A stretch of 64,000 bases of DNA from an uncultured Candidatus Rokubacteria bacterium (GTDB lineage: Bacteria; Methylomirabilota; Methylomirabilia; Rokubacteriales; CSP1-6), in assembly GCA_963747235.1 (NCBI GenBank), contig CAVVEU010000002.1:1-64000 (forward strand). The letters are read 5' to 3'. The translations under genes were made by a program, and so were the position numbers. The notes under the pieces are model-generated. The model did not search any database, was not told where the DNA came from, and saw only the letters and a list, made by a program, of their open reading frames with translations. Shown piece by piece: positions 1 through 64,000 of this stretch (positions are counted from its first letter, which is position 1; every line of letters starts with the position of its first letter).

Positions 1-9
1 GTAGCCGCG

Positions 10-1056
10 ATGGCGACCGACAGTCTCGCCGTCCGGTCCTTGAAGATCCGGTTGCTTCTGCCCCTGACGCTCGTGCTCGCGGTCGTGGTCATCGGCACGC
101 TGGGCTATCGCTGGCTCTGGCGCGACGTGGACGGGACCTGGATGGACGCGCTCTTCATGACCGTGACCACGATCACCACGATCGGGTATGGCGAGATCAA
201 GCCCCTCACCACGGCCGGGCGCCTGTTCACGATCTTTCTGGCGTTCACCGGTATCGGCAGCCTGTTCTACACGCTGGGCGTGGTCATGGAGTATCTGGTC
301 GGCGTCCGCCTGGCCGATCCCATGGGGAGGCGCAGAATGGAGCGTCGCATCGGGGAGCTCACGGGACATGTGATCGTGGCGGGAATGGGTCGCGTGGGCC
401 GACAGGCGGCCCTCGAGCTGCACCAGGCCGAGACCCGCTTCGTGGTCGTGGACCCCAGCGAGCAGGCGATGGCCCTCGCGACCGAGCGCCAATACCTGGC
501 GCTCCAGGGAGACGCCACCGAGGACGCGGTGTTGAAGCGGGCGGGCATCGCCCGGGCGCGTGGCCTGATCGTCACCACGGGCAACGACGCCACCAACGTG
601 TACGTGGTCCTGTCCGCCCGGGTCCTCGCCCCCGAGCTCTACATCGTCGCGCGCGCCGCCGACGAGGCCGGCGCGACCAAGCTCGGCCGCGCCGGCGCCA
701 ACCGGGCGGTGAGCCCGTACGCGATCGGAGGGCATCGGCTCGCCCACCTGATGCTGAGCCCCGCGGTGGTGGACTTCTTCGAGACCGCGCTCAGGCGCGG
801 CGACGACGCGCTCAACATCGAGGACCTCGCCATGGCGGCGGGCAGCCCGAGCCTGGGCCAGACGCTGGATGGCCTCGACATCCGCCGCGCCACCGGCGCC
901 ACCGTGCTCGCCGTCCTGCGCGACGGCATTCCCCTGGTGAGCCCGCCCGGCGAGCTGACCCTGGCCGCCGGCGACCACCTGCTCGCGCTGGGCACGGGCG
1001 ATCAGCTCCGGCGGCTGGAAAAGCTGATCACCGCCGGCGCCGCTCGTGACCGCTGA
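10..1056 (+). CDS. Potassium channel protein (Kch/MthK-like) with RCK/TrkA-N and TrkA-C domains
   Basis: Selectivity filter TTIGYG between two TM helices; Rossmann motif GMGRVG; C-terminal TrkA-C pattern. Confidence 0.92.
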   Translation: MATDSLAVRSLKIRLLLPLTLVLAVVVIGTLGYRWLWRDVDGTWMDALFMTVTTITTIGYGEIKPLTTAGRLFTIFLAFTGIGSLFYTLGVVMEYLVGVRLADPMGRRRMERRIGELTGHVIVAGMGRVGRQAALELHQAETRFVVVDPSEQAMALATERQYLALQGDATEDAVLKRAGIARARGLIVTTGNDATNVYVVLSARVLAPELYIVARAADEAGATKLGRAGANRAVSPYAIGGHRLAHLMLSPAVVDFFETALRRGDDALNIEDLAMAAGSPSLGQTLDGLDIRRATGATVLAVLRDGIPLVSPPGELTLAAGDHLLALGTGDQLRRLEKLITAGAARDR

Positions 1057-1069
1057 GGCGGCGCTGCGG

Positions 1070-1894
1070 TCAACCCTGCATGAAGCCGGCGAGATCCGCG
1101 GAGCTGACCCCGCGGTCCACATAGCCGAAGGTGCCGGCCCCTTTCACCTCACGGGCCGCGTCGATCAGGCCGCTCATGGCGGTGCGGTAGAGCGAGCCGG
1201 CGAGGCTGATCCGCTTCACGCCCGCCGCGGCCAGCTCGGCCGCCGTGAACGACTTGCCCTTGATGCCCACCATGAAGTTGACCGGCTTCTTCACCGCGGC
1301 GCAGACCGCGCGCACCGCGGCCAGGTCGGGCAGACCCGGCGCCATGAGCACGTCCGCGCCCGCCTTCTCGAAGGCCTGCAGGCGGCGGATCACGTCGTCC
1401 AGGTTCGGGTTGCCGCGCAGGAAGCTCTCGGTGCGCGCGGTCAGCGTGAAGGGAAAGGGCAACGCGCGGGCCACCGCCACCGCGGCGGCCACCCGCTCGG
1501 TGGCGACGCCCGCGTCGAAGAGCGGCGTGTCCTTGTTGCCGGTGGCGTCCTCGATCGAGCCGCCGACCAGGCCCACCGAGGCGGCGAGCCGGATGGTCTC
1601 GGCCGCCTCGGCCGGCGCGTCCGCGAAGCACTTCTCGAGATCGGCGCTCACCGGGAGATCGGTCGCCTCCACGATGGCGCGGCAATGCGCGAGCGCCTCC
1701 TCGCGCGTCACCTTGCCGTCGCGGCGGCCGAGCGTGCCGGCCTCGGCGCCGCTCGAGGTGGCGAGCGCCTCGAAGCCGAGCGCGGCGAGGATGCGCGCCG
1801 AGCCGGCGTCCCACGGGTTCGGAATCACGAATGCGCCCGGCGCCTCGTGCAGGGCGCGGAAGCGGGCGGCCTTGTCGCTCTGGCTGACGGTCAT
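1070..1894 (-). CDS. Isocitrate lyase/PEP mutase family protein
   Basis: Motifs PNPWDAGSA, ALATSS, PVSADLE, GGSIED, ARTE. Confidence 0.9.
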   Translation of the reverse strand: MTVSQSDKAARFRALHEAPGAFVIPNPWDAGSARILAALGFEALATSSGAEAGTLGRRDGKVTREEALAHCRAIVEATDLPVSADLEKCFADAPAEAAETIRLAASVGLVGGSIEDATGNKDTPLFDAGVATERVAAAVAVARALPFPFTLTARTESFLRGNPNLDDVIRRLQAFEKAGADVLMAPGLPDLAAVRAVCAAVKKPVNFMVGIKGKSFTAAELAAAGVKRISLAGSLYRTAMSGLIDAAREVKGAGTFGYVDRGVSSADLAGFMQG

Positions 1895-2020
1895 GATGGG
1901 CCTCCTTGGACCGCCGGTATTCTAGACCGAAACGGCCGGCGCGCGCGCGACCGGTGTCCGAGATTCTGGACATTGTGCCGGCCGCCCGCGACGCTCTAGG
2001 ATCCGCCCCAGGACCTACAC

Positions 2021-2275
2021 ATGATCAAGACGGGGCGCATCGAGTTCTACGACCGGCCCACCGCGTGGGGCCTGATCATCGGCGACGATCAGGATCTCTA
2101 CGTGGTCCGGGGCCGGGACGGGCGCGCGGCCGCGCTCCGGGTCGGCGAGCGCGTCTCGTTCGAGCCGCAGACCGGCACCGACGGCAAGCGCGCGACGGAA
2201 GTGCGGCTGGTGAGCCGAGGCCTCACGTCCTTCGGGCGCGAGGCGGCGCCGGCCGGGGTCAGGCCCCTCCGATGA
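2021..2275 (+). CDS. Cold-shock domain (OB-fold) protein, divergent
   Basis: G-x-I-x-F-Y..WGLI..D..DLYV..L-x-x-G-x-x-V-x-F..GKRATEVR pattern; AGGA just upstream. Confidence 0.65.
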   Translation: MIKTGRIEFYDRPTAWGLIIGDDQDLYVVRGRDGRAAALRVGERVSFEPQTGTDGKRATEVRLVSRGLTSFGREAAPAGVRPLR

Positions 2276-5200
2276 TCTCCGGAACGACCGCGAACCCGCG
2301 CGCGCGGATGGACTCGTCCACGCGGAACTGGCGCCGCCGGTCGGCCGATCGCCGCTCGCTGGCGGTGGCCTCCGCGCGCTCCCGGCGCTGGCCGTGACGG
2401 CGGTCGAGGATCACGGTGACCGGCTCGCCCGCGTACTCGCGCTTGAGGTAGTCGTAGAGCTGGATGTTGTGGCGCGCCACCACGAACAGGTGCCCGAGAT
2501 GCAGGAGCTCCTCGGCGGCCCGCGAGAGCCAGAAGCGCATGTCCATCTCGCGCAGGAGGCCGAGCGCGGTGGCCAGGTGATCCTCCGCGCGCTCGCGGTC
2601 GCCCGCCAGGCGCAGGACCCGCCCCAGCCCCAGGTGGGTGCGCGCCTGGAGCGGGCGCATCTCGAGCTCCTCGGCCAGGCTCAGCGCCTGGCCATAGTAG
2701 CCTTCCGCCTCACCCACCGCGGGGGGATCGCTCAGCGCGGCGAGCTCGCCCATCAGCCGCAGCGCGCCGGCCTGGTGCCCGCGCTCCTTGTGCCGCAGGG
2801 CCAGCTCGAGCGCGCGCTGGGCCACGGTCCGGGCGCGGTCGAGCTGGCCGGCGGCGGCCAGGCCCTCGCCCAGGTTGGTGGTCCAGAGCGCGAGGTAGGC
2901 GCGCACGCCCAGGTCTTCCGTGAGCGCGACGCCGTCCTCGAGGAGGCGCATGCCTTCCTCGCGCCGGCCGAGCAGGACCAGCGTGAGGCCCAGGAGCGAC
3001 GAGGGAATCGGCCGCCAGACGTCGAGGCTCTTCTCGCGACAGGCGTCGAGGCTCCGCTGCAGCGCGGGCAGCGCGCGCTCGAGCTGGCCGCGGCGCAGCC
3101 AGGCCAGCCCGGCCATGGTGCGCGCGATGGTCTGGGTGTACGCGTGGCCGCTCGCCTCGCCCGCCCGCTGCGCCTTGTCGAGCGAGAGCGCGGCCGCATC
3201 GAACTCGCCGATCTCGGCCAGGGTGAACGCGAGCCAGCCGCTCGAGGTGACATAGGAGACGCCGGCCTGCCCGCCCGGGGTCTCGCCCTGCACCAGCTCG
3301 AGGGCTTCCACGTTCTCGCGCAGGGTCGAGTGCGCGCGACGATAGAGGCCCTGCGCGTGACAGCTATAGCCCAGGTAGCTGCGGGCCAGCGCCTGCAGCC
3401 CGGGGTCGCCGGCCGCGTCGCCGATGCGCAGGCAGCGCTCGCCGTACTCGATGGCCAGGTCCGGCTCGCCCTTCAGGTAGTGGTAGTTGATCAGGTAGGT
3501 GTAGACGCGCGCCAGCCGCTGCTCGTCACCGAGCTTCTCGGCCATCGCCTCCGCTTCCTGCGAGAGCGTCAGCACGCGCTCGAGCTGGCCGAGCTGCAGG
3601 AGCGGCGAGCGGAGATCGAGGCGCAGGTCGATCGCCTGCTCGGTGGCGGGCCGGCCCTCGGGCAGCCGCGTGAGCGCGCTCATCGCCTGCTCGAAGAAGA
3701 TGACCGCCTCGCGATTGGCGGAGCGCGCCGCCGCCTTGGTCCCCGCCTGGCGGAGATAGGCCACCGCCTTCGCCCACACCTCGCCGCGCACCGCGTGGTG
3801 GGCGAGCCGCTCGAAGTGCTCGGGCAGCCGGTCCGCGTAGAGCTGCTCCATCCCCTGCACCACGCGGCCATGCAGGGAGCGGCGCCGATCCTGCAGCAGG
3901 CTCGAGTAGGCCACCTCGTGGGTCAGCGCGTGGCGGAAGGTGTACTCCACGCTCGGGAACAGGCTGATCTCGTACAGGAACTCGCCGGACTGGAGCAGGG
4001 TCAGGTTGCGGCGCACCGTCTCCTCGGAGAGATCGGCGATCTCCTGCAGCAGCGCCATCGACACGTCCTTGCCGATGACCGCGGCGGCCTGGAGCAGCCG
4101 CTTGCTCTCGATCGGGAGCCGATCGATGCGCGCGGCGAGCACCGCCTGCACGGTGGCCGGCACCTGGACCTTCTGCACCTCGCGGGTCAGGTGGTAGTGC
4201 CCGGGCGTGCCCGCGAGCACCTTGGTCTCGGCCAGCGTGCGCACGCTCTCCTCGATGAAGAACGGGTTGCCCTCGGTCCGCTCGATCAGGAGCTGCTTGA
4301 GCGGGCCCAGCCCGGGGTCGTCGCCCATCAGCGCGCGGAGCAGCTCCTCCGAGCTCTGGGGCGGGAGCGGATCGATCCGGAACTGGGTGTAGTAGCTCTT
4401 GCGCGCCCACCCGTGCTGGTACTCGGGCCGGTAGCTCACGAGCACGAGGGCGCGGGCCAGCGGCAGGCTGTCCACGAGGCTGTCGAGGAAGGCCTGGCTC
4501 TCCGAGTCCAGCCAGTGGAGGTTCTCGAACACCAGGAGCACGGGCTGCACCTGGCCTTCCCGGAGAATGAGCCGCTTGACCGCGTCGAGCATGCGCTGGC
4601 GGCGCTGCGGCAGGTCCGGGGTCTGCCACTCCGCGTCGTCCACCGGCACGTCGAGGAGCTGGAGGAACGCGGGCAGGGTCGGCCGCAGGCTCTCGTCGAG
4701 CGTCAGCAGCTTGCCGGTGACTTTCTCGCGCACGCGCCGGACGTCGTCGCGCTCCTCCAGGTGGAAGTAGTTCTGGAGCAGCTCCTTGACCGTCAGGTAC
4801 GAGGTGTTCTTGCCGTAAGACGTCGCCTGCGCCTCCATCATGAGCCAGCCGTGCGCGCGATGGGAGTGGGTGAACTCCCAGAACAGGCGCGACTTGCCGA
4901 CGCCGGGCTCGCCCGACACCGCCACCACCTGGCCGTGGCCCGCCGCGGCGCGCGCCATCGCCTGGTGGAGCGCGTCCACCTCGGCTTCGCGGCCCACGAA
5001 GGGCGTGAGGCCGCGCGCGGCGCTGGCCTCGAGACGCGAGTGCACCTGCTCGGAGCGGACCAGCTCGAAGATCTCGACCGGCTCCGGCATGCCCTTCACC
5101 GGCACCGGCCCGAGCGCCTTGATCTCCACGTAGCCCTCGGCCAGCCGCAGGGTCTCGCGCGAGATCAGGGTGGAGCCCGGGCCGCGCGAGCTGCTCCATG

Positions 5201-5850
5201 CGCGCGGCCAGGTGCGTGGTCTGGCCGATGGCCGAGTAGTCCATGTGCAGGTCGCTGTCGATGGCGCGCACCACGACCTCGCCCGAGTTCAGCCCGATGC
5301 GGATCTGCACGTCCACGCCGCGGCCGCGGCGCAGCTCCTCCGCGTACCAGCCGACCGTCTGCTGCATGCGGAGCGCGGCGTGGCAGGCGCGCACCGCGTG
5401 GTCCTCGTGGGCGAGCGGCGCGCCGAAGAGCGCCATGATCCCGTCGCCCATCACCTGGTTCACCGTGCCCTCGTAGCGGTGCACCGCCTCCATCATCCGC
5501 TCGAGCACGGGATCCAGCAGGCGCCGGGCCTCCTCCGGATCCTGGTCGGCCAGGAGCTCCATCGAGCCCTTGAGGTCGGCGAAGAGCACCGTGACCTGCT
5601 TGCGCTCGCCTTCGAGCGCGTGCCGCGCGGTGAGGATCTTCTCGGCGAGGTGCTTCGGGGTATAGCCCTGGGGGGAGGGCTGGCGCTCCACCGGCTCGGG
5701 GGTCGTCGGGGAGCCGCAGGAGCCGCAGAAGCGCTTGTCCGGCAGCAGCTCCGCGTTGCAGCTCGGACAGCTCGTCACCAGGCGCGCGCCGCACTCCTCA
5801 CAGAACCGAACACCCTCACGGTTCTGGGACTGGCAGCGGGGACACTTCAC
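2259..5850 (-). CDS. Double zinc ribbon + class III adenylate/guanylate cyclase + STAND ATPase + TPR protein (frameshift near 5170)
   Basis: Four CxxC pairs at the N-terminus; ERKQVTVLFADLKGS and GDGIMALFGAP; Walker A GEPGVGKS; TPR-like repeats; two track ORFs join across one indel. Confidence 0.9.
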
Positions 5851-5966
5851 CTAGCCCTCCTCGGGCGGCGACGCCAAGACGATGATCGAGAGTAGCCCGT
5901 CCCTCCATGGGGGTCAAGGGCCCGGCCCGCCGGCGGATTGTGCTTACTCGGTGCGCGCGAGCGGGG

Positions 5967-7292
5967 TCAGCGGGGCTCCTCGAGGCCCAGGCGGTAGCGC
6001 CGGATGTCGGCGCGGACGTCCCGGACGGTGTCGCCCTCGATCTCGATCCGCACCTCGTGCCGCTCGACGTCCCAGTGCTGCACCGTGGACAGCCAGCCGA
6101 AGATCCGGCGGGACTCCGGCAGGAGCCGGCGCCCGCGGTAGATGAGGGTCGTGTGCCCGGAGGCCGGGAACTGCTCCTGGCGCTCCACCGGGGCGCCGCA
6201 GAGCCGGAGGACCTCGTCGAGCGTGGTCTTGCCCGGCACGATGCGCTCGAGCACCTCGCGGGCCAGGATCACGCCCGCGCGCGGGTCGCGCCCGTCCCGC
6301 CACGCGCCGAGCTGCACGCGCGCGGCCACCGCGTCGATCAGGCGCAGGAGGCCGCGCCCGAGCAGCGGGCCCATCGCCTGGCCCAGGGCGAAGATGAGGA
6401 GCGGGGCGGCCACGAGCAGCACGGTCTGGGTGCGCGAGAAGTAGCCGAACTGCACGGCGAGCTGCTGCGGGGTGATGCCGTCCCCGCGGTCGAGGAAGAG
6501 CGAGACGACCTGGGTGGAGTCGAGCGTCTCGCTCAACCGTCGAATGGACGTGGGCGGATACACCTCGTCGATCTTGAGCCGATCGGACTGGGGGAACTGC
6601 ACCACCAGCTCGGCCGGCGCGTCGGCCAGGTGCACGACTCGATCGCGATGGGCGAGGTACATCGGAAACAGCGGCCGGTCGCGCACCTCGTTGAAGCCGA
6701 TGGCCACGCGCGACGGGCCGCCGCGGATGATCGTCTCCACCCAGCCGAGCTTCTGGGGCTTCACCAGCCCGGCCACGTGGAGAGTCAGCTCCATGAGCCA
6801 GCTCCGGTCGGCGAGCCGCGGCGTCCACGGGATGCGAATGAAGGTGGCGGGCGGGCTCAGCCCCAGCGCGCCGGTCTGCACGAAGGTCACGAACGGCGCC
6901 CCGGCGGCCTGGACCTCGGTCGCGCCGTCGGCCAGCCCTCGCGCCAGCAGTCCCACGTGGCCTTCGGCGGTCACGTCGAAGCCGCGGTCCGTGACGTAGC
7001 GGGCCAGCGCCGCGTCGGGCTTCCGGGTGGGCGCGTCGTTCCGGATCTCTCCCGGCCAGAGCAGGAAGATGTCCTGCGCCACGTCGGCGGCCTGGCGATC
7101 GGGCGGGAGCAGGAGGCTCCACGTCACCACCACCGGCACCGGTCCGACGTCCTCGCGCACGGTGGCATTGACCATCAGCGGCCCGACCGTGAAGGGCGGC
7201 TCCGGACGGGACGCGAGGAAGAGCTGCGCCTGGGCGGGAACGGGAGCCAGGAGGCCGAGCGCGACTGCGAGAGACCAGGCAAGCCGGCGCAT
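5967..7292 (-). CDS. Hypothetical membrane protein: signal peptide, large extracytoplasmic domain, TM helix, C-terminal SmpA/OmlA-like segment
   Basis: MRRLAWSLAVALGLLAPVPAQA signal; hydrophobic LLVAAPLLIFALG; IVPGKTTLDEVLRLCGAP motif. Confidence 0.7.
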   Translation of the reverse strand: MRRLAWSLAVALGLLAPVPAQAQLFLASRPEPPFTVGPLMVNATVREDVGPVPVVVTWSLLLPPDRQAADVAQDIFLLWPGEIRNDAPTRKPDAALARYVTDRGFDVTAEGHVGLLARGLADGATEVQAAGAPFVTFVQTGALGLSPPATFIRIPWTPRLADRSWLMELTLHVAGLVKPQKLGWVETIIRGGPSRVAIGFNEVRDRPLFPMYLAHRDRVVHLADAPAELVVQFPQSDRLKIDEVYPPTSIRRLSETLDSTQVVSLFLDRGDGITPQQLAVQFGYFSRTQTVLLVAAPLLIFALGQAMGPLLGRGLLRLIDAVAARVQLGAWRDGRDPRAGVILAREVLERIVPGKTTLDEVLRLCGAPVERQEQFPASGHTTLIYRGRRLLPESRRIFGWLSTVQHWDVERHEVRIEIEGDTVRDVRADIRRYRLGLEEPR

Positions 7293-7344
7293 GGTCGAGG
7301 CCCGATCATACCCGTTCCCGCCCGCGCCATGCCAGACCCGTGTT

Positions 7345-7646
7345 GAGCTGATGCTACTTCTGGCTCGGCCTGCTGATCGCTCGTCGGCCGCATCGGCGCC
7401 GCGAACGTCTACCTGGGCTCCTCCCACGATCTGCTCAAGGCATGGTCTGGTATCGCGGCTATCTCACGGTCGGCTTCATCCGGCGCGAGATGTTCGATCC
7501 GACCACGCTGCCGCTCTACGGCGCCATCCGTTCTTCCGCTACCCGCTGGAGGAGCCTGCGAGCTCCTGTCCGAGCTCCTGCTGGTGAGCGGCCTGCTGCT
7601 CAAGTACTGCCGCGACTGGCGCCGGGCGGGCCGCCCCTCGGTGTGA
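7345..7646 (+). pseudogene. Fragmented remnant of a membrane-protein 3' end
   Basis: Codon-like runs in shifting frames (YFWLGLLI / NVYLGSSHDLLK / VWYRGYLTVGFIRREMFDP / FFRYPLEE / ELLSELLLVSGLLLKY...) with no continuous ORF. Confidence 0.4.
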
Positions 7647-7677
7647 TGGGCCCGGGGGCTGTGATAGGCTCCCGCCC

Positions 7678-9039
7678 ATGAACGCCACCGCGCTGCTGGC
7701 CGAGTTCGTCACCAAGAGCCGCTACGAGGACTGCCCCGAGGCGGCCCTCGGCGCCGCCCGACGCGCCATCCTCGATTGCCTGGGCGTGATGCTGGCCGGC
7801 TCCATCGAGCCGGCGGCGCGGATCCTCCAGCAGGTGGCCCGGACGGAGGGCGGCGCCCCCCTGGCGACGGTGGTGGGCACGGGCCGCCGCACCGGCGCGG
7901 TGTGGGCCGCGCTCTGCAACGGCACCGCGGCCCACGCGCTCGACTTCGACGACACCAACTTCGCCCTGATGGGCCATCCCTCGGCGCCGGTGCTGGCGGC
8001 GGCGCTGGCCGCGGGCGAGCTGGCGCTGGCCGACGGCCGCGCGGTGCTGCACGCCTTCCTGCTGGGCTTCGAGGTCGAGACCACGCTGGCCGAGGTCATC
8101 AACCCGGCCCACTACGCCCACGGCTGGCACGCCACCTGTACGCTCGGCACGCTGGGCGCGGCGGCGGCGGCGGCGCGGCTGCTGGGCCTCGACGGCGTGC
8201 AGACCCGTCACGCGCTCGCGGTGGCCGCCTCGCAGTCCTCCGGGCTGAAGGAAAACTTCGGCACCATGACCAAGCCCTTCCACGCCGGACACGCCGCGCG
8301 GAGCGGGGTGCTGTCGGCGCTGATGGCGCGCGAGGGCTGGACCGCCTCCGAGCACGCGCTGGAAGGCCCGCAGGGCTTCTTCAGCGTGCTGGGCGCGGGC
8401 AAGCGCGATCTCGCGCCGCTCGGAACCCTCGCCGCGCCGTGGAAGATCCTGACCACCGGGGTCGCGGTGAAGCCCTACCCGTCCTGCGCGTGCACGCACT
8501 CGATCATCGACAGCGCGCTCGAGCTGAGGCGGGTCGAGGGCATCCGGGCCGACGAGGTCCTGGAGGTGACGGTCGGCGTGGCCGCGGGCGTGCCGCGCAT
8601 CCTGATCCACTCGCGCCCGCGCACCGGCCTCGAGGCGAAGTTCTCCGCCGAGTTCTCGGCGGCGGCCGCGCTGATGGACGGCCGCGTCGGCATGGCCACC
8701 TTCCAGGACGACCGCGCGCAGGATCCGGACCTGCGACGCCTGATGGAGCGGATCCGGGTGGTGGTGGATCCGGAGATCCCCACCGATCTCGAGCGCCACA
8801 TGTGGACCCGCATGACCGTGCGGATGAAGGACGGCCGATCGGCCAGCATCAGCCCGCGGCCGGTGCCCGGCCATCCCGCGAATCCGCTCACGCTCGAGGC
8901 GCTGCGAGAGAAGTTCAAGGAGTGCGCCGCCCTGGTGCTCCCCGCCGATCGCGTGGACACGGTGGCCCAGATCGTCGAGTCGCTCGACACCTGTCCCGAT
9001 CTCCGGAGCCTGACCGCGATCCTCGATCCCGGCCGCTGA
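7678..9039 (+). CDS. MmgE/PrpD family protein
   Basis: NGTAAHALDFDD, GHPS, GWHAT, TKPFHAG, KPYPSC, AKFS motifs. Confidence 0.92.
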   Translation: MNATALLAEFVTKSRYEDCPEAALGAARRAILDCLGVMLAGSIEPAARILQQVARTEGGAPLATVVGTGRRTGAVWAALCNGTAAHALDFDDTNFALMGHPSAPVLAAALAAGELALADGRAVLHAFLLGFEVETTLAEVINPAHYAHGWHATCTLGTLGAAAAAARLLGLDGVQTRHALAVAASQSSGLKENFGTMTKPFHAGHAARSGVLSALMAREGWTASEHALEGPQGFFSVLGAGKRDLAPLGTLAAPWKILTTGVAVKPYPSCACTHSIIDSALELRRVEGIRADEVLEVTVGVAAGVPRILIHSRPRTGLEAKFSAEFSAAAALMDGRVGMATFQDDRAQDPDLRRLMERIRVVVDPEIPTDLERHMWTRMTVRMKDGRSASISPRPVPGHPANPLTLEALREKFKECAALVLPADRVDTVAQIVESLDTCPDLRSLTAILDPGR

Positions 9040-9054
9040 CCGCGGCCGCGCGCC

Positions 9055-9840
9055 TCAGCGCGCGAGGTCGGGCCGCGACGGCGGCAGCCACCGCAGCGAC
9101 GCGGCGAAGAGCCCCGCGCCGACCACGAGCAGCACCGCGTTCACGCCGCGCCCCTGCGGCGAGCCGAGCGCCGCCGAGAGCACCACCGAGGCCGTATTGT
9201 TGGCCACGTGGCAGATCACCGCGGGGATCACGCTGGCCGACCGCTCCGTGACCAGCCCGAGATAGATCCCGATGCCGGTCGCCAGCACGCCGTGCACCCA
9301 CTCGCCGTGGATCACCCCGAAGGCGATCGCGGTCACCAGGATGGCGGGCCCCGCGCTCCACACGCGCCGCAGCCGCGTCAGCATGAAGCCGCGGAAGAAC
9401 AGCTCCTCTCCGACCGGCGCGAGGCCGCCGATCACGAGGATCGCCAGCAGGAGGCCGACCGGACTGGCCGCGGCGAGGGTCCGCGCGATCCAGTCGAGGT
9501 TGGCGCCGGGGCCCACGCCGGCCAGGATCGCGATCGACTCGAGCGCCTGGCTCAGCGCGAGGATCCCCACGATCATCGCGACGATGGTCGCGGCGGACAC
9601 CCGGCTCGGGAGCAGGCGCAGGCGCTCGCGCCGCGGACGGCCGGCCGCGAGCCACGCGATGCCGATGAGGGCCAGGGACGACGCGGGCACGCTGACCAGG
9701 AGGGCCGTGAGCCCATCACGCTCGGGGTCGAACGTCCCGGCACGGCGGGCCATGAGCGCCATCACCGCCGCGAGCTGCGTGCCGAAGACCGCGGCGACGG
9801 CAGCGAGATAGACGAGAAGGGTGGTGGCGATCACCTGCAT
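9055..9840 (-). CDS. CPBP (Abi/CAAX) intramembrane metalloprotease
   Basis: EELFFRG, FGVIH and HVANN motifs; multiple TM segments. Confidence 0.88.
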   Translation of the reverse strand: MQVIATTLLVYLAAVAAVFGTQLAAVMALMARRAGTFDPERDGLTALLVSVPASSLALIGIAWLAAGRPRRERLRLLPSRVSAATIVAMIVGILALSQALESIAILAGVGPGANLDWIARTLAAASPVGLLLAILVIGGLAPVGEELFFRGFMLTRLRRVWSAGPAILVTAIAFGVIHGEWVHGVLATGIGIYLGLVTERSASVIPAVICHVANNTASVVLSAALGSPQGRGVNAVLLVVGAGLFAASLRWLPPSRPDLAR

Positions 9841-9867
9841 GGCGACCCCTCGACCCTCACCTCCGGA

Positions 9868-9902
9868 CCCCTCACCCTGCCCTCTCCCCTCAGGGGAGAG
9901 GG
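9868..9902. repeat. REP-like palindromic element CCCCTCACCCTGCCCTCTCCCCTCAGGGGAGAGGG, copy 1
   Basis: Identical 35-mer at 39510-39544; internal CCCTCTCCCC/GGGGAGAGGG hairpin; intergenic. Confidence 0.85.
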
Positions 9903-9909
9903 AGACCAG

Positions 9910-10971
9910 CTAGTGGTGGCAGGTCACGCACTCGAGGGGGGCGTTCCGGCGGGCGCTCTCGCTGCCCGGGGCCGGGAACACCGACGGGATCGGCGCGTCC
10001 GCGGCGGTCTGCACCGCCTGCACGCCCTTGGCATTGGCGGTGCGGTGGCACTCCACGCACCAGCCCATCGTCAGCTTGGGCGGCTGATTCGGGATCCCCG
10101 CGAGGTTCTTCAGATCGTTGAAGATGCTCTGCCCGGTCTCGGCGTGCACGCGCTCCATGGCCTCGATGCGGCCGTGGCACGTCTGGCACTGCACGCCCGC
10201 CTGCACGTGCGGCTTGTGCGTGAACTGGGCGTGCTCGGGCACCTTGAAGATGCGGAGCCACGGGATGGGCTCCTTGCGCTCCCAGTATTCGTGGATCTTC
10301 TTGACCTCGGGATTGCCCTCGGCGGCCACGATCTTGTGGCAGCCCATGCAGCGCTCCACCGACGGCAGGCCCGCCGCGCTGCTGCGCCGCGCGCCCGCGT
10401 GGCAGTACTGGCAGGCGATCTGGTACGACCCGGCGTGGATCACGTGGCTGAAGAAGATCGGCTGCACCGGCCCCTGCCGCGTGGTGGCGACCGGCAGCAC
10501 CTTCGCCGGATCGTAGGCGGGCTCCGCCAGCGTCCGGACGTACGCGATGACTTCCCGGATCTGCACGTCGGACAGGAACGGCGTGAAGTTCGGCATCAGC
10601 GGCGAGAGCCCGACCACCTGGCCTCCGTGCGAGATGATGCTGTGCAGGAAGTGGTCGGGCAGCGCGTTGAGGATGCGCCCTTCGGTCAGGTTCTGGGGCT
10701 TGATGGGCAGGTTCTGGCCCGCGACTCCGTCGCCCTTGGCGTCGGTCCCGTGGCAGTTCGCGCAGTACATCGCGAACGTCTGCTTGCCCCGCTCGATGAT
10801 CCGGGGGTCGATGCCGCCGGCCTCATGCCCCTTGGCCGCCGCCTTCTGACCAGACCCCGCACCGGGCGCGGTGGCGGACTTCGCCGTCGAGATGGGGAAG
10901 GCGATCAGCATGCCGATCAGGACGGCCGCGATGGCCGCACTACCGACGACGGCGGAGCGTGGGATGCGCAT
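9910..10971 (-). CDS. Membrane-anchored six-heme cytochrome c (monoheme + pentaheme, ActA-like)
   Basis: Six CxxCH motifs (CANCH, CQYCH, CMGCH, CQTCH, CVECH, CVTCH); QPIFFSHVIHAG and LTMGWCVECH signatures; N-terminal TM. Confidence 0.85.
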   Translation of the reverse strand: MRIPRSAVVGSAAIAAVLIGMLIAFPISTAKSATAPGAGSGQKAAAKGHEAGGIDPRIIERGKQTFAMYCANCHGTDAKGDGVAGQNLPIKPQNLTEGRILNALPDHFLHSIISHGGQVVGLSPLMPNFTPFLSDVQIREVIAYVRTLAEPAYDPAKVLPVATTRQGPVQPIFFSHVIHAGSYQIACQYCHAGARRSSAAGLPSVERCMGCHKIVAAEGNPEVKKIHEYWERKEPIPWLRIFKVPEHAQFTHKPHVQAGVQCQTCHGRIEAMERVHAETGQSIFNDLKNLAGIPNQPPKLTMGWCVECHRTANAKGVQAVQTAADAPIPSVFPAPGSESARRNAPLECVTCHH

Positions 10972-11077
10972 GAGGTTCGGGCTGTCTCCCTGGAAAAACC
11001 CCACCGAATATACTCAAAACCCGGCCGGAATCCTAGTCAGAAAATTCACAATCTCCGGGCGAGCCCCCCTCCGCGGG

Positions 11078-11806
11078 TCACCCCCCCAGATACAGGCGCT
11101 TGACCTCGGGGTCTTCCAGCAGGGTCCGGCCCGGCCCTTCGAACCGGTTCCGGCCCAGCTCGAGCACGTAGGCCCGGTCGGCCACCGCCAGGGCCTTGGC
11201 CGCGTTCTGCTCCACCACCATCATGGTGTAGCCCGACTGCTTCATCTCGGTGAGCTTGTCGAAGATCAGCGAGACGAACTTCGGGGCCAGGCCCAGCGAA
11301 GGCTCGTCCAGCAGGATCAGCTTGGGCGTGGTCATGAGCGCCCGCCCGATGGCCACCATCTGCTGCTCGCCGCCCGACATGGTCCCCGCCTTCTGGGCCC
11401 GCCGCTCGGCCAGGATCGGGAAGAGCCGGTACACGCGCTCGAGCGCCTCCTGGATCCGGCGGCCGTCCCGCTCGATGTAGGCGCCCATCTCGAGATTCTC
11501 CAGCACCGTCATCTGCGGGAAGACGATGCGGCCCTGGGGGACGTAGGCCAGGCCGCGCGGCAGCACCTGGTCGGGCCGCAGGCCCGTGATGTCCTGGCCG
11601 TCGAAGAGGACCCGCCCACTGGTCGGGCGCAGGAAGCCCACGATGGTCTTGAAGGCGGTGGACTTGCCCGCGCCGTTGGGGCCGATGACGCTCACCATCT
11701 CGCCCGCGCGCACGTCGAGCGTGACGTCGTGGAGGATGGCCATCTTGCCGTAGCCGGCGGTGAGGCGCTCGGCGTGCAGGAGGATCGGGCTGGCCGCGGT
11801 GGTCAT
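11078..11806 (-). CDS. livF: Branched-chain amino acid-type ABC ATPase (LivF-like)
   Basis: GPNGAGKS, MSGGEQQM, LLDEPSLGLAP, terminal YLGG. Confidence 0.9.
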   Translation of the reverse strand: MTTAASPILLHAERLTAGYGKMAILHDVTLDVRAGEMVSVIGPNGAGKSTAFKTIVGFLRPTSGRVLFDGQDITGLRPDQVLPRGLAYVPQGRIVFPQMTVLENLEMGAYIERDGRRIQEALERVYRLFPILAERRAQKAGTMSGGEQQMVAIGRALMTTPKLILLDEPSLGLAPKFVSLIFDKLTEMKQSGYTMMVVEQNAAKALAVADRAYVLELGRNRFEGPGRTLLEDPEVKRLYLGG

Positions 11807-12462
11807 GCCCGGCGCCGCCCGACGTAGAGCACGTGGGGATAGGGCAGGACGTCCACCATCAGGTGCCGGTGCACCTCGAAGCCCACGTCTTCCAGGAGCG
11901 CCTGCAGCTCCTCCGCGGCCCAGTAGCGTACCGGTGTCCCCGGATCCATCACCTTGTCGAGCGCGTGGGTGAACCAGCGCTTGTAGGCCGGCTGGCGATC
12001 CACGTCCTTGACGAGCAGGCGGCCGCCCTCGGGCAGCGTCTTGGCCACCTGCTCGAGCAGGGGCCGCACCGCGTCCTCCGGAATGTGGTGGACGATGTCG
12101 AGCATGTAGGCGGCGTCGAAGCGCTCGCCGCCCCCCACACCACCTCGATACTCCATGACGTCGCCCACCTCGTACCGGACATTGCCGAGGCCGAGCCGCC
12201 GCGCGGCCGCGCGGGCCATCTCGATGCGGCGCGGATTGCGATCGAAGCCCTCGACGGTGAGCGCGGGATGCGCGGTCGCGTAGTAGAGCGAGAAGAGCCC
12301 GAAGCCGCAGCCCAGGTCCAGCACGCGCCCCCGCGCGGGCAGGTACTGGCCGATCTCGTCGAGGAACCGCTGGCGCAGGATCCAGAAGCGCCCCCAGCAG
12401 TACGCGCGCACGATCGGATCGTCGTAGGCGCGGATGACGCTACGGATCGCTTCGCTTCGCAT
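11803..12462 (-). CDS. Class I SAM-dependent methyltransferase
   Basis: VLDLGCGFG motif I; DIVHH; GGRLLVKD. Confidence 0.88.
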   Translation of the reverse strand: MRSEAIRSVIRAYDDPIVRAYCWGRFWILRQRFLDEIGQYLPARGRVLDLGCGFGLFSLYYATAHPALTVEGFDRNPRRIEMARAAARRLGLGNVRYEVGDVMEYRGGVGGGERFDAAYMLDIVHHIPEDAVRPLLEQVAKTLPEGGRLLVKDVDRQPAYKRWFTHALDKVMDPGTPVRYWAAEELQALLEDVGFEVHRHLMVDVLPYPHVLYVGRRRA

Positions 12463-13923
12463 GGATCCGGTATCCGGGGCCGGTGACGGCCAGGGGGAAC
12501 GCGCGCTCGAGCGCCTGCGCGAGCTCGGGGAACCCGGCCAGCCGGCCGTAGTCGAGCTCGGGCCAGGTCTCCTCGAGGACCACCACCGCGGCGGGTGGAT
12601 GGGCCGCGAGCCCGGCCATCAGCTCCGCGCGCAGGGCGCGGATGCGCGGGTCGTCCGGGTGGTGGAAGAAGTGGAAGTCGTAGATGAAGCGCGTGGGCTG
12701 CCGCAGCCCGAGACGCAGCAGGGCGTGGATGCCGCCCGAGGTGGTGTCGAGCACCTGCACCGTGTCGGCCCGGCTGCACCAGCCGAGGCCAGGTCGCGGG
12801 TCAGGGCGTCCACCCGCTGTGCCTTCTCCACGATCCACGCGGGCTCGCGCGCCTCGACGCCCTTGACGCCCAGCACGATCACGACCGCCGCCCAGGCCGC
12901 GAGCGCAACCGCGCGGCGCGCGGCGCCCGGACCGATCGGCCACGCGAACCGGCCGTCACCACGGCGCGCCACCGCCGCGGGCGCCAGCGCGCAGAGGAAG
13001 AGCGCGAACGGGTAGAGCTGATACTCCCAGCCCTTGCCCTGGAGCGCGAAGTGCGCGGCGCCGTAGAGCGCGCCCAGCGCGGCCAGGACGAGGCGCGGCG
13101 ACCAGGGCCGCGGGGCACCGCGCAGGCTCAGCAGGCCGAGCCCGGCGAGCAGGCCGAAGCTCGCGCGACCCCAGGCATGCCCGCGCACGGCCCCGAGCAC
13201 CGACACGCGGCCGACCTGGCCGTAGAGCGGCAGCACGTAGCCGGTCAGCACGGTCGCGAACGCCGCGAGGCCTCCGCGCCCGGCGAGCCAGCCGAAGATG
13301 AGCGCGGGTACCACCAGCCCGCCGCCCAGCACGAGCGCGCCGGCGCGCCAGGCCGCGCGCCCGGCTCGGCGAGCGCCCACCGCGGCCACCGCCGCGCACA
13401 GCAGCCAGAAGAGGCCCGCGTGCGGCTTCACGGTCATGCCCGCGCCGAGGGCGAGCCCACCCGCCAGGAGCGCGAGGCGTCCATCCGGCTGCTCGAGGCC
13501 CCGCGCCACGCCGTAGGCGCCCGCGAGCAGGAAGAGACAGAGCAGGAAATCGCGCTGCCCCGCGCGCCACGCGCCGCCGCTCAGGTGATAGAGCCCGAAG
13601 AGGACCGCGCCCGCGCCGGCGGCGCCCGCGTCGCTCACCGGCCGGCAATAGGCCCAGAGCAGCGCGCACGTGGCGGCGAGCCAGCCCAGGTCGAAGAGCC
13701 GCCACGCGAGGTCGCCGGAGCCGCCCACCTGGAGCACGGCCACGTGCAGGAGGTACACGCCGGGCAGGTTCATGTCGAAGGCGTCGCGATACGGCACCGC
13801 GCCCTGCGTGATGAGCCAGGCGATGTAGTGCATCAGCGGGGCGTCGTGGATCAGGGGCCAGGCGCGCGAGGCCCAGATCAGGTACGCGAGCAGCAGCGCG
13901 CTAGCGGCCGAAATAAGCTTCAA
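12440..13923 (-). CDS. Polytopic membrane protein, probable GT-C fold glycosyltransferase (frameshift near 12780)
   Basis: PYRDAFDMNLPG loop typical of GT-C proteins; many TM helices; C-terminal part continues in another frame. Confidence 0.65.
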
Positions 13924-14608
13924 TGACCCGCTCGTCGGCCTGGATGACGCCGGGCGCCCCCTCGGCCAGCTTCTCGCCGTGATCGAGCACGAACACCGTC
14001 TCGCAGAGACCCATGACCACCTTCATGTCGTGCTCGACCAGCAGCACCGTCTTGCCCTGGTCGCGCAGCCGCCTCACCGCGTCGAGCAGCTCGTTGAGCA
14101 GGGTGCGGTTGACGCCGGCGGCGGGCTCGTCGAGCAGGATCATGTCGGGATCGGTCATGAGCACGCGGATGAACTCCACGAGCTTCTGCTGGCCGTAGGA
14201 GAGATTGCCCGCGAACTCGCCGGCGAGCCGCTCGAGCTTCACGAGCGCGAGCAGCTCCCGGGCGCGGCGCTCCGCTTCCGCGTAGCCGGCGGTCGTCACC
14301 ACCAGCAGGTTCTCGAGCGCGGTCAGCTCGGGGAAGACCCGGATCACCTGGAAGGTGCGGCCCATGCCGAGATGGAAGATCTGGTGCGGCTTGAGGCCGT
14401 CGATGCGCCGGCCCTTGAAGTAGATCTCCCCCTCGTCGGCCTGGTCCACCCCGGTGATGCAGTTGAACAGGGTGGTCTTGCCCGAGCCGTTGGGGCCGAT
14501 GAGCCCGTAGATGCGGCCCGGCTCGAGCGCGAGCGAGACACCGCTGACCGCGGCGACGCCGCCGAAGCGCTTCACCACCGCGCGGATCTCGAGGATGGGC
14601 GACGGCAA
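13901..14608 (-). CDS. livG: ABC ATPase (LivG-like)
   Basis: GLIGPNGSGKTT, GRTFQ, LSYGQQKL, LLDEPAAG; probable TTG start. Confidence 0.88.
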   Translation of the reverse strand: MPSPILEIRAVVKRFGGVAAVSGVSLALEPGRIYGLIGPNGSGKTTLFNCITGVDQADEGEIYFKGRRIDGLKPHQIFHLGMGRTFQVIRVFPELTALENLLVVTTAGYAEAERRARELLALVKLERLAGEFAGNLSYGQQKLVEFIRVLMTDPDMILLDEPAAGVNRTLLNELLDAVRRLRDQGKTVLLVEHDMKVVMGLCETVFVLDHGEKLAEGAPGVIQADERVIEAYFGR

Positions 14609-14610
14609 AC

Positions 14611-15531
14611 TCAGATCGTCCGGGGCAGGTTGTACTTCTGCTGGAGCACGCCCAGGATCCCGCGGGGCATCAGGAGCACCACCCCCACGATGATCGCGCC
14701 GAAGAGGAGCTGGTGGAGATAGATGAAGCGCGCCCACACCACCTCCTGGAAGGCGAAGAGCACCGCGGCGCCGAGCACCGGCCCCCAGATCGTCCCCTTG
14801 CCGCCGAACAGCGCCATCACGATCATGGTGATCGTCATGATCAGGGGGAACACCGAGAGGGGCTCGATGTAGCCCTGATCGCGCGCGGAGAGCCCGCCCA
14901 CGATCCCGGGCGCCGCCGCGGAGAGCAGGAAGGCGTAGAGCTTGTAGCGCAGGGTGTCGATCCCCATCGCCTCCGCGGCCACCTCGTCCTCGCGAATGGT
15001 CATGAGCCGCAGCCCGAAGCGGGAGGTGACGATGACGTAGGCGACCGCGGTCACCGCGGCCGCCACGAGGCCCATCGCGTAGTAGATCTCCACGCTCGCG
15101 TGCAGCGTGGGCAGCGAGAGGCCGTTGCCGCCCCCGGTCAGGCCCTCGTAGTAGGAGACCACCACCCGCATGACCTCGTTGAGCCCGAGCGTGGCGATCG
15201 CGAAGTAGGGCCCCTTCAGCCGCAGGCACGGCCACCCGATGAGGAAGGCGAGCCCCGCCGCGACCACGCCGCCGCCCAGGCAGGCGAGCGGCCAGGTCCA
15301 GCCGAGCGTGACGATCAGGATGCTCGAGGCGTAGGCGCCGGTGCCGAAGAAGACCACGTGGCCGAAGGACACGTACCCGGTGAGCCCCGAGATCAGGTTC
15401 CAGGACTGGGCGAGCGCGATCCACATGAAGAGCTGGAGCATCACCCGGATGCCGTAGCCGGTGGCCTGCATCGGATAGAGAGCGAGCCCCACCGCGAGCA
15501 CCGCGAGGCCGACGGGGAACCAGCGCTTCAC
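14611..15531 (-). CDS. livM: ABC permease (LivM-like)
   Basis: GYVSFGH, GPYFAIATL, IREDEVAAEAMGI, GGKGTIWGP. Confidence 0.9.
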   Translation of the reverse strand: MKRWFPVGLAVLAVGLALYPMQATGYGIRVMLQLFMWIALAQSWNLISGLTGYVSFGHVVFFGTGAYASSILIVTLGWTWPLACLGGGVVAAGLAFLIGWPCLRLKGPYFAIATLGLNEVMRVVVSYYEGLTGGGNGLSLPTLHASVEIYYAMGLVAAAVTAVAYVIVTSRFGLRLMTIREDEVAAEAMGIDTLRYKLYAFLLSAAAPGIVGGLSARDQGYIEPLSVFPLIMTITMIVMALFGGKGTIWGPVLGAAVLFAFQEVVWARFIYLHQLLFGAIIVGVVLLMPRGILGVLQQKYNLPRTI

Positions 15532-16403
15532 ACGCGGCCCTTCAGCAGGCCGGTCGGCCGGATCAGGAGGACGATCACGAGCAGCACGTAGGCGACCGCC
15601 TCGTTGACCTGGGAGGTGAGGAAGAGCGACGCGAGCTGCTCCACGAGCCCCAGCAGCAGGCCGCCCAGCAGCGCGCCCGGGTAGTTGCCGGCGCCGCCCA
15701 GCACGATGACCAGGAACGACTTGAACGTGTAGACCTGGCCCATCTCGGGCTGGATCGCCACCATCACCGCGACCAGCGAGCCGCCCGCGGCGGCGAGCGC
15801 CGAGCCGAGCCCGAAGGTGATCAGGTGGATGCGCTGCACGTCGATCCCGCAGACCTGGGCGACCTCGCGGCTCTGGGACACCGCGCGGATCGCCTTGCCG
15901 AGCCGCGTGGACCGGAGGAACACGAAGGCGCCGAGGGTGATCGCGATGGCGAAGCCGCAGGTGGCGAGCCGCGGCTTGGACAGGGCGAAGGGCCCCACCA
16001 CGAAGGAGCCGGTCAGGTACTCCACCGCGCGCAGGTCGGAGGTGAAGGCGAGCTGGGCCAGGTTCACCAGCGCGATCGACACCCCGAACGTGAGCAGGAG
16101 CGACGACAGCTCGGGCGCGTCCACCACGCGGCGCACGAGGAAGCGCTGCAGCACGACGCCGACCAGGAACAGGAGCGGCATGGACACCAGCAGGGAGAGG
16201 TAGGGGTTGAAGCCGAGCCCCTGGAAGAGCCAGAACGTCGTGTAGGCCCCCATCATCAGGAGCGGGCCGTGGGCGACGTTGAGCACCCGCATCACCCCGA
16301 AGATCAGGCCCAGGCCGAGGGCCACCATCGCGTAGAGGGAGCCGGCGAGGAGGCCCGAGATGACCACCTGGCCGACCATGCTCGGCGTGATCAGGACGCC
16401 CAC
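15528..16403 (-). CDS. livH: ABC permease (LivH-like)
   Basis: GLIFGVMRVLNVAHG, LGKAIRAVSQ, VLGGAG, RPTGL. Confidence 0.9.
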   Translation of the reverse strand: MGVLITPSMVGQVVISGLLAGSLYAMVALGLGLIFGVMRVLNVAHGPLLMMGAYTTFWLFQGLGFNPYLSLLVSMPLLFLVGVVLQRFLVRRVVDAPELSSLLLTFGVSIALVNLAQLAFTSDLRAVEYLTGSFVVGPFALSKPRLATCGFAIAITLGAFVFLRSTRLGKAIRAVSQSREVAQVCGIDVQRIHLITFGLGSALAAAGGSLVAVMVAIQPEMGQVYTFKSFLVIVLGGAGNYPGALLGGLLLGLVEQLASLFLTSQVNEAVAYVLLVIVLLIRPTGLLKGRV

Positions 16404-16458
16404 AGGCCCCCCGGAGCGTGCCCGCGCCCGCCGGAGGACCGGCGGGCGCGGCGCGGGG

Positions 16459-17650
16459 CTATCGCTTGCTCCACTCCGGCGTCGGGTAGCGCGGCTTGCC
16501 GTTCGACAGATCGTCCGGCCACACCACGATGCGCTTGCCGTCCTGCCACTGGAGCATGACCATCTTGTGCGCGATCTGGAAGCCGTCGGGCTCGATCTTG
16601 TAGTCCCCGAACGCGGTCTTGATCTCCATCTTGAGGAGCTGGTCGCGGACCTTGTCGGCGTCGAGCGTGCCCGCCTTCTTCACCGCCTCCGCGTAGATCA
16701 GGCAGCCCGCGTAGCCGGCCGCGGTGTGGTACGACGGCTCCTGCCCCTTGAACTTGGCCTTGTAGGCGGCGAGGAACTCCTTCTGCCCGGGGTACGGCAG
16801 CGACTCATCCCACTGGGTGGAGCCATAGACGTAGTCCGCGTTCTGCTTGAGCAGGTCGTAGAACTCGGGCAGGTCCCCGCCCACCGTGAGCCCGAACATC
16901 TTCGGGTTGACGTTGAGCTCCTTCATCTGCCGGGTGATCGCCACCGCGTCGTCGAAGTAGGTGCCGGCCGCGATGACGTCGGGATTGGCCGCCTTGATCT
17001 TCACGAGCAGCGCCGAGAAGTCGGTATTCCCCTTCGGATAGGCCTCCTGCAGCACGACCTGCATGCCCCGCTTCTTGGCCGCCTCCGCGGCGCCGGCGGC
17101 CGACGCCTTGGGGAAGAGCGTGTCCTCGTTGATGATCGCGACGGTCTTGAGCCCGCGCTTGGCCGCCATGTCGATCAGCCCGTCCAGGTAGTTCTCGGCG
17201 GGGGTGATCACCATGAAGATGTACTTGCGGCCCTTCTTGAAGATCGAGGTGGTGGCCGCGAGCGGCGCGACCATGACCTTCTTGTACTTCTCGGTGACGT
17301 TGGCGACCGCCTCGCTCACCGCCGAGGAGTAGGGCCCCATGACCGCGTCCACCTTGTCCTCGGTGATCAGCTTCTCGTAGAGCCGCACCGCGGTGGCGGG
17401 AGTCGGACTGGTCGTCGTAGATCACGAGCTCGACCTTGCGGCCGAGGAGGCCGCCCTTGGCGTTCAGCTCGTCGATGCACACGTCGTAGCCCTGCTTCTG
17501 GTAGGTGCCGGGCTTGGCGTAGGTGCCGGTCACCGACATGGAGGCGCCGATCTTGATGGGGGTCTGCGCGGCCACGGGCTGCGGCAGCGAGGCGAACACG
17601 ACACCGGCGAGGGCCACCGGGGCCAGACGTTTCCAGGACGTCATCGTCAT
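16459..17650 (-). CDS. ABC substrate-binding protein (LivJ/K family; frameshift near 17395)
   Basis: Signal peptide, PIKIGASMS, NAKGGLLGRKVELVIYDD; continues in the second frame LITEDKVDAVMGPYSS; GGAGGA-like RBS. Confidence 0.85.
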
Positions 17651-17791
17651 GTGAATCCTCCTCGGGGCTGTCTCGGGCGGATGGGGCACGGCAAGAATAG
17701 CCTTTGTTTTAGCAAACATGCCATGGGGAGTCAAGGTTCCCGGGCCATGACCGCTTGACGCCGGACGGGCCTGCGTCAATCATGCCCTGTC

Positions 17792-18271
17792 ATGCCCCGA
17801 GACGTCCGTCCCGTCCATCACCCCGACAAGCGCCACGTGGAGATGCCCTATGCGCCGGCGCTCCTCGTGCGGCGCGGCAACCTGCTCTTTCTCTCCGGCC
17901 TCACCGCGGCCCCGGTCTACCACAGCCATCCGCATCGCGAGGAGGAGTTCGACCTGCCGCCCCACATGCGCGAGCAGGCCGTGCTCCTGATGGAGAACCT
18001 CAAGACCACGCTGGCCGCGGCCGGCTGCACGCTGGCCGACGTGGTCTCGGCCACGCGCTATCTCACCGACGTGGCCGAGCAGGACGATCTGAACGCGGTC
18101 TGGGGCTCGTACCTGGGCGTCCACCGCCCCACCACGACCACGGTGGAGGTCTCCCGCCTCGCCACCCACGCCAACTGCAAGATCGAGATCAGCGTCATTG
18201 CCGTGGCCAACGACACCGCCCGGCCGAGCAAACCGAAGCCCGCGCGCAGGAAACTCCGGCGCCGGAAATGA
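17792..18271 (+). CDS. RidA/YjgF family protein
   Basis: LFLSG, NLKTTLAAAG, RPTTTTVEVSRL, KIEISVIA. Confidence 0.85.
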   Translation: MPRDVRPVHHPDKRHVEMPYAPALLVRRGNLLFLSGLTAAPVYHSHPHREEEFDLPPHMREQAVLLMENLKTTLAAAGCTLADVVSATRYLTDVAEQDDLNAVWGSYLGVHRPTTTTVEVSRLATHANCKIEISVIAVANDTARPSKPKPARRKLRRRK

Positions 18272-19164
18272 CGACCACGCTCGGCTTCGTCGGCCTCGGC
18301 TCGATGGGCAGCCGCATGGCCCGGCGCCTGCTCGACGCCGGCTACACGCTCTGCGGCTACAACCGCACCACCGCGAAGGCGGCCGATCTCGTCCGCGCGG
18401 GCATGACGCTCGCCGTGTCACCCCGTGACGTCGCCGCGCGGGCGGACGTGGTCTTCACCATGGTCACCGACGACACCGCGCTGGATGCGGTCACGCGCGC
18501 GCCCGAGGGCCTGCTGGCCGGCTGGCGGCCGGACGCCATCCTCGTCGAGATGAGCACGGTGAGCCCGGCGGTGATCGAGCGGCTGGCCGCCGACGTTGCC
18601 GCGCGCGGCGGGGCGCTGCTCGACGCGCCGGTCTCCGGCAGCCCCGCGACGCTGGACGCGGGCCAGCTCTCGTTCATGGTCGGCGGCGATCGCGCCGTGC
18701 TGGAGCGCGCCCGCCCCTACCTCGAGGCCATCGGCCCCACCATCACCCACGTCGGACGCGTGGGGCTCGCCAAGAGCATGAAGATCGCGGTGAACCAGGG
18801 CCTCGCGGTCCAGATGCTCGCCTTCGCGGAGGCGGTGCTGCTGGCCGAGAAGGCCGGCATCGACCGCGCCCGCGCGGTGGAAGTGCTGCTCAAGAGCGTG
18901 ATCGCCTCCCCGATGGTGAAGTACCGCGGCCCCTTCGTCCTCGGCATGCCGCAAGAAGCCTGGTTCGACGTGGACATGATCCAGAAAGACCTCCGCCTCG
19001 CGCTGGACATGGCCCGCACCTCCGGCGTCACCCTCCCGACCGTCGCCCTCACCCACGAGCTCATGACCGCCGCCAAGGGCCTCGGCCTCGCCCACTACGA
19101 CTTCGCCGTCGTCTTCGACGTCATCGCCAGCATGAGCGCCCTCCCCCCCAGCCAAAAACTGTGA
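18268..19164 (+). CDS. 3-hydroxyisobutyrate dehydrogenase-family NAD(P) oxidoreductase
   Basis: GFVGLGSMG, EMSTVSP, DAPVSG, KDLRLAL; ATGA overlap with the RidA gene. Confidence 0.9.
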   Translation: MTTTLGFVGLGSMGSRMARRLLDAGYTLCGYNRTTAKAADLVRAGMTLAVSPRDVAARADVVFTMVTDDTALDAVTRAPEGLLAGWRPDAILVEMSTVSPAVIERLAADVAARGGALLDAPVSGSPATLDAGQLSFMVGGDRAVLERARPYLEAIGPTITHVGRVGLAKSMKIAVNQGLAVQMLAFAEAVLLAEKAGIDRARAVEVLLKSVIASPMVKYRGPFVLGMPQEAWFDVDMIQKDLRLALDMARTSGVTLPTVALTHELMTAAKGLGLAHYDFAVVFDVIASMSALPPSQKL

Positions 19165-19216
19165 AGTTAGGGCAAAGGCTTCGCTCAATGCCTTAGAGGG
19201 ACGACAAGACGTCATA

Positions 19217-19368
19217 GGCGCGGGCGGGGGTGGCGGGGGGCTCCCGGGGACCGTGTCTTCTGCGGGTTGTCGAAGCCACAACCGATCTATCTCGTGGCTC
19301 GATCGAGACGGCGCACGGGTTGCGGCTCAGCGTGTCCCCGGGAGCCCCCCGCCACCCCCGCCCGCGCC
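19217..19368. repeat. Perfect 35-bp inverted repeat enclosing an 82-nt structured core
   Basis: 19217-19251 is the exact reverse complement of 19334-19368. Confidence 0.9.
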
Positions 19369-19379
19369 GCGGGAAAGCC

Positions 19380-20102
19380 TTACGGCTCCTCGGACGCGTC
19401 GTAACGAAGGCGTCGCGACTGCATCCATCGCACGGCGAGGAGATCTTCGAAGGCCACGAACGCCCGGTTGCGAATGCCGTAGTGCGACACGCCGAACCGC
19501 CGCGCCCGGTGGCTGACCGGCAGCTCGAGCACGCGGCAGCCTCCCATCCGCAGCAGCGTCGGCACGAAGCGGTGGAAACCACGGAAGCGCGGCAGGCACC
19601 CGAGGCAGCCGCGCCGCATCACGCGCAGGGTGCAGGCGCTATCGTGCACGTCCTCCCGGGTGATCGCGTTCCGCACCGCGTTGGCCACGCGCGAGGACAC
19701 GCGCTTGAGCCAGGGATCGTCCCGCCGCTGGCGCCAGCCCGTCACCGCGTCGTAGCCGTCGAGGCGCGCGAGCAGGCGGGGAATGTCGCGCGGATCGTTC
19801 TGCAGGTCGCTGTCCATCGTGACCACGATGCGCCCGCGCGCCCGCGCGAAGCCGGCGTCGAGCGCCGCCGAGAGCCCGCCGTTGCCGGCCAGGCGGAGCA
19901 GGCGCACGCGGGCGTCGCGCTCGCGCAGCGCGCGCGCGATCGCGGGGGTCGCGTCGGTGCTGCCGTCGTCCACGATGATGACCTCGGCCGACCGGCCGAG
20001 CGCGTCGAGCACCGGACCGAGCTCGGCCCAGAGCTGGGGCAGGCTCTCCGCCTCGTTGAAAGCCGGCAACAGCACCGACAGCTCGGGCGCGGGCCCGATC
20101 AC
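19380..20102 (-). CDS. GT2 polyprenyl-phosphate glycosyltransferase (ArnC/DPM1-like)
   Basis: PAFNE, VDDGSTD, MDSDLQNDP, HRFVPTL. Confidence 0.9.
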   Translation of the reverse strand: MIGPAPELSVLLPAFNEAESLPQLWAELGPVLDALGRSAEVIIVDDGSTDATPAIARALRERDARVRLLRLAGNGGLSAALDAGFARARGRIVVTMDSDLQNDPRDIPRLLARLDGYDAVTGWRQRRDDPWLKRVSSRVANAVRNAITREDVHDSACTLRVMRRGCLGCLPRFRGFHRFVPTLLRMGGCRVLELPVSHRARRFGVSHYGIRNRAFVAFEDLLAVRWMQSRRLRYDASEEP

Positions 20103-21691
20103 GCGCGCGGCCCCAGCAGGACCATCCGGTCGCGGCCCACCCGGCCGGACAGGAGCACCTGCCAGCGGGCCTCATGGGCCGCGCGCAGCGTCGCCCACCG
20201 CTCCTCGCGAATCAGCACCACGTCTCCGGGCGCCCGTGCCGCGAGCCGCGCTTCCAGATCCGCCAGGCGCGGCAGCTCCTGAACCGGCCGCCGCAGGTAG
20301 AAGTCATACACGAGCCCCGCGTCGAGATACGTGATGACGCGGGCATCGGGGGGCAGCCGTTCGGCCACCGCCGCGGTGAAGCCGCGGATATTGCTGCGGT
20401 CGGCGTAGCGTCCCGGATAGGTCCATCCCTCGATGATCAGGATACCGCCGAGGGCAAGCGCCAGCGCCACGGTCGCGACGGCGCCCGATCGGCGGACGGC
20501 GAACAGCCCCAGCGCGGCCGCGGGGCCGGCGGCCACGAGCGCGGCGATCATCCAGCGTGGCCAGCCGGCGGGCGGCATGAAGATCCCACCGGGAGCCGTC
20601 CAGAGCAGGACCACGGCCGCCACCACCGCCACGAGCGCGGCGCCCGCGAACGAGGCCAGGAGCACCCGCCGCCCCCGTCCCGAGGGCTCGACCGGCGCGC
20701 GCGCCAGCAGCTCCGCGATCAGCAGCGACAGCGGCGGCAGCACCGGCAGGAAGTAGCGGGCCCGCTGCTCGGCGGAGAGGCTGACCGCCACCGCGATGAC
20801 CAGGGTCCACACCACCAGCGGCCGGCGGCGCGGATCGCGATCGCGCCACCACCACCAGAGCCCGGCGGGCAGGAAGAGCGTCCAGGGAAGGAACCGCGCC
20901 AGGTTCTCCTGCAACGACTCGAGTCGCGAGCCGGCCTTCTGGCGGAAGTACCAGTCGCCGTAGTGGCCGACCACGACGCCGCCCACGTAGCTCCGCTCGG
21001 TCTGCAGGAGATAGGGCAGGAGCCACGGCAGGCTCGCCAGCGCGAGGATGCCGAGCCCCACCGGCAACCGCAGCCATCGGAGGCCACGACGCCCGCCGTC
21101 CTCGATCAGCACCATCGCGAGCGCGGCCAGCAGCGCCACCAGGGCCGCCGGCCCCTTGGTGGCGAGCGCCCCCGCCACGCAGAGGTAGAAGCCCACCAGC
21201 CGCGGGAGCGGCGCGGCCGCCAGCCGCGCGGTCAGCAGGAAGTAGAGCGCCCATGCGAGCCACGCGGTCATCATCATGTCGGAGAAGACCTGGTGCGACA
21301 TGAAATAGAAGAACGGCGCGGTGGCGAGCACGAGCGCGGCGGCGAGCCCGATGCTCGCGTCCCAGAGCCGGGCGCCGAGCGCCGTCACCGCGAGCAGCGC
21401 GGCGAGCGCCGCGAGCACGGAGGCGAGCGGCGCGGTGACGTCGTTCACCACGCCGAAGGGCTTGGCGAGGACCGCGACGGTCCAGAAGTAGAGCGGCGGC
21501 TTGTTCAGGTAGATCACGCCGCGCACCCGGGGCAGCAGCCAGGTGTGCGACTCGACCGCTTCCCGGGCGAGCAAGGCGAAGCGGGCCTCGTCCTGGTTGG
21601 CGAGCGGACGGCGGCCCACCGGCAGCGCGTACACCACGAGGGCGGAGGCGAGCAGCAGCGCGGCGAGTGCCGCCGCGCGGGCGCGGCTCAG
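20099..21691 (-). CDS. ArnT/GT83-like lipid-carrier-dependent glycosyltransferase
   Basis: DEARFALLARE, YLNKPPLYFW, ATKGP, RYFLP motifs; start uncertain and overlaps the lyase stop. Confidence 0.85.
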   Translation of the reverse strand: MSRARAAALAALLLASALVVYALPVGRRPLANQDEARFALLAREAVESHTWLLPRVRGVIYLNKPPLYFWTVAVLAKPFGVVNDVTAPLASVLAALAALLAVTALGARLWDASIGLAAALVLATAPFFYFMSHQVFSDMMMTAWLAWALYFLLTARLAAAPLPRLVGFYLCVAGALATKGPAALVALLAALAMVLIEDGGRRGLRWLRLPVGLGILALASLPWLLPYLLQTERSYVGGVVVGHYGDWYFRQKAGSRLESLQENLARFLPWTLFLPAGLWWWWRDRDPRRRPLVVWTLVIAVAVSLSAEQRARYFLPVLPPLSLLIAELLARAPVEPSGRGRRVLLASFAGAALVAVVAAVVLLWTAPGGIFMPPAGWPRWMIAALVAAGPAAALGLFAVRRSGAVATVALALALGGILIIEGWTYPGRYADRSNIRGFTAAVAERLPPDARVITYLDAGLVYDFYLRRPVQELPRLADLEARLAARAPGDVVLIREERWATLRAAHEARWQVLLSGRVGRDRMVLLGPRA

Positions 21692-22573
21692 AGCACCCCC
21701 GCGCGCCGCGCCCGCTCCGCGATCTTCCGGGCCCGGGTGAGATGCGGCATGTCCATCATCTGCCCCTTCCACGCGAAGGCCCCGGCGCCCCGCCGCGCCT
21801 GCTCCTCGAAGGCGGCGATGAGGGCCACCGCCTCGTCCGCGTCCGCCCGGGACGGCGTGAACTCCGCGTTGATCACCTCGATCTGGCTCGGGTGGATGGA
21901 GATCTTGCCGCTGAAGCCCATCGCGACGCCTTCCCGGCACTCGCGGCGGAGCCCGTCCAGATCCGGGATGTCGGTGAAGACCGTGTCGAGCGCTTCCACC
22001 CCCGCGGCGGAGGCGGCCACCGCGCACATCACGCGCGCGTAGCGCGGGATGTCGAGATAGCGGCCCTCCGCGTCGCGGGTCCGGGGCAGGCCCATGGCCG
22101 CCGAGAGATCCTCGATCCCCCAGGAGACGGCCACGGTGCGGGGGCTCGCGCCCGCGATCTCCTTGATGTTGAGCAGGCCCTCGGGCGTCTCGGTGGCGAT
22201 CAGGACCAGGCGCGTCGAGCCGAACGGCACGCCGTGACGCTGCTCGAGCGCGTCGAGCATGGTGGCGACGCGGCGCACGTCCTCGGCCCGGCGCGGCTTC
22301 GGGACCACGTAGCCGTCGGGGCGGCCCGCGATGGTCTCGGCCAGGTCCGCCTCCGCGTGGTCGGTGAAGACGGGATTCATGCGGACCCAGCGCTCGCGCC
22401 CGCCGAAGTCGAGCGTCTCGAGCCAGCGGCGCACGATGGGCCGGGTGGCCGCCTTGCGGTCGGGCGTCACCGCGTCCTCCAGGTCCAGGATCAGGCCGTC
22501 GGCGGGCAAGCGTGAGCGCCTTGGCGATCATCTTCTCGTTGCCGCCCGGGACGAAGTGGAGCGACCGTCGCAT
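21688..22573 (-). CDS. CitE-like/HpcH CoA-ester lyase (frameshift near 22510)
   Basis: RRSLHFVPG, ILDLEDAV, WVRMN, ETPEG, GKISIHPSQI. Confidence 0.88.
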
Positions 22574-22590
22574 GCCGAGGATCCGCGCCC

Positions 22591-23043
22591 TCAGGCGCTC
22601 CGGCGGCGCATCATGGCGGCGCGCCGGCAGGTCATCACCACGTCGCCGTGCTGGTTGCGCGCCCGGTGCTCGAAGATCACGATGCCCCACTGCGGCCGCG
22701 ACCTCGACTCCCGCTTCTCCACGACCTCGGTCTCCGAGTAGATGGTGTCGCCGTGGAAGACCGGCTTGGGGAACTCGACCTTCTCGAAGCCCAGGTTGCC
22801 CACGGTGGTGCCGAGCGTGGTCTCGCCGACGCTCAGGCCCACCGCGATGCCCAGGGTGAGCAGGCTGTTCACGAGCGGCTTGCCGAACTCCGCCTTCTGG
22901 GCCGCGTGGAAGTCCACGTGCAGCGGCTGCGGGTTCATGGTGAGGCAGGAGAAGAACACGTTGTCCGACTCGGTGATGGTGCGCCCGGGCTGGTGCTTGT
23001 AGACCTGGCCCGGCTCGAGCTCCTCGAACAGCTTGCCCGGCAT
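22591..23043 (-). CDS. MaoC-family dehydratase
   Basis: [34 protein letters not shown]. Confidence 0.9.
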
Positions 23044-23084
23044 CGCTCGTCTCCTCCGGTCCGGCGGGGGTGGGTCGGGACGGC

Positions 23085-23810
23085 TCAGCGCGCGGCGACG
23101 CGGGCGGCGTCCAGCTCCGCGATCACGCGGGCGCTCGAGTCCACCCGCCCGAGCAGCCGCTGGAAGTTCTGGCACGCGGCCTCGTGAAGCGGCCGGCTCG
23201 CCGCGCCGCAGCCGTCCTCCACGAGCAGGCAGCGGAAGCCGCGATCGGCCGCGTCCCGCGCGGTGCCCTCCACGCACGAGTTGGTGGAGACGCCGGTGAA
23301 GACGAGCTGCTCCACGCCCCACGCCCGGACGAGCCGCTCGAAGCCCGAGGAGTGGAACGCGCTCATCGTGGTCTTGTTCAGCACGGGCTCGTGCGGCCGG
23401 GGCGCCAGCGCGTCCAGGATCTCGTGCTCCCGCCGGCCCCGCGTATTGCCCACCGCCTCCGCCATCGGCCGCATGTGGGGCGGCAGGTCGCTGTAGTCCG
23501 GCAGCTCCGAGCCCACCGTGAGGAAGATGACCCGCAGGCTTCGTTCGCGGAACGCGGCGAGCAGCGACTGGATGGTGGGCACCAGCACGGTCTCGATTCG
23601 GTCGAAGCGCTCCGTGCCCTGCGCCTCGCGCCCCTGGTCCTTCAGGAGCCGCCCCAGGCCCTCGTGGCGCGAGCCGCTCGCGTACTGCATGTCCACCACC
23701 ACGAGCGCCACCTTGGCGGGATCGAGCCGGAAGCCCGGATTGAACTGGCTCGCGTAGTCGGCAATCCGCACCCGGGAGAGGGTCGGGGCGAGGGCTCGAC
23801 GATCGGACAT
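23085..23810 (-). CDS. Isochorismatase-like cysteine hydrolase
   Basis: [24 protein letters not shown] triad motifs. Confidence 0.88.
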
Positions 23811-23820
23811 GGAGCGGCAG

Positions 23821-25251
23821 CTAGCAGGCCGGACGGCGGAGGACGGCCGGGTCGATCTTCCGCGACACCCACTGCCCATCGCTCGGGCTGCCGAGCAGCC
23901 GGCCGCGCTCCGCGATGACCTTGCCGCGGAGCAGGGTCATGACGGGCCATCCCGACACCGCCCAGCCCTCCCACGGGCTGTAGTCCGTCACGTGGAAATC
24001 GTCGCGGGTCAGCGTCTTGCGGATCGTCGGGTCGATCAGCACCAGGTCGGCGTCGCTGCCCGGGGCGATGACGCCCTTCTTGGGATAGAGCCCGAGGATC
24101 CGCGCCGCGTTGGTGGCGGTGACGTCGGCGAAGCGCGTGAGCGACATGCCGCGCTTGACCACGCCCTCGGTGTAGCCGATGCCGATGCGCGCCTCCGCTC
24201 CCACGTTGCCGCCGGTCACGTCCTCGATGGTGCGGCCCTTGAGCTTGAGCTCGAGGCTCGTCGGGTACTCGTCGGTGGCGAGGGTGGAGAGCCCGTCGTG
24301 CACGAGCCCTTCCCAGAGCGCCTGCTGGTCCTCCGGGAACTTGAGCGACGGGTAGGTGTGCGAGCAGAACCCGCGCGGGGTCTTGTAGTACTCGGCGCTG
24401 AAGCACGCGTACTGGTGCAGCGTCTCGCCGTAGACCGGCAGCCCCTGCGACCGGGCCTCCGCGATCGCCTCGACCCCCTCGCGCGCGGAGACGTGGACGA
24501 AGTACACGCCGGCCCCGGTCGCCTTGGCGAGCGCGGTCGTCCGCCGGAAGGCCAGCAGCTCCGAGAGCTTGGTGTGGACGAGATGGAGGTTGCTGCCCTC
24601 CATGCGCCCTTCCTCGCGGAAGCGCTCGTAGTTGAACTGGACCAGATCCTCGTCCTCGCCGTGCACGACCATGATGCCGCCCGCCTTCGCGACCTTCTCC
24701 ATGGCGAAGTGGATGCGCCCGAAGTCGATGCGGTTGCCCGCGCGCTTCGGATGGGGCGGCAGCACGTTGGTGGTGAAGACCTTGAAGCTCGGGTACCCCG
24801 CCTGCACCGCCTCCCCGATCTGGTCGAAGACGCGGATCGGCAGCGCCCCCGCGAGCGTGAGATGGAAGGCGTAGTCCACGTAGGAGTTGCCCTTCCACCG
24901 GCTCGCCCGCTGCTCGATCACCGGTTGGATGTCGAGACCCGGCCGCACGTAGGCGAAATCGATGTGGGTGGTGGTGCCGCCGCACGCCATGCCCTTCGTG
25001 TCGTCCTCGGGGCCCAGGGTCATCGCGGGCGCCTCGGGATGCGACATGATGCCGTGGGCCAGGTGCGCGTGCGGCTCGACGCCGCCGGGCGAGACGATCT
25101 GACCCGCCGCGTCGATGACGCGGGCGCCCTCGGTGGGCAGCGTGCCGGCCGCGCCGATCACCGCGATCCGCTCTCCCTGCACGCCCACGTCCCAGAGCCC
25201 GACGCCCTGCGGCGTGATGACCTGCCCGTTGCGGATCACGAGATCGAGCAC
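23821..25251 (-). CDS. Dihydropyrimidinase/hydantoinase-like cyclic amidohydrolase
   Basis: PGGVEPHAH, GGTTT, SFKVF, VHGED, ATD, KGVIAPGSDADLV. Confidence 0.85.
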   Translation of the reverse strand: MLDLVIRNGQVITPQGVGLWDVGVQGERIAVIGAAGTLPTEGARVIDAAGQIVSPGGVEPHAHLAHGIMSHPEAPAMTLGPEDDTKGMACGGTTTHIDFAYVRPGLDIQPVIEQRASRWKGNSYVDYAFHLTLAGALPIRVFDQIGEAVQAGYPSFKVFTTNVLPPHPKRAGNRIDFGRIHFAMEKVAKAGGIMVVHGEDEDLVQFNYERFREEGRMEGSNLHLVHTKLSELLAFRRTTALAKATGAGVYFVHVSAREGVEAIAEARSQGLPVYGETLHQYACFSAEYYKTPRGFCSHTYPSLKFPEDQQALWEGLVHDGLSTLATDEYPTSLELKLKGRTIEDVTGGNVGAEARIGIGYTEGVVKRGMSLTRFADVTATNAARILGLYPKKGVIAPGSDADLVLIDPTIRKTLTRDDFHVTDYSPWEGWAVSGWPVMTLLRGKVIAERGRLLGSPSDGQWVSRKIDPAVLRRPAC

Positions 25252-25298
25252 GGAAGGAGCCTAGCCCAGGTGACGCGTGGCCGTCAACGCCGGCGCGC

Positions 25299-26718
25299 TC
25301 ACGGCAAGGCGGGCCGGCGGCCGTGCCACGCGGTCGCGCGCTCGTAGGCGTCGCCCAGCCGCAGCAGCGTCGCCTCCTCGAAGGGCCGCCCCACGAGCTG
25401 CATCGCGAGCGGGCGCCCGTCGGCCGTGGCCCCGCACGGCACGGAGAGCGCGGGAACGCCGAGCGCGTTGAACGGCCGCGTGAGCCGCGAGAAGCGCCCC
25501 ATGCGGGCGATGACATCGGCCGATGCGCCGGCCTTGGCGTCGGCGAGCGCGGGGGCGGGCTCCGGGATGGTGGGCGTGACCAGCACGTCGATCCGCGAGA
25601 AGACCGAGTCGAGGAACTCGCGCGTGAAGCGGGCGCGCAGCCGCTGGCCCTGCAGGTACTCGTAGGCGCTCACCGTGAGGCCGGGGGCCAGCCGGTCGCG
25701 CACCGCCGGCTGCAGCTCGCCCGGCCGCTCCTTGAGGAGGCGCGAGTGCATCGCGGCGCCCTCCGCGCGCACCATCGGGTTGCTGCACAGCGGCGACGAT
25801 CGGCCCCGGGTCCGGCACCGTCACCGCCTCGACCGCCGCGCCCAGCTCCCGGAGCGCGCGCCACCGCCTCCGCGAGCGCGCTCGACACCGCCGCGTCGAG
25901 ATCCTCGTCGTAGAAGCCGCCGGCCACGCCCACGCGCAACCCTCGGACGCGGCCGTCGAGCGCGGCCAGATAGTCCGGGACCGCGCGCCGGCTCGACGTG
26001 GCGTCGAGCGGATCGTGGCCCGCGATCAGGCCCAGCATGAGCGCGGCGTCGCGCGTGGTGCGCGCGAGCGGGCCCACGTGATCGTAGGACCACGACAGCG
26101 GCATGACGCCCGCGCGGCTCACGCGGCCGTAGGTGGCCTTGAGCCCCACCACGCCGCAGCACGCCGCGGGCAGCCGGATCGAGCCGCCGGTGTCGGTGCC
26201 GAGCGCGCCCGCGGCCAGGGCCGCGGCCACCGCCGCCCCCGAGCCGCTGCTCGATCCGCCGGAGACGTGGCCGAGCCGCCACGGGTTCTGCACGTCGCCG
26301 TGATGCGCGTTGTCGCCGAAGGGCCCCATCGCGAGCTCGGTCATGTTGAGCTTGCCGAGCGTGATCGCGCCCGCGGCCACGAGCCGCGCCACCGCGGTGC
26401 AGGGCGGCGCGCCCACGAAGTAGTCGGCGGTGCGGGTGCCGCAGGAGGTGGGCAGGCCCGCGATCAGGCAGAGATCCTTGTGGGCGAGCGGCACGCCGTG
26501 GAGCGGCCCGCGCCAGGCGCCCGCCGTCGCCTCGCGCTCGAGCGTCCGCGCGGCGGCCAGCGCGCCGTCGCCGTCCACCGTGATGAACGCGCGCAGCGTG
26601 GCGTCGAGCTTGCCGATGCGGTCGAGATAGGCGCGGGTCAGCTCGACCGGCGAGAGCCGCCGGCTCCGCACCGCGGCCGCCAGCTCGGTGATCGGCGAGA
26701 AGAGCAGGTCGTCCATGA

Positions 26719-26722
<4 letters not shown>
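25299..26722 (-). CDS. Amidase signature family protein (frameshifts near 25790 and 25860)
   Basis: GVPLAHKD, GKLNMTE, GGSSSGSG, GTDTGGSIRLPAA; C-terminal PLAMQLVGRPFEE in another frame. Confidence 0.88.
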
Positions 26723-27425
<703 letters not shown>

Positions 27426-27429
<4 letters not shown>

Positions 27430-28160
27430 CGCCGCGCCTCCACCGCCCCCTCGCCCAGGTAGGCCTCCACCACGCGCGGGTCGCGCGCCACCGCCGCGGG
27501 AGCGCCGTCGGCGATCTTCTCCCCGTGATGCAGGACCACGAGGCGGTGGGACAGGGCCAGGATCGCGCGCATCACGTGCTCGATGATGAGCAGGCTCACC
27601 CCGCGCTCGTGGATGCGACGGATCAGGCCGATGATCGCCTCGATCTCGGTCGGGTTGAGCCCCGCCATGACCTCGTCCAGCAGCAGCAGGCGGGGCCCGG
27701 TGGCGAGCCCGCGGGCCACCTCCAGGCGCTTGCGGTCGGCGAGCGTGAGGTTGCGGGCGGGCACGTCGCGGCGCGGCCCGAGCCCGACGAAGTCCACGAT
27801 CTCCGCGGCCTGCCGCCGGGCCGTCCCGACGTCGCGCGCCCGGTTGAAGGCCCCCACCATCACGTTCTCGAGCGTGGTGAGCCCCGCGAAGGGCTGCACG
27901 AGCTGGAACGTCCGCGCGAGGCCGAGCCGGCAGATCGCGTGGGGCTTGAGCCCGACCAGGGACGTGTCGTCGAAGGCGATGGCGCCGTCGGTCGGCGCGT
28001 GGAAGCCCGCGATGAGGTGGAACACGGTGGTCTTGCCGGCCCCGTTGGGCCCGATGAGCCCGACGATCTCGCCCGGCGCGACCGTGAGATCGAACCGGTT
28101 GACGGCCTGCAGCCCGCCGAAGCGCTTGCTGAGCCCGCGGACCGCAAGCCCCGCGCTCAT
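27426..28160 (-). CDS. livG: ABC ATPase (LivG-like)
   Basis: GLIGPNGAGKTT, ARTFQ, LLDEVMAGL, AYLG. Confidence 0.9.
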
Positions 28161-29110
28161 GCCGGGCGCCCCGACGGGCGGCGGCTCCGCAGCCAGCCCA
28201 TGAGCCCGTTCGGCAGGAACGAGATGACCAGGATCAGGATCAGCCCGTAGAGCATGATGTCGGCCCCCGCCCGGCCGCGCAGCAGCGCGCGCGTGATCTC
28301 GGAGATCGGCGTGAGCACGAACGAGCCCAGCAGCGGGCCGGCGACCGTGCCGGCCCCACCCACGATCGCGGGCAGGAGGCCGCCGATGGAGATGGCCGGC
28401 CCGAAGGTCAGGCTCGGGTCGATGTAGGCGAAGTACTGCGCGTAGAAGGTCCCGCCCAGCGCGGTGAGGAAGGACGACACCGCCATCGCGGAGAGCTTGG
28501 TGGCGAGCGCGTTCACGCCGGACGCCTCCGCCGCGTCCTCGTTCTCGCGGATCGCGGCCAGCGCGTAGCCCATGCGCGAGCGCTCGATCGCGCGGCAGAT
28601 CAGGAGCACGCCCAGCACCATCGCGAGGATCACGTAGTAGTAGGGCAGCTTGCCCGCGAAGACGAACTGCAGCGGGGTCGAGCCCCGGCTCGGCACGACG
28701 AGGCCGAGGGAGGAGCCCACCGCCTTCCAGTTCACCGCGACGACCCGAAGCATCTCGGCGAACGCCAGCGTCACGAGGGAGAAGTACGGGCCGCGGAGCC
28801 CGTAGCGAAACGAGAGATAGCCCGCGAAGAGGCCGAACGCGGCGGCCAGCACTCCGCCCGCGACCATGCCGAGCCAGGGCGTCACGCCGAGCTGGAGGAA
28901 GAGCAGGGTCGAGGTGTAGGCCCCGATCCCGAAGAACGCGGCGTGGCCGAACGAGAACTGCCCGCCGTAGCCCCCCAGGATATTCCAGCACGCGCCGAGG
29001 TAGCCGAAGAAGAGGATGCTGATCAGCACCTCGAGCGCGTACTTCGGCAGGAGCGGCGGCACCGCCACCAGCAGGGCCAGCGCGAGCGTGATGGCGATCC
29101 TAGCGACCAC
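28157..29110 (-). CDS. livM: ABC permease (LivM-like)
   Basis: GQFSFGHAAFFG, GPYFSLVTL, IRENEDAAEASGV. Confidence 0.9.
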   Translation of the reverse strand: MVARIAITLALALLVAVPPLLPKYALEVLISILFFGYLGACWNILGGYGGQFSFGHAAFFGIGAYTSTLLFLQLGVTPWLGMVAGGVLAAAFGLFAGYLSFRYGLRGPYFSLVTLAFAEMLRVVAVNWKAVGSSLGLVVPSRGSTPLQFVFAGKLPYYYVILAMVLGVLLICRAIERSRMGYALAAIRENEDAAEASGVNALATKLSAMAVSSFLTALGGTFYAQYFAYIDPSLTFGPAISIGGLLPAIVGGAGTVAGPLLGSFVLTPISEITRALLRGRAGADIMLYGLILILVISFLPNGLMGWLRSRRPSGRPA

Positions 29111-29973
29111 GACGCCCCCCGAACAGCCCTTCCGGACGCAGGAGCAGCACGATCACGAAGAGGCCGAAGACCACGAGCTGCTTGAGCGAGCCGGGCAGGA
29201 AGGCGGCGCCCAGCGACTCGGCCAGCCCCACGATGAAGCCGCCCAGGAGGGCGCCCAGGAAGTTGCCCATGCCGCCCAGCACCACGACCACGAAGGCCAT
29301 GATGTTGAAGCTCTCGCCCACGTCGGGGGCCACGTAGAAGAACGGGGTGATCAGCGCGCCCGCCACCGCCACGCACGCCGAGCCGATGCCGAAGGCCACG
29401 CTCCGGATGCGCGCGACGTCGATGCCGACCAGCATCGCGCCTTCCGCCTCCTCCGAGAGCGCGCGGATGGCCTTGCCCGCGTCGGTCATGCGGAGGAAGG
29501 CCCAGAGGGCGAGCGCGATCAGCACCGCCCCGCCCGCCGCGATCAGCCGCGGCACCTCCACGAGCACGTCGGCCACCATGAAGGACGCCCCCGAGTAGGC
29601 GACGCGCACGGTGCGGAAGTCGCCCTGCCAGAGCACGAGGGCCAGGTTCTCGAAGAAGAGGGCCAGGCCCAGGGTGAGCAGGAGCTGGTTGTGCTCGGCG
29701 GCGGCGCGATTGGGCTCGATGACGATGCGCTGGATGAGGACGCCGATGCCGAAGAAGAGCGGCCCGGTGACGAGGATCGAGAGGTACGGATCCACGCCCA
29801 GCAGCACGAAGAGCCAGTAGGAGGTGTACATCCCGAGCATCATCACCGCGCCGTGGGCGAAGTTGATGATGCGCAGCACCCCGAAGATCAGCGAGAGCCC
29901 GCTCGCCACGAGCCCGTAGACGCCGCCCGAGCAGCAGGCCGCTGACGACGGCCTGGAAGAAGAGCCAGGTCAC
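29100..29973 (-). CDS. livH: ABC permease (LivH-like; frameshift near 29925)
   Basis: GLSLIFGVLRIINFAHG, VVLGGMG, RPEGLFG. Confidence 0.88.
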
Positions 29974-29983
29974 CTCGCGGGGA

Positions 29984-31227
29984 CTAGCCCTTCCACTTGG
30001 GAACCGGGAACACCGGCTTGGCCTCCACGAAGCGCGCGGGGCCCACCACCAGCGGCTTGCCGCCCTGCACCTGCAGCAGCGCGGGGCTGGCGTTGACGTT
30101 CTCGCCCGCGTCGTCGAAGCGAATGGCGTCCTGGGTCAGGATGTGGTCGGTGAGGTTGGTCTTGCTGATCGCGTCGCGCACCTTCTCGCGGTCGGTCGAG
30201 CCGGCCCGCTCCAGCGCGTCCTTCAGCACGAACATCACCTGGTAGCCCTGCACGCCGTGGTTGGACATGACCGAGTTGAAGCGCTTCTGGTACGCGTCGA
30301 ACACCGCGCGGGCCCGCGCGCTCTGCGGATTGTGCCAGTAGTTGCCGTCGAAGAGATGATCGGTGAGCTCGCGGTTCTCGGTGATGAAGCGCGGGATTCG
30401 AGTACGCCGCGTTGGCCAGGCCCACCAGGGCGTGCACCCCGATCCGGAGCTTGGCCGCGGTCTCCGCGATGATCTTGGAGTCGCCGTAGTAGCCGCTGAT
30501 CACCAGCAGGTCGGGCCGCGTCGCCTTCACCTTGGAGAGCTCCGCGGTGAAGTCGGGGGAGCGCAGGTTGTACGGCACGCGCTGCACCAGCTCGTAGCCC
30601 ATCTTGCCCGCGAAGGCCTCCACGTGGTTGCCCATCGTGGTGCCGAAGTTGCCGTCCTCGTGCATCATGGCCACCCGCTTGATCGGGGTGCCCGCGGCCT
30701 TGGCCATCTCCAGCATGTTCCCCACCGTGAGGGTGGCCATGGCGCGGCCGTTCGGCTGCATGCGGAACGTGTAGCGCAGCCCGCCCTCGAGGACGTTGTC
30801 GGCCACGGTGGCCAGCAGGAGGAACGGGGTCTTGTTCTTCTCGGTGACCTGGCGGACCGAGAACGCGACCAGGCTCGAGAAGGGTCCGATGATCGCGGTG
30901 ACGCCCTGATCGATCAGGCGCGCCGCTTCCGAGTTGCCCAGCTCGACCTTGTTCTGGGTGTCGCCCGGGAGCAGGGTGATCTGCGCGCCGCCGAGCGACT
31001 TGATGCCGCCCGCCCCGTTGATCTCGTCCACCGCCTGCTGCAGCCCGTTGAGCGCGAGCTGCGCCTCGAAGGCGAGCGGCCCCGTCACCGGCAGCATGTA
31101 GCCGACCTTCACCTCGCGGGACTGCGCGCGCAGGACGGGCGGGCGCGACGAGGGTGGCGGCGCCCGCGGCGCCCATGGTCGTGAGGAAACGGCGCCGGCC
31201 GATCCGCGTGGTGGTGTCGTTCGACAT
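29984..31227 (-). CDS. Tat-exported ABC substrate-binding protein (frameshifts near 30395 and 31140)
   Basis: GRRRFL twin-arginine signal; VKVGYMLPVTGP, INGAGGIKSLGGA; three ORF pieces; GGAGG RBS. Confidence 0.82.
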
Positions 31228-31638
31228 CGTGTCCTCCGGAGGGAAATCGAGTGAGTGGATGGCGGCGAGCCTAGCATCCACCCCCTACCCTGTCAACGCG
31301 CGGGCCCTCGCCCGCGCGGTGGAATCCGCGCGGCGCCATGTCGTCGTTGCCGGATCTCGCTCATCAGGAACGTGCGCCTCATGCGACCGGATTCTCACGC
31401 GATCGAGACGCGGGAGCGCGGCATGGCGAGCGACCGCTTCGGCCGCGTGGCGCCGGCCAGCGTCGCGACGCGCGCGCGAGATCTTCGCGCGCGCGATGGA
31501 GCGGCCGAGCGCTCCGACGACTTCTGCTCGCGCGCGGGGGCTTCGGTGGCACCGAGCACCTGCCCTCCGGGGTCTCCGCGAGGGCCGCCGCCGCGCGCAA
31601 TCCCGCGCCGCGCTTCGGCCGGGCGCGTCGTAACCCGT

Positions 31639-31698
31639 TCATCCACAGCTATCCACAGGTTTTCCCGCATCCCCAGCCTACCCACATCTTGTGGATAA
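31639..31698. promoter_or_regulatory. DnaA-box cluster
   Basis: Perfect TGTGGATAA at 31690-31698; 1-mismatch TCATCCACA (31639) and CTATCCACA (31649); 2-mismatch CTACCCACA (31678). Confidence 0.7.
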
Positions 31699-31761
31699 CC
31701 GGGCCGCCGACCCCCACTCATGGGGGTGATTCAGTAAGGTCAGAACCCGAAAAGGTACATG

Positions 31762-31790
31762 TTGACTGGGGTTTGCGCTTCGACTAGAGT
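31762..31790 (+). promoter_or_regulatory. Sigma70-like promoter of the DGQHR gene
   Basis: TTGACT-N17-TAGAGT; GGAGG upstream of the ATG at 31842. Confidence 0.6.
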
Positions 31791-31841
31791 ACCCCCTGTT
31801 CCCCCGCTACATAGACCATCCCCACGGAGGCGGATCGGTTC

Positions 31842-32972
31842 ATGATCACGGTTCCCGCGCACCGCGTGAAACAGTTCGGGGTGGAGTTCTTCCAGGCGTC
31901 GTTCTCGGCCAAGGACATCGACCGGCTGGTGAAGTTCGAGGTCCTGGGCTACAGCGGGGCCGAGGAGCCACCGAAGGGGAAGCAGCGCGCCAACCGGGCG
32001 CGGGTGAACTGGGAGGCGCTCGAGAAGCGAATCGGCGAGAGCGAGACCGCCTACCAGCGCCCGGTCATCCGCCGGAAGATCGACGAGCTCGTGGCCTACT
32101 ACCGCGACTGCAAGGACGCGGGCACCCTGCCCGCCATTCCCGGCGCGGTGATCATCACCTCCGAGAAGCGCTTCACCTTCACGCCGATGGCGAGCCAGCA
32201 CGACCTGGGCCTGCTCCAGATCCCGGAGGAGCACGGCGTGCTGCGCGTGCTGGATGGCCAGCACCGGCTGCTCGCGCTGCACGCGCTGACCCAGGCGGGC
32301 GAGAATCTCGGCATCGAGGTGCCCGCGGTGCTCTTCGACCGGCTGGACGCGCGCCAGATCGTCGAGCTGTTCGTCACGATCAACGCCAAGCACACGCGGC
32401 TCAATCCCTCGCACATCGTGAGCCTCGCCGGGCGCAAGCTCTACCCGGATCCCAACCAGGCGCTCGCCCACGACGTGATCCGCTCGCTGAACGAGGACGA
32501 GACCTCCCCGCTCTCGGGCGACATCAAGATGCTCGGCACCGGCCGCGGGCGCGTCTCGCAGGCCCCGCTCGCCGAGGAGATCGTGGACTTCCTCGACGCG
32601 GTCGAGAAGATCGGCGGCGGCGCGCGCATGAACGAGGTGCGCCACCACGCCAAGCGCTTCTTCCTGAACTACATGAAGGCGGTGGCGGGCGTGTTCCCGA
32701 CCGCGTGGGCCGGGCGCAAGTACTCCATCAAGACCGGCGCGGCGCTGCGCGCCTTCATCCGCGTGGCCCCCGACGTCATGGCCCGCGCCCGCGAGCTCAA
32801 GCGTGACGCCTTCGACTTCCACGCCATCCGCGAGGCGGTGAAGCCCTGGAGCGACCGCCTCAAGGACCGCCGCTTCGAGACCGAGGGCGAGTGGAAGAAC
32901 AAGCTGCAGGGCGGGACGCGGGGGACGGTGGAGGCGCTGACGCGGGAGCTGCGCGAGGCACTGCGCAACTAG
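31842..32972 (+). CDS. DGQHR domain protein (DndB-like, ParB/Srx-related fold)
   Basis: YQR motif, IPGAVII, VLDGQHRL, LFVTIN. Confidence 0.88.
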   Translation: MITVPAHRVKQFGVEFFQASFSAKDIDRLVKFEVLGYSGAEEPPKGKQRANRARVNWEALEKRIGESETAYQRPVIRRKIDELVAYYRDCKDAGTLPAIPGAVIITSEKRFTFTPMASQHDLGLLQIPEEHGVLRVLDGQHRLLALHALTQAGENLGIEVPAVLFDRLDARQIVELFVTINAKHTRLNPSHIVSLAGRKLYPDPNQALAHDVIRSLNEDETSPLSGDIKMLGTGRGRVSQAPLAEEIVDFLDAVEKIGGGARMNEVRHHAKRFFLNYMKAVAGVFPTAWAGRKYSIKTGAALRAFIRVAPDVMARARELKRDAFDFHAIREAVKPWSDRLKDRRFETEGEWKNKLQGGTRGTVEALTRELREALRN

Positions 32973-32975
32973 CTT

Positions 32976-33455
32976 CTAAAGCTTCAAAGGGAAGTTTGCC
33001 GCAAGAATGTCGAAGGTTTTCTGACCCGCGGGAAGCGTGGCGGTGACGGTGTCGCCGACTTTCTTGCCGATGATGGTGCGGGCGAGCGGGGACATGATCG
33101 AGATCAGCCCGCGCTTGGGATCCGCCTCGTCCGAGCCCACGATCTGGTAGATCGCCTCCTTGCCGTCCTCGTCCTCGAGGCGCACCGTGGAGCCGAAGGT
33201 CACCCGGTCCCCGGAGGTCGGCGGCTCGATCACCTCGGCGGTGCTGACCTTGCTCTCCAGATCGGAGATGCGCGCCTCGACGAAGCCCTGCCGCTCGCGC
33301 GCCGCGTGGTACTCCGCGTTCTCGCTGAGGTCGCCGTGGGCCCGCGCCTCCGCGATGGCCCGCACGATGTTGGGGCGCTCCTTCTTGAGCCGCTCCACTT
33401 CCTCCCGCAGGCGCTCGTAGCCCGGGCGCGTCATCGGCGTGCGCTGGACGCTCAT
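32976..33455 (-). CDS. greA: Transcription elongation factor GreA
   Basis: [31 protein letters not shown]. Confidence 0.95.
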
Positions 33456-34018
33456 GAGCCGGTCCATGCGCCGATCACCTCGGCGGTCCGCTTCACCTCG
33501 GCGAGGAAGCCGTTGAGGCTGCCCAGGTGCGTGCGGTGGACCTGATCGTGGGGGATGACCGCGCCGTCGGGCCCCTTGACGTCCATGGCCGCGGTGGCGT
33601 CGGAGAGCAGCGTCACCTTGAAGCCGCGATGCGCCGCTTCCCGCGCGGTGGTGTCGCAGCACATCTGGGTCATGAACCCGGAGACGATCACCCGCTCGAT
33701 GCCGAGATCCCGCAGCGCCGACTCGAGCGACGTGTTCGTGAACGAGCCCGGCAGGTGCTTGGTGATCACCGGCTCGCCCGCCACGGGCGCCACCGCGTCG
33801 TGGATCGCGAGCGCGGGGCTACCCGGCACGAAGGTGGCGGCGCCGGGCCGCTGGCTCTCGTGCACGATGTGGAAGACCGGCATCCGGCTCGCGCGCGCCC
33901 ACCGCAGGGTCTCCGCGATGCGCGCCACCGCCTTGGGCCCGTCCGGCAGCACCACCTTGCCGATCGGGGCGAAGTACTCCTGCTGGGCGTCGATGATGAG
34001 GAGCGCGGTCCTGTCCAT
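33452..34018 (-). CDS. Isochorismatase-like cysteine hydrolase
   Basis: [27 protein letters not shown]. Confidence 0.88.
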
Positions 34019-34035
34019 CGCGGGGCCCTGGTCGC

Positions 34036-35952
34036 TCAGCGGGTGAGGGTGGCGGGCTGACCGCCGACCTGCACCTTCGAATCCGCGAGGCGGCCCCGGA
34101 TCCAGTTGTCCCACGCGAGCCCGCGCTTCTGCTCGAGCACCTGCTTCTCCAGCTCCGGGCGCTCCTTCTCGAGGCCGTCGGGGGCGGCCGCCGCGCGCTC
34201 CAGCGTCTTGACCACGTAGACGCCCCCGTCGGCGCGCACCGGCTCCGCGACCTGGCCCGCGGGGGTCTGCAGCGCGGCCACGAGCACGCCCCCGGGCAGG
34301 CTGCCCCGCTCCTTCGGCGGATCCGAGCGCGAGAACATCGGGATGCTCCCGGTGCTGAAGCCGTCGGCCTTGGCGGCGGCCGCGAAATCGCCGCCCTTGC
34401 CCAGCGCGGTGACCAGGGCCTTCGCCTTGTCGGTCACCTGCTGCTCGGCGCGCTCGCGCTTGATGGCTTCCACCACGCGGTCCCGGATGTCGGCCACCGG
34501 CGGCACTCCGGCCGGGATCTGCTGCACGATCTTGACGATCGCGACGCCGCCCGCGGTCTTGATCGGCGTGGAGACGCCGCCGACCGTGAGGCCGAAGAGG
34601 GTCTCGTCGAGCTGCGGATCGCGGCCCGCCTCGCCGAGCGCGTCGCCGCGGCCGAAGGTGGCCTCCTGGGCTTCGAGCCCGAGACGCTTGGCCTCGGCGG
34701 GGAAGTCCTTGGCCGAGAGCAGCGTGGCCCGCACCTCGTCGGCCCGGGTCTGCGCGGCCTGCTCGCTCTTCTGCCCGGTGAGCGTCTCCTTGATCTTGGG
34801 GGCGACGTCCTTGAGCGGGATCTTGCCGCCCTCCTTCACGTCGAGCACGCGGATCGCGTGATAGCCGAAGGGGGTGCGGACCGGGGCCGAGATCTCGCCC
34901 TTCTTGAGCGCGAAGGCGGCCTGCTCGAAGGGCGCCACCAGCTCGCCGGGTCCCACGAAGCCCAGGTCGCCGCCCTGGACCGCGCTGGCCTTGTCCTCGG
35001 AGAGCTCGCGGGCGAGCTTGGCGAAGTCCTCGCCACCCTTCGCGCGCTTGATGACGTCCTCCACCTTGGCCTTCGCCGCGTTCTCCGCGTCGCTGCCACC
35101 CACCGGCGGCACCCGCACGAGCACGTGGGCCACCCGCAGGCGCTTCGGCTCGTCGAATTCGGCGGCGTGCTCCTTGTAATAGGCCTCCACCTCCGCGTCC
35201 GACACGGTGACCGCGAGCTTCTTGGGGTTGAGGATCACGTACTGCAGCTTCCGCCGCTCGGGCTGGCTGAACTGCGGCTGGTGCGCCTTCACGTAGGGCT
35301 CGAGGTCCGCGTCGGCCACCTGCACCGCGGCCATCACCGGCTTCACGTCCGCGTAGGCCCACGCGGCGCGCACGCGCTCGTGCCGCTGGCGGTAGGCCTG
35401 CTGGACCTCCTCGTCGGACACCTTCACGCCCTGCTTGATCAGGCCCTCCATCTTGCGGCGCACGAGCTGCCGGCGGACCTCGTTCTCGAACTCGCCCGGA
35501 TCGAGCCGGAGCTGCTTCAGCACCTTGATGTACTCGTCGCGCGAGAAGCGCCCGGCTTCCTGGAACTCGCGGATCTGCTGGATGGTGGTGCGGAGCTCGT
35601 CGTCGCTCACGAGCACGCCTTCCTTGGCCGCGCCCTGGATCACCACCGCCTCGGTGACGAGCTCGTTGACCACCTGCTGCGAGAGGCCGAGCCGCTCCGC
35701 GAGCTCGGGGGTGAGGCGCTGGCGGGACATCCGCTCGTAGGCCGCGATGATGTTGGCCTGGGCGCGCCGGAACCGCTCGAACGGGATCTCCTCGCCGTTG
35801 ACCACCGCCACCGTGTTGGCCGGGGCGCCGCCGGAGGGGCCGCTGCCCCAGTAGAAGAGCACGCCCGAGGTCAGGATGAAGACCACGACGACGATCAGGA
35901 GCACGATCTTCAGGCTCCTGGCGTATTCACGCATCATGCTGATCACTGCCAC
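34036..35952 (-). CDS. PpiD/SurA-like membrane-anchored parvulin chaperone
   Basis: N-terminal TM, VAVVNGEEI, HVLV..FAKLARELSED..GGDLG..PVRTPFGYH; AGGAGG RBS. Confidence 0.9.
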   Translation of the reverse strand: MAVISMMREYARSLKIVLLIVVVVFILTSGVLFYWGSGPSGGAPANTVAVVNGEEIPFERFRRAQANIIAAYERMSRQRLTPELAERLGLSQQVVNELVTEAVVIQGAAKEGVLVSDDELRTTIQQIREFQEAGRFSRDEYIKVLKQLRLDPGEFENEVRRQLVRRKMEGLIKQGVKVSDEEVQQAYRQRHERVRAAWAYADVKPVMAAVQVADADLEPYVKAHQPQFSQPERRKLQYVILNPKKLAVTVSDAEVEAYYKEHAAEFDEPKRLRVAHVLVRVPPVGGSDAENAAKAKVEDVIKRAKGGEDFAKLARELSEDKASAVQGGDLGFVGPGELVAPFEQAAFALKKGEISAPVRTPFGYHAIRVLDVKEGGKIPLKDVAPKIKETLTGQKSEQAAQTRADEVRATLLSAKDFPAEAKRLGLEAQEATFGRGDALGEAGRDPQLDETLFGLTVGGVSTPIKTAGGVAIVKIVQQIPAGVPPVADIRDRVVEAIKRERAEQQVTDKAKALVTALGKGGDFAAAAKADGFSTGSIPMFSRSDPPKERGSLPGGVLVAALQTPAGQVAEPVRADGGVYVVKTLERAAAAPDGLEKERPELEKQVLEQKRGLAWDNWIRGRLADSKVQVGGQPATLTR

Positions 35953-35958
35953 GACCTC

Positions 35959-35994
35959 CTAGAACTTGGGCTAGAACTTTGGCTAGAAATTGGT
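35959..35994. repeat. Three tandem 12-bp direct repeats (CTAGAAmTTkGk)
   Basis: CTAGAACTTGGG / CTAGAACTTTGG / CTAGAAATTGGT abutting the RBS of the PpiD-like gene. Confidence 0.75.
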
Positions 35995-36047
35995 GAACGC
36001 GGTCAAGGCCTTAGCCTACCACAGCCCGCCCCGCGTCCCGGCCGGCC

Positions 36048-37434
36048 TCAGCCGGCGAGCAGGCGCTGGATCAGGGGCAGGGCGAAGTAGATCACGAAGG
36101 CGAGCGCCGCCGCGTACATCATCGGCGCCACCTCGCGCCCGCGGCCGCGGACGAGCTTGATGAAGCAGTAGCTCACGAAGCCGGCCCCGATCCCGTTGGT
36201 GATCGAGTAGGTGAACGCCATCATGGTCAGGGTCAGGAGGGCCGGGAACCCCTCCTCGAAGTCGTCGAAGGGGATCTCGCGCACGAGGCGGCTCATCAGG
36301 TAGCCGACCACGATGAGGGCCGGCGCGGTGGCCTGGGCCGGGACGACGCCGGCCAGCGGCGCGAAGAAGAGCGCGAGGAGGAAGCAGGCGCCGGTCACCA
36401 CCGAGGCCAGCCCGGTGCGCGCGCCCGCGGCCACGCCGGCCGCCGACTCGATGTAGGTCGTGGCGGACGACGCGCCCGCCGCGCCGCCCGCCACCGCGCC
36501 CAGCGAGTCCACCAGCAGCACGCGATTGAGCCGCGGCAGGCGGCCGTCCGGCGTGAGCCAGCCCGCCTCGCCGCCGATCCCGATCACGGTGCCCATGGTG
36601 TCGAAGAAGTCCGAGAGCATCAGCGAGAAGATCGTGACCAGCGCGGTGATGAGCCCGAGCCGGACGAAGACCGAGAAATCGAAGCCGGCGCCCAGGCTCG
36701 AGAAGTCGGGCAGCGCCACCAGCGCCGTCGGCCACACCGCCTGCCCGGGCAGCGGGAAGGCGCGGCCGACCGTGGCGGTGTTGACCGCGATGGCGAGAAC
36801 GGTGGTCACCAGGATGCCGACCAGGAGCGCCCCGGTGAACTTTCTCGCGGTCAGCCAGACGGTCAGCAGCAGGCCGAAGAGCGCCACCGCCACCGGGGCG
36901 GCGGTGAGATCGCCCAGCGTGACCGGCACGCCCGGCGGGCCCGGCTTCACGATGCCGGCCGCGCCGAGCCCGATGAAGAGGATGAACAGCCCGATGCCCA
37001 CGCCGATGGCGCGCTTCAGCGTCGCGCGGGATCGCGTGCATGATCGCCTCGCGGAAGCCGGTGAGCACCAGCACCGTGATCGCGAGCCCCTCCAGCAGCA
37101 CCACGCCCATCGCGGCCGTCCAGGGCAGCTTGAGCGTGGCCACGAGCTGGAAGGCGACCACCGCGTTGATGCCCATGCCCGAGGCGATCGCCAGCGGGTA
37201 ATTGGTGGCCAACCCCATGGCAATGGTCAGCGCGCCCGCCACGAGGCAGGTGGCGGCCTGGGTGGCCGCGAACGCCGGGCCCTGGCCGGCCAGGGGCGGG
37301 ATGCCCGCGAACGAGAGGATCGCGGGATTCACGAAGATGATGTAGGCCATCACCATGAAGGTGGTGAGGCCGCCGCGGATCTCGCCGCCCACCGTCGCGC
37401 GGCGCCGGCTCAGCTCGAACCAGCGCTCGAGCAC
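36048..37434 (-). CDS. NCS2/AzgA-type purine permease (frameshift near 37030)
   Basis: GLTTFMVMAYIIFVNPAIL, DFFDTMGT, TTYIESAAGV, GARTGL. Confidence 0.9.
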
Positions 37435-37437
37435 CGG

Positions 37438-38267
37438 TCAGTCGCTTTCCGGGTCCGCCACCCGCGGGAGGGCGACACCCTCTTCCGGCACCACGCGCCG
37501 GGCCACCGTGAGGAACCCGGTGTGCGCGACCATCCGGTGGAACGGACGCACCGACGTGCCGTCGATGTTCCACGGCCGCAGCAGCGTCTCGAACGTCTCC
37601 ACGAGCGCGTAGCCGCGGTTGCGGCGGAGCGTCTCGGTGAGCGTGTGCGACTGGATGATCGTCGGCAGGTAGGAGAGGAAGATCCCGCCGGGCCGCAGCA
37701 CGGTCGCCACCAGGTCCACGAGCTTCCAGGGCTCCGGCAGGTCGAAGACGGCGCGATCCACCGGCTCTTCCTCGGGGAGGCCATCCTCGACCGGGCGGAT
37801 GCGCACGTTCAGGTTGCCGACCTCGCCCATGCGCATGTGGATGTTGGCCAGGGCGCGGCGGCAGAAATCCTCGCGCTGCTCGTAGCTCACCACGCGGCCC
37901 TCGGGCCCACCGCGCGCAGCAGCGCGAGCGTGAGCGCGCCCGAGCCCATGCCGGCCTCGAGCACGCGGGCGCCCGGGAAGATGTCGGCCCAGAACATGAC
38001 CATCGCCAGGTCCTTGGGATAGATCACCTGGGCGCCGCGCGGCATGTCGAGCACGTACTCGGCCAGCGTGGGACGCAGCGCGAGATACCGCGTGCCCTTG
38101 GAGGTGCGCACCCAGGAGCCGTCGGGGTGCCCGATGATGGCCTCGTGGGTCACCCAGCCCCGGTCGGAGTGGTAGGTGTCGCCCGTGCGCAGCAGCAGCA
38201 GATGCCGCCGACCACGCTGGTCGATCAGCAGGACCTGCTCGCCGTCCTGGAACTTATCCGACGCCAC
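37438..38267 (-). CDS. trmI: tRNA (adenine-58 N1)-methyltransferase (frameshift near 37905)
   Basis: MPRGAQVIYPKD, VLEAGMGSGALT, DLPEPW, RMVAHTGFL. Confidence 0.9.
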
Positions 38268-39483
38268 CGGTCTTGGGATCCGGGAGGAACAGGGCGACCA
38301 GGAAACCGGCCAGCGGCATGACCGCGGAGATGCCGAGGGCCGCCGTGAGCCCCCAGTGATCGGCCACCCACCCGAGCGCGCTCGCGCCGACGCCGCCCGC
38401 GCCGATCGCGAAGCCGACGATGAGTCCGGAGGCCATGCCCGGATGCTTGGGCAGATAGGCCTGGCCGAGCACCACCGACACCGTGAAGGTCGACACGAGC
38501 ACGAAGCCCAGCAGGCCCAGGAGCACGAACACGAGCGGGCCGCCGGTCACGAACAGGAAGCCCACCGCGAGCGGGGTGGCGAGCAGGAACACGCTGACCA
38601 CGTAGCGTCGCACGCCGACCCGATCCGCGATGGGTCCGGCCGCGAGCGTGCCGACGACGCCCGCGCCCAGGAACACCGCGAGCAGGGTGCCGACCAGCCG
38701 CGGGTCGCCGTGCAGCACGTCCTTCCAGTAGAACGGCATGAACGTCGTGAAGCCGAGCTGCGTCCACGAGCGGATCGCGACCACCAGGATCAGCAGGCTC
38801 ATCGCGCCGACCATGGTCTGGGCGCCCGCCGCGCTCGCGCGGTCGCGGGCCACCGTGGGCGCGGGCGCGGACAGCCGCGGCAGCACCGCGGTGAGCAATG
38901 CGGCCACGAGGAGTCCCGGGATCAGCATGCCGAGGCTGCCGGGCAGGCCGTAGGTGGTGAGCAGCACCGTGAGCAGCGGCGGGCCCAGCGCGATGCCGAT
39001 ATTGCCGCCGGTGGAGAAGATCGAGACCCCGGTGGCCTTGCGATCGCCCGCCACCGCGGTGGCGGTGCGGTAGCCCTCCGGATGGTAGGCGGCGACGCCG
39101 AAGCCGGTGATCACCACCAGCGCGAGCACGGCGCCGTAGGACGGCGCCAGCCCGAGAAAGCCCAGGCCTATCGCGGAGAGGAGCACCGAGATCGGCAGCA
39201 GCCAGCGCCGCGCCGTCTTGTCGGCCAGGTAGCCGAAGAGCGGCTGGATCAGCGACGAGGTGATGTTCGCGGCCAGGACGATCAGGCCGGTGGCCGCGTA
39301 CGAGAGATTGAGCGCGTCCTTGAGGAACGGCAGGATGACCGGGAACGAGCCCTGGTTGATGTCGATGACCATGTGGCCCAGGGCCAGGAAGCCGAGCAGC
39401 CGCATGTCCGGCTTCACGCGCGCGGCGGGAGCGCGCCCGGGGCGGGCAGGGCAACGGCCGCGGCACGACGAGTCAGGAGTCAT
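38254..39483 (-). CDS. MFS transporter (Fsr-like); start uncertain
   Basis: QPLFGYLADK, YHPEG, GPIADRVG; about 12 TM. Confidence 0.88.
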   Translation of the reverse strand: MTPDSSCRGRCPARPGRAPAARVKPDMRLLGFLALGHMVIDINQGSFPVILPFLKDALNLSYAATGLIVLAANITSSLIQPLFGYLADKTARRWLLPISVLLSAIGLGFLGLAPSYGAVLALVVITGFGVAAYHPEGYRTATAVAGDRKATGVSIFSTGGNIGIALGPPLLTVLLTTYGLPGSLGMLIPGLLVAALLTAVLPRLSAPAPTVARDRASAAGAQTMVGAMSLLILVVAIRSWTQLGFTTFMPFYWKDVLHGDPRLVGTLLAVFLGAGVVGTLAAGPIADRVGVRRYVVSVFLLATPLAVGFLFVTGGPLVFVLLGLLGFVLVSTFTVSVVLGQAYLPKHPGMASGLIVGFAIGAGGVGASALGWVADHWGLTAALGISAVMPLAGFLVALFLPDPKTGGVG

Positions 39484-39509
39484 AGGGCCCTATGCTACAC
39501 CAGGCTGCG

Positions 39510-39595
39510 CCCCTCACCCTGCCCTCTCCCCTCAGGGGAGAGGGTGGCCACGCGCGACTCCCTCTCCCCGCTGGGGAGAGGGCCGGGGTAAGGGG
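39510..39595. repeat. REP-like element, head-to-head doublet
   Basis: 39510-39544 identical to 9868-9902; an inverted variant at 39560-39595. Confidence 0.85.
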
Positions 39596-39599
39596 TGAT

Positions 39600-40775
39600 C
39601 TAGATACCGAAGGCGTCGAGGCCCGTGATGTCGCGGCCCACGATCAGGGTGTGGATGTCGTGGGTGCCCTCGTAGGTGTTCACGGTCTCCAGATTCATCA
39701 TGTGCCGGATGATCGGGTGCTCGTCCACGATGCCGGCCGCGCCCAGGATGTCCCGCGCGAGCCGCGCGCCGTCGAGCGCCATCTGCACGTTGTTCATCTT
39801 GGCCATCGAGATCTGCTGCGGCCGCACCCGGCCCGCGTCCTTGAGCTGGCCGAGCCGGAGGCAGAGGAGCTGGGCCTTGGTGATCTCGGTGATCATCCAC
39901 ACGAGCTTCTGCTGCACGAGCTGGAACGAGCCGATCGGCTTGTTGAACTGGATGCGCTGCTGGGAGTACTGGAGCGACCAGTCGTAGCAGGCCATCGCGG
40001 CGCCGATGGCGCCCCACGCGATGCCGTAGCGCGCCTGGGAGAGGCAGGAGAGCGGGCCCTTGAGCCCCTTCACCCCGGGCAGCTTGTTCTCCAGCGGGAT
40101 GCGGCAGTCCGCGAAGGCCAGCTCGGAGGTGATGGACGCGCGCATCGAGAACTTCCCGTGGATGTCCATCGTGCTGTAGCCCGGCGTGCCCTTCTCCACC
40201 AGATAGCCGCCGATCTCGCCGTCGTCGCCCTTGGCCCACACCACCGCCACGTCGGACACCGAGCCGTTGGTGATCCAGAGCTTGGTGCCGTTCAGCACGT
40301 ACTCGTTGCCCTTCTTCTGGGCGCGCGTCTTCATCCCGCCCGGGTCGGAGCCGTGGTCGGGCTCGGTGAGGCCGAAGCAGCCGAGCGCGGCGCCGGACTG
40401 CAGCCGCGGCAGCCACTTCTCCTTCTGCGCGTCGGAGCCGTAGCTGTAGATCGGGTACATGACGAGGCCGCTCTGCACCGAGGCGAAGGACCGCAGGCCC
40501 GAATCGCCGCGCTCCAGCTCCTGCATGATGAGCCCGTAGGCCACGTTGTCGAGGCCGGCGCAGCCGTAGCCCTTGAGCGTGGCGCCGAACACGCCCATCT
40601 CGCCCAGGTCCTTCGCGAGCTCCAGGGGGAAGGTGCCGTCGCGGTGGTGCTGGCTCACGATGGGGAGGAACTTCGCCTCGACCCAGTCGCGGACCGCGTC
40701 GCGCATCATGCGCTGCTCTTCGGTCAGGAGCTCGTCGAACCCGTAGTAGTCCACGCCGCGGAACTTTTCCATCAC
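39600..40775 (-). CDS. Acyl-CoA dehydrogenase, glutaryl-CoA dehydrogenase-like
   Basis: ELERGDSGLRSFASVQSGLVM, CFGLTEPDHGSDP, NTYEGTHDIH. Confidence 0.9.
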   Translation of the reverse strand: MMEKFRGVDYYGFDELLTEEQRMMRDAVRDWVEAKFLPIVSQHHRDGTFPLELAKDLGEMGVFGATLKGYGCAGLDNVAYGLIMQELERGDSGLRSFASVQSGLVMYPIYSYGSDAQKEKWLPRLQSGAALGCFGLTEPDHGSDPGGMKTRAQKKGNEYVLNGTKLWITNGSVSDVAVVWAKGDDGEIGGYLVEKGTPGYSTMDIHGKFSMRASITSELAFADCRIPLENKLPGVKGLKGPLSCLSQARYGIAWGAIGAAMACYDWSLQYSQQRIQFNKPIGSFQLVQQKLVWMITEITKAQLLCLRLGQLKDAGRVRPQQISMAKMNNVQMALDGARLARDILGAAGIVDEHPIIRHMMNLETVNTYEGTHDIHTLIVGRDITGLDAFGI

Positions 40776-40797
40776 GCTGTCCTTGCTCGATCTGGAG

Positions 40798-42201
40798 TTA
40801 AAGGTTGGTGGGGTGCGCGGGGCGGTCCTCGCCGAGCGCCTCGTTCAGCGCGCGGGCGAGCTGCTGATCGTGCTCGTGGCTCATCGCGAAGATCCGGCAC
40901 TGGGCCACCTTGCCGGGCAGGTACTTCAGCAGCTCCTTGAGCGGCTCGGCCGACACGCTGCGGTCCGCCGCGTCGTACACGTAGATCTGCCGGTCCTTCA
41001 TGCCGATCGGGTTCAGCGGGCGCGGATCCTGCTGGGCCATGTCGATCTTGAACGGGAAGTTGCGGAGCCCGGGCGGCAGGAGGTCCTTCACCCGCTGCTC
41101 GACCTCCTCCGCCTTCATGAAGCTCTGCCCGCGGCGCGGCTCGAAGAGATCGAGGACCACCTCGTGGGACATCCGCCACTTGAGCCGGCGGTCGAGGATC
41201 TGCCGCCACTCCCGGCCGAGATCGCGGCGCTCCCCGTCGTCGGAGTGCTCCCAGCGCGCGACCTCCTCGAGCAGCGTCCACTCCGTCATGTTGAGATACG
41301 GCTGGAGCTCCTTGTTGAGGTCGTGGGGGAAGATCAGCCGCATGGTGTCGCGGAAGATGTCCTTGAGGTGCAGGTCGATGCCGCGCGTCGTCCGGTGGTA
41401 GTAGACGTTGGTGTAGAGGTAGAACCGCGCGTTCAGGAACATGATGAACGCCTGGATGCCGCCGCGATCGAGCGTGAGCCCCTTCTCGCTGAAGAAGGAG
41501 TAGTACATGATGCGCTCGATGTCGATCGGCCCCACCGCGACCCCGCACATGTAGGAGTCGCGCAGCACGTAGTCCATGTTGTCGGCGGTGTAGATGCCCG
41601 AGAGCAGCGGCTTGAGATGCGCGAGCCAGCGCGGGTGCTCGGCGGTGGGAAACGTGTAGCTCTTGCCCATCAGGTAGCAGATCCACTCCGGGTCGATGCG
41701 CTCGCCGTTCTCGAAGGGGCCCGACGGGCTGCGCCGGAGCCCGCGGATCAGCTCGCCCAGCTCTTCTCTGATGATGCGTTGCCCCACCTTCTCGTGGGTG
41801 AGGTCGAAGTCGGCCAGGAAATTATCGTCGAAGAAGTGGCCGAAGGGGCCGTGGCCCACGTCGTGGAGCAGGCCCGCCATGCGGAGCAGCTCCTCGAAGA
41901 GCGGCGCCGACGGGCCGTCGGAGAACTCGGCCTTGAGCGAGGCGTGGAGCTGCTGGGCGAAGCGCCCGGCCAGGTGCATCGCGCCCAGCGAGTGCTGGAA
42001 GCGGCTGTGCTCGGCGGCCGGGAACACCCAGCGCGCGGACTGCAGCTGCGGCACCCGCCGCAGGCGCTGCATCCAGGCCGAGTCGATGAGGTCCTGCTCG
42101 GTGGCTTCCCCGGGCACCCCGTCGGGCCGCGTGTAGAGGATGTACTGGTGAATCGGGTCGGCGATGAGACCACGACCCTGGTAGGTGTCCACGCCCTTCA
42201 T
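40798..42201 (-). CDS. HD-domain phosphohydrolase (SAMHD1/dNTPase-like)
   Basis: DPIH, QRLRRVPQL, HSRFQHSLG, LLHDVGHGPF, DNMDYVLRD, VYYHRT. Confidence 0.9.
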   Translation of the reverse strand: MKGVDTYQGRGLIADPIHQYILYTRPDGVPGEATEQDLIDSAWMQRLRRVPQLQSARWVFPAAEHSRFQHSLGAMHLAGRFAQQLHASLKAEFSDGPSAPLFEELLRMAGLLHDVGHGPFGHFFDDNFLADFDLTHEKVGQRIIREELGELIRGLRRSPSGPFENGERIDPEWICYLMGKSYTFPTAEHPRWLAHLKPLLSGIYTADNMDYVLRDSYMCGVAVGPIDIERIMYYSFFSEKGLTLDRGGIQAFIMFLNARFYLYTNVYYHRTTRGIDLHLKDIFRDTMRLIFPHDLNKELQPYLNMTEWTLLEEVARWEHSDDGERRDLGREWRQILDRRLKWRMSHEVVLDLFEPRRGQSFMKAEEVEQRVKDLLPPGLRNFPFKIDMAQQDPRPLNPIGMKDRQIYVYDAADRSVSAEPLKELLKYLPGKVAQCRIFAMSHEHDQQLARALNEALGEDRPAHPTNL

Positions 42202-42231
42202 GGCTAGAGCCTAACCTACTTGGAGCCCAAC

Positions 42232-43254
42232 TTACTCGTCGGAGGTGCGATAGAAACGGTAGCGGTCCATCGGGCGGACCGTGATGGCCTCCGTCGCGCC
42301 GGCCCGGCGCACGGTCACCCGCACGTCCTGATCCATCGGCGCCTGCCAGAGCTCGCGGTAGAACTCCTCGCGGCTCACCACCTGCCGCCCGTTGAGCTGG
42401 ACGATCACGTCGCCCGCCCGCAGGCCGGCCGCGCGCGCGGGGCTGAGCGGCGACATGCCGGCCACCACGACGCCGCCGTCCACCGACTCCGTGTAGAGCC
42501 CGAGCCAGGGTCGCGGCGCGCGGCTGGTGACGCGGCCCTGCGCCAGCAGCTCGTCCTTGCCGGCCAGGAACTTGTCAATCGGGATGGCCAGGTTGACGTG
42601 GGGCGCCTCTCCCAGGCGCAGCGAGGTCACGCCGATCACGCGGCCCGCCGCGTTGACGAGCGCGGCGCCGCCGAAGGCGGCATTGTACGGGGTCACGATG
42701 AAGGCGCGATCCAGCATGTACTCCCAGGCGGCCGCGAAGGGCCGCACCGCCTGGACCCGGCTCGGCGTCGCCACCAGGTCGCCGTCGTCCGACACGCCCA
42801 CCGTCCCGGTGGTGTCCCCGGCCGCCACCATCGTCGAATCGCCCAGCTCCGCGGCCGGCCACGGGCCGCGCCCCTCGAGCCGGGCCACGCCGACCCCGAC
42901 CTCGAGATCGAGCCCGACGAGCCGCGCGGGCACCTTGCGGCCGTCGCGCAGCGAGACCTCGATGCGCGAGGCGTCGAGCAGGACATAGCTCACGGTCAGC
43001 AGGTAGCCCTGGTCGGCGTCGAAGATGACGCCGCTGCCCCAGCGCTCGACGCCGAGCGTGGCCGCCGACGGCCGGTCGCGCGGCACTTCCACGCGGATCC
43101 CCACCACCGCCGGCTCGACGCGGCGGATCTGGGAGGCCAGCGGGGAGATCTGGCGGGGATCGAGGCGGCGCTCGGCGTCGCGGGGCGCGGCCGCCGCGGG
43201 GACGGCCAGGGCGAGCAGGGCGACGGCGGCCCAGCGGATCGACGCGCGCGACAT
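42232..43254 (-). CDS. S1C/HtrA-like protein with PDZ domain, degenerate catalytic triad
   Basis: GSGVIF, RPWLG, SPARAAGLRAGDVI; TVSYV replaces TNxHV and AFGG replaces GNSGG. Confidence 0.8.
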   Translation of the reverse strand: MSRASIRWAAVALLALAVPAAAAPRDAERRLDPRQISPLASQIRRVEPAVVGIRVEVPRDRPSAATLGVERWGSGVIFDADQGYLLTVSYVLLDASRIEVSLRDGRKVPARLVGLDLEVGVGVARLEGRGPWPAAELGDSTMVAAGDTTGTVGVSDDGDLVATPSRVQAVRPFAAAWEYMLDRAFIVTPYNAAFGGAALVNAAGRVIGVTSLRLGEAPHVNLAIPIDKFLAGKDELLAQGRVTSRAPRPWLGLYTESVDGGVVVAGMSPLSPARAAGLRAGDVIVQLNGRQVVSREEFYRELWQAPMDQDVRVTVRRAGATEAITVRPMDRYRFYRTSDE

Positions 43255-43259
43255 GGCGG

Positions 43260-44259
43260 TTACCTCGCGGTGTACTGCGTCTGGTAGTACTGCCGGAACG
43301 CGCCCGACTTGATGGGCTTCCACCACGCGTCGTGCGTGCGATACCACTCCACCGTCGCGGCCAGCGCGTCCTCGAAGCTCGCGGCGGGCGCCCAGCCGAG
43401 CGCGTGGACCTTGCTCGAGTCGAGCGCGTAGCGGCGATCGTGCCCGGGCCGGTCCGCCACCGGCGTGATCAGGCTCTCCGGCTTGCCGAGCAGGCTCAGG
43501 ATCCGGCGCGTGAGCGTCACGTTCTGCACTTCCGCGGCGCCGCCGATGTTGTAGATCTCGCCGTCCACGCCCTTGCGGAGGACGAGGTCGATCGCCGCGC
43601 AGTTGTCCAGCACGTAGAGCCAGTCGCGCACGTTGCGGCCGTCGCCGTAGAGCGGCAGCGGCCGGTCCTCGATCGCGTTGGTGACGAAGAGCGGGATGAC
43701 CTTCTCCGGGTACTGGTAGGGCCCGAAGTTGTTGCTGCTCCGGGTGACGAGCGCGGGCAGCCGGTGGGTGGTCCAGTAGGCGCGGACCAGCAGATCGGCG
43801 GCCGCCTTCGAGGCCGAGTAGGGATTCGACGGGTTCAGCACGTCGCCCTCGCGGGCCGCGCCCTCCGCGATGCTCCCGTAGACCTCGTCCGTGCTCACCG
43901 CGAGGAAGCGGCCGATCGTGAGCTCACGCGCGGCCTCCAGCAGCGTGAAGGTGCCGTTCACGTTGGTGCGGAGGAAGTCGTCGGCGCCCAGGTTCGAGCG
44001 GTCCACGTGGGTCTCGGCCGCGAAGTGCACGACCGCGTCCATCCCGGCCATCGCCTCGCGGACCACCGCCCCGTCGCAGATGTCGCCCTTCACGAAGCGG
44101 TAGCGGGGATTCGCTTCGACGTCGCGGAGGTTCTCGAGGTTGCCCGCGTAGGTGAGCTTGTCGAGATTGACGACCGAGTCGGCGGGATGGCTCGCGAGGA
44201 CGTGGCGGACGAAGTTGGAGCCGATGAAGCCGGCGCCCGCCGGTGACGAGGATCTTCAT
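43260..44259 (-). CDS. rfbB: dTDP-glucose 4,6-dehydratase (frameshift near 44235)
   Basis: HFAAETHVDRS, STDEVYG, YSASK, NNFGPYQYPEK, DRPGHDRRY. Confidence 0.93.
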
Positions 44260-44276
44260 CTTATCTCTCGCGGGGG

Positions 44277-44831
44277 TCAGCCGCGGGTGACGTCCCAGAT
44301 GTCGGCCCCGGCGAAGTCCCAGGGCAGCCGCCCCTCCTCGGTCTGATCGGGATCCGTGGAGAACTGGACGTCTACCAGATAGATGATGCGGCCGCGTGAG
44401 GCCGCGAGGTTCTTCACCCCGTGCGCGACCCCGGGCGGGATGCGCAGCAGCCGCGTCTGGCCGTCACCCAGCACGATCCGCCGCTGCGCCCCGTGGCTCT
44501 TCGAGTGGGCCCGCACGTCGAGCAGGACCACCAGCATCTTGTCGCCGGGGGGCACGAACCACACGTCGGTCTGGCGGCGATGCAGGTGGAACGCCTTGAT
44601 CACGCCCGGGTCCATCTCGCTGTAGTTCACCTGGCGGCACTCGAAGCCGGGCAGCGCCGCCGGGACGCCCTGCTGCAGCCGCGCCAGCTCCATGAAGGAG
44701 CCGCCGTCGTCGGTGAACCGCTTGAGGTCCACCACCTGCACGCCGTCGATCTCGGGCGCGGGCCCGTAGTGCTGCAGCGCGAAGGCGCGCTTGGCCGCGT
44801 CGCTCAGCTCGATCGGGTCGCGGGAGGCCAT
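44277..44831 (-). CDS. rfbC: dTDP-4-dehydrorhamnose 3,5-epimerase family protein
   Basis: DDGGSFME, KAFHLH, IPPGVAHG cupin motifs; operon context. Confidence 0.8.
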   Translation of the reverse strand: MASRDPIELSDAAKRAFALQHYGPAPEIDGVQVVDLKRFTDDGGSFMELARLQQGVPAALPGFECRQVNYSEMDPGVIKAFHLHRRQTDVWFVPPGDKMLVVLLDVRAHSKSHGAQRRIVLGDGQTRLLRIPPGVAHGVKNLAASRGRIIYLVDVQFSTDPDQTEEGRLPWDFAGADIWDVTRG

Positions 44832-45892
44832 CAGATCAGGCCGACCTCGCTGCGATCGCCCAGCATGAAGTTGAAGGAGCGCGGCTTGGACGCGGTCCGG
44901 TAGATGGACACGTTGCGCCCGATGAGGCTCGACTCGATGCGGCCCCCCACGTCGGTCACGCTCGCGCCTTCCAGCAGGATCGAGTGCTCGACCTCGCTGG
45001 CCCGCAGCACCACGCGATCGCCGATCGACGTGAACGGCCCCACGTAGGCGCTCTCGATGACCGCGTCGCGGCCGATGATCGCCGGGCCCCGGACGGTGCT
45101 CTTGATGACGCGCGCGCCCGCCTCGATCACCACGCGGCCGACGATCTCGCTGTCCACCACGGTGCCGTCGGTGCGCGGCAGCAGGGTGTCGAGGATGATC
45201 CGGTTGGCCTCGAGCATGTCCTCGAGCTTGCCGGTGTCCTTCCACCAGCCCTCGATGACGTGCGGCCGCACCACGTAGCCCTGGTCGATCAGCCACTGGA
45301 TCGCGTCGGTGATCTCGAGCTCGCCGCGCGCCGAGGGCTTGATGGCCTTGACCGCCTTGAAGACCGTCGCGTCGAACATGTAGACGCCGACGAGCCCCAG
45401 GTTGGACGGCGGCTCCTTCGGCTTCTCCACCAGGCGCACCACCTGCCCGTCCTTGAGCACCGCGACGCCGAACTGGGTCGGGTCGGGCACGGCGGCGAGC
45501 AGGATCTGGCAATTCGGCTTCTCGTCGCGGAAGCGCGTCACCAGGGGCTCGAGCCGCTCGCGGATCAGGTTGTCGCCCAGGTACATGCAGAACGGCTCGG
45601 TGCCGAGGAACGGCTCCGAGACGAGCACGGCGTGGGCGAGACCGAGCGGCGCCTCTTGCTCGATATAGGTGACGGACACGCCGAACCGGCTGCCGTCGCC
45701 GACCGCGTCGCGGATCTCCTGCTTGGTGTCGCCGACCACGATGCCGATCTCGCTGATCCCCGACGCGGCCAGCGCCTCGATCCCGTAGAAGAGGATGGGC
45801 TTGTTGGCCACGGGGACGAGCTGCTTCGCCGAGGTGAAGGTGATCGGACGGAGCCGCGTGCCGCGGCCGCCGGAGAGGATTAAGCCTTTCAT
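44831..45892 (-). CDS. rfbA: Glucose-1-phosphate thymidylyltransferase (long form)
   Basis: GGRGTRLRPIT..KQLVPVANKP, LVEKP, SARGELEITD, WWKDTG. Confidence 0.93.
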   Translation of the reverse strand: MKGLILSGGRGTRLRPITFTSAKQLVPVANKPILFYGIEALAASGISEIGIVVGDTKQEIRDAVGDGSRFGVSVTYIEQEAPLGLAHAVLVSEPFLGTEPFCMYLGDNLIRERLEPLVTRFRDEKPNCQILLAAVPDPTQFGVAVLKDGQVVRLVEKPKEPPSNLGLVGVYMFDATVFKAVKAIKPSARGELEITDAIQWLIDQGYVVRPHVIEGWWKDTGKLEDMLEANRIILDTLLPRTDGTVVDSEIVGRVVIEAGARVIKSTVRGPAIIGRDAVIESAYVGPFTSIGDRVVLRASEVEHSILLEGASVTDVGGRIESSLIGRNVSIYRTASKPRSFNFMLGDRSEVGLI

Positions 45893-46021
45893 TTAGCGGC
45901 CAATTATAGCAGTCTTAGCCTGCCTCAAACAGCGAACCCTCCCGGGCTTGCCAGATCCGACCGGATTGGGTGGTATTATGAACCCACTGAAATTGCAGCA
46001 ACTTTCTTCCAGGAGCGGGCG

Positions 46022-47257
46022 ATGAAGACGTTGAAGGAGATGCTGGCGGACGCCCGGCAGGTGGTGCCCGAACAGGGGCCGGCCGAGGTGAAGAAGCGGA
46101 TCGACGCGGGAGAGCCGCTCGTCCTGATCGACGTGCGCGATCCCGACGAGTACCGCGACGGCTTCATCGAGCCCGCGACCAATATCAGCCGCGGCTTCCT
46201 CGAGTTCCGCATCGGCGGCGCGGCGGCGGATCCGACGACGCCCATCGTGCTGTACTGCCAGAGCGGCCTCCGCTCCATGCTCGCCGCCAAGGCCCTCCGG
46301 GATCTCGGCTACGAGAACGTGACCAACCTGCAGGGCGGCTTCCAGAAGTGGGCGCAGTCCGGCCTGCCGGTGGTCAAGGACCGCCCGATGAACGCCGACC
46401 AGATCCAGCGCTACAGCCGGCACTTCCTGCTGCCCCAGGTGGGCGAGAAGGGCCAGCGCAAGCTGCTGCGCTCGAAGGTGCTGCTGATCGGCGCGGGCGG
46501 GCTCGGCTCGCCGACCGCGCTGTACCTGGCCGCGGCGGGCGTCGGCACGATGGGCCTGATGGACGGCGACGTGGTGGACGTGTCGAACCTGCAGCGGCAG
46601 ATCCTCCACACCACCGCGAACGTGGGGCGGCCCAAGGTCGAGTCGGGCACCGAGATGATCCGGGCGCTGAACCCGGACGTCAACGTCATCCCGCTGCCGA
46701 CGCGCATCACCGTCGACAACGTGATGGACATCATCAAGGACTACGACCTGGTCATCGACGGGTCGGACAATTTTGATACGCGCTACTTGATGAACGACGC
46801 GTGCTATCTCGCGGGCAAGACCAACGTGCACGGCTCGATCTTCCAGTTCGAGGGCATGGCCACCGTGCTCGCCCCGAACCAGGGCCCGTGCTACCGCTGC
46901 CTCTACCCGACGCCGCCGCCCCCGGGGCTCGTCCCCAGCTGAAGCGAGGCCGGCGTCCTGGGCGTGCTCCCAGGAATCATCGGAGTGATCCAGGCCACCG
47001 AGGCCATCAAGGTGCTGCTCGGCATCGGCGAGCCCCTGATCGGCCGGCTCCTCACCTACGACGCGCTCGGCATGCGCTTCCGCGAGGTCAAGCTCCGCCG
47101 CGACCCCAAGTGCCCCCTCTGCGGCGAGCACCCGACCATCACGGACCTGTCGATCCACCGCAGCGGCGACGCGGCGGCCTGCGAGGTGAGCGACAACGGC
47201 CACGCGGCGCCGGCTTCCGCGCCTGCGGGCACGCCGGGCGCGAAGGCGGGCGGCTAG
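46022..47257 (+). CDS. moeB: Rhodanese-MoeB/ThiF (E1-like) fusion; probable selenoprotein with TGA 46940-46942 read as Sec307, 411 aa
   Basis: Rhodanese loop YCQSGLRS; RYSRH, GAGGLGS, SNLQRQ, CYRC, CPLC; PPPGLVPS-TGA-SEAGVLGVLPG continues in frame where homologues read PSC. Confidence 0.88.
46956..46975 (+). promoter_or_regulatory. Putative bacterial SECIS hairpin
   Basis: TCCTGGG-CGTGCT-CCCAGGA; loop starts 20 nt after the TGA and contains GU. Confidence 0.7.
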
Positions 47258-47327
47258 CTCGCTCGCGTCGCGGAACTCGCGCCGGTTGCTAGTCGCCGGC
47301 GCGGCGATGTCGGGTGGTGAAATGAGT

Positions 47328-47404
47328 TGGCGCGCCTGGAGGGATTCGAACCCCCGACCCTCGGCTTAGAAGGCCGATGCTCTATCCAACTGAGCTACAG
47401 GCGC
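47328..47404 (-). tRNA. tRNA-Arg(UCU)
   Basis: Full cloverleaf, anticodon loop CTTCTAA, GTTCGAATC, encoded CCA. Confidence 0.96.
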
Positions 47405-47771
47405 ACGCCGGTAGCTACGATACACCAGCTCGCTCCGCCCGGACGCTACGACGGCGAGCCGCGCGATGCGGGTGATCGAAGCGATCGTGACCAATGCGCC
47501 CCGCCGCGATGGAGATCAAGCACAACGCTATGCCTTCGATCATGGCCGCCCTCCTTGCGGGCGTGATTCGCACGGGGCATGCCGGGCCCGAACCGCTGAT
47601 AAACATTGCCCAGTGCTCTCCAGTGAGGACTCGGGGTGCCGGGCAAGCCCTGCCGACACGGACTATTGCTCCCTCGGTAACCCGCGGGGGCATAGGTGCC
47701 AAACGCCCGTAGGAAGACTGCCCCTGAGCGGCACGGCGTGAGGTGGATTGACACCGCGGAGTAGGCGAAGG

Positions 47772-47813
47772 TCGCCTTCGAAAGCCGATGCTCTATCCAG
47801 GAGCTACAGGCGT
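47772..47813 (-). pseudogene. Degenerate 5' half of a tRNA-Arg (UCG anticodon)
   Basis: ACGCCTGTAGCTCCTGGATAGAGCATCGGCTTTCGAAGGCGA aligns to the 5' 44 nt of the neighbouring tRNA; no T arm. Confidence 0.75.
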
Positions 47814-47918
47814 GGCAGGGACTTGTGCTGCACGGGCTCAATTGAGCGGCGCATATGCCATGCAAGTCCTGCGAGGATCGGCGCCCGGCCAAGCGTCTGG
47901 CATCCGGCTTGCCGTCAC

Positions 47919-48236
47919 ATGGACTCCATGTCGGTTCAGGTCGGCCGGTGGGGAGTGGGCATCGCGGCCGCGATCGGCGGCGGCGCGGCGTGGCTTCTCG
48001 AGTGGCCGCCCGCGGCGAGCGCGGCCTTCGGCGCGCTGCTGGTGCCACTTGTGGCCGTGGTCGCGGGCGCCATATTCTCGCAGCGCCAAGCGTCTCCCGT
48101 CGTGCAAGCGCCGCCGCGCGGTCTCTGCGAATGCGGCCATGTCATGAGCATGCACTGCGCGAGTGACGGCTCCGGCCCCTGCGCGGCCGCGGATTGCCAC
48201 TGCGCCGGACGTGACCGCGTCGCCTCCACGCAGTAA
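47919..48236 (+). CDS. Small two-TM protein with C-terminal Cys/His zinc-finger-like motif
   Basis: Two hydrophobic stretches then CECGHVMSMHC..GPCAAADCHC. Confidence 0.55.
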   Translation: MDSMSVQVGRWGVGIAAAIGGGAAWLLEWPPAASAAFGALLVPLVAVVAGAIFSQRQASPVVQAPPRGLCECGHVMSMHCASDGSGPCAAADCHCAGRDRVASTQ

Positions 48237-48372
48237 GCACAAGATGTGGGTTGACACGCGGGTGCACCCACGATAGGCTGCGGTCATCATTCACACCGGC
48301 TCGGACACAACTACGGCATCAAGCAGTGGTATCACGCACGATCGTATCCTGTCCGCTCCCGCGCCTTCCGCG

Positions 48373-48582
48373 ATGGGCATCACGGCGGAGGCTTTGCTCC
48401 TCGAGCTGCGGAGCTCCCGCACCGATCTCGCGCGTCTGGTCGAGGCGGTTTCGCGGGATCAGTTCACGAAGCTCGTGGTGCCGCAGCAGAGCGTGGACGC
48501 CTGGGAGCGGCGGGAGCCCGAGACCTGGCGGAAGGTCAGCGCCTGGCTGGCCGAGCGGGGAGTCCCGATCCACCGGGTCTAA
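48373..48582 (+). CDS. Small hypothetical protein (69 aa)
   Basis: GC3-biased codons, globular amphipathic composition. Confidence 0.6.
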   Translation: MGITAEALLLELRSSRTDLARLVEAVSRDQFTKLVVPQQSVDAWERREPETWRKVSAWLAERGVPIHRV

Positions 48583-48645
48583 CGGGGCGACGCCCTGCGA
48601 CCGGATCCGCACGCGCGTGGTCCGAGGGCCAGACGGTCGACTGAA

Positions 48646-48722
48646 TGGTCGGGGTGAGAGGATTTGAACCTCCGACTCCCTGCTCCCAAAGCAGGTGCGC
48701 TACCGGGCTGCGCCACACCCCG
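48646..48722 (-). tRNA. tRNA-Pro(UGG)
   Basis: Cloverleaf, anticodon loop TTTGGGA, GTTCAAATC, CCA end. Confidence 0.96.
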
Positions 48723-48745
48723 ATTCCGACCGCGTGAGCAGTATA

Positions 48746-49367
48746 TCAACCCGCCCAGCGCTGCAGTAGCTCGCGCGCCAGGCGCATCGCGCGGCCGCGA
48801 TGGCTGACCGCGTGCTTGGCCGCCGCCGAGATCTCCGCGAAGGTGGCGTCGAGCGGCGGGTAGTAGAAGAGCGGGTCGTAGCCGAAGCCGCCGGCGCCCC
48901 GCGGCGCTTCCAGCAACACCCCCTCGACCGTCCCCTCCATGGTGACCTCGCGGCCATCGGGCGCGGTCACCGCGATCACCGCGCGGTAGCGGGCGGTGCG
49001 CCGGGCGGCGGGAACGCCCTCGAGCTCCCGCAGCATGAGGGCGTTGCGCTCGGGATCGGTCAGCCCCTCGCCACCGTAGCGGGCGGAGAGCACGCCCGGG
49101 CCGCCCGTCGAAGGCGTCCACCTCGATGCCCGAGTCGTCGGCCAGCGCCAGCAGCCCCGTGGCGGCGGTGACGGCGCGCGCCTTGCCCAGCGCGTTCTCG
49201 GCATAGGAGGTCTCGCCCTCGGGCGGCAGGACGACGCCGGGGAACTCGGCGAGGTCCTGGATGCGATAGGGCAGGTCGGCCAGGAGGGCGGCCATCTCCC
49301 GGCCCTTGGCCCGGTTGGCCGTGGCCAGGACCAGCCGCCGGTCAGAGGGTGAAGGTCTTGTCGTCAC
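48746..49367 (-). CDS. rdgB: Non-canonical purine NTP pyrophosphatase (frameshift near 49095)
   Basis: [29 protein letters not shown]; directly downstream of rph. Confidence 0.92.
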
Positions 49368-50088
49368 GCGCCGCGAGGGCGCGGCGCTGCAGGCCGACCA
49401 GCCGGGCGATGCCGTCGCCGGCCAGGACCAGCAGCTCGTCGAGGCGCGCCTTCGAGAACGGCGTCTGCTCGGCCGTGCCCTGCACCTCCACGAAGGCCCC
49501 CGCGCCGGTCATCACCACGTTCATGTCCACCTCGGCGGTGGAATCCTCGACGTAGTTGAGATCGAGCACGGGCCGGTTGCCCACCATGCCCACGCTGATC
49601 GCGGCCACGCAGTCCCGGATCGGCGAGCCCGCCAGCGTCCCCGCCTTCACGAGGCTGCCGATGGCATCGCCCAGGGCCACGAAGGCGCCGGTGATCGCGG
49701 CGGTGCGGGTGCCGCCGTCGGCCTGGATGACGTCGCAGTCGAGCCACACCGTGCGCTCGCCGAGCTTGGCCATCTCGACGACCGAGCGCAGCGAGCGGCC
49801 GACCAGCCGCTGGATCTCCTGGGAGCGCCCGCTCGGGCCGCTCCGCTCGCGCGACATGCGCGTGTTGGTCGAGCGCGGCAGCATGCCGTACTCCGCGGTG
49901 ACCCAGCCCTTCCCCTGCCCCTTGAGGAAGGCCGGCACCTTCTCCTCCAGCGAGGCGGTGCAGAGCACCTTGGTGTCGCCGAACTCGACGAGGACCGAGC
50001 CCTCGGGGTGGCGCAGGTAGTCCCGCGTGATCGTGACCGGCCGGAGCTGATCCGGTCGCCGGCCGTCGTGGCGCAGATGGGTGGTCAT
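49342..50088 (-). CDS. rph: Ribonuclease PH
   Basis: [41 protein letters not shown]. Confidence 0.96.
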
Positions 50089-51614
50089 CGGGTCGGCCCG
50101 CCCTTGGCCGGCTGGCTCTGCGCGGTGCGCAGGCGCTGATCGTAACGGCGCTTGTACTCGGCGAGCCCGGAGTAGATCGCGCGCGCGATCGCCTCCCGGT
50201 GCTCCGGCGTGGCCAGCTTCCGCTCCTCTTTGCGATTCGTGAGAAAGCCGATCTCGATGAGGATGGCCGGCATGGCCGCGCCGCCCAGCACGTAGAACCC
50301 GGCCTGCTTGACGCCGCGATTGACCAGGTTCAGCGACTTGCTCATCGAGTCCAGCACCGTCTCGGCCATGTAGCTCGATTCCTCCTGGAACTCGGACTGG
50401 GCCAGGTCCCAGAGGATGCTCTTGAGCACGTCGCCCCGCTGGCGCGAGCCCGGGCTCTCGAGCTGGACCACGCCGTTCTCGATGGCCGCCACCTGCCGCG
50501 CGCCGCTGTCGGACGCCTCGGAGGAGAGAAAGTAGGTCTCGACGCCCTCCGACACCGACTGCGGATGGGCATTGGCGTGGATGGACACGAAGAGGTCGGC
50601 GCGCTGCTTGTTGGCGAAGTTGGTGCGATCGCGCAGCGGGACGAACACGTCGCTGTCGCGGCTCAGCACGACCTTCACCCCGAGGCCGGCCTCGACCTTC
50701 TTGGCCACCCGGCGCGTCACGTCCAGCACCACTTCCTTCTCCTGGACTCCGGTCGGGCCGACCGCGCCCGAGTCGTGGCCGCCGTGGCCGGCGTCCATCA
50801 CGATCAGCCGGAGCGGCTGCATCGTGCCGCGCCCCGGCTCGCCCGCGCCGCCGCTCTCCTTCGGCCGGTGGATGTCGAGCACGAGGCGGTACGGATCCTG
50901 GAGCACGGTGTGCTTCACCTCGCCCGCGGTGCCCTGGAGCACCACGCGCAGCACCGCGGTGTCGCCCACCGGCTCGAGGCGGACCTCCTGCACGAGGCCG
51001 TCGTTGATCTCCTCGACGCGGGCGCGGGCGAGCGCCAGGCCGGGCAGCCGCACCCGCACCTCCTCGTCGCCGGTGACCACCGCGTAGGCCAGCCGCGCGC
51101 CGGTCTCGATGACGATGCGCGTGAACGAGGGATAGGAGCGGTAGCGCAGCTCCTCGAGCGGCACCGCGGCCTGCACCGTCCTGGCCGCGGGCTTCCGCGC
51201 CTCGGTCGGCAAGGCGAGCGAGACGCCCGGCGCCAGCCGTGGCAGGCCCTTGCCCAGGAAATCACGCGACACGAGCCACTCCCGCCCGCTCACCCGCGGG
51301 GGCAGGTCGAGCGCGACGGCCTGGCCGTGCACGGTGGCGCGCGTCTGGCCGCGCGTGAACTCGGCCACGCGGGTGCCGACGGTCAGGGTGCCGCGGTCTC
51401 CCTTCACCGCCCAGGCGCCCTTGAGGAGCGCGGCCAGGTGGTCGGGGGCGATGTAGGCGCTGCCGTCGTCCATGACCGTGATGGTCAGGAGCCCACGGCT
51501 GGCGCCCCGGTCGCGTACCTCCAGAGACTCCGGGCGCGCGGCCTGGGCCGAGCCGACGAGGCAGCCCATCAGCGCCAGGACCAGCCAGACGGGCATCGAG
51601 AGTCGTCGCATCAT
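50085..51614 (-). CDS. N-acetylmuramoyl-L-alanine amidase with AMIN domain
   Basis: [33 protein letters not shown]; YRLVLDI AMIN motif. Confidence 0.92.
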
Positions 51615-51699
51615 GATCGAAGGGGGCGCAGCGAAGCCATTCTAGCAACGGAGCGAGGGGGCGGCGAAGGATCAATTTGTGGTAGGCTTCGCCTCCGAC

Positions 51700-54045
51700 A
51701 TGGGCGAGTTCGGCATCGGGCAGTCCGTCAAGCGATTCGAGGACGTCCGACTGCTGCGGGGCGAGGGGCGCTTTCACGCCGACGTGAACCTCCCCGGCCA
51801 GGTCCACGCGGTGCTGGTGCGCTCCCCCCACGCCCACGCGCGCATCCGCGCGATCGACACGGCCCCCGCGCTCAAGGCCCCGGGGGTGCTCGCCGTCTAC
51901 ACCGGCGCCGACGTGGCGCGCGACGGCCTCGGCACCATGAAGATGACGCTCAAGCGCAGCCGGCCCGACGGCTCGCCGATGTTCGCGCCGCCGCACCGCG
52001 GCCTCGCGCTGGACCGGGCGCGTCACGTGGGTGACGCGGTGGCGATGGTCATCGCGGAGACTCGCGCCCAGGCCGAGGACGCCGCCGACCTGGTGCGCGT
52101 GGACTATGACCCGCTCCCCTCCGTGACCGACACCGCGGCCGCCGCCGAGCCCGGGGCTCCCGCGGTCTGGGACGAGTGCCCGGATAACATCTCCAACCTG
52201 TACCCGGCGGGCGACGCGGCGGCCACCGACGCCGCCTTCGCGCGCGCCCACCGCGTGGTCCGGCGCCGCTACGTGATCACCCGCGTGCACGCCCAGTTCA
52301 TGGAAGCGCGCGGCGCCCTCGGGGCCTACGACCCGGGCGAGGATCGCTACACGCTCCACGCCGACGTGCAGTACCCGCACCGCGTGCGCAACGCGCTCGC
52401 GACCAACATCTTCAAGATCCCGGAGCACCAGATCCGGGTCATCGCGGGCGACGTGGGCGGCGCCTTCGGGACCAAGGGCTGGCAGTACGTCGAGCACCGG
52501 CTCGTGCTGTGGGCCGCCCGCAAGCTCGGCCGGCCGGTGAAGTGGCTCTGCGAGCGGCGCGAGGCGATCCCGGCCGACGAGCACGCGCGCGACAACGTGA
52601 CCGACGCCGAGCTGGCGCTCGACGCCCAGGGGCGCTTCCTCGCCCTGCGCGTGCGCACCCTCGCCAACGTGGGCGCCTACGTCTCGTCCGACCGCAACCT
52701 GCTCGCCACCTTCAGCAACGTGGCGACCCTCGTCGGCGTCTATACCTTCCCGGCCGCCCACGTCGAGGTCCGCTGCATGCTGACCAATACCAACTCCACC
52801 GCGCCCTACCGCGGCGCGGGGCGGCCCGAGGCCACCTACGTCATCGAGCGGTTGATCGACGACGCGGCCCGCGAGCTCGGCATGGATCGCCTGGCCCTGC
52901 GGCGCGCGAACCTGATCCCGGCCGCCGCGATGCCGTACAAGACCGCGCTCGGCGTCACCTACGACTGCGGCGAGTTCGAGAAGTCCATGGACGCCGCGCT
53001 GCGGCTCGCGGACGTCGCCGGCTTCGCGGCGCGGCGGGAAGCGTCGAAGGCGCGCGGCCGGCTGCGGGGGCTGGCGGTGGTGAATGCCATCGAGCAGGCG
53101 GCGGGCCCGCAGCCCGAGTTCGCGGAGATCCGCTTCGCGCCGAGCGGCAGCGCCACCGTCTTCATGGGCACCAAGAACCAGGGCCAGGGGCACGAGACCA
53201 CCTTCAAGCAGGTCCTCCACGAGCGGCTCGGGCTCGACCCCGCCGACGTGCGCTACATCGACGGCGACACCGATCGCGTCGGCTTCGGCATGGGGTCGAT
53301 GGGCTCGCGCTCGACCGTGATCGGGGGCACCGCGCTCTGGATGGCCGCGGACAAGGTCATCGCCAAGGGCCGCAAGATCGCGGCGCGCCTGCTGGAGGCC
53401 GCGGAGGCGGACATCGGTTTCGGCGACGGGAAGTTCTCGGTGGTGGGCACGGACCGGACGCTCTCGCTGAAGGAGGTGGCGCGCGCCGCCTTCCAGCCCG
53501 CGCAGCTCCCGCCCGGCCTCGAGCCCGGCTTCTACGAGACCGGCACCTTCTCACCCAAGCAGGCCACGTGGCCCAACGGCTGCCACGTCTGCGAGGTCGA
53601 GGTGGACCCGGAGACCGGCGACGTGGCCCTGGTGCGCTACGGGATCGCCGACGACGTGGGCACCGTCATCAATCCGTTGACGCTGAAGGGCCAGATCCAC
53701 GGCGGGGTCGCCCAGGGCGTCGGGCAGGCGCTCATGGAGCAGGTCGTCTACGAGCCGGGCTCCGGCCAGTTGCTGACCGCGTCCTTCATGGAGTACGCGA
53801 TGCCGCGGGCCGATACCTTCTGCGACATGGTCATCGAGAGCCACCCGGTGCCCACCAAGCTCAATCCGCTCGGAGCCAAGGGCGCCGGCGAGGCCGGCAC
53901 GGTCGGCGCGCTGCCCGCGGTGATCAACGCGGTGATGGACGCGCTGGCGCCGCTCGGCGTGCGCCAGCTCGACATGCCCGCGAGCAGCGATCGCGTGTGG
54001 CAGGCGATCCAGCGCGCGCGGGCGGGCGGAGCGCGCCCGGCCTAG
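51700..54045 (+). CDS. Molybdenum hydroxylase large subunit (CoxL/xanthine dehydrogenase family)
   Basis: DVGGAFGTK, PYRGAGRPE, GQGHET, GQIHGGVAQG, GAKGAGEAG. Confidence 0.92.
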   Translation: MGEFGIGQSVKRFEDVRLLRGEGRFHADVNLPGQVHAVLVRSPHAHARIRAIDTAPALKAPGVLAVYTGADVARDGLGTMKMTLKRSRPDGSPMFAPPHRGLALDRARHVGDAVAMVIAETRAQAEDAADLVRVDYDPLPSVTDTAAAAEPGAPAVWDECPDNISNLYPAGDAAATDAAFARAHRVVRRRYVITRVHAQFMEARGALGAYDPGEDRYTLHADVQYPHRVRNALATNIFKIPEHQIRVIAGDVGGAFGTKGWQYVEHRLVLWAARKLGRPVKWLCERREAIPADEHARDNVTDAELALDAQGRFLALRVRTLANVGAYVSSDRNLLATFSNVATLVGVYTFPAAHVEVRCMLTNTNSTAPYRGAGRPEATYVIERLIDDAARELGMDRLALRRANLIPAAAMPYKTALGVTYDCGEFEKSMDAALRLADVAGFAARREASKARGRLRGLAVVNAIEQAAGPQPEFAEIRFAPSGSATVFMGTKNQGQGHETTFKQVLHERLGLDPADVRYIDGDTDRVGFGMGSMGSRSTVIGGTALWMAADKVIAKGRKIAARLLEAAEADIGFGDGKFSVVGTDRTLSLKEVARAAFQPAQLPPGLEPGFYETGTFSPKQATWPNGCHVCEVEVDPETGDVALVRYGIADDVGTVINPLTLKGQIHGGVAQGVGQALMEQVVYEPGSGQLLTASFMEYAMPRADTFCDMVIESHPVPTKLNPLGAKGAGEAGTVGALPAVINAVMDALAPLGVRQLDMPASSDRVWQAIQRARAGGARPA

Positions 54046-54614
54046 AAGCGGTAGCGGACGCCGACCTCCAGCACGTTGGAGCCGCTGTGGGAGAAGAGGC
54101 CGAAGATGCCGGAGCGGTGGTGGACGCGGCCCACGAGGCTCCACCGCGAGTTCGGCAACCCGACCGCCGCCTCGAGCAGGAGGTAGTGGAGCAGGGTCGC
54201 GGCCTGGCTGTTCTCGGGGTCGCGCTTCTCGAGCACCGGCACCTCACTCGTCACCGAGAGGCCCCCGCCGATGGCCACCGAGGTGTCGAGATAGCGGTTC
54301 CACGGAAACGTGATCCAGCGCACGTTGATGGAGGACGTGAACTCCACGTGCTCCTGCTCGCCGAAGTGCTTGAGCATCTGCCCTTCCAGCTCCCAGCGCA
54401 TGTGCCGGCCCCAGTCCACGAACTGGTAGGAGACGGCGAGCCCCGCGGTGTAGGAGTCCTTGAAGTCCGCCTTCCCGCCTAGCTCGAGGAGCCTGCTCCC
54501 CGAGTACTGACCGCCCAGCAGGGTCAGCGCCCACTCCTGCTCCGCGAAGGCGGCGGGGGCGGAGGCCAGCGGCAGCAGCGCGACCAGGGCGGCGAGGACG
54601 AGCTTCGCGATCAT
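54042..54614 (-). CDS. Small outer-membrane beta-barrel, PagL/acyloxyacyl hydrolase-like
   Basis: Signal peptide, alternating beta strands, HHRSG..GSN motif, terminal GVRYRF. Confidence 0.7.
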   Translation of the reverse strand: MIAKLVLAALVALLPLASAPAAFAEQEWALTLLGGQYSGSRLLELGGKADFKDSYTAGLAVSYQFVDWGRHMRWELEGQMLKHFGEQEHVEFTSSINVRWITFPWNRYLDTSVAIGGGLSVTSEVPVLEKRDPENSQAATLLHYLLLEAAVGLPNSRWSLVGRVHHRSGIFGLFSHSGSNVLEVGVRYRF

Positions 54615-55264
54615 GCGCGGGGCGCGAGACCGAGCATGACGCAATCGGTGATCGTGTGCGCCAGCCGCTCCGCCTCCGCGGTGGTGCGCGCGCGGTCCTT
54701 CAGCTTGCCGTCGACGAGCAGCGCGGCCAGCCCGTGGACGATGGACCAGGCCGCCACCGCGAACGCCTCGGGGTCGCCGCCGCGCACCTGCCCGGCCGCC
54801 TGGCACTCGGTGATCGCCTGGACGAGCATCGTGAACGTGCGCTCGCCCGCGGCCTTGAGCGCGGGATGCTCCGCCTTGTCCGGCACCTCGGAGCCGAACA
54901 TCACCCGCAGGTACGACGGCTGCGCGAGGGCGAAGCGCACGTACCCGATGCCGAGCGCCCGGAAGCGCTCCGCCGGCTCGGCCGCCCGCGACCAGATCTC
55001 CATCATCCCCTTGGCCATCTCCTCGAACCCGCGCTCCGCCACCGCGGCCAGCAACGCCTCGCGATCCGCGAAGTGCCAGTAGGGCGCGGCCTCCGACACC
55101 CGCGCACGCCGGGCGACTTCTCGAAGGCTGAAGCCTTGAGGGCCCTTGCGCGCGATCAGGGCCACCGCCGCGTCCACCAGCGTGTCGCGCAGGCTCCCGC
55201 CGGCCGCGCCGGACCGGGCGCGGCGGGGCGACGGCTTCTTCCGGCGACGGCGCTTGACAGGCAT
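54611..55264 (-). CDS. TetR/AcrR family regulator
   Basis: FSLREVARRARVSEAAPYWHF HTH; WSIVHG motif. Confidence 0.93.
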   Translation of the reverse strand: MPVKRRRRKKPSPRRARSGAAGGSLRDTLVDAAVALIARKGPQGFSLREVARRARVSEAAPYWHFADREALLAAVAERGFEEMAKGMMEIWSRAAEPAERFRALGIGYVRFALAQPSYLRVMFGSEVPDKAEHPALKAAGERTFTMLVQAITECQAAGQVRGGDPEAFAVAAWSIVHGLAALLVDGKLKDRARTTAEAERLAHTITDCVMLGLAPRA

Positions 55265-55283
55265 TACTTAACAGCGTTAATGT
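55254..55283 (+). promoter_or_regulatory. Sigma70-like promoter overlapping a palindromic candidate TetR operator
   Basis: TTGACA-N18-TAATGT; palindrome TTAAC-AGC-GTTAA at 55268-55280. Confidence 0.6.
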
Positions 55284-55341
55284 GCGGCATGACATTCGTG
55301 GCGGCGGGGCGGAACGCCCGAACCTCGCGCGGGAGGGTACC

Positions 55342-56337
55342 ATGATCCGACCGCGAGTGCTCCGGGGAACGCTCCTCGGCGCCGCCCTGGTGATCGTCGT
55401 GGCCGCCGCGGGCTGCGGCCGGCTTGCGGTGTGGTCGGCGCCGGCCAAGACCGCGACCACGGAGCGGACCGCGGCCGCGGTCGAGGCCGACAAGCTCTTC
55501 TGGAAGACGCTCCACGCCGGCGAGTACGATCGCATCCCGGTCGCGCTCACCGCGCTGAAGGCCGCCTACCTCGAGAACCCGCGCGACGCGGTCACCGCCG
55601 CCCACGTCGGGTGGCTGCACATCTGGCGGCTCGGCGAGCGGGCCCGACAGGCCGCGCTCCGCCCCGACATCACGGACGACGCGGTGCTCGGCCGGAAGTA
55701 CTTCGAGGAAGCGGTCCGGCTCGATCCCGGCGAGGCGCGGTACCTGGGCTTCTACGCCGGACTGCTGATGGCCGAGGGCACCATCCACAAGGACGAGAAG
55801 ATGGTCCGGCAGGGGTTCTACGCGATGAAGGACGCGGTCTCCGCGTGGCCGGAGTTCAACTACTTCACGGCCGGCTACACCGCCTCCGGGCAGCCCGTCG
55901 AGTCCGATCGCTTCCGGGAAGCGCTCGAGCAGCAGTGGCTGAACCTCGACGTGTGCACGGGACAGAAGGTGGATCGGGCCAACCCCGACTATGCGAAATA
56001 CATGGGGCTGGAGACGAAGGAGGGCCCCCGGCGCGTGTGCTGGAACTCCTGGATCGCCCCGCACAACTTCGAGGGCTTCTTCCTCAACTTCGGCGACATG
56101 CTGGTGAAGGCGGGCCAGCCCGACCTCGCGGTGCCGATGTACCGCAACGCCCAGCACGCGCGCGAGTACGCGACCTGGCCCTACAAGGCCGTGCTGGAGG
56201 CCCGCATCCGCGACGCCGCGAAGAACGTGGAGGCGTTTCGCCGGATTGAGCCCGCGCCCGACGCGGCCACGCTCCCCGACGCGGCCACGCTCATGGTCCG
56301 CTCGACCTTCGCGTGCATGGGTTGCCACCAGGAGTGA
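55342..56337 (+). CDS. Predicted lipoprotein with TPR-like helices and C-terminal CxxCH
   Basis: Lipobox AAAGC; terminal FACMGCHQE; GGAGG RBS. Confidence 0.75.
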   Translation: MIRPRVLRGTLLGAALVIVVAAAGCGRLAVWSAPAKTATTERTAAAVEADKLFWKTLHAGEYDRIPVALTALKAAYLENPRDAVTAAHVGWLHIWRLGERARQAALRPDITDDAVLGRKYFEEAVRLDPGEARYLGFYAGLLMAEGTIHKDEKMVRQGFYAMKDAVSAWPEFNYFTAGYTASGQPVESDRFREALEQQWLNLDVCTGQKVDRANPDYAKYMGLETKEGPRRVCWNSWIAPHNFEGFFLNFGDMLVKAGQPDLAVPMYRNAQHAREYATWPYKAVLEARIRDAAKNVEAFRRIEPAPDAATLPDAATLMVRSTFACMGCHQE

Positions 56338-56356
56338 GCGGGGGCTCGAACGGGGA

Positions 56357-56391
56357 CCGCCCGCCGGGCCTGGTGTCGGCCCGGCGGGCGG
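56357..56391. terminator. 14-bp GC hairpin between the convergent lipoprotein gene and ssrA
   Basis: CCGCCCGCCGGGCC-N7-GGCCCGGCGGGCGG; no clear U tract. Confidence 0.5.
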
Positions 56392-56402
56392 CTGCTACGA
56401 AT

Positions 56403-56758
56403 TGGTGGAGGCGGTGGGCATCGAACCCACGTCCGGAAACCCTCGGCAACAGGCATCTACATCATTAGCCGGTTATCTAGAGCGTCTCGCCTCTCGGCCC
56501 CCCAACCGGCCGGGTCACCGATCAGCCAGCTCCTGTTGTTCTCGCCCCGCACCCCGGAGCAGGGTTTGGAGCCAGTCACCAGAATATGACGCCCTGACCC
56601 GGACCCTGGTAACCCAATCCGGAGGACGCTGGCGGGTGTTAGGCCGCCAGAGCTAGCTGGTTGTCGGCAGCTATAACCGTGCCCCCAGTTTTACGAGGAG
56701 AGAGCACCTCGTGATGCCACCTGTGCGTCACTGATCCCCGTCGAAACCAGTCGCCCCC
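56403..56758 (-). ncRNA. ssrA: tmRNA, tag peptide ADNQLALAA
   Basis: 5' GGGGGCGA..TTCGAC; 3' GGTTCGATGCCCACCGCCTCCACCA; tag frame at 56639-56668; adjacent smpB. Confidence 0.96.
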
Positions 56759-56760
56759 TT

Positions 56761-57231
56761 TTACGCCCGAGATCGGGCGCGTGATTCCTTTTCCATCTCC
56801 CGCCGGCTTTCGCGCTCGCGGAGGGACGCGCGCTTGTCGTGGAGCTTCTTGCCGCGGGCCAGCCCCAGCTCGACCTTCACGCGCCCTGCCTTGAAGTATA
56901 GACGAAGCGGGATGAGGGTCAACCCGCGCTCGGCGATCTTTCCGAGCAGGCGCGCGATCTCCCGCTTGTGCAGCAGCAGCTTCCGCCGACGCTCCGGATC
57001 GTGATTGGCGTCGGTGCCGTGGTGATACGGGCTGATGTAGCAGCCGACGAGCCACGCCTCGTCGTTGTCGATCGTCGCGTAGCTGTCCTTGAAGTTGACC
57101 TGCGCCTCGCGGAGGGACTTGACCTCGGTCCCCCGCAGCACGAGCCCCGCCTCGTACGTCTCGAGAATCGCGTAGTCGTGGAAGGCCCTGCGGTTGGTGG
57201 AGATGACCTTCGCGTCCGTCTCGTCCGCCAT
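56761..57231 (-). CDS. smpB: SsrA-binding protein
   Basis: NRRAFHDY, EAGLVLRGTEVKSLR, RKLLLHKREI, GKKLHDKR. Confidence 0.97.
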   Translation of the reverse strand: MADETDAKVISTNRRAFHDYAILETYEAGLVLRGTEVKSLREAQVNFKDSYATIDNDEAWLVGCYISPYHHGTDANHDPERRRKLLLHKREIARLLGKIAERGLTLIPLRLYFKAGRVKVELGLARGKKLHDKRASLRERESRREMEKESRARSRA

Positions 57232-57265
57232 GGCGCTCAGGCTCCCGACCGCCGCCGCGGGGCCC

Positions 57266-57293
57266 TTGACTTCATACCCGCAGTCCGTAAGAT
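57266..57293 (+). promoter_or_regulatory. Sigma70-like promoter of tRNA-Leu
   Basis: TTGACT-N16-TAAGAT, 15 nt before the tRNA. Confidence 0.55.
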
Positions 57294-57308
57294 GGGGACC
57301 TTGTCCGA

Positions 57309-57395
57309 GCCGAAGTGGCGGAATTGGCAGACGCGCATGATTCAGGGTCATGTGCCCGCAAGGGTGTGGGGGTTCGAGTCCCCCCTTCGGCACCA
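57309..57395 (+). tRNA. tRNA-Leu(CAG)
   Basis: Class II cloverleaf, anticodon loop TTCAGGG, long variable arm, CCA. Confidence 0.96.
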
Positions 57396-57447
57396 GTAGA
57401 ATCCCCGCCCGGATACTCATCGCCATCATCCCGAGTGTACGGCGGAA

Positions 57448-58423
57448 CTACGCCAGCTCGGCGAGCGCGACGCGACGGCCCAGTGAGGACGAGCGCTGCG
57501 CCGCCTCCACCGTGCGGAGCGCGTCGAGCCCCGCCTGCACGTCCACCGCGGGAGGGCACCGGCGGGTCACCGCGTCCAGGAACCCCTCGAGCTCGTGGCG
57601 GAGCGGCTCGGGCCCGGAGGCCTTGAAGCTCTCCACCGCGCCCTCCGGCGCCTGCCAGCCCGACGGCGTCTCCACGTGGCGGTTGGCGAGCACGCGCACC
57701 TCGGAGGTGCCGAAGTCGGCGGCGAGCGTCCCCTGCTCGCCCACGATCACGCAGTCGCGGGCGGTCCCGGGGGCGAAGTAGCCGGCCTCCACGAAGGCGG
57801 GGACGTCGCCGTACTCCACCGTGGTGAACGAGCAATCGTCGAGGCCACGGCCGAGGTGATCGCGCAGGGTGGCGGTGACCGCGGTGGCCGGGCGCCCGAG
57901 CAGATGGGCGAAGAGGTCGAAGTAGTGGATGGCGTCCGTCTGCGTCACGCCGACGTCGGTGCGCGGGCGCTTGAAGCCGGCGAAGCGGCCCGGTGCAGTA
58001 GCGCACGCGCCCGATCGCGCCCGCGGCCAGCCGCTCGCGGAGCGCCGTCGTCACCGGATGGAAGCGGAAGATGTGCCCGACCTGCAGCACGCGGAGCGTC
58101 TGGGCCACGATCGCGGCGAGACGGCGGCCCTCGTCCACCGTCAGCGTGAGCGGCTTCTCGACGAAGCAGTCGCGGCCCGCGCGCAGGCACTCCGCGGCGA
58201 GGGCCAGGTGATTGTCGGCCGGCGTCACGATGTCCACCGCGTCCACGTGCGGCAGCGCCTGGCGGAAGTCCTCGACCGCGCGCGCCGCCGCCACGCCGGC
58301 CTTGATCGCGAAGGCGCGCCGCTCCGCCGAGACGTCGGCCACCCAGAGCTCGACGCCCAGCTCGCCGAGCACGCGCAGGTGCTTCTCGCCCCAGCGCCCC
58401 AGGCCGACCAGCAGCACCTTCAC
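57448..58423 (-). CDS. Gfo/Idh/MocA oxidoreductase (frameshift near 57990)
   Basis: GLGRWG, CFVEKP, QVGHIFRFHP, DAIHYFD. Confidence 0.88.
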
Positions 58424-59200
58424 CGGCCGCCCCCGGGCTCGCCGCCCAGGTCCTCGGCGATCTCGTAGCGCAGGAGCCGGTCCTTCATCCAGCGGACCAC
58501 CAGGAGGTCCACGAACGCGCGCAGCGCGCGGTTGCCGATGCCGTACTTGGACTGGCCGAACCGGCGCGGCCGGTGATTCACCGGCACCTCGAGCACCCGG
58601 AAGCCCCGCATCTTCAGCAGCGTGGGAATGAACCGGTGAAAGCCCTTGTAGAGCACGAGATCGCGCAGGCACTCGCGGCGGAAGGCCCGGAAGGTGCAGC
58701 CGCTGTCCTGGATGGTCTCCTCGCTCAGGCGATTGCGTACCCGGTTGGCGATGCGGGAGGAGAGGCGCCGCACCCAGGAGTCGCCCGCCGCGCGGTTCAC
58801 GCGCCAGCCGGTCACCGCGTCCCAGCGGTCGAGCTGCGCGAGCATCGCGGGAATGTCGTGCGGATCGTTCTGGAGATCCGCGTCCATGACGACCACGTGC
58901 CGGCCGCGCACCGCCTTCAGGCCCGCGTCGGTGGCCGCGGTCTCCCCCGCGTTCGCCTTCAGGCGCACGAGCCGCACGCGCCCGTCCCGCTCGCGGAACT
59001 CGCGGACGATCTCGGCGCTGCGGTCGCGGCTCCCGTCGTCCACGAAGATGACCTCGTAGCGCAGGCCGGTCGGCTCGAGCACCTCGCGGATCTCCGGCCA
59101 GAGGAGCGGGAGATTCTCCTCCTCGTTGTACACCGGCACGACGATGGAGAGGTCCAGCGACGGCGGGCGCGGCGTCCGGGCGCGCGGCGGGCGGCGTCAA
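58420..59200 (-). CDS. GT2 polyprenyl-phosphate glycosyltransferase (5' end probably frameshifted)
   Basis: PVYNEE, VDDGSRD, MDADLQNDP; paralogue of 19380-20102. Confidence 0.88.
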
Positions 59201-59790
59201 CTGCGGGGCGGCCCCGGCACGCGCGGCGGCGCGCCCTGCCACTCCGGCGCCAGCGAATGCGGGAGGCCGAGCCGGTCGAGCACGCGCGCGAGCGTCTGGA
59301 CGACGAGGTCGTCGATCTGCTTCGGCCGGTTGTAGAAGGCCGGCATCGGCGGCAGGACCACCGCGCCCATCTCGGCCAGCGCGGTGAGCACCCGGAGGTG
59401 TCCGAGATGCAGCGGGGTCTCGCGGACCACCAGGATGAGCGCCCGGCCCTCCTTGAGCGTCACGTCGGCCGCGCGCGCCATCAGCGTGTCGGAGACGCAG
59501 TGGGCCACCGCGGCCGCGGTCTTGATGCTGCACGGCACGATGACCATGCCGTCCGTCTTGAACGAGCCGGAGGCGAGCGCCGCGCCGATGTCCCGGTTGC
59601 GGTAGCGGCGGGTGGCGAGCGCCTCGACGTCGGCGACCGTGTAGTCGGTCTCCTCGACGATGGTGCGCCGCCCGGCGTCGGAGATGACGAGGTGCGCCTC
59701 GACGTCCGGGATCCCGCGCAGCAGCTCCAGGAAGCGGATGCCGTAGATCGCGCCCGAGGCGCCGCTCAGCCCGACGACCACGCGCTTCAT
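59197..59790 (-). CDS. ubiX: Flavin prenyltransferase
   Basis: GLSGASGAIYG, ASGSF, PCSIKT, RAADVTLKE, RETPL, PPMPAFY. Confidence 0.95.
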   Translation of the reverse strand: MKRVVVGLSGASGAIYGIRFLELLRGIPDVEAHLVISDAGRRTIVEETDYTVADVEALATRRYRNRDIGAALASGSFKTDGMVIVPCSIKTAAAVAHCVSDTLMARAADVTLKEGRALILVVRETPLHLGHLRVLTALAEMGAVVLPPMPAFYNRPKQIDDLVVQTLARVLDRLGLPHSLAPEWQGAPPRVPGPPRS

Positions 59791-60080
59791 AGCCGGAACC
59801 GGCGCCGGTAGACCTCGTCGCGGGTCTTCTGGTAGAGCAGCTCCCACTCCGAGCTGCCCTCGGGCGCCGGGCGCGAATAGGTGCTGAGCGCGCGGCGCAC
59901 CTCCTGGTCGATCGATTCCTCGAGCTTCGACTCGTCCTCCAGGACCCGGAACACCTCGGTGCGGAGGTGGCCGTGGGCCTTCTCGTCGTCGCCCTTGATC
60001 GAGACGCTCTCGGTCGCGGCCAGGTCGGCCACGATGCGGTCGGCCAGCGCGAACATGCGCTCGCGGCTCATCCGCGTCAC
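59787..60080 (-). CDS. DUF507-like protein
   Basis: About 97 aa helical protein, EGSSEWELLY motif; member of a tandem pair. Confidence 0.65.
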   Translation of the reverse strand: MTRMSRERMFALADRIVADLAATESVSIKGDDEKAHGHLRTEVFRVLEDESKLEESIDQEVRRALSTYSRPAPEGSSEWELLYQKTRDEVYRRRFRL

Positions 60081-60355
60081 AGCGTGAACCCCCGTTCCTT
60101 GGCGAGCTTGGTCTTGACGAGCGCGAAGAGGCGCTTGTAGTCGGAGGCGGAGTCGCGGATCAGCTTGGCATTGTCCATCAGGAGGGTGCGCGCGTCGGCG
60201 TCGAGCTTCTCCTCGGCCTGGAAGTTCTCGGCCAGGATGCGTCGGACCACCTCGCGCGCCCGCGTCTCGTCCCGGACGTCGGCGAGCTTGCGCCCGACCA
60301 GCCGCTTCACCACGGCCTCCGCCATCCGCCCAGCTACCTCGTCCCGTCGCGCCAT
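60077..60355 (-). CDS. DUF507-like protein
   Basis: EEKLDADAR..YKRLF..KLAKERGFTL C-terminus. Confidence 0.7.
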   Translation of the reverse strand: MARRDEVAGRMAEAVVKRLVGRKLADVRDETRAREVVRRILAENFQAEEKLDADARTLLMDNAKLIRDSASDYKRLFALVKTKLAKERGFTL

Positions 60356-60417
60356 GCCCGGAGAGATAGGGTACACGGCCGCGAACGCGAGTGTCAACAA
60401 CTATACGGAAATATGGA

Positions 60418-61944
60418 TCAAAAGTCTCGGACGCCTCCCGGGAGAAGCAGGCGAAATCGGGACCCTTTTCCGGGCAGACTGTCCACTTCGACCCGTCCCC
60501 CGTGGGCCTCCGCGAGGGCCTTCACCAGGCTCAGGCCCAAGCCCAGGCCGCGGGCCGCGGCAGTCTCGGGATGGGGCACGCGGACGTACTTGTCGAAGAT
60601 GCGCGGGAGCTGATCGGCCGGGATGCCGACACCGTCGTCCTCGACGGCCAGCTCGATCATCCCCGGCTGATCCTCGGCCGCGCCCGCGGAGACGCAGACC
60701 TGGCCGCCGCGCGGTGAGTACTTGACCGCGTTGGAGAGCAGGTTCTTGACCATCCGGTCCAGCGCGTCGGGATCCGCGCGCAGGGCCACCTCGGATCCGC
60801 TCGCGGTCCAGCGGAAGTGGTGCCCGCGATGCTCGGCCGCGAAGATCTCGAGGTTGCGCTCGATCAGCCCGGCCAGGTCGACCAGCTCCGGTCTGAGCTC
60901 GAGCGGGCGCCCGGCCTCGATCCGCGACAGATCCAGCAGCTCCCCGACGATGCGGCCCAGCGTGCACGCCTCGGTGTGGAGGTAGACGAGGCAGCGCTGG
61001 GCGCGCTCCGGAGACAGCGCCGAGCGCAGCAGCAGCTCGCTGAAGCCCTGCAGCGCGGTCAGCGGCGTGCGCAGCTCGTGCGAGACCACCGAGAGGAACT
61101 CGGTCTTCGCCTGGTCCAGCTCGCGGAGGCGCGCGGTGGCCGCCGATACTTTCTCCGCGAGCTCCTCCGCGAAATGCTGCTGGCGAAGGGTGAGGCGCGC
61201 GTTCTCGACCGCCAGGGCCATGTGCAGCGCCAGCTCCTCGGCCGCGGCGCGCGTGGCGCGCGACAGCTCCCCGCTCCACTCGACCGCCATCACCCCGACG
61301 ACGCCCGCGCCCGAGACGAGCGGCACCGCGAGGGCGCGCACGGGCGTCGGGCCGACCGGCTCGTCCGCCCACACGCGGGGATCCGCCGCCAGATCCACGC
61401 TGCTCACGCGCTGGCCGGTGGCGAGGGCGAAGGCCGCCGCCGACTCGGGATCGACAAGCGTCCCCACCGGCACGCTGGCGAGGAGCGCGGTGCGCACGTC
61501 GGCGCCGACCAGCAGCGCGAGGCGCCGGGCCCGGAGGGCGGCGCGCAGCTCGCGGGCCGCGCTCACCAGCTTGTCCTCCATCGCGTCCGGCCCGTCCAGC
61601 CGGCGCTGGATCGCGAGCACCGCGGCCAGCCGCGCCGCGCGCGCGCGGGAGCCGTCCACCAGCCGGCCGACGAGCACGCCCGCCACGATCGGCAGGCCGA
61701 GCGACAGCAGGCCGTCGAGCGTCTGGGAGGTGAGGCCGAGCCGCTCCACCGCGGGCAGGACCACCGGCGCGTGCAGCAGGCCGGCCAGCGCGCCGACGAG
61801 CCCGCCGCCGACCGCGCCCCGGGTGAGCGCAGCCCAGAGCGTCGGCACCAGGTAGAGATGCCGGAGCACGGAGGCGGGGCCCTGGTCCGTGACGTCCAGG
61901 GCCAGGGCCAGGGCGGCCAGCAGGGCGACCGGGAGCGCGATCAC
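60418..61944 (-). CDS. Membrane sensor histidine kinase with GAF domain
   Basis: SHELRTPLT H-box, NLLSNAVKYS, DDGVGI, GLGLGL; the track fuses it to the upstream gene through a frameshift. Confidence 0.9.
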   Translation of the reverse strand: MIALPVALLAALALALDVTDQGPASVLRHLYLVPTLWAALTRGAVGGGLVGALAGLLHAPVVLPAVERLGLTSQTLDGLLSLGLPIVAGVLVGRLVDGSRARAARLAAVLAIQRRLDGPDAMEDKLVSAARELRAALRARRLALLVGADVRTALLASVPVGTLVDPESAAAFALATGQRVSSVDLAADPRVWADEPVGPTPVRALAVPLVSGAGVVGVMAVEWSGELSRATRAAAEELALHMALAVENARLTLRQQHFAEELAEKVSAATARLRELDQAKTEFLSVVSHELRTPLTALQGFSELLLRSALSPERAQRCLVYLHTEACTLGRIVGELLDLSRIEAGRPLELRPELVDLAGLIERNLEIFAAEHRGHHFRWTASGSEVALRADPDALDRMVKNLLSNAVKYSPRGGQVCVSAGAAEDQPGMIELAVEDDGVGIPADQLPRIFDKYVRVPHPETAAARGLGLGLSLVKALAEAHGGRVEVDSLPGKGSRFRLLLPGGVRDF

Positions 61945-62766
61945 GGCGCGAGCATCCGGTAGGCCGCGAAGAACGCGAGCGCGGCCAGGTAGCCGGGCAG
62001 GAGGCTGCCGCTCCAGGCGCGCAGCGCGCAGGCGATCAGCCCAACCAGGCCCAGGTAGAACACGGCCCCCGCGCGCGCCTCCGCCGCGTGCGGCAGGGCG
62101 GGATCGACCAGGTAGCGCAGGAGCGACAGCGCCGTCGTCAGCAGCGCGGCCGGCCAGAACGACCAGCGCCGCCAGAGCAGCGAGAACACCGCGCCCCGGA
62201 ACAGCCACTCCGCGCTGAGGCGCGTTGGCGCCCACGTCGTACGCGAGCGCCGAGAGATACGGCGGCAGGCCGCCCGGGTGCAGCCGATAGCCGAAGGTCC
62301 GCGACGCGGTGACGAGCAGGTGCGCGCCGAGGAATGCCCCGACCGCCAGGCCCGCCGCCGCGTGGACCGGCCGGGCGCCCCCGAGCCCGAGGGCGCGCAG
62401 GCGCGGCCGCCGCCGCGCTTCGAGCAGCAGCAGTCCGGGCACGAGAAGGAACGCGAGGGCGCCCAGCGGGTGCAGACGCGCGGTCACCGAGGCCAGGAGC
62501 AGCGCGGCACCGAGCCGGACGACCGGCCCGGGCCAGCCGGCGGCCGCGTCGGTCGCGAGCAGCCAGCCCAGCGCGAGCAGTCCCCCGTGGACGGCCCCGC
62601 TGGCCAGGGCGTGGCCGAGCGAGAGCGGAGCCACCCCGGTCCACTCCAGCGCAAGGCCCGCCGTCGCGAGCAGCGCGACCGCGCCCGCCACCTGCCCGTA
62701 GGCCCGGGCCGGCCCGCGCGGCGGCGCCAGCGCGCCGGGCTCAAACGGCGCGCTCAGGAGCCGCAT
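61941..62766 (-). CDS. CPBP-like polytopic membrane protein (frameshift near 62220)
   Basis: AEWLFRG and WSGSLLPG segments; many TM; catalytic motifs look degenerate. Confidence 0.6.
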
Positions 62767-63497
62767 CGTCGGTCAGGCGGAGACAGAGGGCGGCCAGGCG
62801 GGCATCGAGCGTCTCGCCCGCTTCCGATTCGAGGTGGCGCACCACGTCGGCCCGCGGCCAGGCGCGGCCGATAGGGGCGATCCGAGGTGAGCGCGTCGTA
62901 GACGTCGGCCACCGCCACGATGCGCGCGCCCAGGGGGATCAGCTCGCCGCGCAGGCCGTCGGGGTAGCCGCTGCCGTCGTGCCGCTCGTGATGGTGCCGC
63001 ACGATGACCGCGCCGTCGGCGAAGAACTCGAGCGGGGCGACGATCTGGGCGCCGACGATCGGATGCCGGCGCATCACCGCCCACTCCTCGTCGCTGAGCG
63101 GGCCGGGCTTGCGCAGGACCGACTCCGGGATGCCGATCTTCCCCAGATCGTGCAGGAGCCCGGCCTGCGCGATGGTGTCGGCGGCCCCGGGCGCGACGCC
63201 GGCGGCGAGCGCGAGGCGCCGCGCGAGCGCCGCGACGCGCTCGGAGTGCCCGCGCGTGTAGACGTCCTTGGCCTCGAGCGCGTTGGCCAGGCCGAGCAGG
63301 CTCTGGAAGCTCGACTGCTGCAGGCGCCGGTACGTCTTGCGGAGATCGATCGCGTACTGCAGCGACTGCTGATACGCCGCGCGCAGGCGCGCCTGCGTCT
63401 GCTCGAGCTCGCGCTCCCGCGCCCGCGAGGTCTCGTAGAGCGACTTGAGATCGCGCGCGTAGGACAGCGCCTGCGAGAGCCCTACCTGGCCGGCCAT
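62741..63497 (-). CDS. HD-GYP phosphodiesterase (frameshift near 62855)
   Basis: GHSERV, LLHDLGK, HHERHDGSGYPDGL, DVYDALTSDRPYR. Confidence 0.92.
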
Positions 63498-63868
63498 ACC
63501 GAGGCCTCCGGCACGAGCGAGCGCACCAGCGTCAGCAGGGCGAGCGGCGAGAAGGGCTTGGTCAGGTAGTGATCGGCGCCCGCCTCGAGCCCGCGGCGGC
63601 GGTCGGCCGCCTGCGCCGCCGCGGTGAGCATGACGATGCGGGTATGCGCGCACTCGGGCACCTGACGGAGCTGCCGGCAGGCCTCCAGCCCGTTGAGGCG
63701 CGGCATCTGCACGTCGAGCAGGGCCACGTCGGGGCGCTCGCGCCGCGCCAGGGCCACCGCGGCGGCCCCGTCGGCGGCGTCCACGATCCGCACGTGCGCG
63801 TCTTCGAGGGTGAAGCGAACCAGGTCCACGATTGCGGGTTCATCGTCGGCGATCAGGATGGTCATCAT
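63482..63868 (-). CDS. Single-domain response regulator
   Basis: ILIADDE, LLDVQMP, MLTA, TKPFSP. Confidence 0.92.
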   Translation of the reverse strand: MMTILIADDEPAIVDLVRFTLEDAHVRIVDAADGAAAVALARRERPDVALLDVQMPRLNGLEACRQLRQVPECAHTRIVMLTAAAQAADRRRGLEAGADHYLTKPFSPLALLTLVRSLVPEASVWPAR

Positions 63869-64000
63869 GCCCGCTCGTAGATTGCGAGGGGCGTGCCACG
63901 GGAGAAGCCGCACGGAATCAGCCGCTTGCGATCAGATCGCGGCGGGGAATGCCTGAGGCGCTGGGCAGCGCGCGGGCGCCTCCTGCCCCGCGCGAAGGGC

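Follow-up and report, generated by a model that had tools for sequence, protein, structure and literature searches.

The window, i.e. the whole 64,000-nt stretch of DNA that was analysed, carries a stand-alone DGQHR-domain gene on its forward strand (31842–32972), which encodes a protein of 376 aa with the DGQHR motif at residues 138–142. Upstream of this gene, direct reading and a pattern search revealed five DnaA-box-like 9-mers within 60 bp (31639–31698): one perfect, two with a single mismatch and two with two mismatches. Boxes A (TCATCCACA, 31639–31647) and B (CTATCCACA, 31649–31657) are located on the forward strand, have one mismatch each and are kept in the genus; B starts 10 bp after A, and the two are direct repeats without palindromy. 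Boxes C (GCATCCCCA, 31667–31675) and D (CTACCCACA, 31678–31686), on the same strand and separated by 2 bp, have two mismatches each, were read by eye and are weaker; the position of box C reads TTATCC[A/C]CA in remoter relatives. Box E (TTATCCACA, 31690–31698) is a perfect box on the reverse strand. It lies 3 bp after D, opposed to it, and forms with it the inverted repeat CCACA-N5-TGTGG; its end is 63 bp before the −35 element. The original prediction of one perfect and at least three near-consensus boxes within 60 bp, the first two being 10 bp apart, was borne out, with A beginning at 31639 and B at 31649.

Such a concentration of boxes is rare in this genome. The window contains four boxes with at most one mismatch, against 1.48 ± 1.04 expected, and three of the four belong to the array. 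The fourth, at 39893, lies inside a coding region and is solitary; it was therefore read as chance. The whole 5.57-Mb genome holds 7 perfect boxes and 144 with at most one mismatch, a background density of about one per 39 kb, and two or more of the latter fall within 200 bp of each other at only seven places. In a 150-bp box-density scan of the genome, the array upstream of the DGQHR gene ranked joint first with two other sites.

The canonical DnaA-box consensus is in use in this lineage, since a perfect opposed pair of DnaA boxes precedes the dnaA start by 46–65 bp and is kept in a relative, G007. The same motif also forms arrays at other loci, one of them preceding a second dnaA copy; these arrays are retained in families that have no boxes at the DGQHR promoter. 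Additional dnaA copies occur in some genomes of the genus, and elsewhere these genomes contain a conserved triple-box module.

Palindrome, promoter and leader of the DGQHR gene

Between the boxes and the gene lies a palindrome, ACCCCCA-CTCA-TGGGGGT (31710–31727, read without strand), a candidate operator or hairpin. Its CCCCCA-CTCA-TGGGGG core (31711–31726) had been proposed as a CCCCCA/TGGGGG hairpin, and direct reading confirmed that the site is palindromic. The palindrome occurs once in the genome, which rules it out as a repeated parS-like site; relatives retain the palindromic character at this position with sequence changes. Further downstream on the forward strand, an A-tract, GAAAAGG (31749–31755), whose AAA columns are conserved and which may be UP-element-like, stands just 5′ of the −35 element of a TTGACT-N17-TAGAGT promoter (31762–31790; −35 at 31762–31767, −10 at 31785–31790). 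This promoter, likewise as predicted, is the sole sigma-70-like match in 31200–33200 (one found, against a mean of 0.1 in shuffled sequences). The pattern TTGAC-N16–18-TAnnnT was present in 79/79 named loci examined and is also apparent in the order-wide alignment. With the start point placed from the −10 element, the putative 5′ leader would span 31797–31841 on the forward strand and include a GGAGG at 31826–31830; leader length differs among relatives. An Rfam search of the leader and spacer gave no match below an E-value of 0.6. The five ORFs in 31278–31638 have a third-position G+C of 0.69–0.78, compared with 0.97 in real genes, and none is gene-like. Six metatranscriptome runs contain part of this stretch.

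The array does not overlap the promoter, lying at least 59 bp upstream of the −35 element. It is also 360 bp from a divergent transporter gene in the window, which is a possible alternative target.

The DGQHR gene is an orphan core gene

DGQHR/DndB-like proteins are familiar as accessory components of DNA-modification and defence islands. The neighbours of the present gene are a transporter, greA, an isochorismatase-like gene, a PpiD-like chaperone and a permease. We did not find dndC, dndD, dndE or dpdA in its own genome (88% complete), the dndE search being weak as no control genome gave a match. Among relatives, co-occurrence was checked for dndC, which was found in 0 of 41, as against the DGQHR gene in 39 of 41. 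The claim of an orphan gene is upheld by these results, and a dnd or dpd defence locus was rejected. The expected greA synteny proved real, but it is convergent and confined to the order.

The gene is single copy and syntenic, with 63–99% identity across a class, which agrees with its earlier description as housekeeping-like, and its product is more strongly conserved than the transcription factor GreA encoded next to it. Within the phylum, 150 of 201 genomes carry the gene. Most families of the class have it, family f7 being an exception in which none of 18 genomes yielded it. Plasmids and phages yielded only distant DGQHR proteins (≤27% identity). In Rokubacteria, the DGQHR protein belongs to the slowly evolving core and is passed on vertically. 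Distant full-length relatives, e.g. P0124, also exist, as do distant relatives sharing 30–54% identity.

The protein scores 121.5 bits against the DGQHR domain family TIGR03187 (curated cut-off 58.85), and D138–R142 is invariant in 19/19 aligned relatives, down to 28% identity. It also matches the N-terminal half of Pfam DndB (1e-15). DpdB is the best-scoring specific family, with a PADLOC match of 9e-16 and 51.2 bits against NF041060 (8.5e-14 over residues 69–352), yet this score is far below the cut-off of 300, and no DpdA was found in the same genome. DpdB has an ATPase role. The DGQHR motif and the partial Pfam match are shared with DndB, as is, here, a unique palindrome before the promoter; the protein differs from DndB in scoring only 26.7 bits against the equivalog TIGR03233 (cut-off 328), in lacking detectable dndC, dndD and dndE partners, and in being encoded by a core gene rather than an island gene.

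Structural comparison offers a tentative fold assignment. The modelled N-domain superposes on PadC (Z 6.0, rmsd 3.4, 99 aligned residues), sulfiredoxin (Z 5.9) and KorB (Z 4.8), modest values below the safe-match level, as is the best Foldseek E-value of 0.037, to Noc. A Foldseek search against the PDB returned nothing at E ≤ 0.001, a sequence search of solved structures found no relative, and the ESM Atlas gave generic DndB clusters only. These modest matches are compatible with a ParB/Srx-like N-domain. The protein is also predicted to form a symmetric homodimer (score 0.75, against 0.00 for the best control; contacts agreeing to at least 64%; partner pLDDT at least 74), with an interface modelled in the N-domain (residues 5–20, 83–104, 116–124, 137–138 and 156–183). 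Among proteins solved as same-chain pairs, 20 of 30 attained the same homodimer mark, compared with 1 of 23 among those solved as single chains; these counts are rough because the analysis used its own alignment.

One alternative is that the 9-mers are bound by another factor, e.g. the DGQHR protein autoregulating at D/E, and only resemble DnaA boxes. DndB represses its own promoter through palindromic sites (PMC4507180), and the inverted repeat of D and E together with the predicted symmetric dimer would fit such autoregulation. However, A and B are direct repeats without palindromy, the same 9-mer makes up the perfect opposed pair just before dnaA both here and in G007, and the same-motif arrays elsewhere, including that at the second dnaA copy, persist in families where the DGQHR promoter is boxless. 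We regard binding by another factor as quite improbable.

The array lies outside the replication origin

The absence of dnaA from the window, as originally noted, is correct; dnaA-dnaN is located on the same contig, C2, at 75802–78374 (dnaA itself at 75802–77112), 44 kb downstream of the array and 12 kb past the window end; this DnaA has two paralogs. A dense box cluster beside a locally AT-richer stretch, which adjoins the array, could nevertheless be a replication origin or part of one, as oriC can lie tens of kb from dnaA, which is the case in E. coli. Against this, the lowest point of the cumulative GC skew along C2 falls at dnaA-dnaN (76–78 kb), and the skew does not switch lastingly at 31.7 kb. 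The genes parB, yidC, rnpA, dnaA and dnaN are gathered at 70–78 kb, and the canonical parB is thus separate from the DGQHR locus. A 300-kb contig of G007 displays a clean V-shaped skew with a minimum at 50–55 kb beside dnaA, whereas its DGQHR boxes, at 124.8 kb, are on the rising arm. The boxes are, moreover, missing from many loci that keep the gene (10/30 relatives' loci, 41/79 named loci and 14/14 loci from other orders). The skew check proposed in the original prediction places the minimum at dnaA-dnaN, away from the array, and we rejected the array as oriC, an origin function here being extremely improbable. The locus is 43–85 kb from dnaA in 6/6 genomes with both genes on one contig, and the DGQHR gene is oriented toward the origin in 6/6 genomes.

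Conservation of boxes and their spacing to the promoter

A box with at most one mismatch is found within 320 bp upstream of the DGQHR gene in 20 of 30 relatives' loci and in 38 of 79 named loci, and the trio C>D><E is retained in 38/79 named Rokubacteria loci. Of the 13 closest named loci, 10 have TGGGGATAA as their box E. When 39 box-bearing sequences were aligned, the conserved columns were boxes C, D and E, the −35 element, part of the spacer and the −10 element, while the remainder varies. The distance from the end of box E to the −35 element is 59–65 bp in 38/38 box-bearing loci, with divergent intervening sequence, and the upstream neighbour gene differs among them. Two of these loci, L117 and L120, have another layout, with two direct boxes on the opposite strand at the same 64-bp distance; here the −10 element is 9 nt from the ATG, against 20–65 nt in the other 36 of 38. 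This fixed spacing makes control by DnaA likely, although it could also be due to another element, such as the palindrome, instead of a contact between DnaA and RNA polymerase.

The boxes are nevertheless absent from 10 of the 30 relatives' loci and from 41 of the 79 named ones, i.e. from about half of the Rokubacteriales loci, as well as from 14/14 loci in which other orders retain the gene; family f4, for example, keeps the gene and a boxless promoter. A gene tree of 106 rows requires five state changes and has box-bearing rows even on the deepest Rokubacteriales branches, a pattern that suggests an array ancestral to the order Rokubacteriales with several losses. Since gene and promoter persist boxless in so many loci, DnaA input is dispensable. 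The expectation that boxes would be conserved in relatives therefore holds for only part of them, and a DnaA-controlled gene, as claimed, is likely where the spacing is kept, but the gene does not depend on this input. To call the arrangement a system was too strong, because boxes are missing where the gene persists.

Comparison with chromosomal DnaA-control sites

The array might instead be chiefly a chromosomal DnaA-control site that is merely sited before the DGQHR gene, either a reservoir like those of Bacillus subtilis or a datA-/DARS-like site changing the nucleotide state of DnaA. Its rank among the three densest box clusters of the genome, its distance of 43–85 kb from dnaA in all six informative genomes and the location of the boxes, too far upstream for simple promoter occlusion, are all in line with such a role. 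In B. subtilis, clusters of consensus boxes (DBCs) lie in intergenic regions outside oriC near the origin, where some regulate a neighbouring gene and together they restrain initiation (PMC3245932). The present putative array is similar in being one of a handful of clusters per genome and in its location outside oriC, 44 kb from dnaA; it differs in organism and target gene and is kept in only part of the order.

The comparison with DARS is more divided. The E. coli DARS1/DARS2 core comprises three closely set boxes, two opposed and a third in tandem, with a spacer of 5 bp between the opposed boxes of DARS1 (PMC6868365). Boxes C>D><E, kept in 38 named loci, resemble this core in having two tandem boxes and one opposed, whereas D and E are 3 bp apart rather than 5 bp. 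datA and DARS2 also differ from the array with respect to an adjacent IHF consensus: allowing at most one mismatch, WATCAANNNNTTR does not occur within 14 kb of the array, the three matches in the window being at 45.9, 53.7 and 63.9 kb, though this consensus is that of E. coli and may not apply to the present phylum. The suggestion of a datA/DARS-like site is matched in topology, but not in the IHF consensus or the spacer. In addition, the array comprises just five boxes, of which two are weak, it has been lost in several lineages, and it keeps 59–65 bp to the −35 element in 38/38 box-bearing loci, a constancy that a free-standing site would not need. We consider a control site of this kind possible but rather unlikely as the chief role.

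Proposed coupling of DGQHR transcription to DnaA

The best explanation of the locus is a predicted DnaA-binding array that accompanies the promoter of an orphan, monocistronic DGQHR (DndB/DpdB-like) gene. On balance we favour, with some reserve, a reading in which DnaA couples transcription of this gene to replication status, while the site may double as an origin-proximal DnaA reservoir. DnaA would nucleate on C and the opposed D/E pair; in this genus it would spread further over A and B, which are spaced by ∼10 bp. Acting at roughly −100 to −160 with respect to the start point, it would raise or lower DGQHR transcription, which would be set by the amount or nucleotide state of DnaA, and the level of the DGQHR protein would then track the replication-initiation cycle. 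The protein, presumably a symmetric dimer, would bind nucleotide and DNA through its ParB/Srx-like N-domain and, by analogy with DndB, its targets may include the unique palindrome that separates the boxes from its own promoter. As a side effect, DnaA may be held near the origin by the array in the manner of the B. subtilis DnaA-box clusters.

A conserved box cluster at a fixed distance from the promoter of a slowly evolving core gene suggests a link of the DGQHR DNA-binding protein with the replication cycle rather than with DNA-modification defence. Nothing in the present data supports the further claim that the protein itself is linked to replication or chromosome organisation. More speculatively, and with considerable doubt, it could be a housekeeping descendant of DndB/DpdB-type regulators, i.e. 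a dimeric, nucleotide-gated ParB/Srx-like DNA binder, with DnaA setting its level. Acting in turn on the chromosome, for example in initiation control or in organising the origin-proximal region, it would belong to a cell-cycle circuit specific to this uncultured phylum. Such a circuit would fit with the gene pointing to the origin in 6/6 genomes, with the extra dnaA copies and with the triple-box module found elsewhere.

In this widespread soil phylum, to our knowledge without cultured members, the DGQHR protein is encoded by a single-copy core gene, which lacks modification partners and is apparently wired to the replication initiator. If this wiring is true, the gene would join the DnaA regulon as a new member and would point to a housekeeping role for a fold so far known from defence and plasmid partition. 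If it is false, the site still counts as one of a very small number of strong DnaA-box clusters in these genomes, and as a candidate for regulating how much DnaA is available.

A further parallel for the arrangement is gidAB-parAB of Pseudomonas aeruginosa, where DnaA boxes before the promoter regulate an operon encoding a ParB-family protein (PMC13438810). In both cases DnaA boxes precede the promoter of a gene for a protein with a ParB-like fold, which is predicted for the DGQHR protein. The boxes of P. aeruginosa lie within oriCII and the product is a canonical ParB, whereas those described here lie outside the origin and precede a gene for a DGQHR protein.

An array of DnaA boxes precedes the DGQHR promoter

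Direct reading of the sequence bore out the layout first noted, in which DnaA boxes, a palindrome and a promoter stand in front of the stand-alone DGQHR (DndB-like) gene. The DnaA-box consensus is TTATCCACA. Boxes A (TCATCCACA, 31639–31647) and B (CTATCCACA, 31649–31657) are direct repeats on the plus strand, 10 bp apart, and are followed on the same strand by the weaker boxes C (GCATCCCCA, 31667–31675) and D (CTACCCACA, 31678–31686), which were found by direct reading; A, B and E were also recovered by pattern search. Box E is a perfect box on the minus strand (31690–31698), where the plus strand reads TGTGGATAA. Next come the palindrome CCCCCA-CTCA-TGGGGG (31711–31726, read directly), which occurs once in the genome, an adjacent A-tract, and the plus-strand promoter TTGACT-N17-TAGAGT (31762–31790), the sole sigma-70-like match in a consensus scan of 2 kb. 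The open reading frame of 376 codons runs from an ATG at 31842 to 32972 on the plus strand, behind a leader bearing GGAGG.

Such an array is rare in this genome (5.57 Mb, 42 contigs, ~71% G+C, 88% complete, 4.9% contamination), which has 7 perfect DnaA boxes, 144 that match the consensus with one mismatch or none, and 7 places where at least two of the latter lie within 200 bp. The window holds four boxes of the latter kind against 1.48 ± 1.04 expected per 64 kb; three of them are at the DGQHR site, and the fourth, at 39893, is solitary and lies within a coding region. In a weighted 150-bp density scan, the DGQHR site ranked joint top with the dnaA promoter (75.7 kb on the same contig, C2) and a site at 106.4 kb on contig C8. 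Fourth place went to 639.3 kb on contig C24, and the threshold was reached nowhere else.

The array lies near the origin and outside it

The statement that the window contains no dnaA holds; the gene lies beyond it on the same contig, at 75802–77112, in the series parB (~71.1 kb), yidC, rnpA, dnaA and dnaN. A perfect opposed pair of boxes, TTATCCACA-CC-TGTGGATAA, stands 46–65 bp before the dnaA start (C2:75737–75756; L009:11737–11756), is identical in the relative G007 (C69:57793–57812) and is probably a dnaA autoregulation site.

Cumulative GC skew on C2 has its minimum at 76–78 kb and shows no lasting switch at 31.7 kb, although this skew alone is soft evidence, as the left arm is weakly negative. 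A 300-kb contig of G007 shows a clean V-shaped skew with its minimum at 50–55 kb, adjoining dnaA and the perfect pair (57793/57804), and the DGQHR boxes sit on the rising arm at 124.8 kb. Together with the gene order around dnaA, the two skews place the DGQHR box site near oriC and outside it. Despite its joint top rank in the density scan, it is thus exceedingly improbable that the array is itself the origin. The large contigs C8, C24 and C13 have monotonic skew, which indicates that the other box clusters are not origins either. Six genomes carry the DGQHR gene on one contig with dnaA (G000, the window's own, and G007, G013, G024, G034 and G036); the two genes are 43–85 kb apart, and in all six genomes, which are related and non-independent, the DGQHR gene is oriented towards dnaA. 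If oriC is at dnaA, the DGQHR gene is transcribed head-on to replication. In family f4, the gene lies on the opposite side of dnaA, yet is still directed towards it.

The DGQHR gene is an orphan and evolves slowly

The Pfam DndB match (1e-15) is confined to the N-terminal half of the protein. The protein passes the TIGR03187 (DGQHR) domain model with 121.5 bits against a cut-off of 58.85, and it scores far under the cut-offs of three equivalog models, those of DpdB, of DndB and of the dnd-linked DGQHR protein. By these models, the gene is a member of the DGQHR domain family, outside DndB or DpdB proper. It is the only DndB-family gene found in its genome, and searches of that 88% complete assembly for DndC, DndD, DndE (without a positive control) and DpdA found none. 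DndC was likewise found in none of 41 relatives, 39 of which carry the DGQHR gene, including 14/14 high-quality genomes. The prediction of an orphan gene is thereby upheld.

Across the phylum, the gene is present in 150/201 genomes at E ≤ 1e-10 (146/197 without G068, G084, G095 and G169, which are flagged as unpublished, all match, and bear on no other claim). By family, it was found in f1 (113/125), f4 (15/16), f8 (11/15), f10 (3/3), f11 (4/15) and f12 (1/2), and not in f7 (0/18) or f6 (0/2) at the same threshold; identity is 63–99%, with one full-length copy per genome. A 50%-identity library gave 110 clusters at E ≤ 1e-30, mostly fragments, and the nearest full-length outsiders have 54%, 45%, 44% and 37% identity. 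By best-segment tblastn, the DGQHR protein is 94–99% identical within the genus, compared with 78–92% for GreA and 77–94% for the PpiD-like neighbour; in f4, the values are 73–74% versus 61–69% for GreA. The expected greA synteny held within Rokubacteriales, where greA is convergent downstream in 57/80 and 25/30 loci, some with one or two genes inserted, and failed in other orders (0/14 loci). The arrangement is one of synteny, with no operon. The listed greA frame (32976–33662, minus strand) has 228 codons, but its GreA domains begin at residue 76, which makes an internal true start probable.

The protein was modelled with AlphaFold2 on an alignment of 19 sequences, at a mean pLDDT of 79 and a pTM of 0.55, with weak stretches at 37–52, 181–188 and 193–199. 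Its N-terminal 185 residues superpose modestly on the ParB/Srx fold (PadC, Z 6.0, rmsd 3.4, 99 aligned; sulfiredoxin, Z 5.9; serine kinase, Z 5.7; KorB, Z 4.8), and the helical C-terminal part gives unspecific matches only. Down to 28% identity, the aligned sequences vary little or not at all at the DGQHR motif (138–142), Q72-R73, N181 and T185. Modelled in two copies, the protein forms a symmetric dimer via the N-domain with a score of 0.75 (runs 0.76, 0.73 and 0.75; best control 0.00), at least 64% agreement of contacts and a partner pLDDT of 74 or more, a mark reached by 20/30 proteins solved as one-chain pairs and 1/23 single-chain proteins, an approximate comparison as our own alignment was used. 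The model supports, without proving, pairing of the DGQHR protein as a dimer.

Boxes are retained in part of the order, before a conserved promoter

Box conservation, the check originally proposed, held in part. Names carried by near-identical proteins put the organism in Methylomirabilota/Rokubacteria. Of 30 loci drawn from 41 relatives in the order, 20 have a box with no more than one mismatch within 320 bp upstream and 10 have none; the 20 are all 18 loci of the genus and its nearest sister genus, and one locus each in two other families. Among the 80 named Rokubacteria loci, one of which was left out for its short flank, 38/79 have such a box and 41 do not; all 14 loci from four other families of the class, in other orders, are without. 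The alignments keep the trio C>-2 bp-D>-3 bp-<E, a loose palindromic element, the A-tract, the -35, GGGGTTT in the spacer and the -10, and drift elsewhere. In distant members, the trio reads TTATCC[A/C]CA (C), TT[A/G][C/T]CCACA (D) and TGTGGATAA (E). That some other factor binds the 9-mers is quite improbable.

From the end of box E to the -35 is 59–65 bp in 38/38 box-bearing loci, a count that leaves out six more weak look-alikes at 29–258 bp. The -10 lies 20–65 nt before the ATG in 36 of these 38 and 9 nt before it in L117 and L120. The layout of these two loci differs, with two direct boxes on the opposite strand that are likewise 64 bp from the -35; in L124 a decayed version is present. 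In most box-less loci, the -10 is just 6–10 nt before the ATG (exceptions: L113, 22 nt; L064/L067, 54–56 nt), which probably makes their DGQHR mRNAs leaderless. Loci with the short interval, all in the box-less clade, are L078, L082–L083, L085–L086, L088–L095, L097–L112, L114–L116, L118–L119 and L121–L124; box-bearing lineages have a leader with a Shine-Dalgarno sequence.

The upstream neighbour varies. Some members of the genus have a co-directional UPF0016-like (UPF0016/GDT1) membrane gene there, ending 5–10 bp before box A; in the window, ~360 bp of non-coding DNA lead to a divergent binding-protein gene. This stretch (31278–31638) has no coding signal (third-position G+C 0.69–0.78) and is probably a deletion remnant.

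With the 14 loci of other orders as root, a 106-row gene tree shows that boxes occur on the deepest Rokubacteriales branches, several basal f1 branches and a 30-row clade (28 with boxes), and are lacking in the f3/f4 clade, a 42-row clade (40 without) and three scattered rows. The tree requires five state changes, three forced by well-supported branches. We read the array as old and lost several times, although a gene tree is a weak guide when its proteins are so similar and its relatives non-independent.

DnaA may control the DGQHR promoter

The DGQHR gene, slowly evolving, orphan and near the origin, thus has a conserved promoter with a rare, retained DnaA-box array at a constant distance. 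DnaA may bind the array and modulate the promoter, and the level of DGQHR protein would then track DnaA and hence the initiation cycle. Judged from sequence, such transcriptional coupling is, on balance, probably the array's main role. The promoter looks strong (TTGAC -35, 17-bp spacer, A-tract), a trait that would fit repression, and the upstream position of the boxes would fit activation. Against coupling, many lineages do without the boxes, two of the five boxes (C and D) are weak in the window's genome, and the constant spacing may be owed to the palindrome rather than to DnaA. DndB binds palindromic sites in the promoter of its own gene (accessible part of PMC4507180), and by analogy this palindrome is a candidate operator for the predicted dimeric DGQHR protein. 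For DnaA input to a ParB-family gene, there is a precedent in the gidAB-parAB operon of Pseudomonas aeruginosa, which a recent paper places under DnaA control (available portion of PMC13438810). In full-text searches of literature outside subscription journals, we found no paper linking DndB-like genes or Rokubacteria to DnaA control.

As read from its sequence, the array has the features of a DnaA-box cluster outside oriC, and it shares three-box topology with the core of DARS (DnaA-reactivating sequence) and differs from it in spacing (as far as the accessible text of PMC6868365 describes it); the consensus scan found no IHF consensus near the array. It would also sequester DnaA near the origin, as proposed for the oriC-proximal clusters of B. 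subtilis (PMC3245932, in part), and this is compatible with the promoter control that we favour. That the array is chiefly a DnaA-control site is less probable.

Other DnaA boxes and dnaA copies

The genome has three full-length dnaA genes with 77–79% mutual identity (C2:75802–77112, C24:~822.2–823.6 kb and C13:~104.4–105.7 kb), of which only the C2 copy has rnpA/dnaN context. The extra copies may be true paralogs or may stem from contamination of the bin (4.9%); at E ≤ 1e-30, 40 relatives have one copy (25 genomes), two (7) or none (8). A ~55-bp module of three direct boxes 8–10 bp apart (TTGTGGATnAnTGTGGATAAGTGGATAA) occurs at C8:106439–106493 (L005), C24:639309–639362 (L006) and C24:823856–823911 (L010). 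These loci lie next to pyrD, ahead of a SCO4226-like/response-regulator pair, and in front of the second dnaA copy. The module is conserved, with retention in 12/13 and 13/13 homologous genus loci, and is also found in f3 and f4. An opposed pair, CTATCCACA-AC-TGTGGATAG, lies between PEP-mutase-like and short-chain dehydrogenase genes (C33:46955–46974, L007), and a lone perfect box at C8:69992 (L012:2993) directly follows an RNase T/DnaQ-like exonuclease gene, with a DksA/TraR-type zinc-finger gene ~200 bp further on.

Follow-up and report, generated by a model that had tools for sequence, protein, structure and literature searches.

A predicted selenocysteine-containing rhodanese-MoeB/ThiF fusion enzyme across the order Rokubacteriales

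Gene structure and domain organisation

The window, a 64,000-nucleotide stretch of a contig from an uncultured Candidatus Rokubacteria bacterium, carries on its forward strand a gene for a rhodanese-MoeB fusion protein with a single TGA codon inside its reading frame. The automatic ORF listing closes this gene early, as an ORF of 306 aa (46022..46942) that ends at the TGA at 46940-46942 after ...PPPGLVPS, and reports a second ORF with a GTG start at 46964..47257. An earlier note on this DNA had pointed out that the first frame in fact continues, and our reading and translation of the sequence agree: past the TGA at 46940-46942 the frame reads SEAGVLGVLPGIIGVIQATEAIK..., runs on through CPLC and reaches a TAG stop, for a total of 411 residues. 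The features of the locus are given below.

46011..46015, + strand: AGGAG, a putative Shine-Dalgarno-like sequence read off the DNA, 6 nt 5′ of the ATG at 46022
46022..47257, + strand: coding sequence of the predicted rhodanese-MoeB selenoprotein, 411 residues including U307 (translated with TGA = U), stop TAG at 47255-47257
46079..46357, + strand: N-terminal rhodanese domain, aa 20-112 (PF00581, 74.8 bits)
46256..46258, + strand: TGC codon of the rhodanese catalytic-loop Cys79, in CQSGLRS
46412..47116, + strand: ThiF/MoeB adenylation domain, aa 131-365 (PF00899, 281.5 bits), with one TGA inside
46940..46942, + strand: in-frame UGA, U307, predicted selenocysteine (Sec) at the crossover-loop Cys position of E1-like enzymes, placed by alignment
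46957..46974, + strand: conserved SECIS-type hairpin, 6-bp stem CCUGGG/CCCAGG with loop CGUGCU at 46963-46968, supported by the bacterial SECIS (bSECIS) model and by synonymous constraint

The domain searches fit the earlier proposal of a 411-aa enzyme that joins a Cys-type rhodanese to a predicted Sec-containing E1 domain. With C standing in for U307, the protein scored 535.2 bits against the NCBIfam equivalog profile NF006444 (rhodanese-MoeB, cut-off 449), residues 4-375 aligning with profile positions 3-375 of 387, and its adenylation domain has a nucleotide loop, GAGGLG, together with two zinc-binding CxxC pairs, C290/C293 and C364/C367. Solved structures of MoeB, ThiF and Uba4 were matched at E values of about 1e-57. 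The profile NF005902 (MoeZ/MoeBR-type, C-terminal rhodanese) gave 398.7 bits (cut-off 647), which places the protein outside that family.

Residue invariance and codon-position variability were scored on 106 unique Sec-form gene sequences from independent assemblies. In every one of these orthologues C79, R84, G157, G159, G160, C290, C293, C364 and C367 are invariant. Past the TGA (aa 308-379), variability at the first, second and third codon positions is 0.078/0.043/0.249, similar to the pattern upstream of it (0.113/0.075/0.282). The frame downstream of the TGA is under purifying selection, with variability dominated by the third position.

Conservation of the UGA codon

Aligned to the solved structures, the U307 column corresponds to C187 of E. 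coli MoeB, C184 of ThiF and the crossover-loop Cys of CtUba4, which is where the earlier note had put it. The homologue comparison suggested there returned the Cys/TGA pairing in two sets of loci. Among relatives' loci, TGA occupies the column in 45 of 53, the remainder comprising three with TGC, one frameshifted and four distant paralogue fragments that were left unscored; among loci from Candidatus Rokubacteria/Methylomirabilota MAG contigs it does so in 77 of 80, alongside two with TGC and one frameshifted. One orthologue is frameshifted just 5′ of the TGA site. Cys is found at the U307 position in 45 full-length database proteins. The frame of the Cys-form genes runs through without a break.

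We also surveyed 251 sampled genomes of the phylum, and 168 of them gave an orthologue at E<=1e-120; with 8 exceptions, the rows listed contain an in-frame TGA, at the U307 column where the row was retrieved and anywhere in the frame for the other rows. Five sister-family genomes (57-66% identity) have TGA at the same site. The pairing of TGA with Cys in homologues is the classical signature of Sec. Selenocysteine is almost certainly what the UGA at 46940-46942 places at the position of the catalytic-loop Cys, and the predicted Sec form is fixed across the whole order of these soil bacteria.

Reassignment of TGA to Trp or Gly (genetic code 4 or 25) was considered separately and ruled out by the pairing with Cys, the presence of a single in-frame TGA and the use of TGA as a terminator by orthologues. 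Several of these end at a TGA near codon 406-409, which shows the codon serving as a normal terminator in the group as well.

Two other readings of the codon can be weighed against the same data. If the TGA came from faulty sequencing or assembly, or from a recent mutation of TGC or TGT that made the gene a pseudogene, one would look to the damage that lies nearby in some relatives, among them the orthologue with the frameshift just before the site; yet the identical TGA is present in 106 unique genes from independent assemblies, which refutes this reading as far as assemblies can and leaves it a vanishingly small probability. A true stop would instead yield a truncated protein of 306 residues, perhaps alongside a second, C-terminal fragment started at GTG 46964. 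This is exactly what gene callers give, the GTG-started ORF does exist, and 72 of the best 120 database relatives are proteins of 306-307 aa that end at ...GLVPS. The truncated product would, however, be missing both the second CxxC zinc pair and the C-terminal part that forms the dimer, the alignment to MoeB and ThiF extending through residue 369. The coding-type variability of the conserved downstream frame in 106 genes and the unbroken frame of the Cys forms likewise speak against termination, and a plain stop explains neither the retention of the same codon over the order and its sister lineage nor the freeze of synonymous sites described below. We consider a true stop extremely unlikely, and on a Sec reading the 72 truncations ending at the TGA mean that the enzyme is systematically mis-called in the phylum.

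A conserved SECIS-type hairpin downstream of the UGA

The earlier note had described a perfect 7-bp hairpin at 46956-46975, and it is present as described: the arms TCCTGGG (46956-46962) and CCCAGGA (46969-46975) enclose the loop CGTGCT (46963-46968), the seventh pair being U-A. The TGA is separated from the loop by 20 nt, and the conserved part of the stem starts 14 nt 3′ of the UGA, inside the coding sequence. Published criteria for bacterial SECIS elements (PMC13188914) ask for 3-9 nt in the loop and a G within the first two of these, a stem of 4-16 bp, a UGA-to-loop distance of 16-37 nt and a minimum free energy <= -7.5 kcal/mol. The hairpin passes on all four counts, with a 6-nt loop that has G at position 2 followed by U, a stem of 6-7 bp, a spacing of 20 and -11.1 kcal/mol, consistent with the proposal that it is SECIS-like.

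These criteria are loose, as 17% of 3,989 random positions in the genome pass them and about 5% are equally stable. Folding of the 66-nt region is no better than that of shuffled sequences (z +0.62; 144 of 200 shuffles at least as stable), so that in this G+C-rich genome the hairpin is thermodynamically unremarkable and we dropped folding energy as an argument. A scan of 45500-48000 against Rfam at E<=10 returned no SECIS family, the matches being a tRNA and chance hits. The weight of the case for a SECIS element rests on the freeze of synonymous sites and on the stem of the sister lineage.

Codons 312-316, which span the 5′ arm and the loop, are each represented by a single codon in all 106 unique Sec-form genes. 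Only six of the 148 comparable columns have an invariant codon, five of them being codons 312-316, and a run of five invariant codons was reached in none of 100,000 permutations. The three Cys-form DNAs differ at synonymous sites of codons 312-316, and in them the stem is broken. On the 3′ arm, the CCA and GGA codons had been taken in the earlier note as a sign of selection for the fold. That idea holds for Pro317, where 35 of 43 sequences use CCA, 8 use CCG and none uses CCC or CCT; it fails for Gly318, which is split between GGA and GGC (26 and 17 of 43; 39 and 38 of 77 in a larger set). Because the pair formed by the Gly318 GGA is not conserved, we take the conserved stem to be 6 bp (46957-46962/46969-46974).

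Across the order the stem does not vary except at one pair, where the change is one-sided (U-A/U-G), and there is no classical two-sided pair covariation. In the sister lineage the peptide AGVLGVLPG is retained but encoded by other codons, and these form a 7-bp stem, UGCUGGG/CCCGGCA, around a loop GGUCUUA that again starts at +21; this alternative stem represents a register shift rather than pair-by-pair covariation. In all, the hairpin taken alone is no more than chance could give, and the signal from the comparison of genes goes far past that level.

Selenocysteine machinery and genome context

The prediction that Sec machinery would be encoded elsewhere in the genome was borne out, with selA, selB, selC and selD all found. 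The tRNA-Sec gene (selC) scored 69.3 bits (cut-off 47) and was called by ARAGORN as tRNA-SeC with anticodon tca. Both selA (SelA, 500 bits) and selB (SelB, 365 bits, cut-off 242) adjoin it, and SelD is present at 227.8 bits (cut-off 125). The FdhA gene of the same genome contains a single TGA within its frame, together with a similar hairpin, which has its spacing and its G in the loop in common with the MoeB hairpin.

These observations bear on a further reading, in which a near-cognate or suppressor tRNA (e.g. Cys or Trp) reads through the UGA and the hairpin is a signal for read-through or pausing in general. Sequence analysis cannot identify the inserted residue, the hairpin has no match among curated RNA families, and the bSECIS criteria are as permissive as noted above. 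Against this, the genome holds a full Sec system that FdhA uses, homologues have Cys at the site, and the element has the bSECIS spacing and G-in-loop common to that of FdhA. Had Cys been wanted, TGC was one mutation away, and some lineages took it. Near-cognate read-through is thus very improbable in our judgement, and Sec insertion is the reading that we carry forward.

Possible partners of the enzyme are encoded in the genome as well: six ThiS-family ORFs, a MoaD-like ORF directly 5′ of MoaE, and ThiG. One ThiS-like ORF lies near the sel genes, and we found nothing that ties it to the rhodanese-MoeB gene. The genome has two ThiF-family genes only, one for the Sec form and the other for a Cys paralogue. 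Of 24 near-complete genomes from its family, 15 show no ThiF-family match above the Pfam cut-off other than the Sec form. Twenty public sequencing runs, all of soil, sediment or bog metagenomes and 6 of them recorded as RNA, contain the stretch or part of it, 14 with half or more of the sampled words; these are word matches only, with no bearing on expression or base call.

Relation to known selenoproteins and E1-like enzymes

The earlier suspicion that Sec-MoeB might already be catalogued was correct. A Sec-containing 'molybdopterin biosynthesis MoeB' family was reported from 11 Sargasso Sea sequences (Zhang, Fomenko & Gladyshev 2005, PMC1088965), was counted in the GOS data in 2008 (19 Sec versus 2,262 Cys sequences; PMC2398784) and reappears in review and catalogue tables of 2022 and 2026 (PMC9312934; PMC13188914). 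The portions of these sources available to us enter '-' in the motif column and state no Sec position, domain architecture or mechanism, and membership is assigned here by the features described. As described there, the published proteins resemble ours in being MoeB/ThiF-family proteins with a TGA where homologues have Cys, and with a bacterial SECIS-like hairpin downstream. They come from marine metagenomes, whereas the present protein belongs to soil and groundwater Rokubacteria/Methylomirabilota, has an N-terminal rhodanese domain and is fixed order-wide. The Sec-MoeB family has been known since 2005, and this gene is a further member of it.

Our literature search on 'molybdopterin biosynthesis MoeB' as a selenoprotein returned papers of 2005 and 2007 only, and by title or abstract it returned no relevant earlier description of selenocysteine in Rokubacteria. 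Deng et al. 2026, as cited in a 2026 review, reportedly predicted 63 selenoprotein genes for a Methylomirabilota MAG, and their selenoprotein lists may already include this gene. The points that we regard as new are the fixation across the order, the status of sole E1 in many genomes and the widespread mis-annotation as a 306-aa protein.

Among characterised enzymes, Uba4/MOCS3 likewise combine adenylation and rhodanese domains in one chain (E 3e-57), with U307 falling at their crossover-loop Cys. In Uba4, according to the parts of the reports at hand, that Cys forms a thioester with Urm1 and passes Urm1 to the rhodanese persulfide (PMC6007339; PMC7527816). The present protein differs in having its rhodanese first (aa 20-112) and ThiF second (aa 131-365), where the Uba4/MOCS3 criterion calls for a C-terminal rhodanese, in its predicted Sec in place of Cys, and in bacterial carriers of the ThiS/MoaD type; it would act like Uba4/MOCS3 but is classed outside that family on domain order. 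MoeZ/MoeBR (NF005902) are also MoeB-rhodanese fusions for sulfur-carrier thiocarboxylation, with the rhodanese at the opposite end.

E. coli MoeB (1JW9) and ThiF (1ZUD/1ZFN) share the adenylation fold over residues 123-369 (E about 5e-57 to 8e-57), both CxxC pairs match, and their loop Cys, C187 and C184 respectively, stands at the U307 position; unlike the present protein they have no rhodanese domain and use Cys rather than Sec. As reported in the available text of the sources, C184 of ThiF forms an acyl disulfide with ThiS (PMC12596934), and neither MoeB nor ThiF of E. coli is thought to form a thioester at the loop Cys (PMC13139853). The available text of the 2025 review of ThiF-like enzyme chemistry (PMC12596934) contains no word beginning 'selen'.

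Proposed mechanism and biological meaning

Taken together, we consider it very probable that 46022-47257 (+) encodes one 411-residue rhodanese-MoeB/ThiF selenoprotein, with UGA decoding directed by the hairpin and enzyme steps assigned by homology. Given the parts found in the genome, the UGA at 46940-46942 would be decoded as Sec by tRNA-Sec and SelB, recruited by the hairpin at 46957-46974. By homology, the adenylation domain would first act on the ThiS/MoaD-type sulfur carriers encoded in the genome, adenylating their C-terminal glycine. Sec307, which sits on the flexible crossover loop, would then take the place of the Uba4 thioester Cys (ScC225/CtC202) and of the ThiF C184 acyl-disulfide Cys, either attacking the acyl-adenylate to give a selenoester or resolving an acyl-persulfide. 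The selenoester step is drawn by analogy to Uba4 only, because E. coli MoeB and ThiF reportedly form no thioester at this Cys. Finally, Cys79 of the rhodanese domain would carry the persulfide sulfur that ends in the carrier thiocarboxylate.

Selenocysteine normally occupies catalytic positions in proteins, and its fixation at the crossover-loop Cys therefore points to a role for this residue in fused rhodanese-MoeB enzymes. A wider proposal, which we put forward tentatively and hold to be possible rather than probable, is that the housekeeping and often sole E1-like activator of sulfur carriers in the Rokubacteriales is an obligate selenoenzyme working through a crossover-loop selenoester or acyl-selenosulfide. 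Sulfur insertion for the Mo cofactor and for the thiazole of thiamin would then depend on selenium and SelB in this abundant soil lineage, and Cys forms would have been derived, several times over, from an ancestral Sec state. If this is true, the natural exchange of Cys for Sec singles out the crossover-loop residue as catalytically rate-relevant in rhodanese-MoeB fusions of bacteria, in contrast to E. coli MoeB.

Owing to the mis-called truncations, metabolic reconstructions may score MoeB/ThiF as broken in these organisms. With MoaD-MoaE, ThiG and the molybdoenzyme FdhA all present, Mo-cofactor and thiamin sulfur chemistry in a widespread soil group would hang on the availability of selenium.

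Reading frame and conservation of the in-frame TGA

In the window sequence, ATG 46022 starts the gene, an AGGAG preceding it at a distance of six bases, and the frame meets a TGA at 46940-46942 right after ...PPPGLVPS. Past this codon the same frame reads SEAGVLGVLPGIIGVIQATEAIK..., takes in another CxxC pair and closes at a TAG at 47255-47257. The ORF listing splits the gene into a 306-residue ORF and a 97-residue remainder; with TGA translated as selenocysteine (Sec, U), the product has 411 residues and Sec is U307. The interrupted frame and the hairpin 3′ of it are exactly as the earlier note had described them.

A six-frame search of 60 relatives returned full-length matches with one TGA inside, down to 65% identity. 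The TGA occupies the aligned column, VPS-U-[S/N]EAGV, in 45 of 53 extracted loci, the others being three with TGC, one frameshifted just upstream and four distant paralogue fragments left unscored. An independent scan of genome contigs from Candidatus Rokubacteria, Rokuibacteriota and Methylomirabilota MAGs gave TGA in 77 of 80 loci, TGC in two and a frameshift in one; the Cys/TGA pairing expected of homologues at this site is found in both sets. Deduplication left 106 unique Sec-form and 4 Cys-form genes. Sampling of 251 genomes of the phylum yielded an orthologue at E≤1e-120 in 168, with an in-frame TGA in all but 8 of the matches listed for the 168, the column itself being checked only in fetched rows. 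These tallies take in the unpublished genomes G029, G067, G112 and G142, and no claim hangs on those alone. In the two sets of 53 and 80 loci only one copy is damaged, a same-genus orthologue (locus L074 in one set, L139 in the other), with a frameshift a few codons 5′ of the Sec site (...YPTPPAARPGPQLKRG...) that is either an assembly indel or the mark of a pseudogene.

Across the 106 orthologues, variability past the TGA is dominated by the third codon position (0.078/0.043/0.249 for the three positions, aa 308-379), much as it is 5′ of the TGA (0.113/0.075/0.282). Because this third-position concentration persists, the comparison indicates that the frame downstream of the TGA is translated. 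The group uses TGA as a normal terminator too, since several orthologues end at one near codon 406-409. The base 3′ of the UGA is always A (codon 46943-46945 is AGC in 24/24 Ser sequences and AAC in the rest), which may reflect a context constraint on the base after the Sec codon; the preceding Ser306 codon switches between AGC and TCC.

A conserved hairpin downstream of the TGA

46956-46975, + strand: 7-bp hairpin, loop CGUGCU at 46963-46968, TGA-to-loop distance 20 nt

[quoted passage not shown] The hairpin falls within all four, at -11.1 kcal/mol, with a spacing of 20 and a 6-nt loop with G then U. When a scanner written for these criteria was run on random positions of the genome as background, 17% of 3,989 passed and about 5% were equally stable. 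No folding advantage over shuffles was found for the 66-nt region (z +0.62), and an Rfam search matched no family to the hairpin. Taken alone, the hairpin is weak evidence; the comparative evidence on it, which comes from aligned genes, argues strongly for a SECIS role.

Codon freezing was measured over 148 columns in the 106 genes, each with a conserved residue that has at least three synonymous codons. In just 6 of the 148 columns is the codon identical throughout the 106 genes, and five of the 6 stand side by side as codons 312-316 (GTC CTG GGC GTG CTC), spanning the hairpin from its 5′ arm through the loop to the first 3′-arm base; such a run of five appeared in 0 of 100,000 permutations. 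The earlier note had also read the 3′-arm codons CCA and GGA as atypical and selected for the fold. This stands for Pro317, encoded by CCA in 35/43 and CCG in 8/43 and never by a C- or T-ending codon, both of those used pairing with the opposite U, and CCA is rare at other proline columns. It fails for Gly318 at the seventh pair, where GGA is not conserved (GGA 26/43, GGC 17/43; in a second set 39/77 and 38/77).

Three Cys-form DNAs diverge at exactly these synonymous sites and have lost the stem. In a sister lineage (five genomes in two families, 57-66% identity), the TGA position and the peptide AGVLGVLPG are both kept, the peptide being encoded by differing codons (GTG CTG GGG GTC YTR CCC GGC) that form another hairpin, UGCUGGG/CCCGGCA, with loop GGUCUUA starting again at +21. 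Cys paralogues in these five genomes have no comparable hairpin. The FdhA gene of the window's own genome carries an element built alike: its stem has 6 bp, its loop has 7 nt with G as the second base, and the spacing is 17.

Selenocysteine machinery

The Sec machinery predicted to lie elsewhere in the genome was located in full in the window's own MAG (G000; 42 contigs, 88% complete): a tRNA-Sec (69.3 bits, anticodon TCA), directly adjoined on the same contig by selA and selB, and selD. FdhA has one in-frame TGA. The selB, selA and tRNA-Sec cluster lies on one strand at G000:C14:40679-45481. About 2.2 kb past tRNA-Sec, beside an SLT/LysM transglycosylase, is an 80-aa ThiS/Ub-Mut7C-like ORF (G000:C14:47693-47863), for which no link to the rhodanese-MoeB was established. 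SelD matches come in adjoining pieces in differing frames, two at G000:C27:46033-46945 and three at G000:C8:303114-303868, the latter beginning only at profile position 32; the split suggests that the selD-like genes carry frameshifts or assembly indels.

Domain architecture and proposed mechanism

Pfam places a rhodanese domain at aa 20-112 and a ThiF domain at aa 131-365. The protein reaches 535 bits on NF006444 (‘molybdopterin-synthase adenylyltransferase MoeB’), the NCBIfam equivalog with this domain order, whose cut-off is 449; on the MoeZ model, which has a C-terminal rhodanese, it reaches only 399 bits, under the 647 cut-off. The adenylation part matches the solved structures of Uba4, ThiF and MoeB (E about 1e-57), and U307 aligns with E. 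coli MoeB C187, ThiF C184 and the lone cysteine of the Uba4 crossover loop, bearing out the proposal that UGA replaces the E1-type Cys. All 106 orthologues retain Cys79 and Arg84 of the rhodanese, the four zinc cysteines and the glycine-rich loop without change. In the otherwise variable C-terminal tail, Cys387 (47180-47182, motif AACE) is kept in 92/106 Sec-form orthologues; comparison with linker Cys305 of CtUba4 raises the possibility of a resolving thiol.

A selenolate at this position would be the stronger nucleophile and would leave more readily. By analogy with related enzymes, the enzyme would adenylate the carrier, Sec307 would capture the adenylated carrier or resolve an intermediate, and sulfur would come from the Cys79 persulfide. 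The aligned Uba4 cysteine (ScC225/CtC202) is described as forming a thioester with the adenylated carrier, followed by rhodanese persulfide attack (PMC6007339; PMC7527816), and ThiF C184 as forming an acyl disulfide with ThiS (PMC12596934); for E. coli MoeB and ThiF, the text of PMC13139853 holds that a thioester does not form.

Genomic context and sulfur carriers

No partner gene adjoins the rhodanese-MoeB in the window. Its 5′ neighbour, on the opposite strand, is a sugar-nucleotidyltransferase-like ORF, and two tRNA genes lie 3′:

47328-47404, - strand: tRNA-Arg (tct), directly 3′ of rhodanese-MoeB
48646-48722, - strand: tRNA-Pro (tgg), farther 3′

A PYLIS_2 match at 47762-47858 is sub-threshold (22.6 bits vs 36) and looks like chance.

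The own genome has only two ThiF-family genes, the Sec form and a Cys paralogue (G000:C36:8531-9715; 995-2179, +, in extracted locus L048), whose 394-aa product is about 80% identical and whose codon at the Sec column is TGC. Directly 5′ of the latter are a GntR-like regulator and a thioredoxin-like ORF (WCGPC), a context unlike the window's; it may be a genuine paralogue, or contamination brought in by binning (MAG contamination 4.9%). Six ThiS/MoaD-family ORFs, one directly 5′ of MoaE, and ThiG are also present. Among 24 same-family genomes at least 90% complete, the Sec form occurs in 20, and 15 genomes have no other ThiF-family match that passes the Pfam cut-off; the neighbouring family has it in 13/14 genomes, and a second, stop-free paralogue in 14/14. 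Because ThiF-family genes are few, the Sec form often standing alone, alongside ThiS/MoaD ORFs, MoaE and ThiG, we infer that several carriers, MoaD and ThiS at the least, are substrates of this enzyme.

Evolution and relation to known selenoproteins

A quick maximum-likelihood tree was built from 103 rows, 47 Cys forms and 56 Sec forms (the window, an outgroup of five sister-lineage sequences, and a random draw of 50 from the remaining Sec forms, the others being omitted). Rooted on the sister lineage, itself Sec, it has at least four Sec/Cys changes, of which well-supported branches force at least three, and Cys forms nest within the Sec radiation, with the limits that database rows with C may be U-bearing records and that the root is a Sec outgroup. 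One 38-row Cys clade (SH-aLRT 98) includes the own genome's C36 paralogue.

The earlier note's caution that Sec-MoeB might already be catalogued was apt. ‘Molybdopterin biosynthesis MoeB protein’ was reported in 2005 as a new selenoprotein family from 11 Sargasso sequences (PMC1088965), the GOS survey counted 19 Sec and 2,262 Cys MoeB sequences (PMC2398784), a study of Olavius symbionts listed Sec-MoeB as known and undetected there (PMC1976440), and it is in the 2022 (PMC9312934) and 2026 (PMC13188914) catalogues. The running text on Sec-MoeB in these sources, as distinct from figures and supplements, gives neither the Sec position nor a rhodanese fusion. The 2026 review (PMC13188914), citing another study, mentions a Methylomirabilota MAG with 63 predicted selenoprotein genes; the rhodanese-MoeB gene may be on that list.

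We consider the rhodanese-MoeB very probably a genuine selenoprotein gene; going by the published descriptions, it joins the known Sec-MoeB family. Relative to the print found, what is new is the scale of mis-annotation, 72 of the 120 top-ranking relatives in the database being cut short at the TGA, the fixation of the Sec form in Rokubacteriales and the sister lineage with two differing SECIS solutions, and the Sec form as sole E1 in many genomes.
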